This document shows, one piece after another, positions 1 through 64,000 of a stretch of 64,000 bases of DNA. Location of the stretch: contig JADEYG010000015.1 of the NCBI GenBank assembly GCA_016906335.1, positions 868,001 to 932,000 on the forward strand, given 5' to 3'. The notes beneath the pieces were generated by a model, which searched no databases, was not told where the DNA came from, and worked only from the letters and a program-made list of their open reading frames with translations. Both the position numbers and the translations under genes were made by a program. Source of the DNA: Novakomyces olei (lineage: Eukaryota). How positions within the stretch are numbered: position 1 is the first letter of the stretch; each line of letters opens with the position of its first letter.

Positions 1-3000
1 AGGAAAAGTTTAGGACGCTGCCTTTTGCTGGAGAACGCGTCTATTTTACTGGCGACTATGTGCGAATGTTGCTGGACGGGTCTTTGGAGTATATTGGAAG
101 GGAAGACAGTCAGGTAAAGCTTCGTGGGCAACGTATTGATCTACGGGAAATAGATCATGCTATTGCAAGGTTTGAGGAACACCATGATCATGGTTTACAG
201 GTTACAAGCTCACATACATTTGTCCTTGAGCATCCTACTGGCAACTCACAGCACCTGGTCTCCTTCGTGGAGACGAGTAAAAGGCCAGAAAGAGAGAAGG
301 ATATGCGAATCATGATTCGTGATTGCTGCAAGACGTCTTTGCCGTCGTACATGATGCCAGATTATATCGTTTTTATCGAATCTTTACCGTTGAGTGCGGC
401 TGGAAAAGTGTTGAAATCCAAATTGGAACTTGTGTTCCGTGAAGAGGCTGAGAGGGCCAGCTTGCCGGACGACTCGAGTCCGGAAGGTAATCAAGAGGCG
501 TACTCTTACGTTTCCGAATGCTTTGCCAGATTTTCCGGCAGACCAGTAGGCAAAATAAGGCCAAACATGACGATGCTCTCGTTGGGTCTTGATAGCATTT
601 CTGCTATTCAGATGGGAGCATGGCTTCTTGAAACACAAGGCCTAAGTATCAAGCCCATTGATCTGTACAAGAATGATACACCCAGAAAACTGTCGCGCTA
701 CATCGATACAATCTCGCGGCACAATCAGGGCAGAGACGTAGTGCCTGCCGAGTTTGCGTCTGAAATGAAAATGTGCGCACACAAACTCTTGAAACAAAAT
801 GACGCAGCGTGGGAAGAAGAAGGCGTTGACTATGCTCTTCCCTGTACCGACAGCCAAAAGGCCTTTTTAAGCGCCTTTTACCAGAGCAACGCTTCAGCAT
901 ACGTAAATTATAGTGTGTATGAGATTAATCAGGGGGTGGTGGATACTTTAAGTGCTTCATTAAAGAGTCTTGTTGACAACGTGCCTATGCTGCGCACTAG
1001 ATTTGTGCAGACTGCTGACTTTAAAATACCTTTTGTACAAGTCTGCGCCAGCAAGGAATCCACAATTGCTTTGCAAAAAAGATGCATTAAAGACGCTTCT
1101 GAAATAACTAGCGTCTTAAACCAGTGTCGTTCGGATTTGGCGAAATATATATGGCGGGATACGTCGGCGCTGCCTTACTCTGTTGTTCATGTTGCTTGCG
1201 AGCAACACAATTACCTCGCGTTTATTGGCCTTCACGCTATTTTTGATGCGTGGTCGTTGGATATAATGCTGAGGTCAATTATGGCATTTGATGGCAAGTA
1301 CAGTGCAAGGCTGGATACTCAAGTGACCACCGAATCTGCGCTTTTATGGATCCTTTATGAAGAAGCCCGGTGTGCCTCTGATGAGTGTAGATCGTTCTGG
1401 GCCGATCACGTTTTACCGGGTATGGGCAGCGTGCCCTCGCTGAATCCTGACAAGTCTGATACGGGAAAGACCGTTGTATCGAAATCAATTTGCGACATAC
1501 CTTTCTCTCGACTTGAGAGCGAGTGCAGAGCTATCGGTGTGCCATTCCAGGCTTTAGGTCAACTGGCGTGGGCTAAAGTGTTGGGCGCTTACAATGGAGA
1601 GAAGCACGTCACTTTTGGAGACGGTAAGTTGGTACCTTGTAATTGAATTTCACTTCCAATTCCATATATTTCACCGTCGATTGCTAACAATGCTAGTCCT
1701 GTCTGGCCGTCTGGGAATGTCTGGTGTAGAAAATACTCCAGTAATATGTCTAACGACGGTTCCGATAACTGTGACTTTGGAGGGAAAAGTCGGGAGTATC
1801 CTGCAAAGGATAGCTGCATTTGAAACAAGAGTTAGTGACAGGCAGCACACTCCTCTTCAAAAAATCTCTGCCTGGACGGGCGCCGGATCTGAGCCCTTGT
1901 TTGAGTCTGTGTTTGTATACCAAAGAATCGCGCGAGAGACCTCGATTGCTTACAAGCCTTTTGCCGACGATGCGACTGCAGCGGTATGGCTCTAATTATT
2001 TTAATCTCCTCTCTTCCTTTTTTTTTTTTTTTTTTTTTAAATTAATTCCTTTTTAGATTATTAATTTTGGTAAAACCTAACGCAAGTCTAGCTGCCCGTC
2101 TCGGTTGAGCTCTCGATCGATAGCGACCAGGACAAAATAAACGTTTGTGTTACGTCACAGAGCTCATTCATTCCGGCTAAGCAAAACGATTTGATAGTGA
2201 AAACGCTAGCAAGTCTTATCTCTCGGCTTCCCTATGCTCTGGATCAGGACATTGGTGAAATTGAGCGATTTCTGGACCCGAGTGTGCTTTCAATTGTGCC
2301 TGCACGAATCGACGAATTTAAGTCACAGGTCCGTCTGGCCCATGAGTTTGTGGAATACTACGCACAAGTCTCGCCCGATAAATTGGCACTTGAAACAGCA
2401 GATGACGTGGACGGTGATGCAGATGATAACAGCGGCACCGGTATCCCAGTAAACTACCGCGAATTTACATACTTCCAACTGAACCAGCTTGCAGACCGAT
2501 TGAGCGCACGAATTCTGGAAATGAATTTACCAGACAAATCTATAATCTGTGTATGCTTTGACAAACAGTTTGAGGCTTTTGTTTCGATTCTTGCAATATT
2601 AAAATCAGGCCATGGCTTTCTCGCAATCGATTTCACTGCTCCGCAAGATCGGAAAAAGTTTATAATCCAGGACTCGCAGTGTAGTCTGCTCCTCACGTGC
2701 TCCTCGCTCTTGCCAAATGTATCAGAATGCGAGAGTGTTGTCCATGTTGTTTGCGCACTTGATCTGCTTGCAGAATCGAACGGGGCTAATCCGGAGACCC
2801 AGATTGCGAAGCCTGTACACATATCTCCAGAGGATACTTGCTATGTACTGTATACGAGCGGGAGCACAGGCAGGCCTAAAGGCTGTGCTATTTCACACCG
2901 CAGCCTCGTGCAGGCTCTCCTCTCCTTCAAGGACCAATTTGAAGGTTGCTACGACCAATCCTCAAAGTTTTTGGCATTTGCATCTCTCCATTTTGACGTG

Positions 3001-6000
3001 AGTGTGCTCGAGCAGTATTGGAGTTGGTGTGCCGGCATTTCTGTCGTTGCTTTGCCCAAATCTGCATGTCTCCAGGATATTCCACTAGTTGTTCGTACCT
3101 TTGGAATAACCCACATTGACCTGACGCCGAGTTTAGGATCGCTGCTGGAAGTTGACGAAGTCCCCTCGCTCCGTGTACTCATTACAGGCGGAGAGCAGAT
3201 GCGCCTGGATATGATGAGCAAGTGGGGTCCTACTGGGAAGCTATTCAATTTCTGGGGACCGACAGAACTGACTATCGGTGCCAGTGTCCTGAGACATGTG
3301 CCCTCAAATGCGAAGCCTAGCAATATTGGATTGCCGTTTAAGAATTGCTCGCTTGCCGTGATGCGGGAGCCGCAAAACATTGCAGTTTTGCGTGGAGCCT
3401 TGGGTGAAATTGCAATGGGCGGGCAGCAAGTTGCGAAGGGCTACATTAACCTGCCTGAGCAAACAGCAAAGGCCTTTAAGCAACTGCCGTATTGGAAGGG
3501 TTTCACTTACTACACTGGCGACGTTGGCCGATTGATGTATGACGGATCAATTGATTTTGCCGGACGACGGGACGATCAAGTCAAGCTGCGCGGACAACGG
3601 ATCGAAATTGACGAAATAAATCACGTCATTTTGGGGTCGTGCCGGGACATTGAAAACTTGTGTACACTAGTGCTCAAGACTCGTGCGGGCGGAGACTTTT
3701 TAGTCTCGTTCATAACGCTCTCCGCCAAACGGACCTCAGATACAATGACAGATACAATGACAGATACAATGACAGATACAATGACAGATACAATGACAGA
3801 TACAATGACAGATACAATGACGGGCCCCGTGACTGTTTTGCACACTTCCTCTGCACAAAAAGTGCGGCAGAGGGCCAAGGAGCATTGCCAGGCTAAGCTT
3901 GCAGTGTACATGGTCCCCAGCTCGTTTATCGTTCTGTCCAAGATCCCTCTGACTCCGACTAATAAAATCGACAAGCGCTGCCTGGCAAGCGTGTTTGATA
4001 GTTTAGAAGCGGGTACTGCTCAGTCCGACAACAGCAGGCTTGAGCAGTCAATTACAGACGCAAAAGAGCTTGAGATTGCCCGTATCATTTGCACTTTCAC
4101 GGGCACCAGTATAGAATCTGTCACCCGGGGCACCTCTGTTGTTGCTCTCGGCATTGACTCTATCTCCATTATTCCTCTAATGAAAACGCTTCAGCAAAAG
4201 GGCATCCGTGTGGACTCTGTTTCCCGTATTCTCCAGCAGGCAACTATTGCCGGGATCGCTCAACTGTCTGAGGCGTCTGGGAGGGAAAAGGAGGACAAGT
4301 TTGGACGGGTGGATACCTTGTCTGACTTTGTTCGAGCAGTAGAACCGCAATTGCAGAGCCGGCTCGGCTTGAAAGCTCAGTACGAGAAAGCTCAGTACGA
4401 GAAAGCTCAGTACGAATGCATTCTGCCCTGTACACCTCTGGTAGCAGGAATGCTGACGGAAAATGCTTCTGACCCACTACGCCCGTACATGAACACGTTT
4501 AGCTTTGCCTTGAAACCTGCAGTTGATACAGCGAGATTCAGGTGGGTTGTGGATAGGGCAGTCGGGAGGTACCAGGTACTACGGTCTCGGTTCCTGGCAA
4601 CAGACCAAGGATTTGCCATGGTTGTCCTGCACGCAAAAGACTGCCGCCCTTGGCACACTACGATCGACTTGAAATGCCCAGTTGTTGAAATAGACTCGCC
4701 AGCGCTACAGTTTTCATTACATGCAGACGTCTTTTCAATTGCCATCTTTCACGGAATGTACGACGGCACTAGTCTGGAGGCCCTGTTCAACGATATCTGG
4801 CTTGACTACTCTGCCTCTGAGAGCTTGATTGTGCGGCCAAAGTACTCTGATACGCTGCCTTGCCTGCTTGATTTCGATGCAGAAAAAAGCGAAAAGTTTT
4901 GGCGGCAATCACTCCGTTATTTGCCCCATACACGGCTGCGCCTTGGCCGGCAGTCGCATACATTAACGGGGGTAATAGACGCCGACAGGTCGGCAGTTGC
5001 ACGTGCCTGTGCCACAGTGTTTTCCTGCACTACCCAGACTGTACTGCTCACTGCCTGGATGTATACATTATGGCAGCGCTTTGGATCAAACACTACGGGA
5101 CTCGTGTACGGAGGACGGGACCAGACTCGGCATCAAATCGACAGTGTAATGGGCCCCACGTTCAATACGCTGCCTATTCAAATCGGAGCAAGGCACACAC
5201 TTCCAGAGAATCGATGCACCTGGCGCAGTCTGGCCGAGCCCTTTTTTGCTCAGTACGTACAGAGCCTCGAGTACCAGACGACGCCTCTTCGCTTTATACA
5301 CAAATGGCTCAGAGTCGCCCGGCACGAAAGCCTGTTTGACAACGTTTTTGTGTTTAACCATGCAAGTCACGAGTCTGCAGTGCAGTTCGAGTATTGGACT
5401 CCCTTGGCCTCTCCGGCAGTAGCAGCTCTGTACCCTCTTGCCATCGATGTGACGGAAGACAGTACCATGTTCCATTATACACTGACTGGAGCAGTAGAGG
5501 GAATGGAGGCCTCTGACCTGAAAGCACTGGCGCTCGAGTTCCAGGAGGCGCTGCGACACATGGTAAAAGAGCCGGATGCTATTGTCCAGCTTCCTTTGAG
5601 CGAGATGAGCAAGGAGGCCGAGTACGGCACTAGTCTTGAGCAAGCGTCTAGTCGGGCGGCAGATGATGGTTTGCCTTTAGGAGACCAAGAAGGCTCTGCT
5701 GAAGAGTGGACGCCTGCTTCGCTTGTAGTAAGGGACACTGTGAGCGAAATGTGCAGAGTGCCCATAGCCAGTATTCGGCCCAGCACTTCCATCTTTGCCC
5801 TCGGAATAGATAGTGTGGACGCCGTTTCTCTCGCCGGAAGACTACGGAAACGTAAACTCATAGTCAAACTGCCCTCAATCATGCGATCGCATACAATCAA
5901 AGGCATTGCACAGGCAGCGACAGCAGACGGGCAGCAAGAACGTATGGGTTCCGGTAACGGGAACCCGGTTGTCAGTGCTTACACGGCTCAGCTGGGCCGG

Positions 6001-9000
6001 GGCAGTTACCCGTTGACACCGTTGCAGCAGTCGATGCTTGTGCAAACTCAAAACTCGGACAGGGCAGAGTATATTAACCATACTTTGCAGAAATTAGACC
6101 CGCAAATTGGGGTGGCAAGACTCGCACGTGCTTGGCGACAGACTCTGGACCAGATTGAAGTGTTGCACGCAGTTTTCCCCCGACTGCCTGACACTCTGTC
6201 CCAATTTTCTGGGCAAATTTTGTACCAAAATTTTGACAGGCGGCAAGCGCACGAGATCCGTGTCGACCGTGTACCTTTTGGAGGCAGAAATGATGAAATA
6301 AGCCCACTGTACCACAGTCACAAGGCGGCAGCAGTATCGGAGTTTGACCCTGCTCATCGTCCGCCTGTAAAGGTGACCCTGTTTGAGGATATGAGTGGCA
6401 ACTGCCATAACTATGTGGCATTATCTATTCACCACGCACTCTACGACGGAGCCAGCTTGGACCTGGTCTACTCTGCCGTGATGGGAAACTACCGAGCCGA
6501 CTTGAGCAATGATAAAAATTGCATTGATAAAGGCAATACTAGTATTGGCGACATGAACAATGGAACCAGTACTAACCCACTTGTTCCGTTCAGCACTTTT
6601 GTCAGGGCGGTTTGGGCACTGGAGGCGCATGATTCTGCACCGTTCTGGCAGTCTGTACTGGCAAATTTCCGGGAAGAAGAGTCCCTTTTGCCCATAAAGT
6701 ACCCTGCAGCCCAAACGGCCCCGACAATCACGGCAGAGCTTGTATGTCATGGTGTTGGATTAGACTCTGTACTACACGGCTGTGGTCGCTTTGGGGTCAG
6801 TGCTTTAGCCTGTGCTCAAGCCTGTTATGCGCTCGTACTGGCGGAGGCGCTTGGAGAGAGCAGCGCTGTTTGCTTTGGCAATGTGACTTCTGGCCGGCAC
6901 TTGTTTGAGCATGCTGATCGTGTCTGTGGTCCGTGTATGAACACGTATCCTGTCCGAGTCGGAATTGCACACAATAGATCAGCAGCTGGCCGTATAGTGG
7001 ACACTGCCAAGGCACTGCACGAGTTCAATAATGCGTCCTTGAACCATCAGTTTTCTTCCTTAAACGCAATTGCCCAGGCTGCCAAAGTGCCCAGCAGTAT
7101 GCTGTTCAATACCTTGTTTTTGTTCCAGCGCTCGCAGACAGCCGCTGCCGGGTCACGTCTGCCCTGGACGACGGTTCAAGGAAACGCTGAGCTCGAGTAC
7201 CCTTTGGCCATTGAAGTAGAGTTTAATCCTCAAGCAATTGTCTGGCGCGTCTCTGCGGACGCACGTTACATGTCCAGCGAGGAAGCTCAGTTACTGCTCT
7301 CCCAAGTCGCTCTTAATCTCGAACGGTTCGCTTCATACGCTGATTCAGCAGAGGATGAAACGCCAAGTGCCAATACGACCAACTGCGCTGCTACGTGTAG
7401 TGATCCAGTTGCAAGCAAATTTACAGAGACGGTGGCCGTGCTGAAATCTTTGTTCAACTATGCCAACATTATTGAAGCAGAAATCGATGGGTCTAGTGTG
7501 CTGTTTTGCCATATCGCTCCAGAGTCAGATAGCGGTTCAGAAAGCGGTTCAGAAAGCGGTTCAGAAAGCGGTTCCGGAACCCGTCTCGTCCCAATGGATC
7601 AAGGGGAAATTTTGCAGGTTCAGCTGGCTCTTAAAGTCGACTACAATTTGAGAAAAGTGCCTCAGTATATTGTTCCCTTTAGGGGCCAAACTAACCTTGA
7701 ATCATTGCAAAAGGTTTGCAAGGACACGAAACAGCTGCAACAGTTTTCGACCACTATTTCCACTCTGGCGCCAGGATTTAAAGAGACACTTGCTCAAGTC
7801 ATTCATGTGCTCTCCGAGTTTACTGGAGCCGATTCTAAAGCGATTGCCCCAGAAACCCGGCTCTTTAGCTTGGGTATTGACTCGATTTCCGCCATTAAAC
7901 TGGTAAAAGTGCTAAAGCGCCATGGCATTCGCACTACTGTAGCTGCAGTTATTCAGCTCGGGACAGTAGAGCGTGTTGCCATGAGTGCCATTGGCCAAGC
8001 GCGAGGCCGATTGCAGAAAGACGCAGCCACTGCACAGGCTGAGGATTTCAAGCAAAAAGATCTTGCGACAATGAGAGAAAGAGGCCTCAGTAGCTACAGG
8101 GACGGAACGCAATGTGCCCCAGGCCAGTCTTATGCTCTTGGACTATGGGAGTCCAGTGGAGGCAAACGTAATTTTTCCACGTTTGTGTTTAGTGTTAATG
8201 GCTCATTAGCCAGTGCGCTTCAGGAGAGATGGGCCCGGCTTTGTGAAAGGTTTGATATTCTGCGCATTACGTTTCACAGACTCGAAGATGGCAAGTTTTT
8301 CCAGACAGTAGCGGACAAAAGATCGCAGTTTTGTGTGATTAAAACTGCCTCAAATACGGAGACAGAGAGGGCGATTATAGAGAGCAAGTTGCAGTGCAAA
8401 CTTATACACCAGCAGCCGCCTATCTACCCCATACTTTTGCTGCCAGCAGTGGAGAATGAAGAGCCTTCTACCCTCTGCTTGCACGTGCATCATGCGCTGT
8501 ACGATGGCGTCAGTATCGGCGCGCTTACCGACGTATTACTTGCAGAAAGCGATGAGGAAGCAGAGGCAATTTGCTCTCAGTGGGACAAGAATTTTGTCAA
8601 GTTTGCTCGTCAGGTGGAAGCACGGCAGCAGCAAGAAATTCTGCCTTACTGGGTCGCAAAACTGCATAATACCAAAGCAGACAATCGCTTTTGCCAAAGG
8701 TATTTAAAGTCTCTAAAGAATACGCCGGTCGCCTTGGCAGCTAACAGCGCTTTTGTGCCCCAGTTACGGATCAATACAGAGGCAGCAGGAGCTCAGTACG
8801 AAATTTCACAGGCTGTCCGAGTGATTGCTCAAGTAAGCCAGCGAGCAGCTCATTTACTAGGCGCCAGTGCCTTTACTTTTGGGCTCTACGTGCAGGCAAG
8901 AGCAGCCAATGGCAGCAACGTATTTGGACCTGTGTTCAATGTTGTGCCCATCGCTATTACGCAGGCTCGAGAGGCTCATTGGACAGACGTGGCGCGTCAG

Positions 9001-9384
9001 GTACGAGATGCTTTGGCAGATTGCTCTACTGGATGGCGGCAGCAAGTGGATCCGTTACTACTCGCTCGGGAACTCGGAATACCGAGATCCGAGCTTTTTG
9101 CTTTTACCGTTAATTATCTCGAAGGCGATGGAGCGGGAGCAAGAGCTGATAAAAGGTATAGCAGTCGCGATGTTTCTGCTTTTGCACATAAACTAGTCGG
9201 CGCAGGTGAGCATATTTGCCAGCAGTCACGAGCAGAAATTCATGATGACGCCTTAATTTCACTGCTGGATATTGAAGTCCGTCGGTTGCAGGGCGATAAA
9301 TACGCTGCCGGCTGCTTTAGCTGGGACTGTTTCTTCAATGACGAAGAACTGGCTCGTTTTGTTTATGAGTTTGGAGCGATATAG
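1..9384 (+). CDS. Ferrichrome-type siderophore non-ribosomal peptide synthetase (SidC/NPS2/Sib1 family), 5'-truncated by the window; visible domains A(end)-T-C-A-T-C-T-C-(A remnant)-T-C
   Basis: Introns 1624-1696 (joins FGD|VLSGR) and 1984-2091. A-domain motifs [31 protein letters not shown] and [15 protein letters not shown]. Four T-domain LG(L/I)DS motifs at ~582, ~4147, ~5800 and ~7870. C-domain motifs LHAIFDA, FHGMYDG and HHALYDG (twice). Terminal T-C repeats without a thioesterase are typical of ferrichrome synthetases. Confidence 0.92.
3737..3821 (+). repeat. Perfect in-frame 12-bp tandem repeat (CAGATACAATGA) x7 encoding (TDTM)n
   Basis: Read directly; lies in the C-terminal subdomain of the NRPS A domain. 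Confidence 0.95.
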
Positions 9385-9429
9385 ATTAGATAGATGACAT
9401 GAAAAGTGTTTGCTAGTTGTAAAATGGTA

Positions 9430-9875
9430 TAAATATATAAAAATAAATATATTTAAAAATAGATAAATATAAATAAAAATAAAAATAAAAATAAATATAA
9501 ATATAAAAATAAATATAAAATAAATATAAATATAAATATAAATATAAATATAAATATAAATATAAATATAAATATAAATATAAATATAAATATAAATATA
9601 AATATAAATATAAATATAAATATAAATATAAATATAATATAAATATAAATATAAATATAAATATAAATATAAATATAAATATAAATATAAATATAAATAT
9701 AAATATAAATATAAATATAAATATAAATATAAATATAAATATAAATATAAATATAAATATAAATATAAATATAAATATAAATATAAATATAAATATAAAT
9801 ATAAATATAAATATAAATATAAATATAAATATAAATATAAATATAAATATAAATATAAATATAAATATAAATATA
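9430..9875. repeat. (ATATAA)n microsatellite, ~440 bp, degenerate at its 5' end
   Basis: Read directly; fills most of the NRPS-CTNNBL1 intergenic region. Confidence 0.97.
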
Positions 9876-9907
9876 GGCATTGGAAAAGTGGTCGCTCTGA
9901 CGTCGCC

Positions 9908-10609
9908 ATGGACGTGGACAAGGCGCTGAGGGTAATTCTAGTCATTTTCAGGCCTAACATTTCAGGAGCATCAGGCCAAACGGCGCAAGTTTGAAGACAA
10001 TCCCGCTGATTCATATCGCGAAACAGGAGAAGTGGCAGCTGCAGAGGAAGGGAACAATGGCGATGAGAATGACGAAGAAGGACGGTTTTATGGTTCGGGA
10101 CTTAATCAGCAGCAGGAAGAAATATGGACCATGATGAATGAAGAAGAGAGCGATGACGAAAAAGTAATTGCTTAAATTTGCATTTGGTTCTAATATTAGG
10201 AATCGGCTGCTCCGGCCAAACGAATACCGTCTCTGTTTGCGTCACTCGAGCGTAAAATTGCAGCTAATGAAAAGATGCGAGCAAAATATATTGACGAGCC
10301 AATAAAGTAAGCGCTTGCCAAGTTTTCCAAACCTGCTAATCATTAGATTTGCCGATTCTGAGGCCGAATTGCACGCTGCTATCAAAGGAATGGCAGTATT
10401 AGGCGAGCTGATTGTTGCATCGCCTGAAGCAGTGGCCAAACGCATTGGAGTGCTTGTCGTCTTACTCGGACACGAGAATACGGATATTGCTACTGATGCA
10501 CTCGAAGTATTTTCGGAATTATTAGAAATGAATACTGGTCTAAGCGACGAAGGCTTCGGGAAATTTGCACAGGCTTTGGTAAGCTTTTTCTTTTTAAAAG
10601 TGATAACAT

Positions 10610-10640
<31 letters not shown>

Positions 10641-12065
10641 TTTGTTATTTATATTTTAATATACAATCTTTTTGCTGGAAAATCTTTCTTTGTTTGCAGG
10701 TCTGTGCTATTGTATATCTTTTCAGTTGTATCTGCAATTGGTGCGAATAGCTACTTAAACACAGATTGATTCTGACTTTCTTGATCTGTCCATTTCGAAT
10801 CTGGAACGGTTTGACGAGGCAGAAGAGCGCGACCGGGAAGGTGTATTTCATACATTATGTAAGAAAATCGCGAGCAATTACTTGCTAACAATAGCTTGCT
10901 ACGAGGAACTGGCTTTTACAAATGGAGAAAAAATTCTGGAAAAGAGCTCCCTTCTTTCCTGGCTAGCCCAACGTATAGACAAAAAAGATCCCAAGGGTAA
11001 TTTGGTGATAAGCCAAAATCGGCTTTACTGTGTAGAGCTGCTTGCGCAACTTTCTGCTGGCAGTCCGAACGGCCGGCTCCACTTGGTCAAGGCAAATTTT
11101 GTGGATTTGCTTTTACGCTTAGTATCGCCCCTCCGGAAACGCAGTGCCGACGTGGACAGTGGTGAAGCTGAAATGATGAAGAATGCCTTTGACTCTCTAT
11201 GCTCACTTGTCCAGGATTTTGAAGGCAAAGAAGCGTTTATGGATGCTGAAGGTGTAGAGCTCTGCTTGCTCATGGTGCAATTTGGCAAAAAGCCCAGTAC
11301 ACAGGCCATTCGTGTACTGGACTTTTTGGTTGGCGGCGATGCTGGATACGTGGCCTGCGAGCGGATTGTTGATGCGGGAGGATTGAAGACTCTATTCACT
11401 GTGTTTATGAAACGAGAGGTGAGACGAGTCAAATAGGTCACATTTACTCCTTTATATTTATTTTATTAAACTTGTTTTATTAAATCTAGGTTTTTCGAAT
11501 ATTTCTTTTATTCTTGCTCTTTACTTTGCAACAATTGCATTCTTCATTTGCTAATAGACGGCAGCTGCGCTTAGAGAGCAAAGAGCACCTTATCGGAATA
11601 TTCGCGGGGCTTTTGCACTGGCTTGCACCAGACTCGGCTCCGCGAATTCGATTACTGGCCAAATTTTGTGAGCATGATTATGCAAAGCTGCATAGACTTT
11701 TGCACCCGTACTATGACGAAATATTACAGCGTCTCGAGCCTTATGACCAAAAAGTAGCGGATGAGCGTGGACGAGCAGGACAAGATGGTGCGGATGACGA
11801 AACAGAGCTCGATTATTACTTGAGCCGGATGGAAGGTGGCCTCTTTCACTACCAAACAGTGTGTATCGTTTTAGCATGGATGTGTGTGGAAGATGACGGT
11901 GCTCGATCGGCCATTGACTCGATGTTGAAGGAAAGGCATAACGGCACTGGAATCTACAGGATTCATGACGTATTGCGAGAGTACTCGCGGTTTTGCGATG
12001 AACAAAGTAATACCAGAGCCATGCTTGATGCGCTGGTAGAAGCGCTCCAAGACCGGAGTAAATGA
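9908..12065 (+). CDS. CTNNBL1: Beta-catenin-like protein 1 (Prp19/CDC5L-complex spliceosomal armadillo protein)
   Basis: Spliced model with 6 introns (e.g. 9932-9965, 10164-10199, 10859-10894). Motifs [15 protein letters not shown]...[43 protein letters not shown] and [10 protein letters not shown]. Confidence 0.9.
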
Positions 12066-12378
12066 TTAAATTTATTTAAAAAATATAGACAAATAATTTA
12101 TTAATGAATAATCATAATTTATTAATGAATAATTATAATTTATTAGTGAATAATTATAATTTATTAATGAATAATTATTATTTATAGAAGATCGATCAAA
12201 GCATGGACAGCATTGGCGTAGATTTGCAAACATTGCTGTTGCGCAGGGATACTTTACATTTACAACGAGGACGCTGGAAGGTTAGGTGTATGTATAGATA
12301 AAATAAGTACATGTAATGCCGATGCGGATAAAGCGCGACCCCCAGTCCCACACCGCCCCACGGCAAGGCAGCAGGCAG

Positions 12379-13638
12379 CTAGTACTCTGTGCGCTGCAAC
12401 TTTACAGGTGACCAGTACTGCTTCAGGGCGGCACGGGCACTGCTCCGGAGCCCCCAGTTGCGGATAGGCCAGGTCGGGTAGCCCAAGTCATTATCCTTTG
12501 CCGGGTTTACGGTGACCTTGTGCTGCAGGAAAAGGGGCGGCACTACAGAGTAAGCATCGAGCCGGCCCGACACGGCCAAGTCGAGCATGGCCACGTCCAA
12601 TCGGTGGGGCAGGTTACGGTTCAGATGGTATAGTAAGCGACGCGCTCCACGCTGGGAAACGACGTACGCGTGAGAGCAGAGCGCGTTGTGAGCGCGTTGC
12701 AATATCCGTTCGTGGGCTGCGTGGGCGGGCAAGTAACGCGCAAACACGGACTCAGCCCACGCAAAATTCCGGCGGGGCACATTGTTCGCGTCCCCACCAA
12801 TCACGACCCAGTCATCGTCATCCCTTGGCTCCTCGTAGCACGTGCCCAGCCACAGGACATCCCACCCGTGTCCGTGGGCGGCGGCACTCTTATCCTCGAG
12901 CTTGTAGTTTAGCGTCGCGAGCACTCGGGGCACTATATTCTTCACCTCCGTATCCCAATCAACATCGTCCTCCAGCACAAGTGCCGTCGTAGTGCCCTCG
13001 TGCACGAGCCGCTGCCATACATTTGCATGTGCCCGAAAGACGCCGTACTCGGCCGGCTGCAGCTCTGAGGGGGCCGCTGCCGACGGCGACGGCTGCTGCC
13101 CAACGGCAGCTGCGGCCGGCAGCAGCTGCGGAGGCCGAGCAGCAGTGGGCACGTCTTCCACGCCCGGAACAAACGTCAAATCTAACTCGGAAAAGGCGGC
13201 GAGCAACTGCATCCGGTCGCGCCTGTCTGAGCGCCGTGGCAGATTTATAACGAATATCTCTCCAAAGTTCAGTGTCCTGTTGGCTGTGCCCTGTGTAATG
13301 CCCAAATCAAGCGCACGTGCCTCCCTCGCTTGCTCCTCCAATCGGCTCTCCTGCCGCGATCTTTGGCCCTCGTCTTGAACGTCTTTTTTACCCTCCCGTC
13401 CCTCGTCGTGCGTGGGCGGGTCGTTTGCTGGACCCGCGTTTGCCGCGGCAGCGGCAGAGTGTGGCGATCGGCGGTCGAGCGCCGAATTTACAAAACTCGG
13501 TGGGAACAGAACGAGCACGAATAATAACGCTACTACTGCTGCTGCTGCAGTAGCTATTATTCGCGCCTGCCGCGTTTGTGGGGCGGCTGTCTGAGCAAAG
13601 TCTGCCACTGGCAGACGCCTGCTTTTTCGTCTTTCCAT
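12379..13638 (-). CDS. Glycosyltransferase family 25 protein, type II membrane
   Basis: Intronless 419-aa ORF with an N-terminal TM helix; motifs FVINLPRRSDRR, HANVW, ALVLEDDVDW, WDVLWLG and HAYVVSQRGARRLL. Confidence 0.85.
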   Translation of the reverse strand: MERRKSRRLPVADFAQTAAPQTRQARIIATAAAAVVALLFVLVLFPPSFVNSALDRRSPHSAAAAANAGPANDPPTHDEGREGKKDVQDEGQRSRQESRLEEQAREARALDLGITQGTANRTLNFGEIFVINLPRRSDRRDRMQLLAAFSELDLTFVPGVEDVPTAARPPQLLPAAAAVGQQPSPSAAAPSELQPAEYGVFRAHANVWQRLVHEGTTTALVLEDDVDWDTEVKNIVPRVLATLNYKLEDKSAAAHGHGWDVLWLGTCYEEPRDDDDWVVIGGDANNVPRRNFAWAESVFARYLPAHAAHERILQRAHNALCSHAYVVSQRGARRLLYHLNRNLPHRLDVAMLDLAVSGRLDAYSVVPPLFLQHKVTVNPAKDNDLGYPTWPIRNWGLRSSARAALKQYWSPVKLQRTEY

Positions 13639-13699
13639 CGGTCGAGGCTGCCGTCAGGCACAGATTGGTAATTACTATTTCAAGCCGGCCTCTTGTATT

Positions 13700-13915
13700 T
13701 ATTTATTATATTGTATTATATTGTATTATATTGTATTATATTGTATTATATTGTATTATATTGTATTATATTGTATTATATTATATTATATTATTGTATT
13801 AAATTATATTATTGTATTATATTATATTATTGTATTATTGTATTATATTATATTGTATTGTATTGCTGTATTGTATTACCGTATTGCCGTATTACTGTTG
13901 TATTGTATTGTGCTG
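13700..13915. repeat. (TATTG/TATTA)n degenerate microsatellite
   Basis: Read directly, upstream of the GT25 start codon. Confidence 0.9.
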
Positions 13916-14090
13916 TTTAATATATTAATATAATTAATATTGATATTAATACACTCCTAGCGGACTTCGACTCTGCAATCAGACGATTTATTCATAATAT
14001 ACGGCCGAGCAATAGGATTAACATTCGACCCTGCAACTTGTAAAAAAATTACGCAAAAAAGTTACGCTCTCCAAATTCACTGCAAAAAAG

Positions 14091-14163
14091 CGATCACGAT
14101 GGGACTTGCACCCACATCCTTCGGTTCCGGAGACCGACATGATAACTATTTCACCACGTGACC
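14091..14163 (-). tRNA. tRNA-Arg(CCG) with atypical D and T loops
   Basis: Reverse complement folds as GGTCACG-TG-GTGA-AATAGTTA-TCAT-G-TCGGT-CTCCGGA-ACCGA-AGGAT-GTGGG-TGCAAGT-CCCAT-CGTGATC-G (73 nt); followed by a T6 Pol III terminator. Confidence 0.9.
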
Positions 14164-14859
14164 GGCACATTTATATCGACCATTTCTATCGAGCGAGTAC
14201 AGAATTGAGAAGTTCTTGACTTATATTACTGACATTGAATTTTATTATGTCCCTAACGTTCTAATCCTGATCCTGAGGCTCTCCTTACGCTAAACACGAT
14301 GAGGACAATTGTTACATTTGCTACACGACTACAATTGCGACGGATACGAAGCATACTATAACTTTTTTTTCATTATTTGTAAATTTATGGTAATCATCAT
14401 TACGCAAACCAGCGCACCACTGAACCCATCCTGTATTATACAAAATCACCAGCCCGGACGCCGAAACCAAAGAAAAAGAATTCCCACCCAACCATGCGTG
14501 CTAAACAAAAACCGAGTTATGAAGCGGATACAAAAATTGAATGCATGAAGTAGAGTCATACATTGCAACCCAGTGCCATGACCGAACCTGTTCATGACCG
14601 AGCAGCTAGTGCTAACGCCAGTGAGTACTAACGGCCAGTGAGTACTATACGCCAGTGAGTACTATACGCCAGTGAAGTACAATATAGCCACCAATACACA
14701 TTATATATTGGACTTGTGGCAAACACTGGAAGCACCAAAAGAAAACAAAAGTCTGCTACAAAGACGAACCCCACCAGTGTGACAAATATGTAACGTCGTT
14801 GCTGAAACAGAATCAATAGTGAAGAGGAGCTAAAATAGAGGTATGATGGTAATAAAAGA

Positions 14860-16434
14860 CTAGAGCTCGCGGTCAAAAAGCCCCTCGCGAGCATACGCTT
14901 CCCAGAGACGAGAAGCCTTATTAACGTCCACGCGGCAAACGCGCTGACAGTCCGTCTTGCGGAAAGTACGTCCCTGAGACGTGCGCAAATGCCACTCTGC
15001 AAAAATTCGTTTCTTAGAGTCGAGGTACATATCAACAGGCAGGCGAAGCACGCTTGCCAGATTCACTTCCGCAGGGTGAAGACGGGCCATCTGCTCAGGC
15101 GTAGAGGCAGCTGCTAAATCCAAAGGCGGACCTTTCCATTCCGCACGCAGCCCTTTAGCATGTGTAACACGGTCCAGCTCAGACCACGAGGGCGTGTAAT
15201 CCGGCAGCGCATCAAAAGGCAGCGAGGCTACATCAGACCCGTGAGCCGACTCTTTTACTCCACTACCTCCGCCCTGGTAATGATGGCTATGACTATAATG
15301 CTGCTGCTGCTGCTGCTGCTGCTGTCGAGCATGAGCAGCCTTGTCACGCCTGGCAGCTGACGCAGCTGTACGCTGATGGTGAGCAGCCTTTGGAGCAGGC
15401 GAAAAAGCGCTCGAGGACTCGTACTGCTCATATATAGACGCCGGCGGAGCACGAGTACGTGTCGGCCGCTGCTCAGCAGCCAAAGACTGTGCGAGCTCAT
15501 AGTCGTCCAGCACAGACCCGCGTGTGGCAAACGTCATATTCCTATTTCCATTCCCATTCATATTTCCATTCACATTTCCATTCCCATATGACCGTTGACG
15601 AGGAGCCCGAACAGAGCGGTGCACTTGTTTGGCACTCTGTTTCTTGTGCGCACCAGACACAGCGGCGTCCAGTCTGTCCATAAACAACAGCTCCATACGA
15701 AAAGTGCCCACCGGGTCGAGACGGTAGCGCAGGACTGCAGCGTCTGTAAACACGGGCCCCACCATTTTGTCCTGCTTGAACGAGTCTGCTGTCGGCAGAT
15801 CTCCGCTCTCCTCGGGCGAGAAGAGAGGACCGTCTGCCGCAGCGGCCTCGTCGAGGCCGGCAGGCTTGACGCCATTAGCAGTGTAGCCGGCTGCGTGCGG
15901 GTACAGCAGCTCGTCGGCATTATTATGGCCCTCTGTTGCAATGGGAGAATGGTGGATCTGGTGTACGGCCGCCGTTGTGTCTGCCTGTTTCTGTGCAAGC
16001 GGCGACGGCGGCGGCGAGAGCAGATTAGACCCGAGCTTGTTGGGTGCCGTTTTATCCAGTAAAGACGACGAAGACGTCTCTGCCATTCTGCCCCGCTTTC
16101 GGCCAAGAGCGACGTCATGGGACGAGTGCCGGTGAGCGTGAGTATTAGTGAATGCCGAGGCTATTGTCCGCTGTCCGTGCGAGGAGACAGATACGTCGGG
16201 CGATAATGTGGCGGCCAAAGGCCGCTTGTGGCCAGCTGCTGCTGCTGCCAAGGCGCTTGTTCCAGAATAGTCTCCTCTTTCACGTGCCATCGGCGACAAT
16301 CGGCCCATTGCTGAAGGCACAGGCGTCTGTGGTATAGCTGACTCTGCTCGTGAGGCTGCTTTTGCTGCCTCACGCGCAAAAGGCGGACCGGGAAAGGCCG
16401 CTAGCGAGTCTTGCGGCGGTGAAAATAGACTCAT
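14860..16434 (-). CDS. SWIRM-domain protein (Fun19/Yor338w/Laf-like chromatin factor)
   Basis: 524 aa with a low-complexity N-terminus and a C-terminal SWIRM domain: LHPAEVNLASVLRLPVDMYLDSKKRIF...FRKTDCQRVCRVDVNKASRLW. Confidence 0.88.
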   Translation of the reverse strand: MSLFSPPQDSLAAFPGPPFAREAAKAASRAESAIPQTPVPSAMGRLSPMARERGDYSGTSALAAAAAGHKRPLAATLSPDVSVSSHGQRTIASAFTNTHAHRHSSHDVALGRKRGRMAETSSSSLLDKTAPNKLGSNLLSPPPSPLAQKQADTTAAVHQIHHSPIATEGHNNADELLYPHAAGYTANGVKPAGLDEAAAADGPLFSPEESGDLPTADSFKQDKMVGPVFTDAAVLRYRLDPVGTFRMELLFMDRLDAAVSGAHKKQSAKQVHRSVRAPRQRSYGNGNVNGNMNGNGNRNMTFATRGSVLDDYELAQSLAAEQRPTRTRAPPASIYEQYESSSAFSPAPKAAHHQRTAASAARRDKAAHARQQQQQQQQHYSHSHHYQGGGSGVKESAHGSDVASLPFDALPDYTPSWSELDRVTHAKGLRAEWKGPPLDLAAASTPEQMARLHPAEVNLASVLRLPVDMYLDSKKRIFAEWHLRTSQGRTFRKTDCQRVCRVDVNKASRLWEAYAREGLFDREL

Positions 16435-17076
16435 TGGTCAAAGTTTGATCGTGTCCTTAACAATGGGAGGAGAGCGAGTATTTATACGATTATCATAAAT
16501 GCTGACACATGCGAGAATGGGAGCGTTACGCAATGACTGTATTATAAATGCGATGGACTTGTTTATATATGTATCAAAGTTAAGTGTATTACAAATACAA
16601 ATGTATATTATATAGCAGGAGCAGGTGCGTCTATACAATAAATACGTCTATAGTACAAATGCGTCTATGCCATAAATGCGTATATACTACAAATGCGTCT
16701 ATACTACAATGACATGCAGCGCGTCATACGTACATAATACCGATTATGCGCTTTAAATATACGTGCCATAGCATTACTTGTGGATAATATGTATTCGAGC
16801 AAGTTCTCGCCTGTTCGATTCTTTTATCATTTCCAGATCTATCCAGCCCGTGACATCATATCGTGCCTGTCACCCATTGTCGGTCCGAATCCAGCACGAT
16901 GTATTACTTTGACCATTGGTACCTCGGCCGTGCGTAATGATAATATGTCATTATGCATACAATGTTTTGCGCGAATACAGCCACAGACGGACATTTAGGA
17001 CCGTTTTGGGACCGTTTTGGGACAGTTGTACATTGACATGATAAGCTGCCATTGCACTTTGAATATTCTATTACAG

Positions 17077-17128
<52 letters not shown>
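17077..17128. repeat. (AATC)n microsatellite
   Basis: About 13 copies, read directly. Confidence 0.9.
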
Positions 17129-17129
<1 letters not shown>

Positions 17130-17301
17130 CAAATTAAAAGATGCACCAACTCCAATGTCAAAGTTAAACATAATTCAATGCCAACCCAATGCAAACGCGC
17201 CTAGCTGCTCTTGTAACACTCTTCTTCTCGTACGCACAATCGTTGATAGAGTATTCTTTCAGCACTGTATAGCACACCTCAGCTGCCCAGATAAACATGT
17301 A

Positions 17302-18993
17302 TTACCCTCTAAAATCAAAAACTGTGGCGACGCGTGTATCAGCTAGTTTTGGTGTCGGGACGATAACTCGTGCCCCGTCAAACGCCAAGGGCAGTCTAAA
17401 CCCGTCATCGTTATTATCGTGAACTATATCATGATCTCCAAGCTGAGGCAAAGGCACACGAGTGCCTTTGCCCATCCCAGCGTGCCATATACGCAGCTCT
17501 TTGCGCGCTAGAGCGACAACAGTACCAGCTGCATCCACACCGGCTACTTGAACTCCCGAGGTGGCACCCCACAGGACCTGTGCTTTGCCAAGTCCCCCCT
17601 CGTCTTGGTCGAGCAGCTTGTGTACAACAACCCTGTTGTCCGCGTGTCCGGTGACCAGGTAAGGTTCCGAAATTGCAATGCAATTGAGAAACTTCATTGC
17701 ATATTGCTGTTGTTGCTGCCTTAATAGCAAAGAAGCATCAAGAGGGAAAACTTCTTTGTCAAACTGCGCTTGCTGGCAGGTTCGCACTCCACGAGCGGGA
17801 ACAATCCGCCCGTCTCCACGCACTATCCATTCCTGTACACAAAGAGCGTCGCCTAAACTTAGACGAGGCTCCATAAATGCTAGTGATACTACACTATTTT
17901 CATTGGATATTACTGTCTTTTCCTTGCCGTCAGTTTGCCTGTCTTGGTCGTGTATCGCCGTCTTGTTTCTCGGTTTGAGCGCGTCCTTATACGTGTCGTC
18001 TAGATTGTTACTGCTAACGCTAGCCGAACATTTCCGAGACTTGGCCCCAAGCACGGGCCTTTTCGGCTCCGCTTTACCCTTAAAATCTTCTAAACTCTCA
18101 ACTTCATGCGGCACGCTCAATGGCTCTAATCCAGATTGTCGTCGGACAGACAACGCAAACGGTCCGGCTGCCATGGCATGCCCTTGCATGCAATCCAGTA
18201 GCCGCACACCGTCTTTATACAGCTCATAAAACCGGAGGCTATTGCCCCTTGTTTGAGCGACTGCGTGAGGAAAACATACAGCCAGCTGTGCTACTTTATT
18301 TGCTGCATCTACAGTGGAGGCAGAGCCAGCAAAAAGGCTCTGCAGACTCACCTTTTTATCCTCCAGCACGTACCACGCCAATCCACCATCACCAAATCCG
18401 ACAACTACATCGTACACAGGGCTGCACGGTCGAGCGGATACGGCCAGCGCGGTAGCTGTAGCGGGAAGCCGCGATTCAACGACGCTCTCACTTTCACTCT
18501 CACCACACTCTGTCTCTTCAACACGAGCCTGTAATACTGATCCACAAGCGCACACGAGAACGTGTCCGGCTACACGCATCAGCGGTCGAGCGCCTTCTTC
18601 AAGGTACGGCCAGTCCAGTGCTTTTACACGGCAATAGCCTCGCAGCCAATTGTAACGTGTATGATATTGCCTTCTCCAGTCGCATTTCCGCCGGCCAAAA
18701 GGGCTTCTGCTCCACTCGCGGAAGCTATGTCCTTCGCTTCCCTCCACAAACTGTTTATGGTAGAGTCGCCGCCAAACCTGTTGTCAGTACATTTCTCTCT
18801 GTTCTCGTTGCACACTTACACTAGCATCAGACACCAGATTACGCCAGCGCCTGTTGACCGCATAACAAACTCGTACATCCAAATCATCCAGATGCTGGAA
18901 GACTTGGATCATAATTTCAGAGCTTAACTTGATTGCTGGATCAGAGGCTGACGGGTCTCGGCGCTGCCGCTTACGCGGCCGTCCGTCGCTCAT
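17302..18993 (-). CDS. F-box protein with a degenerate beta-propeller-like C-terminus
   Basis: F-box LSSEIMIQVFQHLD...VNRRWRNLVSDAS; a short GTAAGT...TACTGACAACAG intron (~18778-18819) joins it to VWRRLY...DWRRQYHTRYNWLRG. Confidence 0.75.
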
Positions 18994-19240
18994 ACCGCCA
19001 GTGGAGTTGTAAAATCACAGCTAATTATAATATTAATTAATATTATTATAAAATTAAATATTATTGTATTAATATTAAATATAAATATTAATCAAGTAGA
19101 GCTAGGGTTAGTTAGGGTTATTTGCAGTAGTAATACACAGGGTTAACTAAATCAATACAGCATAATATCATATCAAGTACTGTCTATATCCGACCATTTA
19201 GTGGTAAAAAAAACTATTCCTACAGCGATACCGGTCCACA

Positions 19241-19579
19241 ATGCTGGTGCGGTATCTAACCAGCATCCGCGTCAGCGGGCTAAACCCGTTTGAACGAAGC
19301 GCAAAATCGACGCGGCTTTTATTATCGCTCGTTCAGACGGCGGAAGCGCGGAACGAATCTCGTACGCGTGTAGTTATAGCGACAGTTCCACGAACAGTCA
19401 AATCTCAGCCGACCGTTGAAGTGACTTATAGTAAGCTATTGCAGTTCGAAGAAATGGCTTATATTCCAGAGGATGGACAAACAAAAAAGTTTGAGGCAGG
19501 TCCAATGACTATCAAACAACTGACTGCCGAAATTGATCGGCACTCGCGCGAGCTCAGAATCAAGGATGCTCTATCATGA
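19241..19579 (+). CDS. MRPL44: Mitochondrial large ribosomal subunit protein mL53
   Basis: NPFERSAKSTRLLLS, PTVEVTY|KDG after removing a 39-nt intron (19431-19469), and IDRHSRELRIKD. Confidence 0.8.
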   Translation: MLVRYLTSIRVSGLNPFERSAKSTRLLLSLVQTAEARNESRTRVVIATVPRTVKSQPTVEVTYSKLLQFEEMAYIPEDGQTKKFEAGPMTIKQLTAEIDRHSRELRIKDALS

Positions 19580-19706
19580 ATAAAAAAAGAAGCTTTTGTG
19601 TTTTGGCGATTCTCATTACTATTGGTTAATATGTATACACTTCGTTTTCAGAGATTGAAGCAAAAACTCAATTCATGCATGTTGAAACGTGCAATTTCAT
19701 GTATCA

Positions 19707-20718
19707 CTAATACTCGTAAAATCCTCTTCCAGATTTGCGTCCCAGCCAGCCGGCATCGACGTACCGCCGAAGCAGATCGGCAGGTTCTTCCCCAATCTCG
19801 AGGCAGATAAACAGGCACGTATCAATCCCAATCAAGTCGGCAAGCGCCAGTGGTCCCATTGGCATATTACAGCCATTGCGCATAATGTTGTCTATAGATT
19901 CACGGTCGCCAACACCCTGCTGCAATAGCACTACTGCATGGTTTATATATGGGAGAAGAAGTTTGTTGGCAATAAACCCTGGCCTATCTTCGCTCACACT
20001 CGCAAACTTTTCCATTCGCTTCGCCAGTTCGTGGGCCCGCTCTACCGTAGCAGACGACGTCTGCAACCCGGAGACGATCTCGACTCCTTTCATGACAGGA
20101 ACGGGATTGAACATGTGAAACCCTACAACACGATCTTCCGCACCTTTAGCTGCGGCCGCCAGCTTTGTTATACTAATAGAAGAAGTATTCGAAGCCAGCA
20201 CTGTGTCTGGTCCACTTAGAGCCGGTAATTGCTTGAATATAGCCTCTTTTGCACTCGCTACCTCCGGAATTGCCTCCACAAAAAAGTCTGCATCTTTCAA
20301 GCCCTTTGCTAGTGACGGATAGTATGTTAAGCGCGACCGAGCTTCTTCGACGGTTTTGCTGTCGAGGCCACGCTTGACCTCTTTAGCAAACAGTTTTTCT
20401 GGCGGTTAGAGTTTTCAGATAATTCCCAATACTTGTATAATCCACTTTATTAATTTTAAATAAAGCAATTAAAGCAATTACCAACTAGCGCCCTGCCGCG
20501 ATTGACAGCTGCCTCTTCCGGCTCCACGATACTCACATCCAGCCCGGCTCGTAGTGCCGCAACGTAGGCAATACCAGTACCCATCTTCTCTTAGCAAAGC
20601 CAATTGAACGCTTACTTACCTGGCCTCCACCGCATACACAGAGCCGCCGAAGCCCAGCATCAATGCCTTTTAGGCACACACTACGCGCTGCAAAGAGGCA
20701 AGCCTGTGAAGATCGCAT
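19707..20718 (-). CDS. 3-hydroxybutyryl/3-hydroxyacyl-CoA dehydrogenase, probably mitochondrial
   Basis: GGGQ|MGTGIA Rossmann motif across intron 20619-20585; VEAIPE, LASNTSSISIT, HMFNPVPVM, PGFIANKLL, PMGPLALAD and GRKSGRGFY. Confidence 0.9.
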
Positions 20719-20877
20719 GCCGAGAGTCTCAATGTGGGGAAGGATGAGCGAGTACCGAGCTATGTGGTATTAATTAATTTTATCTATATTCATTCTAGGA
20801 TTAGGGTTAATATTTTTTGTTCAACCATAATTTTGTCACAAGACTGTTGAACAAAAGAGCGGCGCGATGCAAAGGTA

Positions 20878-21674
20878 ATGCGGCCTCTAATGCCAGCGGC
20901 TCAATCAGCAGTGACACAGGAGGCGGAGCACGTGCACGCAGTCTACAATGCAATAGCTGATCATTTTTCAGACACGCGTTATAAGGTATGGGCTAAATGA
21001 GCACTGTACATTAATTAATCCAACAGCCATGGCCAGTAGTGGAAAAGTTCCTGGCGGGCCTGGCGCCGGGAAGCGTAGGGTTTGATGCTGGATGTGGCAA
21101 TGGCAAATATCTTGGCGTGAATAGCAACGTCTTTATCGTTGGCTCTGATAGGTATGAGCGGAAACTTCGTGGAGTAATATAATTATTCCCATCCTCAACT
21201 GGCGTCCGTTTATTAATAATTAGGAGCGAAAAGTTAATTGAAATAGCCGCTTCACGCGGTCACGATGCGGTGGTTTCAGATGCGCTATTGCTGCCTCATC
21301 CGCGAAGGCGCTTCGACTTTGCGCTATCGATAGCCGTTATACACCATTTTGCTGACGAATCGAGACGTGTGGACGCGATACGCGAATGTCTCGAATGTCT
21401 CTGTGACAATGGCCGTCTATTAGTATTTGTTTGGGCATTGGAACAGCCACGGTCAAGGCGAGGCTGGCATGCCGATCAGACGGAACAGGATGTAATGGTG
21501 CCGTGGGTAAGGCGTGCACAGCAAGAGACTCCTACACAAACGTACTACCGATATTACCATCTTTTTCGTGCTGGCGAACTGGAAACGTGTATTCGCTCCG
21601 CTGGTGGGATTGTCGAGCTTGATGGTTACGATCGAGATAATTGGTGGTGCATTGCCCGGCCTCTGCGTGACTGA
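20878..21674 (+). CDS. TRM9: tRNA wobble-uridine carboxymethyl methyltransferase
   Basis: EAEHVHAVYNAIADHFSDTRYK|PWPVV, DAGCGNGKYL, SIAVIHHF and YYRYYHLFRAGEL; 2 introns; start is 20878 or 20890. Confidence 0.9.
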
Positions 21675-22397
21675 TATTGTGTGTATATTTAATAGAGGAA
21701 TTGCTCGGACTCGTATGTATTGGTCAAATGCGGTTCATTTAGCCGCACAAAAATATGGCGGCGCTCAACCTCGTCAGCTTGATAGGTGCCTGCTGTACAG
21801 AAATAGCAGGAAATTGTACGAAATCCTTGAACATTAAAAAGCTAACAGAAGGGTATAATGTTGTCATTTGTGTTCTTGCATCGAAATAATATGTCATTTA
21901 TTTTTGAAATAGTCCTGCTGTTCATAGCTGCCTATGGCCTTGGCTTCGGCAAGTATGCTGCTTCTTTTCCAAGTTCACAATGCAATGTTTAGCCTGTTTG
22001 AGGTTTTGTTTTGCTCTTTTCTGTCTTATGGTAAACATGTTTGGCATTGTCGACCACTTTCTAGTTATCAATTAAATAAATATCAATTAATAAATATCAA
22101 TTAATTTATATCAATTATTAAATATCAATTATTAAATATATATGGGTCTACTATCTCGTGCTCAAAACACATGTGAAGATTTAATGTATGAACGATTAAC
22201 GTATGAAGATTGGTATCTATCTGCACATTCGTATATAAATTTTTCAACCGCGACTTCTTCGCGTTCTGTGCTGAGCACAGACGCGGTGCCGCCTATTACC
22301 TTAGAAGGCGCGCGTTCGCGCTGCCTTTGTCCGAGATACTTTTATTTGTTCGATTTCACTCGTTTTTTTTATTTAATTGTTTTATCGAACCGCTGCG

Positions 22398-24259
22398 ATG
22401 GATGCAGCTGGTCTTTTGTCAGCCCGGGTTTCACTGGATGATTTATTACGGAATCCCCTCGAGTTTAAACGGGCTTCTGCGAATGTAAGCAGTGACACAA
22501 CTTCTGCTTTGCAAATGTCAGGGCACAATATTATAATCTTGGGCGAAAAGGCTGGTCAGTTACGGAAACGAGATCATAGTGAGAGCGATAGTGAAGGTCG
22601 AAATAGAAATGAAAATAGTTCGGGAAGTCTCAGCAAAGATCAATCAAAGGACCACGGAAATGAAGATTTCAAAGACGAAGCTGAATCTGAGGACGATCTG
22701 CCTGTACCAAAACGCGTACTTGTCCCCCAGAGTTCCGTATCTTCGCGTTGGCAGGATATTATACCCCCACCAGCTGGTCTGATGAACCTGGGCAACACGT
22801 GCTTTATGAGCTCTGTTTTACAGCTGCTTTTAAACAGTGCGCCATTGACGCGCTTCTTACAGTCAGCACAACACAGTGGCGAATGCCGTATGCATGCGTG
22901 TACTTTATGCTGTATGGAAGAGTTGGTGGGCAAGGCTTTCAACAAAAGTGGCGGCAGATCTGCTCGGGCTTTACGTCCTACGGCAATGCTGTCTCTTTTA
23001 CCCAAAATAAATCGCAGTTTTCGGCTTTATCGTCAGGAAGATGCCCACGAGTTTTTGCGGTCGCTCTTAGACTCGTTTCAAAATGCTTTGCTGCAAACTA
23101 AGGAATTACGATCACTAGATCATTCCTCGAAGGAGACTTCGCTTATTTACCGGATATTTGGCGGTTACCTGCGCCAACAAGTTCGATGTTTGGAGTGTCA
23201 GTATTGTAGCAATACTTACCAGACTTTCCTCGATCTCTCCCTTGACGCAGAGTATTCGTCATTGCAAAAGGCCTTAGCCTCTTTTTGCCGGCCCGAAATT
23301 TTACGTGGCGGCAACCAGTATCGCTGCGACAAGTAAGCTGTATTTGTCTTACCTTTCCATGGCTTAGTTTTGAGGGTCAAGTCAATTATCTTTACTCTTT
23401 ATTGCTGCTCAATGTGCCACATCATATCTTGAATCTTTTTTGCTTTTTATTTCTAGCGCCGTGTTTTATCGTTAATTCCGCGAATAAATAGTTATTTTAT
23501 CATTTTCTAACTATTAGGTGCCGACACAATGTCGATGCGGAAAAGCATGTGGCCATTTACCAATCGCCGCCTTTATTGACCATCCATTTTAACCGCTTCG
23601 CATTTTCTGGCTCAGCTGCCAGACTGACAAAAGTTACAAAGCGCATTGAATACCCTGAACTGCTTGATATTACGCCTTATTGTGCAAGTTCTGAAAGCAG
23701 GTCTAACGGTCAGAGCACAAAAAGGCGTCGGAAGACGTTTGACAGAGGTCCCAGGTTGTACAAGCTTACTGGTGTATTAGTACATTCTGGATCAAGTACG
23801 CGTAGTGGTCATTACTACTGCTATGTACGTGCGTCAAACAATATGTGGTATTCTTACGATGATGACCTTGTATCTTCTGCAAAGCTTCGTCACGTCCTGG
23901 CGCAACAGGCGTACATCCTACTTTACTCTGCTGCGGAAGATTCCCCTGCAGAGACAGAGTCAGCCAGGCAAGTCAATGGATCGCAAAAGACGGGTGTAAA
24001 GTTTAATGCCGAGACAAACAAATTGCAGTCTGTTAAAAGGATGGGCAATGAATCTGGGTCAGAACAGGACCGCGAGCGACTTTCGGCACATTCGCCATTT
24101 TCAGTACAGAAACCCGATATTACACGACCACCTAAACCTGTGCCTGAACTACAGCAATCGTCTTCTTCGTCCTTATTACTGCCAAAGGCGGGTCGTAACG
24201 GATCAAGGGACAAACGGGTATTTCGTATGAAGAACCGAACAGGTAGAGGCCACTTTTAA
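22398..24259 (+). CDS. Ubiquitin-specific protease (USP36/USP42 / S. pombe Ubp16-like)
   Basis: Cys box GLMNLGNTCFMSSVLQ, QEDAHEFL and His box VLVHSGSSTRSGHYY; one intron ~23333-23518. Confidence 0.9.
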
Positions 24260-24369
24260 CTCCCGTATCAAGGCCAAAATGTACATATATCAACTAATGA
24301 AACGATACTAATACAAGAAAGCTGTTCATCTATGAGGTTTTTACACATCTACAGTAGCTTGGACGATAG

Positions 24370-24906
24370 GATTGGGGGGAACAGAAATACATTAACAAAA
24401 ATCCAATACGCAAAAGCAGATATAATGATACGTGTCTTTTCTCGTGTGTTGCAACGCCATGATCGACAAGAGGCTCGTCGTCATGGCGTTCTGCGTTCAA
24501 GGGCACTGGCCGAAACCAGGCAAAGCCATCTCGACGAGCTAAGCTCGCCCAGTGGCGTAGTGCGTTCAAAAAGATCAAAATAAAGCTTTGGATGAGCCTG
24601 AAAGGCCAGGAAGTTTGTAAGCGTTTGAAGATGCCCCAACACATCGTAGAGAGTTGTTTGTCACAGTAGAATAGCGCACGTTCAGAGTCACGAGGTATGT
24701 CAGACGGTTGGTTTTTGGGCGAGGATCAAAGAGCGAGGTCCCGCCTATTTATACTTTAGTGGAGGCGGCCGCCAACGGCTGCTTACTAATAGACGTTGGG
24801 ATCTAGATTGCGGTCCATTAACGGCCGAAACCTGGGATGTCAGGTGTCCGTGAGAATCCACTGCACATAGACTGGAATGTGTGAATCACAACACGGTCAC
24901 GTGACT
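24370..24906 (-). repeat. Inverted-repeat copy A (partner at 30011-30533)
   Basis: Reverse complement aligns by eye to 30011-30533 with about 6 substitutions and 2 indels (23 nt and 9 nt). TATAAATA at 24746-24753 on the minus strand; GTCACGTGAC at the inner edge. Confidence 0.95.
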
Positions 24907-25384
24907 TGCGAGTAGCAAACAAGTATTGATACATCCAAGACTATATTTAACGTTCAGGAGATGATATGGAATATTGAAAATCAAATTCCTTTTTTCATCA
25001 TATTAATCATTCTGGTGTCCCGCGTGTACTTGTTAGCAATGTGGCGGCAATACACGTAGGCACGGTCCTTTCTAAATAAGAAAAAATTGCAAAATGACCT
25101 TTCTCTGTAAAGCAGCTGAGTCCAATATGTCACTTTTCGATGGGCGCATTTGTATCTGTTGATATTTTCTGATAATGATCCGGCAAACAATTCAGCCTGG
25201 AAGACTTGTCTACGGACAATGCATTTGCGTAGCTAATCGTTATTAACTCCTTAAATTTTTGTACCAGATTGAATAGATTTGCGCGAGCGCAATCGTAAAT
25301 GACTAAACGCACTTTTAAAACTTTTTCGCAGCACGATAAGAGTCTCAATAGTATATACACTTGATTATGGCTTCCCATCCAAAT

Positions 25385-27256
25385 TTAGTGCCGCTGATTG
25401 CTAGAAGACGCAGGATTCGGAGTTGGCGGAGCAGAAGTCGAAGCACCAGTAGAAGCACCAGCTTCCCGTTCCAGAAAGCTAATGAATTGGCTCGATACCG
25501 ATTCGCCTCTGTGATTATCTGACAGGACCGAGTTTAAAGTACTACTTGATCCATGACGCGATAAAAACAAATCTGCTCCGCTGTCGCCAATTGGACTACG
25601 CAAAGAGCTCCCCGATGATTTTATAAGGCCAGCAGTGGCTTGCTGATCTTCTGTCCACTCCAGCATAGAAGCAATTAATTGTAAGACTTCGAAACGTTTT
25701 GTATCTGTCCGTGGCAGAGACAAGAAAGACAGAAAAAGATTCGTAACAAGTTGCTTGTCCACCATTTCGTCAGCAGCACCCTTGCGTAGCAGCTTTGCTG
25801 CTTTTATCAAATGTTCATTGAGTATTACTGCCTCATGTCTCAACTTGCCAATCAAAAGATTCTTTTCTTTGATAGAATGCTCAAACACGCAGAGCCGCTC
25901 CCGTTCTTGCTCCGCAGTTTCGGCCCGGATAGTGACGTCACGCAATTGCCGTTCCAACTCACTAACGCGTTCGGAAAGCACGTCAGTCTTGATCTGCGAG
26001 GCCTCAACACTTTCCCTTAACTCACGTTTACGCTCTTCTTGTACCAGACTCAGAGCTTGCCGCAATGCACTATTCTCTTCTATATGTTCCAGCTGAATTT
26101 TTTCTACTTCAGCCTCAAACTGGGAAACGTTCTCTTCCAAAGACCGGATGCGATCCTTTGACGCTTCTCTTGCACGACGTTCCTCCATAGCCATAGCCTC
26201 CCAGTCTGTTACTTCCTTGACCAAACGCTCACAGTGCATGCGTGCGTCATGCTCAGCAGCAATCAATTGCATTCTTTCATCACGCCAGTCGGTGTTGAGG
26301 TCATTTGCGCTTTCTTTTAGAGCCGATATCTGTTCCGAGAGCTTTTGAGCCTCTTCGTTGGAGATAGCCAATTCTCTGTGTAGTCTCTCTAATGCATCAT
26401 CTTTAGCCTTAACGCTCGCCTCTAATTGATCAATAATCTGTCTGTTCTCTCTAATTTCATCTTCATCAGCTTGAATGCGTTCGCTCACACTTTTTTTGAT
26501 ATTAGCCAGCTTTGAAAGCAGTCCCCGATACTGTGCGTCTAACTGTGACTTTTCATGCTCCAGTTTTGCAGCGCGTGCCTTCCAATCGTCCAGTTCTCCA
26601 TTTTTTTGTTGATCCGTAGAAGCGGCTGCAAGACGCGTTTCCAGTTGGTGCACATTATCCTCGAGCTCTTTAATACGCTGGTCTTTTCCATCGCTAGCTG
26701 TGTTGTCCTCATCAGCCTTGAGCTCATCAACCTGGATCTCATCAGAGCCTGATTTACCTGCTCCTCGCTCCTTCAATCCGCCTCTTGACTCCTGCCTTTC
26801 ATCTCCCTCGCTGGCTGCCTCTACAGAAGAATCTTGGATATTTATAGCACCTCCATCTATAGAGGGCACACCTCCAAACGAATCAGGTTCTACAGGGCAT
26901 TCCTGAGTTGTATGGCTCGCTTGTGAGTCCTCAGGCACGTCCACATTCTGGTCCTGTGATTGCGACTTGGTTGGCAGTTCATTTGGAGGCAGTTTCTCTT
27001 CTTCGTCATAAACTTCAGTCGGGACCTGTGTCTGATCTCCGTTTTGAGATTCGCTTTGACTCTCTGCTTGATTCTGCGTTTGTGAAGCCTTCTTCTTCTT
27101 ATTCCTCTTCTTCTTGGACTTGCTTTCTACGGAAAGGTTTTCATGACGCTCAGGCTCCCGTTCAGCGTCTACTTGTTCTGTTGTACTCGTCAGTCTACCA
27201 AGCGCGTATTGTATGGCTAAACGGCAGGGGGCTTTACCTTGAACTGCGAGCGGCAT
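25385..27256 (-). CDS. RUD3: Golgin with a C-terminal GRAB domain (Rud3/GMAP-210 family)
   Basis: Long coiled coil; KEKNLLIGKLRHEAVILNEHL, VDKQLVTNLFLSFL, KRFEVLQLIASMLEW. The 5' end is uncertain. Confidence 0.82.
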   Translation of the reverse strand: MPLAVQGKAPCRLAIQYALGRLTSTTEQVDAEREPERHENLSVESKSKKKRNKKKKASQTQNQAESQSESQNGDQTQVPTEVYDEEEKLPPNELPTKSQSQDQNVDVPEDSQASHTTQECPVEPDSFGGVPSIDGGAINIQDSSVEAASEGDERQESRGGLKERGAGKSGSDEIQVDELKADEDNTASDGKDQRIKELEDNVHQLETRLAAASTDQQKNGELDDWKARAAKLEHEKSQLDAQYRGLLSKLANIKKSVSERIQADEDEIRENRQIIDQLEASVKAKDDALERLHRELAISNEEAQKLSEQISALKESANDLNTDWRDERMQLIAAEHDARMHCERLVKEVTDWEAMAMEERRAREASKDRIRSLEENVSQFEAEVEKIQLEHIEENSALRQALSLVQEERKRELRESVEASQIKTDVLSERVSELERQLRDVTIRAETAEQERERLCVFEHSIKEKNLLIGKLRHEAVILNEHLIKAAKLLRKGAADEMVDKQLVTNLFLSFLSLPRTDTKRFEVLQLIASMLEWTEDQQATAGLIKSSGSSLRSPIGDSGADLFLSRHGSSSTLNSVLSDNHRGESVSSQFISFLEREAGASTGASTSAPPTPNPASSSNQRH

Positions 27257-27586
27257 TGCTCAAAAGCTTTTGGCGCCGCCGGCGGCGCCAATTGTTGTTT
27301 TACTATACAATCAGAGTAATCGTTGTGACGAAACTGCTTTGGCCGCGTTGCAGCTTTCGACAGGTTAGAACTTTACTCTAATTGCTCTTGTTCGCAAGTC
27401 TATATTTTGTTTTGTACAACGTACCGTATACAATTAGTAATTTCGATAAATAATTAAATAAATTATCGCGCTTACTGCGTATTTAATTTAGTCTGTTCGC
27501 CGTGGCACTGCCCTATATATAGCGATCAATAAAACGAATAATACCGCAGCAATTTACATTAGAGGCAACGGTCGAGTGAGTGCGCA

Positions 27587-28903
27587 ATGGACGCATATCG
27601 GTCGTGGCTAATCCAAAACGCCGAGCAGATTGCTTCGATCGAGAGCAATTTGAAAAGCCTTACTTTTTTCTTACCAGGTACTTTAGTAATCTTGCAAATT
27701 GCTCACTGGTGACAGGTCGGTTTAAAGAGGCCGAAATCGCTACGGAGTCAGGTATTACTACGCTCTATTATTGGCCATTGATCTAACTCTCAAAGTGCAT
27801 AGTTTTGTAAACTTGGTGGCGATCTTCCATGACAGTATACTGTTGCGCGTGGTGGATAGCCTGCCACCGTCAGTACGACCGCACGCTACCGCTCATGGAC
27901 GGTATACAAAACATTGGATCAGGCACAAGCAGTACTACCGTCTCGCGTTATCGCTCGTGGTTACGCGACAAGTGGAGTTGCTTTTGGAAATGGTAGCACG
28001 GAAAAGATTTGGCGATCAGGGTCGCTGGCGTATGGTTGTCGGCTTGGAAGGTTTCAAGTATGATTTATTGGTTTTGCCTCACTTTCTGTTGTTTGACGCC
28101 TTATCCATCTCCGTTTTGACTTTGATTCTACTTTTATTCGATTCTAGTTTGCCTTGCTTTTAAATTCATTGATTCTAATAAACAGGTCGATTTGTAGACT
28201 CTTTCTGCTAAAACTCACGGGAGGTCGGCTCGTTTTAACGTCTCCTTTGCCCGAGCGAGATCTAGATCCAGCGTTACTTGGTGAACTTGATGTTGCGCTT
28301 GAAAGGCTTCATGCTCAGAACCAAAATACGAAACTGTCACCCGCGACGATGACAAGTTCTTACTATTTGAAACGTACGCGTCGCTTCATGGATCCACTTC
28401 CAGGTCCTACTGGGTCCGACGTGATAAACTACCTCGACAGCAAAGTCTTATCTGCCGATATGGTACAGCAACCAAGACTGCTGTTGCACACATTAAGTCC
28501 GCTTGGCCAGGCGGCTGAGGTACTATATATATTGAGGCCTTTTATCTATGCACTGGCAATCAAACGTTGGGGGTTTCGAACTTGGCGCCCTTGGCTCTTG
28601 GGTGCCTTGTTAGACTACACTGCTCAGACTCTTTTGCGAAGAGCTTTAGATACACCTGGAAGCGGTGTGCCTGGAGGTCTGTTAGGGCTTTCTCAGCTCG
28701 AGGATCAAGAGTTGCGCGTGCGCTCTGGTGATATGGCTTGGTGGATTATGCGGGGCGCTGCTTATGACGCTACAGTTGGATCCGTTATTAAACATTTGGG
28801 CCGATACTTTGGGGATTCTCGTAACCCAGTGTCTGCTGTCATTGGCATGCTCTTGAATGATTATGACTTTTTGGTTTCACAGAATTTCTACGCTACGACT
28901 TGA
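27587..28903 (+). CDS. PEX16: Peroxin 16
   Basis: Spliced MDAYRSWLIQNAEQIASIESNLKSLTFFLP|GRFKEAEIATES|VHSFVNLVAIFHDSIL, then ELLLEMVARKR, AEVLYILRPFIYA and WRPWLLG; 3 introns. Confidence 0.9.
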
Positions 28904-30010
28904 GTTATGTAATGAGAATATCGGTTTTTGGTATTCAAGGCAATAAATACCTAATACTTTTGAATAACAGAGTCCGATAATCCTGCCTGAATTTATTATT
29001 AATGACAAGCCAACCGAATTTATGCCAATATTACTGTCTTACAATGTCATATCAGGCTCGGCCATGTGACCAACATGTGTGTGAGCTTGAAACGGAGGTG
29101 GAGACCAAAAATAAGCGGTCAGTCAAAAAAGCGCATAAATATTTTGAAAATAGACCTGATCTCTTGCCGGTCATGAGCGTCGCACTTTTCTGGGTTTGCT
29201 TTACCTGCTTTACTATATGCGCTTCGACCAAAGGAATGGATTTACGCCATCGTGCTACAGGTCGCAATGTACAATAGTTATTTTTATCTGATATTGATAC
29301 TGCAGAATGACGAATTGTTACTGGAAGCTAAACCGCCGATTAAAAAGGCACCACGTGCCTTTCGAGATGAGGAAGTGCATCGTTAGCAGGCTTCTTACGG
29401 GGAAAGATTGCCAAATTTCTTACCCTGAACGAAAATTTTATATGTGTTTGGGCAGTTTTGGCTTGAGTCTTTTCATTACAGGGTGCACCTCTGTTGATAT
29501 ATAAACACTGTTTTCTTAATGGGATTCGATATTATTAGTTATTTCAAATACTTTTGCTCTATCGATTCCGCGTACAATTTTATGCTGATTGGACGAAAAC
29601 TATACGAAGCAGGTACTTGGATAATATTTGAACAAGCTCTGATTAATGTAGCAATTACAACATTATGTCAATATTATTTGGTATTGCACGATTACCTGTT
29701 GTATGCTATACTAGATTGACTCTAGAGACTTATGCTTGAAAAATCCAAATATATTGAATTGAACGCAACACGTTTTTAAAGCTGTGTCTTAGTCGATATC
29801 AAACTGATTAAAATCATTGATTTCCCCTTTGCTTATATCTTTTGTATCTCTTATTTAACCCATCAATATGGTATTTTGTATTGAGTCACGTGGAAGTCGC
29901 GTTATGTACATATTTCAATTGTCTATTTCATTTCGCATCATTCATCAACTTGTAAATTTTATATGTATGTTTTTATTATCAATTGCAATCAAATTTATAT
30001 ATATGGAGAG

Positions 30011-30533
30011 AGTCACGTGATCGTGTTGTGATTCACACATTCCAGTCAATGAAGTCAATGTGCAGTGGATTCTCACGGACACCTGACATCCCAGGTTTCG
30101 GCCGTTAATGGACCGCAATCTAGATCCCAACGTCTATTAGTAAGCAAAGTATAAATAGGCGGGACCTCGCTCTTTGATCCTCGCCCAAAAACCAACCGTC
30201 TGACATACCTCGTGACTCTGAACGTGCGCTATTCTACTGTGACAAACAACTCTCTACGATGTGTTGGGGCATTTTCAAACGCTTACAAAGTTCCTGGCCT
30301 TTCAGGCTCATCCAAAGCTTTATTTTGATCTTTTTGAACGCACTACGCCACTGGGTGAGCTTAGCTCGTCGAGATGGCTTTGCCTGGTTTCGGCCAGTGC
30401 CCTTGAACGCAGAACGCCATGACGACGAGCCTCTTGTCGATCATGGCGTTGCAACACACGAGAAAAGACACGTATCATTATATCTGCTTTTGCGTATTGG
30501 ATTTTTGTTAATGTATTTCTGTTCCCCCAAATC
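30011..30533 (+). repeat. Inverted-repeat copy B; candidate TATA-driven structured RNA or small orphan gene
   Basis: GTCACGTGA at the inner edge; TATAAATA 30150-30157; ORF 30259-30555; hairpins at 30347-30378, 30384-30397 and 30413-30450. Confidence 0.95.
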
Positions 30534-30660
30534 TGCCCTGCAAATCTTCCAGTAGACTGTAGGTAAAGTATATTCCTAGTTCCCAGTAAGAGCCACGACG
30601 CATGTGATCGTGATGATCGGTTGCATTCCAGCATAATTCTAAATCTAATCTAATCTTTTT

Positions 30661-30910
30661 TATTGTATTTATTGTATTTATTGTATTTATTGTATTTATT
30701 GTATTTATTGTATTTATTGTATTTATTGTATTTATTGTATTTATTGTATTTATTGTATTTATTGTATTTATTGTATTTATTGTATTTATTGTATTTATTG
30801 TATTTATTGTATTTATTGTATTTATTGTATTTATTGTATTTATTGTATTTATTGTATTTATTGTATTTATTGTATTTATTGTATTTATTGTATTTATTGT
30901 ATTTATTGTA
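30661..30910. repeat. Perfect (TATTTATTG)n array, ~28 copies
   Basis: Read directly; ends ~80 bp upstream of the TBCB start. Confidence 0.97.
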
Positions 30911-30989
30911 TGCTATGTTATTCAGATTAATTTAATTATTAAATATATATTTATGGCCATATGTTGTACATTTATTTTAATTCGCGTGT

Positions 30990-31790
30990 ATGGCGGACAT
31001 CCCTCTCCACGTAGACTCGCCGAATGCTGCGGGTGAGCGGCGCATTGGTTCACAATGGACCATAGCCCAGCTCAAATGCAAGCTCGAGCCTATGACGGGC
31101 ATCCCACCGCGACATCAGCGCATAACAGTGGTCGTCGGTAGTAGCGGGTCTGTTACATTAGACGCGTCAGACGAGGACGCGACTGTCGTCGCCTCATTCA
31201 ATATTCCTCCCTATTCCACACTGGTGGTCAGTTGGGCAGCCTTCATTTCTGTTTTGTTTTTAAATCTTTTTTCCAATTTTTTAACTTTACAGGTGCAAGA
31301 CAGCCGGCCGGTACAGCTTCGTCCTAATTTTGATGAAAGTTTAGTGGAAAAATATGAAATGCCGCTACACGAGTATGCGCAGCGCACAGATAGCGTTTTA
31401 GCGTGGAAGCAGAGAATGCAGTTGGGCCGTTTTGATCCGAATCAGCCTTCTGTTGAGTCGCCGCAAGACCGAGCAGAGCGTGAAGAAACGGATTTGCGGC
31501 TTCGTGGGTATACAGAAGGTGCCAGGTGCAAGGCTCCACATGACCGTCGAGGAACTGTCCGCTACATTGGGCCCATACCAGAGCTTCCGGGCAGCGGAAA
31601 TGTTTGGATTGGTGTCGAGTACGATGAGCCGGTAGGCAAAAATGACGGCAGTGTCAATGGCCATCGTTATTTCACTCTGACTAGTGGCCACGATGGAAGA
31701 TATGGAGGGTTCCTTAAACCAGCTGCCGTGGAAATAGGTCAGTTCCCTGTCATTGATATTCTAGCCGATGACGATATGGAGGAACTGTAA
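30990..31790 (+). CDS. ALF1: Tubulin-folding cofactor B (Ubl + CAP-Gly domains)
   Basis: KLEPMTGIPP, RTDSVLAWK...LGRF and WIGVEYDEPVGKNDGSVNGHRYF; in-frame intron 31227-31292. Confidence 0.93.
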   Translation: MADIPLHVDSPNAAGERRIGSQWTIAQLKCKLEPMTGIPPRHQRITVVVGSSGSVTLDASDEDATVVASFNIPPYSTLVVSWAAFISVLFLNLFSNFLTLQVQDSRPVQLRPNFDESLVEKYEMPLHEYAQRTDSVLAWKQRMQLGRFDPNQPSVESPQDRAEREETDLRLRGYTEGARCKAPHDRRGTVRYIGPIPELPGSGNVWIGVEYDEPVGKNDGSVNGHRYFTLTSGHDGRYGGFLKPAAVEIGQFPVIDILADDDMEEL

Positions 31791-32196
31791 TGCATAGCAG
31801 AGATTTGTTTATACTGGATCCTTTTTTACATTACTGAAATATAATTGCGGGGAGATCATTATATGCTATCAATGGCAATGGCCTGGGACTTTTGTGACCT
31901 GCAATTTTTACCTTCACGTTTAAAAGGGCCAGCATGTTGACTTATCAAAGACGGATGCAATATGTATGATGCGCATTACGGTTTTTCAATGTGGCATTCT
32001 TCAGCGTAATCGTTTTGCTCAAGAATAAAAAAGGCTACAAAGATTATTAGTAATCGTTTTGCACAAGAAAGAATAAAAAAGGCTACAAAAATCATTATGT
32101 CTACAATTGGCCAAGATGGAATCCGTTAATTTGTACATTCGATTACATATATTTCGCTGCAAAGTAGGCGCCTATCAGCTCGCATAAAATATCACA

Positions 32197-34357
32197 TTAC
32201 ACATCTTGCCCTTCCGCAATTTGTTCATTCATCAGAGTATCTGTCGCTTGTGAGAAGAATAGCACGGCATCATTCTTTCCGACGTTCGTGAATGCATAGT
32301 AGTTGCCACGTGGTACTCGGAACACACTACCCGCTTTTACCATAAACGTAGTTTTATGAACGGAAACCTCTAGTGTACCTTTATGAACGAAAAAGGTCAT
32401 TGCCGACGAATTGACTGACTTGTGCGGTTTTGTTTGGCCAGCACGAATTTCCACAATACCGTTCGAGAAAAATTCGTCGTCCTGAAAGAATTTTGCAAAT
32501 TTTATTCCTTGAGACGTGCTCTCCTGCATTTCCAGTGCGTTTCTCGAGATAGCGACATCTAGATGTCAGTTTTTTGCTCGTAGAGAAAGGAATTAAAACA
32601 TTATTAAATAAAGAAATTATACAAACAGATTGGAAAAATTCTAAGAGACAAGATTGAAAAACAGAAATAAAAATAGAGACAGTTCTCTCACCTTCTAATT
32701 TTGTCCGATTATGAGGCCAGTCGACTACGGTAGCTTCCACGAGTGCATTCGTCTGAACATCGTCCTCATCATCCTCCTCGTGACGCCCAAGTCTCTTCGG
32801 GACAGAAGCAGTACGCCGACGTTTCCGTGCCGGTTTGCCTTCCACATCGTCCTCCGTAGTCTTCTGTACAATCTGCTCCATATGAGGTACAGCAGGTCCT
32901 CCTGATTTTCTTCGGTCACCAAGTTTATATACAATACGCTCGCCCTTCCAATACGCGAGTGGTGGAATCCGTTGCCTTGACGATTTTCGCGTTACCCCAT
33001 CCGCTGCCATATTTAATTCTGTCTGCTTATCCGCCTCGATCTCTGATAAGCGTTCCTCAACGTGAACGTCTTTGCTCTTCTCCCTCACACCTGCACTTGG
33101 ATTTTTCATTTTTGCCTCGGATTTTGGTGGTCTTCCTCTTCTTTTGGCAGGTTTTATGACGGGCTGCTTACCCTCCATCGGCTCGGTAGCATGAAGCCTC
33201 TCCGTAGCATCGACGCTTACACTGCTCGTTTTGCTTTGAGCCTTTGCAGGACCATTTGCCTTGACTTGTTTATCATTTACAGCTGTTGTCCGGCCTTTCT
33301 TCTTGTGCGGAGAAGCAGTAATTACTGCTCTCTCTTTTTTATCCTGAGCTTTTGTGTTCCGCTTTGGCTCTTGCGTTTCTTTGCGTGATGGAGTAGCAGC
33401 ATTAGAGCGGAATTGCTGCGGGCTCCTTGGGCTGAACTGAAGCGGTGTGGCCTTGAAAGGCGTTGTGTCGCTGTATTGTGGAGTACCCGTCTTGTGAGCT
33501 GAAGGAGAAGTTGTACGAAGTCCGCGTGCAGCGCTGGGCTTTTGAGAATTCAAGCCTGAGCGTGGAGTTGTAGCCATTTCCTTTTTCTGCCAGAGCGGTG
33601 TAGCCTCTTTGTCTTTGTTAGGTAAGGCTGCACTAAAAGAGACTTCGTCTATTGAAGAATCTGAATCATCAGGCTGCGATTCTGCTGCCTGCCGCCGATG
33701 ATCAAGCGAAACAAGTTTGGCTTTTGGTCTTGGCGGCGATTGTTTGCGTGCAGACTTTACTTGCACAGGCGATTGCAGTTTGGACAGGTTTGCACGAGTA
33801 GGCGATTTAAATAATTGTTGCTTTGGTTTGGCAGGTTGCGATTCTTTTATCTGCGCAACGGGCGGAGAAGTGGGTGTGGCAGTAAGCGAAGCTGTATGAT
33901 ATTAGATTTAATTGCAAAGCTAGAACAATTTTATTTTTAATTGTATGTCTTACTTGATCGTGCCGACTCGCGCGACTCACTGCTCCCTCTAGAACGAACG
34001 CTTTGAGGCGACGAAATATCTCGATGTGCGTCTAAATTATGTTAGACATAAATTGAACATTGCCCACTTGTCATCAAAACAAACAAATAAATTCGACAAA
34101 AATCAAGCACTCGCAAACGTACCAAAATCCAGCTCCATGCTCTGTGGTTCGGATAAGGTATTACTTTCGCCACGAGAGGCAGAGGACGGTCGGAGCTCGA
34201 CAGACGGCGAAACGGGGTCGTGAAAAAAACCGCTCAGATCTTCAAACCCTCGACTATCGCGGCGACCTTCTGGCACACTCAGGCCAGTGCGTCGCCCAAC
34301 GCGACCGACATCGGTAAAGTTGTTTGCGGCGCGAACGCGCCGCCCTGCGTCGGCCAT
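32197..34357 (-). CDS. MIF2: Centromere protein C
   Basis: N-terminal VGRVGRRTGL, CENP-C motif RKSSRQRIPPLAYWKGERIVY and C-terminal cupin domain (VPRGNYY, LFFSQA); about 3 introns. Confidence 0.88.
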
Positions 34358-34473
34358 TAACTTTGATCGCTATTGTTTACCAGACGTAAACAACAGTTGA
34401 TCATAAAATAGATCACAATTAAATCATTTTGTTTAATGTATATATGAGGATGGCTAGTAAAATAATAGTTGAC

Positions 34474-34557
<84 letters not shown>
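34474..34557. repeat. (TAT)n microsatellite in the MIF2/RNH201 divergent promoter
   Basis: Read directly. Confidence 0.95.
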
Positions 34558-34558
<1 letters not shown>

Positions 34559-34604
34559 TAATACTGAATAATATGCGCATGCGTCAATCGTAGCTGGACG
34601 CGAT

Positions 34605-35480
34605 ATGGAAAATGGACGCGACTTGACAGAATCATACACGCAAGAAAGCAATCCTCCGAGCGCACTAGACAATATAGAGGATGACGCGTCAGACGATATT
34701 ATCCTTGGCGTTGATGAAGCAGGGCGCGGCCCTGTGATTGGCCCAATGGTGTACGCGGTAGCGTATTGCCGTGCGAGTTTTTCTGATCGTCTGACGCAAG
34801 TACAATTCGCAGACTCCAAGGCAATGACGGCCCAGGCTCGCACTTCTTTATTCGAAGAAATTCAAAAAGAAGGCAGCGAGCTGTACCGGAATTTAGGGTG
34901 GAGTGTACACGCCATATCTGCGCGAGACATTTCTCGTGGTATGCTTCGGCAACGAGCGCCGTACAACCTCAACGCGCAGGCTCACGACGCGACTGAGCGG
35001 CTAATACAACGCGTCCTGGATCGTGGTGTACGCGTACGGCAGATTTACGTGGATACAGTGGGCCCGCCAGAAGCTTACCGGGCGCGTCTTGCTGCCCGGT
35101 TTCCTGGAGCCAGTGTTACTGTGACTAAGAAAGCAGACTCGCTTTTCCCTATTGTTAGTGCCGCGTCCGTTTGCGCCAAGGTAACACGCGACAATGCTGT
35201 TGCTGCGTTGATGCCAGCGGGCTGTGATTGGGGCAGTGGTTACCCGAGCGACGGTAAAGCCGTATCATATTTACGCGCTGAACGCGACAATGTTTTTGGC
35301 TGGCGGTGTGGTGCTGTTCGTTATTCCTGGCAGACAGCGCGAGATCTTTTAGAGAAGGAAACCTCTGCGGTGCGTGTTACTTGGCACCCGGTCGACACGG
35401 CGGGCTCCTTGCTCGATTTCTGTGATGCAGCCCCGTCCGCTACATGGTACGGGAGGGCGGCTACCACTCTTGACATTTAA
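34605..35480 (+). CDS. RNH201: RNase H2 catalytic subunit A
   Basis: LGVDEAGRGPVIGPMVY, FADSK, YVDTVGP, KADSLFPIVSAASVCAKVTRD and GSGYPSD. Confidence 0.95.
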   Translation: MENGRDLTESYTQESNPPSALDNIEDDASDDIILGVDEAGRGPVIGPMVYAVAYCRASFSDRLTQVQFADSKAMTAQARTSLFEEIQKEGSELYRNLGWSVHAISARDISRGMLRQRAPYNLNAQAHDATERLIQRVLDRGVRVRQIYVDTVGPPEAYRARLAARFPGASVTVTKKADSLFPIVSAASVCAKVTRDNAVAALMPAGCDWGSGYPSDGKAVSYLRAERDNVFGWRCGAVRYSWQTARDLLEKETSAVRVTWHPVDTAGSLLDFCDAAPSATWYGRAATTLDI

Positions 35481-36450
35481 ATTTCGCATCCTTTGTACAT
35501 GTATCCTATAGACTGCATCCTATCTAATCAATGTTGTTTGTTTTGGGGGGTAAACTGGATCCTAGACGTCAAGTGTAGTCGTCAATCAGATGTTAAGTGT
35601 AATGGTCAATCAGATATTAAAGTGCAATCCTAATGATATTTATTGTAGTTATTTTGAAATTTGAATGGTTGGCATTAACTATCTGACTGTAGTGGAAAAG
35701 AATGATAAGGGTCCCCAAGGCTCAGACGCGATTAGGGAATATATATTTATCAATAATAGATCTGGTATAGACAGAATAAAGAATTGAAGGGGAGAATTCA
35801 ATGAAAAATGTGGAGACAGAAATATCCATGTAAAGAGGGAATTATTTCAAAGAAATAATTAAATAAAAGTTATATAGCAATTTCTCAACAATATTAAAGT
35901 GTAATCCTAATGATACTAAAGTGAATTCTTAATCATAAGGGAATCTATCAAACTGGACAGCCTTGCTCAATATGAATAAAGTATCGATGATTCATAATTA
36001 ATGTACTGTACACGAGCGCTCACCGTTCCCCCTCGTTCGTTATATTACGCGCTGACTGATTGCATTGTTAATAAATACTCTTATATATACAAACAGTAAT
36101 TTGCCCATCCTCATATCCACAGTATGTAATGTTACTCCGCACATCCTGTTGCACGCACCCGTCTCACATGAGCCTTCCGCGTCGTTACTCACTACGTAAT
36201 TATACGTGGCCTCACACACAATATATATGTGTAGAATGTGTAGAATGTGTGAATGGCGTCTGCTATACTTGATCGCTAATAAATCCATAGAGTAAACAAG
36301 TGGAGGAGCGCACACGTATAAATATATATAAATATATAAACATATATAAAAATATATATGAAATATACATAAATATATATACACGAATACATAGTTAATA
36401 GTCCACAGTCATTCCTCAGCGGAGGTCAATGCCGGCTCGGACGCTGTACC

Positions 36451-38992
<2,542 letters not shown>

Positions 38993-39608
38993 TGTCCTTG
39001 TTTTAATAGGTTTAGGGTTTGGTTTGAATTTTGTAAGCGTTGTTGCTTTAGCATTTTTAAGTTTCTATTCTGTTAATTTTTAATTGTTTGTTTTCTAATT
39101 TATTTTGGGTTTATCTTTTTGTCGGTCAGCTTTTTATTACTCGTTTTCTTTATTGCTTTTTCGTATATAGATCATGTTAATAACAATGTACATTTCCTTT
39201 TTGCCGTGCTGTAAAACTTAATCAAGTTCACGTCTTTTTTGTATGCCTCGCGATAGGTGGCCGTATTTGTGGATGTCTTTTTACTCTTCGTGATATTAAA
39301 TAATTATTTAACAGCGTCGAATATATTTTGCTTTTCTAGATGAATTTGTAGACACCAATAACTTTATAGAGGTCTCAAGCTTTTCCATCCTGGATCATTT
39401 TATCTCATGGCCCAATGAGTTTCAGGCTACTGATCATCAGTCAGGTAGCACACAATGATATCATAGTAAACCTTCTTTAATCACTATTTCAGATTTTTCA
39501 AGTTCGTGCAAATAATTACAGTCCGTTTACTCTCTGTCAAAGCAAAAGAGAAAGCAGGGTGCTGCACGCATCACAAAACATAATATTGAATCCATATATT
39601 AAACGATT

Positions 39609-40664
39609 CTACAAAGTTACAGGATCCGCAGGCTTGTTACTGTTCTTGTTTGCCTCAATTTTCTCGTCCAACCGAGCTGCTTCTGTCCGGTTTTGAATCT
39701 TATTATCTATCAAGTCATGCAAAGCCATAACTGTACGCACAAGACTCGAGAGATATATGGCCATGAGCTGGTCATTTGATTTGACGGTCAACGCCCTCCG
39801 CAGACCTGTAAAGCTTGCATCTCCCTCGGCACCATCGGCATCGGCATTTCCATCGCCAGCCGGCACCGCTGAAGAGGCTAAAGCACCGTCCTCGCCTCCG
39901 TCAATATCGGGGTTTTTGAGGTTTGGCAGCAGGTTGAATATATCTTGCAAGTTGGAGATGATAGGATGGCTAAGCGGGAGCTGTTTATTACCAACTTTTT
40001 CCAGGTAATCAGCAATCTCTTTCAGCCGTTGTCCCAACCCTTGAAGCGATCGAAGCTGCTGTGTAAGCTTAGTTGATAAAGTACCCACAGCAGAATCCCG
40101 TATGTCTCGTAATAAATGCTCCACTCCGATTTCCTCTGCCTCCTCTGCCTCTATCGACGAAGGTACGTGTACAAACGTCCTCGAAGTAGAAGAGCCATCA
40201 TCGCGAATCTCCTCCACTGCGTAATAAGCGTCCGTCGGAATTCCAATTGTCTTTGGTTTCACGTCAACGATTACGAGTAATGGATTAGGAATCCAGCGCT
40301 TGAAGAGCTCATTTATCTGCATATCCGAAGCACGCAGTTTCGGTCCCGTATGGTACCATCCTACCATCTTCTCCTTTGCATTGATCTTCTTCATCATTGT
40401 CATCATAGACTCGATAAAATTGTGATCCAGAAACCAAACGTCGGGATTGCGCTCGTCTTCCTCAAAGGGCACCACAAACGAGTTGGCCACGTTTACACGA
40501 CTATTGTAGCTTTGTCCCAGCAAAACGCCGACCACGCGTTTCTTTGAAGAGGCACCGAGACCCGCACGGTTGTACGCATCAACGGCAGATAAAAGAACGA
40601 GCGGGTGAACAGCCACATGAGAACTCGTCAGCGCTAATGTTTCAGTCGTCGTAGCGGCGGGCAT
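39609..40664 (-). CDS. RPN8: 26S proteasome lid subunit Rpn8 (MPN domain)
   Basis: [28 protein letters not shown] and [16 protein letters not shown]. Confidence 0.96.
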
Positions 40665-42172
40665 CCTGGCAGAAAGCCAGCGTCTGTTGGTGAAGATTAC
40701 GTATCACGCTCGTACAGTACGGTTTACTTGATGATTATGCTAAATATTCTGCGCAATATGTTGACTGCTTGGAGGTTTTACTCAGTATTTTACTTAATAA
40801 ATTTGAATACACTGGACCTTCGTCTCATTTAATAGCCTACTTTCTCTGTTAATAATCTCAAATATAATGTTTATTGCTAAAATATATTATTGCTCAAATA
40901 TATTATTTCTCAAATATACTAATGCTCAAATAAAACATAATAAACGACAGAGATGCATCGATCACTTTGGTAGAGTACGACATATTTATGAAATTAGGAA
41001 TCACCTACTACACGCTGTACCAGATCTTATCATGAGCAATAAACATGTCAATTCTGGCAGTCAAGTTGCTAGTTTATCTGGTTGCTAGCTTATCTGGTTT
41101 GTGCTGAATTATAGTATTGGTTTCGCGCCACAGAGAACAAATAAGATAGTAATTTGTTGTGGTCTAAACACACTATCTATTTTACCCCAAAGCATCACAG
41201 CAATGAGGGATAAAGAATAATGGATCCACGCCAGCATTCATGATATATCTCAGCGCCTGAACCCGCAACAAAAATTATATGAAATATAAAAATGGCTTGA
41301 ATCACTGCTATGCTTTTATACATATTATAATGACTGCAACAGCATTAAAACGCACATTGGCATAATTTGATAAACTAGAACACGCATGGGATCTAATTTT
41401 TTCCTCTAGTGCAAAGCCAGCTTGTATTGTCGTAGTGTATTATGTTGCACGTGCTCAGGTATGTGCCTGACGGTATAGCTGGTGGGTTTTATTTGGCGTG
41501 CTTATATATTTAATAAACAATGTACTTTCTCGACCATGGCTGCCAAGTCCGAATTCAATAAAACACTCCAAACATTGAAAAAGCACGTATTATACTCCAG
41601 ATTCATTACCTTTCATTAATGAGAATGACATAATTGGGTAGAAAATTACCGATTGCTCCGTCTTGCCCCCGCTGCAAGCGTCCCCACACAGCGAAAGTAT
41701 CCCAGATTTAGTTACGCATTACGCTATATATTCCGCCTCCCACATTTTATGCCACCAAATTGGGGTGTGTGTTTATCCGAAATAATACGACAAAAACGAG
41801 GATGTACGGAATAATTTAATGCCGTAATTAAATATAACCAGTGTGTCGGCAAATAATGCTGCATTCACTCTATAATTGTCTGATTCCCTTTTAAAAGTTG
41901 TTTCCCTTCTATTTCCTCTTTAGTCGGCAAATTCTCACAAATCATCTCGGCAGAAATACTTGGCTCTCGGTAAACTGCGCTGCATATTTCGGACTTCTGT
42001 CGTAAATTGTTCTTCCAGTTCCATGTTTTCTTTATACTTGCCCTTTACGTAATACACATGGGATCCTACATCGGGGCGGAATACAATCTCTTTGCTTCAA
42101 ATACAGAATATATATAGCGCACCTTGTTCATACCGCGATTTAGCTCTGTATACTGTAGATCGTAATATCAAA

Positions 42173-44482
42173 ATGGAGCAAAAGGCAGAGGAACAGCAGG
42201 TCGAGTTTTCGCCAGAGGAGACTTTTACTAGGCCTATCCCGACTGATCTGCCATTGCAGCGTAGCTTCCATACGGGATACCTCACAAACTGGTCCGGCAA
42301 TGCAGTACTTGTTGCCATCACATCCTGCTGCTCTTCCGGGTTTCTGCTTTTCGGATATGACCAAGGTACGCATACGTATTATGTTTTCATCTGCCTTTGA
42401 TGGGTTAAATTAATGAGGCTTAATCATTGCGATGAATCTCATTTGCATTTGATGTTTTTATTATTATTGAGTTTTGGTTTATTCAGTTGAAATTCCTAAA
42501 TCTTGTTGCCTCTCTCCTGAGGTTGTTGCTACTGAATCGTATCTTCTTGTTTATTTTTTGATTTTTCAAAGCTCTAGTCCTCCTAACTTTTCTTCAAAAA
42601 ATTCACCAATCTTACTGTCAAAGGTGTAATGTCGGGTATAAATGTGTCGAGCTACTTCCTTTCCCAAATGGACTATCCGTCGAGCGGTATGATAGGAACA
42701 ATCTCTGCAATTTACGATATTGGCGCGGTGATTGGTGCACTGGGCGCTGCTCTGATGGGGGAACGTCTTGGCCGCAAGCGCACTCTAATGCTCGGCTCTA
42801 CTATTCTCATTATTGGTGCTACACTGCAGGCATCTTCTTATGGTCGCGTTCAATTGATTATTGCCCGTATAGTTACAGGTATCGCCATCGGGTACATTGT
42901 TGCTGTCTGTCCAGTATATCAATGCGAATCTGCTTCGTCTGAACAGCGAGGCTGGCAAGTCTGCTGCCAACTTTCTACGATGCTTTTGGGACTAATGGTA
43001 AAGAGAAAGTATTTGCATTAATTTTCTGACTTTAGATTGCGTACTGGTTGAATTATGGTCTTTATTTTGTACACTCGTCTGTGCAGTGGCGCCTTCCATT
43101 GGCGGTACAAATTGTTTTCGCCATTTATTGCCTTTTCTCTGTGTTCTTTCTTCCCGAGTCGCCTCGATGGCTGTTGCGCCATATCAAAGACCCTCAAATT
43201 GGACGCAATGTCTTGTGCCTTTTGCGCAATAAATCAGCAGAAGATCCCGATATCATTGCGGAAACTTCAGATATTATGAAGGCTATTGCAATCGAAGAAA
43301 AGGAAGAAGGATCATGGCTCGATCTGTTCCGTGATGGAGGTGTATCTGGCCATAAGCGCGTAATTCTTTGCTGCGGAATTCAGTTTATGCAGCAAATGAG
43401 TGGTATAAACATTGTAAGTTTTGAAAGTGACGACTCATCTTTCAAAGTATACATTTTACTGACCCGGACCCACATCTAGGTAACGTATTACGCTCCCACT
43501 TTATTGAGAGAATCGCTCAATATGTCGGAAGAACGCTCACTGTTCATAAGCTGCTTTATCCAGTTGTTTTACTTCTTTGCATCTTTTGTCACGGTATACA
43601 CTGTCGTTCGCGCATATCTTCTGACTTTTTTAGTGGTATACAATTGATCGTATCGGCCGTCGAAAACTGTTCATATCAATGGCCATTGGCATGTGCGTTG
43701 TTCTTGTTGCAGAGGCAATCTGTGTCCAGAATGGTGGTTCTGCTGCTGCAGTTGCTGCCGTAGTATTCGTATTTGCCTTTCAAGCTTGCTTCACTTGGGG
43801 TTGGATGGGTACGAGTCTGACGTCATTCTCTATTATTCAAAGATGCATTGTTTTTTTTTTGCTTTGTTTTTGATTTATTTTTTATTTTATAAGTTTTTGT
43901 TCCCCTTAAGCTTAACTGACAATTGTGATTTTAGCGACGGTATGGATTTATGGGCCAGGTAAGCATTGCCATTTTGAGTCAAATTGTTAATATGTTTCAA
44001 GAAATTCTCCCTCTCAGTATTCGTGCAAAAGGCTCCGCAATAGGTGCGGCCGCAGATTTCTTGGGTAATTTCATTGTCGTTGAAATTACACCCATCGCGC
44101 TGGATAATATCAAATAGTAAGAAACTCCACCCGTTTGTTTGAGGATTATACACTAACAAGCAAAGCAAAACGTACATTATATTCGCCGTGCTCAACATTG
44201 CCAATGCTATAATTGTTTGGGTAAGAGGAAATTTACCATCAATAAACTAATGCCCTGCAGATTTTCTTCCCCGAAACTAGTCGAATGCCGTTAGAAGCTT
44301 TAGACATGCTCTTCGTAAAAGAAAGCGAGATCGGAATGACAGGTGACCGTGGAAAGCAATCCATACTCCGTAAATTACAGTGGGACGTTGTGGAGAAGGG
44401 TAACGTATTGCGCCGTCGCCCAGAGCTTATTAATCAAATCCGGGCCGAGGCAATTGAGAACGAAGCCCTTGACAAGGAATGA
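42173..44482 (+). CDS. MFS sugar porter family transporter (STL1-like)
   Basis: LFGYDQ|GVMSG, GRKRT, WRLPLAVQ, PESPRWL, QQMSGINI, DRIGRRKL and FPET; about 8 introns. Confidence 0.9.
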
Positions 44483-45116
44483 TCTAGTCATTTGACCGTC
44501 TCACTGAACAATCTAGTCTGGTCAGCCGTGGATGATCCCAATTTCAAATCGGCGGTCTCATATCAGCTCTCATAAGTGGAAGGGGACGTGACAGTGCCAT
44601 GACAAAGCACTAGTCTGACCTTTCTGGGCTAATTGAATTAAAACCGCGGATTAATTAAGCAAAGTTCGAGCTCGACTTTTATCTGTTTGCAAAGCTGCAT
44701 TTATGATTCAATGTTTGTGTGTTAAGTCCAGCCAGTACCGGTTCTGGCCTGTTTTTATGTTGAAAAGTGGGATTGCGTTTGCGCCCATAAGCTGCGGTTC
44801 TTGACTATATTCGTTGGATCATCTCTCAGACACGCGTGGACCTGTGCCTATAGTAATTCAATAGTGCCTGTATTACTTTCTAATGTCCATACTCGCAAAT
44901 TACTTGAAGATCTTTGGCAGATTATCAATGCTCTAATGATTATTATAAGCCTCTCATATAATAATATATGACGGACTTTCTCTAGTACACAATAGAAATA
45001 TATACTGAATAATTATATGGACGCAACAAATATCTGCCTCCTATTTAAATAATAAATTATTCAAATCGATATAGAGCCAGAGCCATTAATTATTTTTTAC
45101 AGGCTTCCTTTTCACG

Positions 45117-47162
45117 ATGCCGACGGTATCTGTGGACAAACTCGATCTTTTCGACCGCCTTGGACGTGAATACAGTATGCTTCTTTTCATTATTTGTGCT
45201 ATATTAACGCTTGTTTTCCCGTCCGAATTAGCGCGCGATGAGTTTGATCGATTATGTTTCGAGTTTGGAATAGAGCTTGACGACGATGTATGCAAATTGG
45301 AGAAAGGAGTCTACCATAGAATTGAGAATTGACTTTTGCCTAGACTTCGAATGAGCCAGAGGTGCTTAAGGGAGCTGAGCGTGCTCAATACAAAATCGAC
45401 ATTCCGGCAAATCGCTATGACATGCTTTGTATTGAAGGCATAGCTAGAGCGCTTAACGTTTTTCTCGGCCGTCTACCTCTACCCCAGTATACATTAAAGC
45501 CTCCTACGACCACCCTTACCATTGATCCCGAGGTAAGAAAAAGGACTAATTAGAAAAAGAATTTAAAAAGGAATTCAAAAAAGAATTAAAAAAAGAATTA
45601 AAAAAAGAATTAAAAAATAAATCAGAAACCGATGCTAATCATGCATGCGAAGACTGCACATGTGAGGCCATATGCAGCAGCAGCAATTTTACGAGGGGTG
45701 AAATTTACGCAACGATCTTATGACAGTTTTATTGCGCTTCAAGACAAGCTTCATGCAAATATTGCTAGGCAACGTACTCTGGTTGCGATTGGCACTCACA
45801 ATTTGGACAAGACACATCCGCCATTTATCTATAAAGCGCCTTCGCCTTCTAACATAGACTTCATTCCGCTAAATCAAACAAAGAAGATAAATGGTTCTGA
45901 GCTGGTGGAATTTTACAAGGTACAATGCTTTAATTTAGCGAGCTATAATGCTAACAGCCTCTTAGAACGACCGTCATTTAGGACGGTACCTTCACATCAT
46001 AGAAGGATCACCCGTGTATCCGGCGATTTACGATTCTGCTGGGACACTGTGCTCTCTGCCACCAATTATCAACAGTGAATGGACAAAAATCGCACTTGAT
46101 ACGGAGAATGTGTTCATCGAGTGTACTGCTACCGATAGGACAAAACTCGACATTGTTATTAGCATAATAACCGCCATGTTTGCTGAATACACAGCTGAGC
46201 CTTTTACGATTGAGCAGGTTCTTGTTGAATCACCACATAATGGCAGCTCGCGTCTAACGCCTAGTTTCACGCCTCAGCTTTTCCACTCGTCCGTTGCATA
46301 CTTGAACGAATGCCTTGGTTTGCATGAATCAGCAGAAGCCCTTTCGGGCATGCTTCGGCGTATGATGCTCGATGCTCGGCCGCAGGATGAGAATACTATT
46401 GAGGTCCGAGTACCAGCCACTAGGCCAGATGTACTACACGACGCCGATATTATGGAAGATGCAGGAATCGGCTATGGCTTTGATCGTCTGCCTAAGCGCG
46501 AGCTGTCTTTCCAGACTAATGGAGAGCCTTATATGCTCAATAAATTGGCAGATATCTTGCGAGTTGAGGCGGCAATGGCTGGATTCACTGAAGTTTTGCC
46601 TCTAATTTTGTGCTCCAGGGATGAAAACTATGCCTGGCTTCGACATGAGTGGGACGGAAAAGCTGTACAACTGGCAAATCCCAAGACTGTTGAGTTTCAA
46701 ATAATTCGTACACTGCTTCTTCCTGGTCTGTTGAAGACATTAAGAGAAAATCGCAAGCAGGCATTGCCAATGAAGCTGTTTGAGGTTTCTGATATTGGAT
46801 TGCGCGATGATTCTCTAGAGCGAAAGGCTATCAACGAGCGTCATTTCGCGGCAGTTTTTGCTGGAACTTCGTCTGGATTTGAAGTTGTACACGGATTACT
46901 GGATCGGCTCATGCTGATGCTAAATACGCGCTTTCTCGTCGATCACGGAGAGCGACGTTCCGCCGTTGGTTACTGGATTGAAGCGAATAACGACCCTACA
47001 ATGTTCCCTGGCAGAGCTGCCGCAATAAAGTATCGAGCGAGTACTGGAGGGCCTGTACTAAACGTCGGAAGCTTTGGTGTATTGCACCCAGAAGTACTCG
47101 AGAAGTTTGAGCTGCCTTTTGTTGTGTCCACCATCGAGTTCAACATTGAGCCGTGGCTATAG
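45117..47162 (+). CDS. FRS1: Cytoplasmic phenylalanyl-tRNA synthetase beta subunit
   Basis: [48 protein letters not shown] and GVLHPEVL; 4 introns. Confidence 0.96.
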
Positions 47163-47418
47163 AGGTAGATTTTAATACACCAAGTATCTAGTAGAATTTC
47201 ATTTTTTTTCACAAAATTTTTCTACAGTAGCGCATTTGCCTTGTATCCACCTGCCTAATAACAGGAGCGTAGCCAGTCTAATGGCTAATTGCGATGACCG
47301 ATACACTTATACAGGATAAACTCTAAATGGAATTACTTATAATTTCTATTTAAAACTATATAGGGCTTAAATCCTCGTGATTATGACAATTCCAATGTGA
47401 AATGGTCTAATTGAATCC

Positions 47419-47492
47419 GTCACTGTGGCTCAGTTGGTTAGAGCGCAAGTCTCATAATCTTGAGGTCGGGAGTTCGAGCCTCCCCAGTGACA
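47419..47492 (+). tRNA. Elongator tRNA-Met(CAT)
   Basis: GTCACTG/CAGTGAC acceptor stem with discriminator A; anticodon loop CTCATAA with a U31-U39 pair; TTCGAG T-loop; no initiator A1-U72 pair. Confidence 0.93.
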
Positions 47493-48172
47493 ATTATTAT
47501 TGTTTTTGGTTTTTGGTTTTTGGTTTTTGGTTTTTGGTTCGAGTTTCTGTACACTGAGTGTTTTTGAATTTCGGAGCAATTAGCGCTGTTCAAAATATTT
47601 AGCTGAACTAATTCACTTCCTGTGCCATCTATCTATCTATCGATCAATTTTGCTTGCAAGCATGTTTGGCGCCTCTATGTCCAAAGATATGGAGATGAAT
47701 GCTTTGGAGAATACAAAAATATGGAAAATGAGACACAGCTTGAAGATATTATGCTGGCGTAGAAAACGCCAACAAGCTTTAAAAAGTGTTAAATATCTGT
47801 TTTTTACCCTTCTTCTAAGTCTTCCGCCGTATCATATACATTAATTACCAGTGCCGCCCGTGTCTTATACAGTACGGATTTCGATTGCTCCGGGTTAGCC
47901 TATATATTATATATAGAATTTCGTAAACAAAATTAATAATAAAATGCTGCTCTATTGTGAATAGCGTAACGTACATACATAAGACTGCTATATACTTTCT
48001 CGCAGGACGCGGCGACACAACAGGGACTACGTCAGACTGTAGATAGCTCTACGTTGGCCGTACGCTGGCCTTGCGTTGGCTGACGTTGGGAAAAGCTATA
48101 ATCGAGTACAGTGTACAAGGTGACCTTCTGTACATCTTTTTGTGCGAAAAAGAAACACAATAGCGTTGGAAA

Positions 48173-48881
48173 ATGAGTTGGCTTTGGGGACGGAGCTCCG
48201 GCTCGAAAACGAATCAAAACAGTGCCGATGCGATCCTACGATTCCACGAGAACCTGCAGATGTTAGAAAAGAAAGAAGCGCATTTGGAGAAACAAATAGA
48301 GGAACAGCAGAATATTGCAAAGAAGAATGCTGTTTCCAACAAGAGAGGTAACATACTTTGTTTAACGCTATTGCTAATTTGTTAAAGTGGCGATGGCCGC
48401 GCTTAAGCGCAAAAAAGCGCTAGAGGCCGAGATTGAGAAACTTTATGGCACAAGAAATACGGTGGAACAGCAAAAAGCAGCTTTAGAGTCTGCTCACTTT
48501 AACGCGGAGATTTTCCAGTCTATGCGGAACGGTTCTGATGCTATGAAACGTATCCACAAGAACATGAAAGTGGAAGACGTGGACAAGGTTATGGACGATA
48601 TTCGTGAACAGCAAGCTACATTTGAAGATATATCAAATATGATTTCGACTCCTCTGGGTGCGAATGCCGATATAGATGAGGACGAATTACAAGCTGAGAT
48701 TGACGAGCTGCAACAGGAGCAACTCGACCAAAAGATGCTTGGCGCTGAACGGCCTCCAGTACATGTGCCTGCTGGTGCTGTTTCGTCTCAGGCTGAAACT
48801 CCCTCAAATAACCGGCAAACTACAGAAGACGACGAAATAGAGGCAGATCTCGAGCGCATGAAGGCCGAGATGGCAATGTGA
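48173..48881 (+). CDS. SNF7: ESCRT-III subunit Snf7/Vps32
   Basis: MSWLWG, LQMLEKKE, ALKRKK and DEDELQAEIDELQQE; intron 48348-48387. Confidence 0.95.
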
Positions 48882-49804
48882 AGGAAGCTTTTAAATGACG
48901 ATTATCTTGCTTTTTTACCATATTTTGTTTCCGGAATAATTTTATTTTGCTAAAGTCTTTACTGCAGATCAGTTTAAGCCTGCTTTGGAGCTCCTTTTGA
49001 TATTTATTCATTTCCCCGCGAAAGCAGTTCTTATTGGGGCTGGGACTGCAACCGGTCTTGCGAGGGTTCATCTGGTATTACTGATTTTGTCATGATTTCT
49101 GAATAATTTTTCCGTTAAAGTCCGACGCGGCGATTGTAATTTTGTAAAAAGAACTCATTCTGGGCGATCCTTAAATCAAGTGTCTTAAAAGTCAGATCTT
49201 AGGCGTAATTTACAGTCCCAGCTGAATCGGTCAGTTTGTATTCTTAGAGAAATTCTGGTGTAATCAGAATACAATAAAATATCCCTTTATATCTCCGCCT
49301 GCTCTAACCCGACATTAAAGAATAGTAAGGCAATCCTAAAAACAACAACAGCAATAATAACACGATAACGAGAACTGAAACAATAATAACAATAATAACA
49401 ATAATAGCAATAACAATAATAACGATAATAATAATAAATAAATAAATAAATAAACGGAGACAGATTGACGCTTTCGGCGTCATAGCACCAAATCTGCCAT
49501 TTAAAGCACAAACATTTGATAGCTACGTGCTGTCATTGCTTTACTTTCACGTCTAGTTGAATCTTTAAATCGGGAAGCCGCTTGGATTGGACCGGACTTC
49601 ACTGCCGGAACAGTCGCGACGAAACAAAAACATAACGCACAGAATAGAAGAGCCTGCGACTGCGAACCAAACATATTTTCAAACGATCTATTGCCAGAAA
49701 GAGGATAAAAAGAACCAAGATCGATAGTAAAAGACAAAGGCAGTGTTGCGCCCGGTTGGTTTTTCAACTGCCGGAGCCGAAAATACGCGTTTTGAAGGGT
49801 TCTA

Positions 49805-52072
49805 ATGATCGAGCCACAGTCGGCCGGCAGCCTTTTAAATGATATCCCTCCGTTTGAGCAGCCTTTTGATAATGTGCCGGCCACAAGGTCTGTTCGGCGA
49901 GTACAGGCCTATGCGAAGCTGCAGTTTGAGGAGACGGAATTTTATGTCCAGACTCTTCAGGTTATGATCGGGCGAAAAGCTCATGAATCAGACGACGTAG
50001 ATGTACACCTTGGTGGAGTCAAATCCGTGTCTCGGAGACACGCACGTATTGCCTACAATTTCACTACGCAAAATTTCGAGATCTCGGTGCTGGGGAAAAA
50101 TGGCGCGTTTGTCAATGACGAGTTTGTCCCCAGAGGATCAACCGTACCACTATTCGATAAGTATGTTTTAGAATATAATTTGTTATTCCAAATATATCGA
50201 ATGCTTCTGTTGTTGTTGTTTTTTTCTTTTTTTTGGGCATATTCGATTTCTGACTAACAATTTCAGGACTAAAGTTCAAGTTGGCCAGATACCCTTTACT
50301 TTTTTGCTTCCCAGTGGAGGTCAACAATCCAAGCCTGCTGAAACCCCATCTAAAGCAGAGGATCCGCCAAAGGAGGAGGTAAAAGAAACAGATAGCAACA
50401 TTGAAGCAGCAGTTAAGCCTTCCAAGGCGGCAGCAAAACTCGAAGAACCTGGGGAAGAAGATGTTTCTGGCCCGTCGAATGAAGAATTAGCTGCGCAGTA
50501 CGAGAAGCCTAATTTATCTTATGCCGCTCTAATTGCACAAGCTCTTCAGGCTTCCACTCGCGGTAAATTAACCCTGCAAGAAGTTTACGAATGGATCGAA
50601 CAGGAGTATGGGTATTACAGATACACAAAGAACGGATGGCATAATTCGATACGCCATAATCTTTCGCTTAATAAAGCCTTTAAAAAAGTCGAGAGGCAGG
50701 CCGACGAGCCGGGAAAAGGAGCGTTTTGGTGTATTGACCCTGAGCATGAAGGCGTATTTGTGGATGGAGTTTATAGGCGAAAGGCCCCGAAACCTCAATA
50801 TAACCACTCTTCTGGTAAAGGCCGCAGGACCTTACCGGGCTCTCACTATGATGGGACAAAAGGCGTGGAAAAAGCGCCTGGCAGTCAGTCCAGTACTTCG
50901 GCGGAAATCAATCCGGATAATATTGCTCGACCTCTGCCTTTGTCCTTTTCCCCTGCGGACCAGAGTCTCAATTCTACACCGGCTTCCAAAGAATATAACG
51001 GGGAAAATACAGCTTCTCCTACTCCTCCACCTTCTTCAAAAACCAATCGTAATGGTGCCGAAGCTGAGGCATTTTCACACTCCAAATCCTCAGTTCCAGA
51101 GTCACAGAGCAAACCCCCAGTAAACCCTGGCTCACAGGCTCGGGACGAAAAGAATATCCAACCCATCATTATGAAAGATGGCAATTTGACACTAAATCCA
51201 GAATTTTTTAAGGGAAGTGGAGGAGCCGCTTTAAATCCACAGACAGCACAGGCTATTGCTTTATTACAGAAGCATATCACAACTCAACTTGGTGAAAACG
51301 CAAATAATCCTACTCATGCGGCTGCAATAGCCAACGCCCTTGCAACGGCTCTTGCTCAGCAGATCCGAGACCAACAATCAAAACAGCAGCAGCATCAAGA
51401 TCATGGACGAAATGTAAGCTTATTCACACTTCTATGCGAGTTTGACTGTATATATGTTATTGCTATTTACTCCCACAGATTTGGGTTATTATTTGAATTT
51501 ACTTCATTTTATTGTATTTAAAATTTTATACTATTTTATGTTATACATGCTATATTATTTTTCTGTATTATATTATTTCTAATTTCTGGTTTGAATTCTG
51601 TTTTTGATTATCGAAATTCAACTTTAGTTTTCATTTTTGTTTGCACAAGCTAACACACGCTTAGGCACAATATTCTGGTCAGATGCCTAATACAAAACCT
51701 ATGGGTCCAAGGCCTCCTTTGCGTTCTCAAGGTCCGCAGACTGTAAGGCCGCCGGTGCAGAATTACGGGAGTATACCCCGGCCGTCCTTACATGGAAATG
51801 CGATACCACGGCCCTTACCCTATCGCCCGCAGGGCCAATTAGGCCAACGGCCTCTAGCTCAACCGGCACGGCCTCAATTTCCACAAGCAAGGCCGATGGC
51901 AACTGTTCCTCGTCCGCCTGCTACTAGCCCGTCTGGTCCAGGACCTGCGCAGAGTCAAGTGCAGCCGACGGGTGTTCCAGGTTCTGTAGATAATGCAGAG
52001 AGTCTCAGAGGTCAAAAAAGACCGGCAGATGAGGCGTTGAGTGAATCGTCGCAGCAGCCGCAAAAGAAATGA
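49805..52072 (+). CDS. FHL1: FHA + forkhead transcription factor, Fhl1-like
   Basis: VQAYAKLQF...IGR...VSRRHARI...GKNGAFV (FHA) and KPNLSYAALI...WHNSIRHNLSLNKAF (forkhead); 2 introns. Confidence 0.8.
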
Positions 52073-52512
52073 TAGCCAATCGTCAATTTTTTATTTTCTT
52101 ATACATATAGCTTTTTTGAGTACGATATTCCTGGTTGCGTTTCAGTCATTGTTTGGGATTGGTCTTTTTATTCAGCATTGCTATGATTAGAATGATGGTA
52201 AAGCAGAGATGCCTTTGTCTATTTCCCGTATCTTTATGTAATCTTTTCTAGTTTATCAGTAATTCTGCAGATATGTAAATCTTATTGTCTGCGTACTATA
52301 ATAAAAGCTATCAAGCACGGTTTAATAGACGACGAAACATTATTTGCAAACAGATTTATCTTGAAGTGTACATAAATAGCAAAATATTTCGTTCAGTCTT
52401 GATTATTTATATGAAATCGCTGACAAAAAAGTCCCGAGGCGCCGAGGCGGGGACTGTACGTCAAGCACAGTACACATATAGGCCCTCATCCTAATATTTC
52501 CAAATTCTCGTG

Positions 52513-53193
52513 TTAAGTAAGGGGAGCCCAGGGTTCGTTGTTTTCATAGCGCTTGGGGTCAACGCCGTGAAAGTTGTGGCTTGCCAAGTTGAGCCAGGGA
52601 ATGGCAACTGTAGATTGTTAACGACTTTGTAATTGACACCAAACTTACAAAAGAAAAAGACAGAATTGCGCGAGTTTCGGGCAGCGGTCTCTTGCACGCT
52701 AGGCGAAAGATCCGATTTTCCGTACAAGGGCTCACCACGGCTCAATTTGCCCTTCATTTCCACCATATCCTTTTCATATTCCCGCTTGTTTTCTTTCAAA
52801 CCCATTAATCGCCCTATACAGGATCAGCAACCATTTTGGAAAAAAGAAAGGAACAGTTCAATTTGACGGTAGAAAAAGAATAATAGGCATACAGCAAGTA
52901 TTCTGGTAGGCCAAGCAAAACCCGCCAACCGCACCAATCCACATGTTTAAACGCAGATACCGAGCACTGATTCCCGGTGTGAAAGACATGCGCCACGGCT
53001 GATAATTGATGGGTGAAAAACGTTCGATTCCGGCAAAAGCCAGAGGCGTACCGACAATGCCGCCTGCGATCAAAGCATAATCAGGCCAGGCCCGCATGTA
53101 CCGGATTACTCGCAAAACATGAGGATCGCTGTCGACAATTGGGTAATCATGAGGCGATTCAAAGAATTTGGGGCCTTCAGTCACCGTTGCCAT
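52513..53193 (-). CDS. NADH:ubiquinone oxidoreductase 21-kDa accessory subunit (NUXM-type)
   Basis: YPIVDSDPHVLRVIRYMR, GGFCLAYQ, GEPLYGKSDL...AARNSRNS and IPWLNLASHNFHGVD; 2 introns. Confidence 0.85.
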
Positions 53194-53633
53194 CGTCAGA
53201 CAACGAGACTCGGTTGCGGCGTGAAGAGCTGATGTGATGAGTGTTTAGCAGAGCACTTATTATTTTATATACAGTGCAGCCAAAGTTCATCGTATATTGC
53301 TTGTCTTATTTAATAAGCAGTGTAGTTGCAAGGTCGACCATGAATTTAACCCTAACCCTAGAGGCTACCGGGGACGGAACGGTAAAATTGTTAAATGCGT
53401 GTGGAATATGAACAAAACCACAAAACTAAATGGTATACAAATTGTGTTGATTTTGACAATTTACACGCTCATATACTATACTTTCAACACATTACTTCAG
53501 CTTCCAGGGCATAGTCGGGAAAGAAACACGAACTGTATTACTAGACTTTCAAATCAATAAAGTGTTTACTGCAAAGCTCTCTCTCCTATAAGGCCAATGC
53601 GGTCTAACGAGCACCGAACGTTATATAGTTTGC

Positions 53634-54807
53634 TCAATCAATTCGGAGTATCAATTTCCCCGTCGTTTTACGACCTGCCAGATCTGTCTGTGCCTGGGCG
53701 ACATCTTCAAGTGCGTATTCAGTAATATTGGATTTGACACCGCCTCTCAGTAGCTCGAGTAATTGGGAAACTAGTCCGTCAAACTGCTCTCTAGTCTGCG
53801 TGTAAGCGTGCAAACGGGGACGCTGCACCTTGATCGCCTTGCCGGAAAGTGAAAGCAAGTTCACTGGTGGGACAGCGCCGGAGGAGTTTCCAAAGCTGTG
53901 TGATCAATAAGATGCAGATTGATTGCAATTAAAGGTGAATGAACAAAAAGATGAATAAATAAATAAAAAATACAGATTCATTTTTGGCGGATAAAGCTAT
54001 AGTAAGCCTACCTTGCAACAAATCCACCCACCTTGACAGCGTCCAAACTGGTCTGCCAGGTACTGGCGCCAGCTCCATCATACGAAACGCTGACGCCTTG
54101 ACCATTGGTAGCCTTGCGCACTGCCTCGAGGATTTGGCTATGGTCATATCCCACAGCCACATCTGCCCCCAATGACTTTGCAATTTCTCTCTTTTCCGGA
54201 GTAGAGGCGGTGGCGATCACGTGAACTTTCCGTGCGTGCAACATTTGCACCAAGAGACTGCCAACACCGCCAGCGGCAGCGGGAACAAGTGCCCATTCGC
54301 CTGCGGTAGCATGGTAAGAGTCTGTAATGAGTGAGACGGCAGTCAGTCCCTGCAAAAGTGTAGCTGCCGCTGTACGCTCGTCGATTCCCGATCCTTCGAG
54401 GTTGTAGGTGTTACGAGCAGGAGCAACGACATACTCGGCCTGAGACCGAGGTGCCAGGTAAACGACACGGTCCTTGACCTTGAAGCCCTTCACATTATCA
54501 CCGACCTGTACCACCTCGCCAGCTCCCTCCTGTCCGAGACCGGCGGGTAGGGGTGTGGGGTAAAGGCCAGAGCGGACTAGCATTGCGTTGCGCTTAGCAG
54601 AGAAGGTTGCCACTAATTGCGGATCTTACTGTAAGTGTCGATGAAATTCACGCCGGCAAAAGAAGCACGCACGAGTACATCGTCGGGTCCCGGTGTGGGT
54701 ACAGTCACGTCTGTTTTAACCTTCAGCACATCAATGTCTCCGGGCTAATTTTGATTAGTTTTAATCGCAGTTAAACCTCGCACTTTTTCAAAAATGACCG
54801 CCTTCAT
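53634..54807 (-). CDS. ZTA1: NADPH:quinone oxidoreductase (zeta-crystallin family)
   Basis: AGVNFIDTY, LGQEGAG, LQGLTA, AAAGGVG and GRKTTGKLIL; 3 introns. Confidence 0.85.
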
Positions 54808-55622
54808 TTTCTACACGAATAAAGACGAAAGAATGGGCAATTATTCCAACTTGGCGGGACAGTTTCCAGTCGACGGCTTTAACATGGACTGTCGCCATAT
54901 TATATAGTTGCGATATTTAATCGCTTCATTACGAAATGTTTGCCAAAACAGGAAATTGTTCATTTGACAATATTACAAATATACGAATATAATGAGCAAT
55001 CGTATAGCAAGCGTATATAACAAGCGTATAATCCTTGCTCGTCTTTTACGTCAAAATTCCACGTAATGTCCCGCGGTATGGGGTAAATTACTCTGCTGCA
55101 ACACGCTGAGAGGGATTTAAACATACGACTGTTCGTTTGTGTAAGAATTGATGGGTGTTGGAGCAAATGTAGAGTAATGTAATATTCTCACTGGAACGCG
55201 CGGAGATTATTATATTTTTGAACGCCATTGACTGAAGGTTAGAGGCACACGAACATTCATTCATTACGCACGCAGAGGAACATTAAGCGACGAGTACGTA
55301 AATAAAACTGCGACAGCTCCAATATTTCCAAACAGTACAGTAACCAGTACCAGTACAGTAATACAGTACAGTAATACGGTACAGAATACATTAGAGTAAT
55401 ACATTAGAGTAATACAGTATACAGTATACAGTATACAGTGTACAGACATATACTGACTATTCAGACAGGGTTTTCCCGCTGCTTGACGCAAATGGATGAG
55501 ATTGATTTCGGGAAACAAGTAGAGATTAGTGTTAAGCCGTTGATCAAAACTGGGAGCGCGCGGTGCAGACCACACAGGTTTGTGTGGACGCGTCCGGTAA
55601 ACGGTTGGAAACGCAGCAGAAT

Positions 55623-58069
55623 ATGCGCGCGCGATTTCCCTTTGTATGGTACGGTCAAATTTGTCAAATTTTCATGTTTGCCGTTTGTTTTGCCGTCATT
55701 TGATTCGTGTCCTTTACGCTAACACGGCAACTGTGTACAGGAATGGCAGCGGTGACCACGACCACATTCTACTGGCAGGCGAGTTTACCGATTGGAAGCC
55801 GGAGTACGAGTTGAAGTGGGACCCTACTCTTGACTTGTACACGGCAGACGTTGATCTTGAAGTTGGCCGCCAGGTCGCCTTCAAGTTTGTCGTTAACGGC
55901 GTTTGGCAGGTGGACGCGTCGCAGCCGGTCGAGGCTGACGAGCACGGAAACCTCAACAATGTCGTTTTTCTCAACGCAGAAGATGCGATAACTAATGGCA
56001 AACCCGATACTCGGGGCGGTGCTATTGAGCCAGTTCCCACTCATGTGGATACCCCAGTTGCTGGTGCTTTTGCCGGTGACGTAAAGGGCGACAGGGAGCA
56101 GCATCTTGCAACAAGCCCAGAGTTGGTGGATAAGGCATTACTAAAAGAAGAGCAGCCAACGCCGGACTCTGAAATCAAACTGCCTTCTTATAGTCACTCT
56201 GGAGCGCAGTCGGCCGCTGAGCCGGTTGCTGCCAAGGAAGCTCAGCCTGGTGATGGGGTAAAGGATAAAAAAAGCGGGTTGCCTGCAGCCGTTGCCGGAG
56301 CAGCTGCTGGAGCAGCTGCTTTAGGCACTGCTGCAGTTGCGTCTGCGTCTGGCAAGGATAAAGTTACTAGCGAGCCTGATCCTTCTACACTACCGAGCCA
56401 AGAGGCACCTGGAAAGATTGAGCAGATCAAGGAAGAGCCGACAAAAGAAGCAGAGGCGGAAGTGGGGAACAAAGACGTTAAAAAACCGGGGACAAAGGAT
56501 CATCAAGAATCAAGCTTTAAAGCTCCAGCACCACTCAAGCCAGTGCGCTCTCATCAACGCCAGGAATCCATGCCCGGCGGATTCCCTGAACCATCGCCCT
56601 TAAACTCTCCTCAAAGCGGAGCAGTTAGCGGCCCCAACCCAATCCCTGAGATTGGGTTTATTCCCCTGGCCGATCCTAACGCTGAGCCGGGTACTATACA
56701 GGCAGAAATAGAGCGCCAGCAGCAGGGAGTCAACCGTGAAATACACGACTCTATACCTGAAGAACCCCCAGCAGCAGTTTCCGGAGAGTTTTCGCAGTCG
56801 CTAACGGGAGCCCAGGCCAAGAAAGACGTGAATGAGGAGATCAAAGAGACAGTTCCGAGGGCAGCCTCAGCTGCTCCTGTAACAGAGGCGAAAGCCTCCG
56901 CCTCCGCCACCGCAGATCCCATCTCTGATTATACGACGTATGTGACCGGGTTGCAAGGCGAGGCAGGAGACAACAAGATGGCTGACGAGTCTAGTAGAGC
57001 AGAGCAGCAAGCGTCTCTTCCTGCAGCAGCCTCTGGGAAAGACAAGATTACGGGCACAGCCAAAGAAGCGGCAGCAGATGCCAAAACAGTAAAGGCAAAC
57101 TCGGGCTCTTCTAAAGCGGGAGCAGTAGCGGCAGGAGCAAGTGCAGCTGCAGCTACTGCAGGTTTGTCTAAAGAGTCTGCCTCGGCTAAAGCAGCGCAAG
57201 CGCCCAATGATTATCCCAGTCTGGCAAAAGAACTGGAGCAGGCACTGCACAAGGCAAGGAACGAGCTGGAAAAAATAGCGAGTATTAAAGCAGTGGAAAT
57301 TGCAGAGGCCAGTAAACTTGCGTCCGAGTCGCCCGCAAAGGCGCCTACGTCTCTAGCGGGTGCAGGTAAAGGCATTGGCGTTACTGCTATTGGGACGACA
57401 ACTGACCCGTCGTCTGATATGGCTCATACAGCCAAGATTGTGGATGTGACAGACAGCACAGCGGCTCGAGTCTCACCAGAGTACAGATCTGGCAAGATCC
57501 CGAGCGAATCTGTCAACGCTCTGGGCCTGGGCAATGCTTCAGAGACGTCAGCTGCAAACGAAGAAAAAGCGGGCAAAAGTAGTGTGGCAAAGAGCCGTGT
57601 CTCGTTGACATCAGAGGAGATTGTTGCCGGTGGCCACGGGTACGTTGCGTCTATAAAGACGGCCGACCACAGAACAATCGGCACTGCAGTCGTGACGGAC
57701 CACACAGTCACAAGTGCAAAGGGACTCGGACTGGGCGTCGAGCATATTCCAAGTGTCGTTGAACCCACGGTGCCGTCTGCAAATGCCCAGAAACTGCCTC
57801 TGAGCTCTGCAGGTCCGGCTCAACAGGCTCCAGTTGCTGTAAGAACGGGAGAGAAACCAAGTATGTCCTCGGCCGGTGGCGTACCGAGTCCGCCTCAGAC
57901 TGGGAAGCTTTCTGCTGAGCCAGCTGGAGCTCCTGCTGCTGGGATTGCAACTGCTGCGGCTGCTGCGGCACCTCCTCTTCCTTCAGCTTCGGGAAACAAG
58001 TCAAACCAGCCTGCCCCAAAGAAAAAGAAAAAGGGGTTTTTGTACAAACTCAAAAAGGCCTTCAAGTAA
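55623..58069 (+). CDS. Crp1/Mdg1-like protein with an N-terminal AMPK-beta/CBM48-type domain and a long low-complexity tail
   Basis: MRARFPFVW|NGSG...LAGEFTDW...FKFVVNGVWQVD...DEHGNLNNV (intron 55649-55740); basic C-terminus KKKKGFLYKLKKAFK. Confidence 0.8.
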
Positions 58070-58410
58070 GCGTTAATAAGCGGATTGATTATGTGGTACT
58101 TGACTAGTCTCAAGTGTCTGGACTATGATCATTTGCCCATCAATTTCCAAAGCACTGTCCCACACAAAAGCATTGAATGGTCAAGTGACTGGACGCAACT
58201 CTTAATTTTAAATAGGCATTGCACGCAAATTGCTTTGGCCTTTTCAGTCGTGTTTCGACCATTTATAATATGATGCTTATCATTTATTATATGATGCTTA
58301 TCATTTATTATATGATGCTTATCTCCTTATTCTTTAACTTTATCGTGTAATTATTTTTGGATCAATAACGGTTCAATAATTTGAATTTTTCTGGGTATAT
58401 AGCCAACTAA

Positions 58411-60301
58411 TCATTTCCTATAATACAGCCGTTTGAACATAAAATGTAGCTGCAATACGCCGTTTTGAAATGTACTTCTAAACCCTCGCTCATACTTTCC
58501 AGAGTAATCCCATTCACGGTCCACGATCTTAAAGGCAATGTCCTGATAAGGCGGGCTGGCTTTAAATCGGACCGTGCACATATCATGCTCGCTTGACGCT
58601 GTGGCACCTTCATCGGCTGAACTTTCACGTATTAACTTGTATGTTGGCGCGTTTGTAGAATTCTCGAGAAAAGGATAAAATATATTAAATCGGTAACCCT
58701 GCACGACTTTGGGAGGCCGATTCTTGTCGTCAAAGTGGGCAGTATTGTACCGATTCCACTCAAAACCCATAACAACTTGGTTGCAAAATTTCGGTTTACG
58801 AATACGCGCTGGGCCCTCTTTGGGGCCCTCTTTTACAAATGAAGGCTGGTCCGCCATTGGTATTTCTACCTCGTTAAGATGAGACAAACGTTCCTCTTCC
58901 TCATCCGTACGCCGCCGATAAGCTGCACCTTTTATTCGACGTATCTGCTTACGCGCAAAGGCTTCTTCAGCGTCCATACTGGGAGAGACCCAAGCCGCCT
59001 TGTTTGCCTTGGCTCTTAATAATCGAGCCTCTTCTTCGTCCGCGGAATCCTCGTCCTCGCTATTGCCATCGCCTGGAATGCGCTGCGGCTGCCGCGGTTT
59101 TAATGGAATAAATTCAGACTTTTTCACAGTGCAACGGAGCTTGTTCTAAATACATTAGACAAAAATACAACAAAAAAGAATCATATTAAACAGAATGAAA
59201 TATAAAAGTCAAAAAATAACTAACAAATGAATAATTAATTAATTCTTGCGCAACAACCCCCCACAAAATTTGCTTTCTTACCACTTGATTGAGATACTGA
59301 ACATAACTTGTCTCTAGCAAATTTTTCTCGTCGGGACTAAGCGATTTCTTTGGCGGCGGGTCCATATCGGGCGTATATACAAAATTTTGCATTGCAGCCG
59401 ACGCATTTGACTCGTCGGACATACGCCTTTTCAGTTTGAGTTCATAAGCTCGTGCTTCCAGTTGCTGCTGAGCGTAAAATCGTTTCAAGCGATGGCTTGC
59501 TGCAGCAGCAAACATACTCTTTAACTTGGACCGAGCTTTGTAGATATTGATAGATTGTAGCAGCTGCTGCCAGTAGTCCAAGTCCACATCTGGACCAGAA
59601 TTGAGGAGCTTTGTTTTCACCTTTGACTCTAATGACTCTAGCTCGACCAAAGTTTTCTTGGACAAGAGCCGCTGAATATCCTCCTGTACATTTTTAATAG
59701 CTCTTGTAGCCTCGTGCCTTTGTCTAGCGTTCAGTTCACTTTTCCGATCAAGCAAGAGCACTTCTACTGCAGACCAGTAAGCTATTGATGCCTTGTCGTG
59801 TTCCAGCGCGACATACTGTTTCATATCAGAGAGCACTTGGTTGATACTGTCCATGTTTGAAAAGCTTTCAATAAGCCAGACTGGATCCGTCAGCTCGACT
59901 TCAACATCGTTCTCATCGTCATCCTCCAGCCGGGACCCGATTTTCGGGTCAGTTATTCGCACATTAACGACCAGTTTATCTATATTACGACCACGGCCTC
60001 CACGCACACGTAATATAGCCCCCTTCTTGGCCTGCTGCAAGACAAACTCATCCTCCCTTGCCACCCATTCGCGCATCTGATCAGTTTCTAACTGCGTTTG
60101 GTACTGAACTCTATCTGACTTTTTTTTAACTGGCGACGGAGTATCGGGCGGCGCAGATTGGTCCTGCGACGACTTTGGAGACAAGGTTAGCATGACCCAC
60201 TCTAATATACTTTGCACCAGTCTTACATTATAAAGTTTGAATCCGCGAGCATTGTACCCTTCCTCAAGTTCGCCGTGCCGTCTTTTTTTGGCGAACGACA
60301 T
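58411..60301 (-). CDS. Cactin (spliceosome-associated; S. pombe Cay1-like)
   Basis: MREWVAREDEFVLQQAKK, RKPKFCNQVVMGFEWNRYN, PPKVVQGYRFNIFYP and PPYQDIAFKIVDREW; 2 introns. Confidence 0.92.
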
Positions 60302-60700
60302 TCTCAAGGCTCAACGAATTTAAAGCCAGAACGCTGCCGACTCGAGCAGCTGAACTGCTTTACCGATAAGGCGCTCTTTGCTACTTTGTACATACAATAA
60401 ATAGGCAGCGTGATGATGTACTGTGGATATTGTAGCGTTAATCTTTTGCAAGAAGATTACAGTATAACAGCAATCACACATAATATGTAAGGAGTTCATA
60501 TATATATATTTTACATTTTATATTTATATTTATATTATATATATACTTGCGTGGCTCGATATCGCTTTATGAATAAAAAGGTTCAGGCATAATAGCTGAG
60601 AGCATAAAAGTACGCGATTGTTCCTAATATAAACAAATAATTAATAAATTCGATAGCCCAATTCATTATCCATTTGTTGTTTGATGCGTGCTGCGCATTA

Positions 60701-62170
60701 ATGGCGCCTATCGGCAGCCAGTCAAAGCCAGATACTAAACTGGGAACTCTGATTGTTGTAGTTTTAAAAGGCGTAAGTGCATTCGGGGCAAAAGGCGTGT
60801 GTATTCCTCTAATTATTGACAAACAGAAAAACCTGCCCAATCGCCAACGAATTGGTAAACAAGACCCGTACGTGATTTGCCGGTTGGCCACAGAGGCAAA
60901 GAAAACAAGGGTCGACAAGCGTGGTGGCCAGGCTCCGGTATGGGACGATGAATTGCGGTTTGATATAGTAAAAGGCCAGAATGAGCGTGCAGAACTACGT
61001 GTTTCCGTCTTCAACGAGGACAGCAAAGATCCTGCTCTTGTCGGAGACGCCAAGGTCGATATAAAATCGGTACTGAAAAAGGGAGAGTTTGACGAGTGGG
61101 TGCAGCTCAAGTACAAGGATCGATATGCTGGAGAAATTTATTTGGAAATGACTTTTTACTCTGCCGCGCCGCCACCGCGGCCGACAAAGCAGAAATCGTC
61201 TCCATCATTACACAGTGCGACTACAACTAGTCGCGCGTCCTCACCAAGGCCTTTGCCCAGTATGCCAAACCAAAAGGCACTGTCTCAAGGCTCACAAGAC
61301 TCCTTACCGCCCAGACCGGGTTCTCAGCAAAAAGTTGGGGGGCGCAGTTCACTGGGAGACGTAATGTCCATTGCTCATATTGAAGACGATCCACGCCCGG
61401 CCAGTCCTCGCCACCGTGCTGCTGCCTCAAGTAGCAGTGCTCCGTCTTTTCGGCATAGTTTTTCGACGTTTAACGATACAGAGCAAGGGCAGCGTCGATC
61501 TCCGTTTGAGTCCAACCAGTACCTGCCCACCGTCGAACGACGTCATCGTCCTGATTCCCGACAGAGCATTGAGCAAAATCCCGTGGGCACTCCAGAGCAC
61601 GTGTTTCGGTTACAGAATGCTGCAATGTACAGGGCATCTCCCACTTTATCTGCAAGGTCGCTGCCTCGTCCTCATTCCTCTACTGGATATGCTTCGGGCT
61701 ATACTTATTCTGCTGCCAATGGGGGTTACGATACGGATCCGGCTGCAATGGCACCTTTGCCTATGAGTGTGGGAGGGGCTTTTAGTGAAGGATTACCGGC
61801 AGATCTGCCTGCAGAGCTGCCTGCAGAAGCACCCCGACCTCCACGTCATGATCTGTCTATGCTTTCAAGGTCAAATGCCCAACAGCAAAGGCCCGCAGTA
61901 TTCTCAATGGCTCCAGAGATTCCGGGCAACAAGCCAAAGCTACAAGCGACAACGGTAGGGCCAACGGGACTGGATGCATCTGCTCACGATTACACTGCCT
62001 CTCCAACACTGCATGAGTATAAGGAGCAAGTGGCGAGTAGTCGGCCAGGTTCAGGGGTTGAGTACCAGTATGATTCTCATGGAGGGCGTGGACTTCCAAA
62101 GCCGCCAAGACCAGACAAGATTCCGCTCGGGATATCGGAGCGGGAATGGGAGCTTATTAATTTTGGGTGA
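60701..62170 (+). CDS. INN1: C2-domain cytokinesis ingression protein (Inn1/Fic1 family)
   Basis: GTLIVVVLKG|KNLPNRQRIGKQDPY...DKRGGQAPVWDDELRF...YAGEIYLEMTFY and a proline-rich PxxP tail; intron 60773-60826. Confidence 0.82.
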   Translation: MAPIGSQSKPDTKLGTLIVVVLKGVSAFGAKGVCIPLIIDKQKNLPNRQRIGKQDPYVICRLATEAKKTRVDKRGGQAPVWDDELRFDIVKGQNERAELRVSVFNEDSKDPALVGDAKVDIKSVLKKGEFDEWVQLKYKDRYAGEIYLEMTFYSAAPPPRPTKQKSSPSLHSATTTSRASSPRPLPSMPNQKALSQGSQDSLPPRPGSQQKVGGRSSLGDVMSIAHIEDDPRPASPRHRAAASSSSAPSFRHSFSTFNDTEQGQRRSPFESNQYLPTVERRHRPDSRQSIEQNPVGTPEHVFRLQNAAMYRASPTLSARSLPRPHSSTGYASGYTYSAANGGYDTDPAAMAPLPMSVGGAFSEGLPADLPAELPAEAPRPPRHDLSMLSRSNAQQQRPAVFSMAPEIPGNKPKLQATTVGPTGLDASAHDYTASPTLHEYKEQVASSRPGSGVEYQYDSHGGRGLPKPPRPDKIPLGISEREWELINFG

Positions 62171-62308
62171 TCACACGGCGATTTCAGGTCGTTTTTGGTT
62201 ACTGTTATAATTCTAATTATCATTATTATTAATGTTTTATGATCATATTCTTTGAATGCTTTTATTTGCTCTGTTTTGCATGCAATCATAGAAATGTCTG
62301 GATGGGTA

Positions 62309-63752
62309 TCATATTTCTGGGTCAAGGTACTGGTCAATATCGAATCGGACATCGCGAGATATTCGTTTCACGTAATCATAGGTCGCTAAAGCCTTCCATT
62401 TCGATGCTCCATCCATGATTTCAGCTGACTGAGAGAAGGATAGAGGCGTGACCAGCCGGAGAGCTCGTAGATTTGCGAGCTGTGCAAAGATATCGACCGA
62501 CAAAAGACAGTCTTCAGAGCAGATTGGTGAATCTAGAACCAGATTTTCGTGTGCTACTGATCGGAAAATTGCAAGCAAACGCTCAAGCTCAAAGAGTTTA
62601 GGACCCATTTCTGTGCTTACGAGCTGTGTTGCTCGTGACTTGCTTGTATTATTGATAACACGACGCTTCCTTCGCCTGCGATTTGGATCTGCCAAGCGGG
62701 AAAAGAGTCGAGCGTCAAACTTGGTATGCACATAGCTGGCCAGGTATGCCGATATAAGCAAGTATATTCCGACTAGTGGAAGATTGTGACTGTGACCTTT
62801 TGAAATTAGACAAAAACAGTAATCCAAGCAAAAGCTTACTCGATTCATCGCGGTGTAACGAGAGGTTTAATTCATCATGAACTATTGCCTCTTGTGTGAA
62901 AAGATCGTTTTCACGTGAAATTCGCAGAAGTCCTAGGAAATCGTCCTCGTCCCATTCTAGCCGTAAGACGGGTTCAATAAATTTAGGCCACAGCCGGTAA
63001 GCAATATCAAGGTAGATACTGACACTCGGGGAAGCCCCAGAGCCATGCGTCTTTACAAGAATCTCACAGAATTTTTGCCAGACTATATGAGGCACATTTA
63101 CACTTTCTCCCGAATCATCCATCAGATTTTGCTCTAAATTTGTGCCTCCAAAAAACCGAATAACATTTGGCTGTGGTGGAAAAAGCGAAATTACGCGAAC
63201 GAGTTCGCTGTCAGAGTATCCGGGAAAATATATATGAGGCAAATACGTGGGAAGCTCCAGAGTAAGCTTCGATCTGGCAACAAGAAGAGCGCAAAGCCTA
63301 CCATGATCCGCCAATGATGGCAAATCCGATAGAACTGAAGCAAGCATTGGCGTATAATCCTTGACCTGGTCAATATGATCGAAAATAATCATAGTGGCCC
63401 TGTCCTTATCCGCCATTACGCGTATCCAAGCGACAAAATCATTAAGAGTTTCACACGCGCGCGCGCCCATCTGAGCCGTCATGCCCAAGAACTCAAGCAC
63501 ATGGTAAAATATAGATTTGCAATAACCCAATTTCCGGCAATCCACGTAACAAGTACGCCATTGCCGCCAAACATCAATAAAATATACGACACTGCGCGTT
63601 TTACCAGACGATGGTGGTCCGTGCACTAAAAGAGCTTTAGGGCTAGTTTCGACTTGCGAGAAATACACATTCAGAGCTTCAGCTTGAAGCTCTCGAGCAA
63701 TTGGAGGCTCTGCCTCCAAGTCGTCGAAAGAGACAGGCGCTTCGACGGACAT
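62309..63752 (-). CDS. ORC5: Origin recognition complex subunit 5
   Basis: Walker A GPPSSGKT, IYFPGYS, YLLISAYLASY...DARLFS and GPKLFELERLLAIF; intron 62839-62797. Confidence 0.9.
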
Positions 63753-63861
63753 TTTGGATTTTATTGCATTGCAATTGCAGCTGCAAGCTGGTATACTAAT
63801 GTCACTGTAATTTTTGGTAGTATGGCATTCTAATTATATATAAAATTACACGCTCGCATCG

Positions 63862-64000
63862 TATTATATTATATTATATTATATTATATTATATTATATT
63901 ATATTATATTATATTATATTATATTATATTATATTATATTATATTATATTATATTATATTATATTATATTATATTATATTATATTATATTATATTATATT
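63862..64000. repeat. (TATTA)n microsatellite running off the window end
   Basis: Read directly, upstream of ORC5. Confidence 0.95.

Follow-up and report, generated by a model that had tools for sequence, protein, structure and literature searches.

What is the sequence unit that lies twice, inverted and nearly identical, in this stretch of DNA: a gene for a structured RNA, a short coding sequence, or duplicated DNA with no role at the level of RNA? The first-pass annotation had proposed a Pol II non-coding RNA or a structured mRNA element, belonging to no known family. We found the non-coding RNA part of this proposal to be the best supported, by promoter spacing, constraint, repeated modules, 3' motifs and codon score, and we put the probability that the unit is a functional structured non-coding RNA at roughly 0.6, judged from sequence. 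The mRNA-element part was not supported, since copies B and C of the unit point into the 3' ends of convergent genes, and the unit is thus no leader or promoter of a neighbouring gene.

Genomic setting and copies of the unit

The DNA comes from a 14.3-Mb, 15-contig fungal assembly, and the window is the whole stretch of 64,000 nucleotides that was analysed (G000:C15:868001-932000). Gene content, spliceosomal introns and matches to fungal U3 and SRP RNAs fit a yeast-like ascomycete as host. Genes in the window include those for an NRPS and for UCH, GRAB, Pex16, CAP-Gly cofactor B and Rpn8 proteins. The NRPS (2092-9384, plus strand) has 2430 aa with one adenylation and three condensation/carrier stretches, a layout that suggests a siderophore-type synthetase. 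For a 506-aa open frame (32381-33901, minus strand), no Pfam family was found at E 0.01. A perfect (TTTATTGTA)28 array lies at 30659-30911, between copy A and the cofactor B gene.

A genome search with the unit returned four matches, all on contig C15 and all within 52 kb (Table 1). Copies A and B form an inverted pair whose arms match at 99% over 388 nt, with further matching stretches of 94 and 41 nt upstream. As the first-pass annotation had stated, the two differ by only four substitutions (30273, 30290, 30356 and 30529) over the ~375 bp after the TATA box, and both of their indels (9 nt at 30044-52 and 23 nt at 30146) lie upstream of it. That annotation missed the full copy C and the 3' fragment D, 21 kb before the window. 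Copy B sits between the 3' ends of the UCH-family gene and the GRAB-domain gene.

Copy C is part of a rearranged block. From it, DNA of the B upstream type continues as far as the end of the GRAB gene; the sequence then jumps to the downstream flank of B and finishes in fragment D, and the C/D block is a circular permutation of window positions 24211-25538. The block (G000:C15:846860-848311; L003, L071 and L072) holds stranded 3' pieces of the GRAB and UCH genes with a 57-nt terminal redundancy, and is compatible with an integrated DNA circle. The 3' flank of copy C is common to copy A over 29 nt. A protein kinase gene (L071, 5866-8459) ends beside copy C; its T-x-Y loop may relate it to the MAK/Ime2 family.

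Table 1. Predicted features of the unit, its copies and its surroundings (window coordinates unless a contig is given).
Feature	Position	Strand	Remarks
Copy A	30011-30533	+	inverted-repeat partner of copy B
Copy B	24370-24906	-	TATA at 24753; modules at 24520-24569 and 24451-24500
Copy C	C15 846885-847418		full copy, 89% identity; from genome search
Fragment D	near copy C		58-nt 3' fragment of the unit; from genome search
Upstream promoter region, copy A	30011..30149	+	putative regulatory role
TATA box (30150-30157) and GC-then-pyrimidine spacer	30150..30186	+	likeness to U3/U1 promoters
Predicted ncRNA, copy A	30187..30529	+	about 325-345 nt; both ends predicted
Weak terminal helix, 5' strand	30187..30195	+	pairs with 30497-30506; P 0.63-0.84 in A
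Small hairpin	30198..30216	+	loop region with ACAUACC; P 0.80-0.93
Long-range stem domain	30260..30411	+	around U-rich loop and module 1; P 0.90-0.96
Module 1	30334..30383	+	UUGAAC leader, GCA/UGC base, GCCA/UGGC helix, 7-bp tip, 3-nt loop
TTCG hairpin (CTGGT-TTCG-GCCAG)	30384..30397	+	alternative fold only; mean pair P 0.02-0.03
Module 2	30403..30452	+	diverged copy of module 1, equal length and geometry; includes 17-bp stem
Sm-site-like A-U5-G	30501..30507	+	letters identical to the genome's U1 site
3' flank with GUAG/GUAA cluster	30530..30600	+	ACTGTAG at 30556-30562
98-codon ORF	30259..30555	+	open in three copies; judged non-coding
Intron-like donor, branch and acceptor set	30120..30208	-	judged probably chance

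Since the C/D block co-duplicated the unit together with flanking intergenic DNA, constraint could be tested between copies B and C. Substitutions numbered 7/275 in the 3' core and 11/340 in the whole predicted RNA, compared with 37/463 in the co-duplicated intergenic DNA (P 0.002 and 0.006, respectively). By segment toward the unit, divergence was 0.123, 0.095, 0.065, 0.046, 0.081, 0.062, 0.021 and 0.031, and because it falls gradually, gene conversion alone could give the low value of the unit. The A/C and B/D flanks directly past the unit are far more diverged than the unit itself, yet ACTGTAG is retained in all four copies, suggesting an older duplication than one would expect from the 99% identity of A and B. 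Copy C, in which the Sm-like site, one leader and a single stem pair are altered, may be decaying.

Substitutions within predicted stems were mostly compatible with pairing. Among 13 substitutions across A, B and C, six fall in predicted stems and one breaks a pair, against 4.8 expected under strand-symmetric mutation (P 0.015) but only 2.3 with the observed spectrum fixed (P 0.20). RNAalifold on the three copies found no double change among 95 pairs, the copies being too alike, and all covariation considered here is between paralogues.

Several of these patterns would also fit a locally duplicated stretch without RNA-level function, or an element acting as DNA, whose quasi-palindromes arose and were repaired through template switching from arm to arm and whose copies are alike by conversion among neighbouring repeats. 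The block around copy C, with its pieces of two neighbouring protein genes, the divergence gradient toward the unit and the lack of significance in the same-spectrum test all favour such a reading. Against it, copies A and B share exactly the promoter, the body and the terminator-like ACTGTAG motif, and nothing else. Promoter and fold bear on the same choice.

Promoter, fold and twin modules

The promoter region of the unit resembles those of the U1 and U3 genes of this genome. Homology of copy A with B and C starts abruptly at GTCACGTGA, an E-box-like palindrome (30012-30020), and within the window the CACGTG palindrome is present only in copies A and B. The TATA box of copy A reads TATAAATA; its 11-nt context, GTATAAATAGG, is common to the unit and the genome's U3 promoter and was found at no other independent locus among 84. 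Pyrimidines occupy 14 of the 17 nt before the predicted start, compared with 14 in U1, 12 in U3 and 9 in U17, while the equivalent spacers of 11 other TATAAATA sites in the window hold 4-10. This U1/U3-like spacer argues against a purely DNA-level element. Because U1 and U3 start 38 bases after the first T of TATA, we infer that transcription of the unit would start at 30187-30188.

Upstream of TATA, the unit and its models differ. The U1 and U3 promoters have a telomere-motif box just upstream of TATA (L068 and L069, about 1440-1460), and the unit is without it. The presence of an E-box together with the absence of this box suggests that expression of the unit is probably condition-dependent. 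A 13-nt telomere motif has many internal sites in the genome (242 matches versus 1 for the control). Each copy has the 10-mer GGTTTCGGCC at two places, one in its promoter and one in its body (30094-30103 and 30386-30395, plus the equivalents in B), which makes 4 occurrences in the window where 0.12 are expected; presence in both parts is what DNA sites might show, and favours the DNA-level reading.

The structure put forward by the first-pass annotation beat dinucleotide shuffles, if modestly. For 30170-30540, the plus strand reached z -2.2 (3/100 shuffles) and the minus strand z -1.2 (11/100). The predicted transcript gave z -2.6 in A and -3.6 in B, with -2.2 for the opposite strand of B; known RNAs of the genome gave -4.5 (U1), -3.7 (U3), -4.1 (SRP) and -2.7 (RNase P), with 40 shuffles each. 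The signal was confined to 30290-30529, and the 5' third folded no better than shuffles.

Three consecutive hairpins had been proposed, of which two were borne out. Those at 30347-30378 and 30413-30450 appear in the minimum free energy (MFE) fold with mean pair P of 0.92-0.99, the second as a stem of 10+7 bp with one bulged A. The TTCG hairpin was disfavoured: forcing it costs 3.4-3.7 kcal/mol over the MFE, and its arms instead pair over long range, 30294-30307 with 30382-30397 (P 0.94-0.96), in a stem domain that also pairs 30266-30271 with 30398-30403. With module 2 excluded, this domain still reached z -2.2 in A and -4.1 in B. The terminal helix (30187-30195/30497-30506) is absent from the MFE fold of copy C. 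The ACAUACC in the loop of the small hairpin is complementary to a GUAUGU-type splice donor (P 0.03 versus shuffles), and the same letters double as an intron-like donor on the minus strand.

Strand preference was in line with the first-pass annotation. The C/T difference at 30356 turns a C-G pair into U-G and keeps pairing, and the stems favour the plus strand through G-U use and kept bulges, with better folding on that strand in six of six module/strand comparisons. Both strands do fold (z -2.2 for the minus strand, -4.0 for its module 2), as palindromic DNA would. The G-U pairs, the kept bulges and the plus-strand preference speak against palindromic DNA, as do long-range helices that lie outside the palindromes and are well supported, above all in copy B without module 2. 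On balance we regard the unit as rather unlikely to be DNA without an RNA-level role.

Hairpins 1 and 3 represent a single 50-nt module that was duplicated and has since diverged, which the first pass missed. In their alignment 40 of 53 columns are identical, and 0/300 shuffles score as high; 15 other window tiles of 196 reach the same internal-repeat score, and 12 of these coincide with simple-repeat arrays. The module period is 69 nt. In both modules the UUGAAC leader is unpaired and the GCCA/UGGC helix invariant. Module 2 folded at z -5.1 on the plus strand (0/200 shuffles) and -4.0 on the minus strand, and module 1 of copy A, the weaker U-G variant, at z -1.9 (8/200 shuffles).

Pairing was preserved as the modules diverged, to an extent that depends on the alignment. 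In an ungapped register, 14 of 14 drawn pairs hold in three distinct rows and five are changed on both sides (2/500 shuffles); we note that this is in effect one pairwise comparison, with the structure drawn from the same sequences, and that this register may overcount double changes, the module cores being shifted by one base. A gapped register shows a 6-bp core with two one-sided pair-keeping changes, a remodelled middle and indels summing to zero. Under random divergence of the observed size, a hairpin of this stability is retained with P 0.001-0.015; with half of the divergence on each side, P is 0.017 and 0.061.

Searches for further modules returned those of the unit. A strict module pattern, run genome-wide, found only the four modules of A and B and missed both C modules; a module covariance model, run on 373 kb or about 2.6% of the genome, recovered the six known modules and no others; and nhmmer gave no match under E 1.7 in 200 kb of flanking contig. 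DNA upstream of fragment D was no convincing old paralogue (local 62/300, anchored global 9/300, fold z +0.5). The 9-mer of the module leader occurs again at window 29759-29767, 250 bases upstream of copy A, without a hairpin.

The conserved leader and GCA/UGC base of the module are identical to positions 99-114 of the genome's 5.8S rRNA, and, apart from the modules themselves, this 5.8S element is what the module model matches best in 373 kb (16.3 bits, E 0.21). Such a 9-mer would turn up in rRNA by chance with a probability of about 0.02-0.05, and we noticed the match post hoc; as a pointer to a binding partner we treat it as a lead only. The 5.8S element has its own 3-nt loop where the modules have a hairpin of 14-17 bp, and there is no wider homology between 5.8S rRNA and the unit (30/60 shuffles).

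Features near the 3' end are consistent with termination on the plus strand. The Sm-site-like ATTTTTG of the first-pass annotation is present on the plus strand and, as an Sm site, weak: it reached P 0.06 versus shuffles, occurs in A, B and fragment D, is changed from A to G in copy C, and is predicted to pair with the 5' end of the RNA. Per 100-nt 3' flank, GTAR occurs four times in A, three in C and twice in B and D. Counts of 4, 3 and 2 were reached by 10, 74 and 320 of 2556 background windows, and those of B and D are ordinary. The unit body contains 0 GTAR motifs versus 2.1 expected. In S. pombe, Seb1 binds GUAG/UGUA downstream of the cleavage sites of mRNA and snoRNA genes, according to the text available from PMC4949328. 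Because Seb1 sites serve both kinds of gene, such motifs support a 3' end on the plus strand, not non-coding status.

Coding potential, strand and known RNA families

The unit could alternatively be an mRNA for a lineage-specific small protein of 98-104 aa that begins at ATG 30259, with the module period as an in-frame protein repeat. In A and B this ATG is the first one downstream of the predicted start, the frame is open in all three copies with no indel within it, the period is divisible by three, and ATG ORFs of at least 90 codons occur in only 22 of 304 non-coding pieces. The codon score, however, was -0.09 bits, lower than in any of 85 coding pieces, while 59 of 250 non-coding pieces scored at least as high, and three of nine changes are synonymous where 2.8 are expected. 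The stop codon lies in the diverged flank and is different in B, upstream ATGs are present in copy C, and the 17-bp stem lies inside the frame. The predicted protein has no Pfam family and no homologue among proteins of 53-172 aa; its three matches among 1.84 billion representatives are tandem-repeat proteins, aligned as summed short stretches. A coding role is, in our judgement, quite improbable.

We also considered a functional transcript from the minus strand that would use the GUAUGU donor at 30208, either for splicing or for spliceosomal cleavage of the kind seen in fission-yeast telomerase RNA. The set of donor, branch and acceptor is found in all copies (the strict pattern occurs in 15 of 490 pieces), and the 23-nt and a 1-nt indel fall inside the putative intron. 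A looser pattern, by contrast, yields 24 sets on the two strands of the window, two of which are these, and six genuine introns are U-rich with the branch close to the acceptor, unlike this set. That side has no shared promoter, reading of the sequence shows a stop ahead of the donor in every one of the three frames of A and B, and the G-U pattern and TATA box favour the plus strand. We think a minus-strand RNA very unlikely.

No known RNA family accounted for the unit. The first-pass annotation had reported no family hallmarks, and this stands: the Rfam search gave no match for the unit to E 10. Rfam 15 (4227 families) gave only two tRNAs across the whole window; between 29900 and 30700, four chance matches to E 10 were seen outside the unit, the best at E 0.61. 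Family scores for U2, U4, U5, U6, U11 and U12 gave no match on the unit to E 10.

Canonical genes for several known RNAs were located elsewhere in the genome. RNase P and MRP RNAs lie at L037 and L035 (74.7 and 70.5 bits), U1 at L068, U3 at L069 and SRP RNA at L070 (66.6 bits). The combination m1+m2+ACA was found once, at L074, which we take to be a U17/snR30-like gene by the m1/m2 motifs of U17. The RNase MRP RNA (L035 1501-2036) is 536 nt long; compared with the Rfam model, it carries roughly 280 nt of inserted sequence. The SRP gene (L070 1386-1709) was missed by a whole-genome search with the fungal model, although a direct scan scores it above threshold, and a blank result of that search therefore carries little weight.

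These genes bear on whether the unit is a degenerate member or offshoot of a known RNP RNA, such as a telomerase fragment, an RNase P/MRP-like P3 RNA, a U1 variant or U17. In its favour, the fold 3.4-3.7 kcal/mol above the MFE has a large internal loop, which looks P3-like, and a cloverleaf followed by the Sm-like site, and the loop of the small hairpin is donor-complementary. Against it stand the blank Rfam result to E 10, the canonical genes elsewhere and the missing telomere template. The P3-like loop can be drawn at 30274-30328 in the alternative fold only; the piece folds at z -0.6, and its letters are unlike the genome's own P3 loops. Alignments of the unit with rDNA and known RNA genes were not above shuffles, with the exception of RNase P (1/60) among 28 comparisons. 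Such an offshoot seems to us highly improbable.

Individual families were rejected on their own features. For SRP RNA, the family score including helix 8 gave no match on the unit, and for RNase P/MRP RNA neither P4 motifs nor family score did. U1 gave no match, and the donor-complementary 7-mer lies 16 nt inside the predicted start, not at the 5' end. The unit has no box C, and CTGA only near its 5' end, as against a box C/D snoRNA; for box H/ACA snoRNAs including U17, it has no H box between the modules and no terminal ACA. Derivation from rDNA was likewise rejected, with alignments not above shuffles. A solo LTR or mobile element was dismissed, the ends not being TG...CA on either strand and the four matches being clustered in 52 kb of a single contig. 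Mating-cassette boxes, Pol III B-boxes, a hairpin ribozyme and CAAX pheromone ORFs, looked for through their familiar motifs, were dropped by eye and by the Rfam scan.

Telomerase RNA was rejected on its template: the telomere repeat of the genome is GGGTTAGTTA/GGGTTAGTCA, carried by most contig ends, and CTAACCC is not in the unit. P6.1 of telomerase RNA is a 4-bp stem with an NUNGN loop in a three-way junction (available text of PMC3592445); the unit loop reads CUUAG atop a long stem, without the G of NUNGN or a three-way junction. A genome search for telomerase RNA with RF02462 and a strict filter found no match. The starts of contigs C11 and C12 (L015 and L016, 1-120) have a AACCAACA array in place of the telomere repeat, and the far end of C12 has a normal telomere.

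We found little sign of a base-pairing guide. The longest complement of the plus strand to mature rRNA was 10 nt, at shuffle level, and guide pairing of that strand with 18S, 25S, 5.8S and 5S rRNA and five small RNAs was nowhere above shuffles. Of 26 pairing comparisons three stood out, namely 12 nt with the 3' ETS (0/30), 11 nt with the 5' ETS (1/30) and an 11-nt identity with 5.8S rRNA (0/30); we discount the two ETS pairings because they are about what 26 tests allow. The rDNA itself appears dispersed, with 5.8S matches at 11 loci on five contigs (C2, C5, C7, C9 and C12; L080-L083). The rDNA unit on C9 is complete; a 5S gene follows its 25S gene at a distance of 450 bases and lies on the opposite strand.

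Searches beyond this genome returned no relative of the unit. A 22-nt pattern had 0 matches in viral stretches, and blastn against phages returned 10 records with a single 32-nt chance match at E 0.4. In metagenomes a 17-nt pattern, too short for the purpose, matched at least 120 loci, and among the matches listed none exceeded 39 aligned bases or 41 bits. The literature search, with subscription papers and supplements mostly outside its scope, returned no description of the unit RNA.

Proposed function and comparison with known systems

We propose that the unit, present in three copies, is a self-contained Pol II gene whose product is a structured non-coding RNA of about 325-345 nt, restricted to this lineage. 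The capped RNA would start near 30187, gain its 3' end through cleavage and trimming upstream of GUAG/UGUA, and have ends that pair weakly with each other. Each module would offer a single-stranded UUGAAC beside the GCA/UGC base and a GCCA/UGGC helix of fixed height. The conserved parts, an unpaired leader and a fixed-height helix base, point to a protein site rather than a guide, and each module may bind one copy of the same putative RNA-binding protein. With two such sites the RNA would act as a bivalent scaffold or a titrating decoy, not as a base-pairing guide or catalyst. The extra gene copies would add dose, and gene conversion would keep A and B alike. This two-site scaffold or decoy mechanism, taken in full, is tentative, possible rather than probable.

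More speculatively, the modules could mimic the 5.8S rRNA element; the RNA would then be an E-box-controlled bivalent decoy, titrating an assembly factor or a protein of the large ribosomal subunit. Such an RNA would represent a new class of fungal small nuclear RNA, beyond snRNAs, snoRNAs, RNase P/MRP, SRP and telomerase RNAs; we hold both the mimicry and the new class to be doubtful in the extreme. If true, a eukaryote would possess a trans-acting regulator of ribosome synthesis that works by mimicking rRNA, in a genome with rDNA over at least 11 loci.

We consider the unit a credible candidate for a structured RNA family that is new and restricted to its lineage. It would add a family to the stable structured RNAs of ascomycetes, a set whose listing is treated as almost complete. 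Its internal duplication points directly at the functional motif, and a pull-down with the 50-nt module would name the partner. If the unit is only converted palindromic DNA, it would advise caution in reading covariation between paralogues as RNA function.

Known systems share parts of this design. The genome's Pol II snRNA and snoRNA genes (U1, U3 and U17/snR30) are similar to the unit in TATA box and pyrimidine spacer, start offset, length (150-400 nt) and range of folding z, and U1 also in A-U5-G. The unit differs from them in having no sequence or Rfam similarity, no guide complementarity and no properly placed C/D or H/ACA boxes, three copies, and an E-box where U1 and U3 have the telomere-motif box. 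The S. pombe RNAs meu3 and meu19 are reportedly 'twin' non-coding RNAs; the text available from PMC4525289 names them as loci only. Fungal telomerase RNA resembles the unit in its Pol II-type gene, in an Sm-like site close to the 3' end, and in having a U-rich loop and a short loop closed by GAG/CUC (available text of PMC3592445), but the unit is far shorter, multi-copy and without a template for the telomere repeat of this genome.

Structured RNA candidates described in fungi are, like the unit, stand-alone hairpin RNAs in intergenic positions (PMC8216456, PMC5640933, as far as available). Those candidates are H/ACA-like RNAs of 57-343 nt, or UTR and intron motifs, from Saccharomycotina and Pezizomycotina with wide covariation, and the twin modules are not among them, in a comparison by the text descriptions in these two papers without their figures or alignments.

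The closest parallel in proposed mechanism is with meiRNA and mamRNA, scaffolding lncRNAs of the early-branching ascomycete S. pombe that are likewise stand-alone Pol II RNAs with repeated protein-binding sites (available text of PMC9486875 and PMC7859202). With Mmi1 and Mei2 motifs taken from the same texts (PMC7859202 and PMC9486875), a scaffold of exactly this type was rejected, as the unit is not enriched in UNAAAC (1, P 0.48), UUCU (2, P 0.80) or UU(U/G/A)G (8, P 0.09); meiRNA and mamRNA have 3 and 25 UNAAAC. Where those RNAs use short linear motifs, as the available texts describe, the unit uses a duplicated hairpin module.
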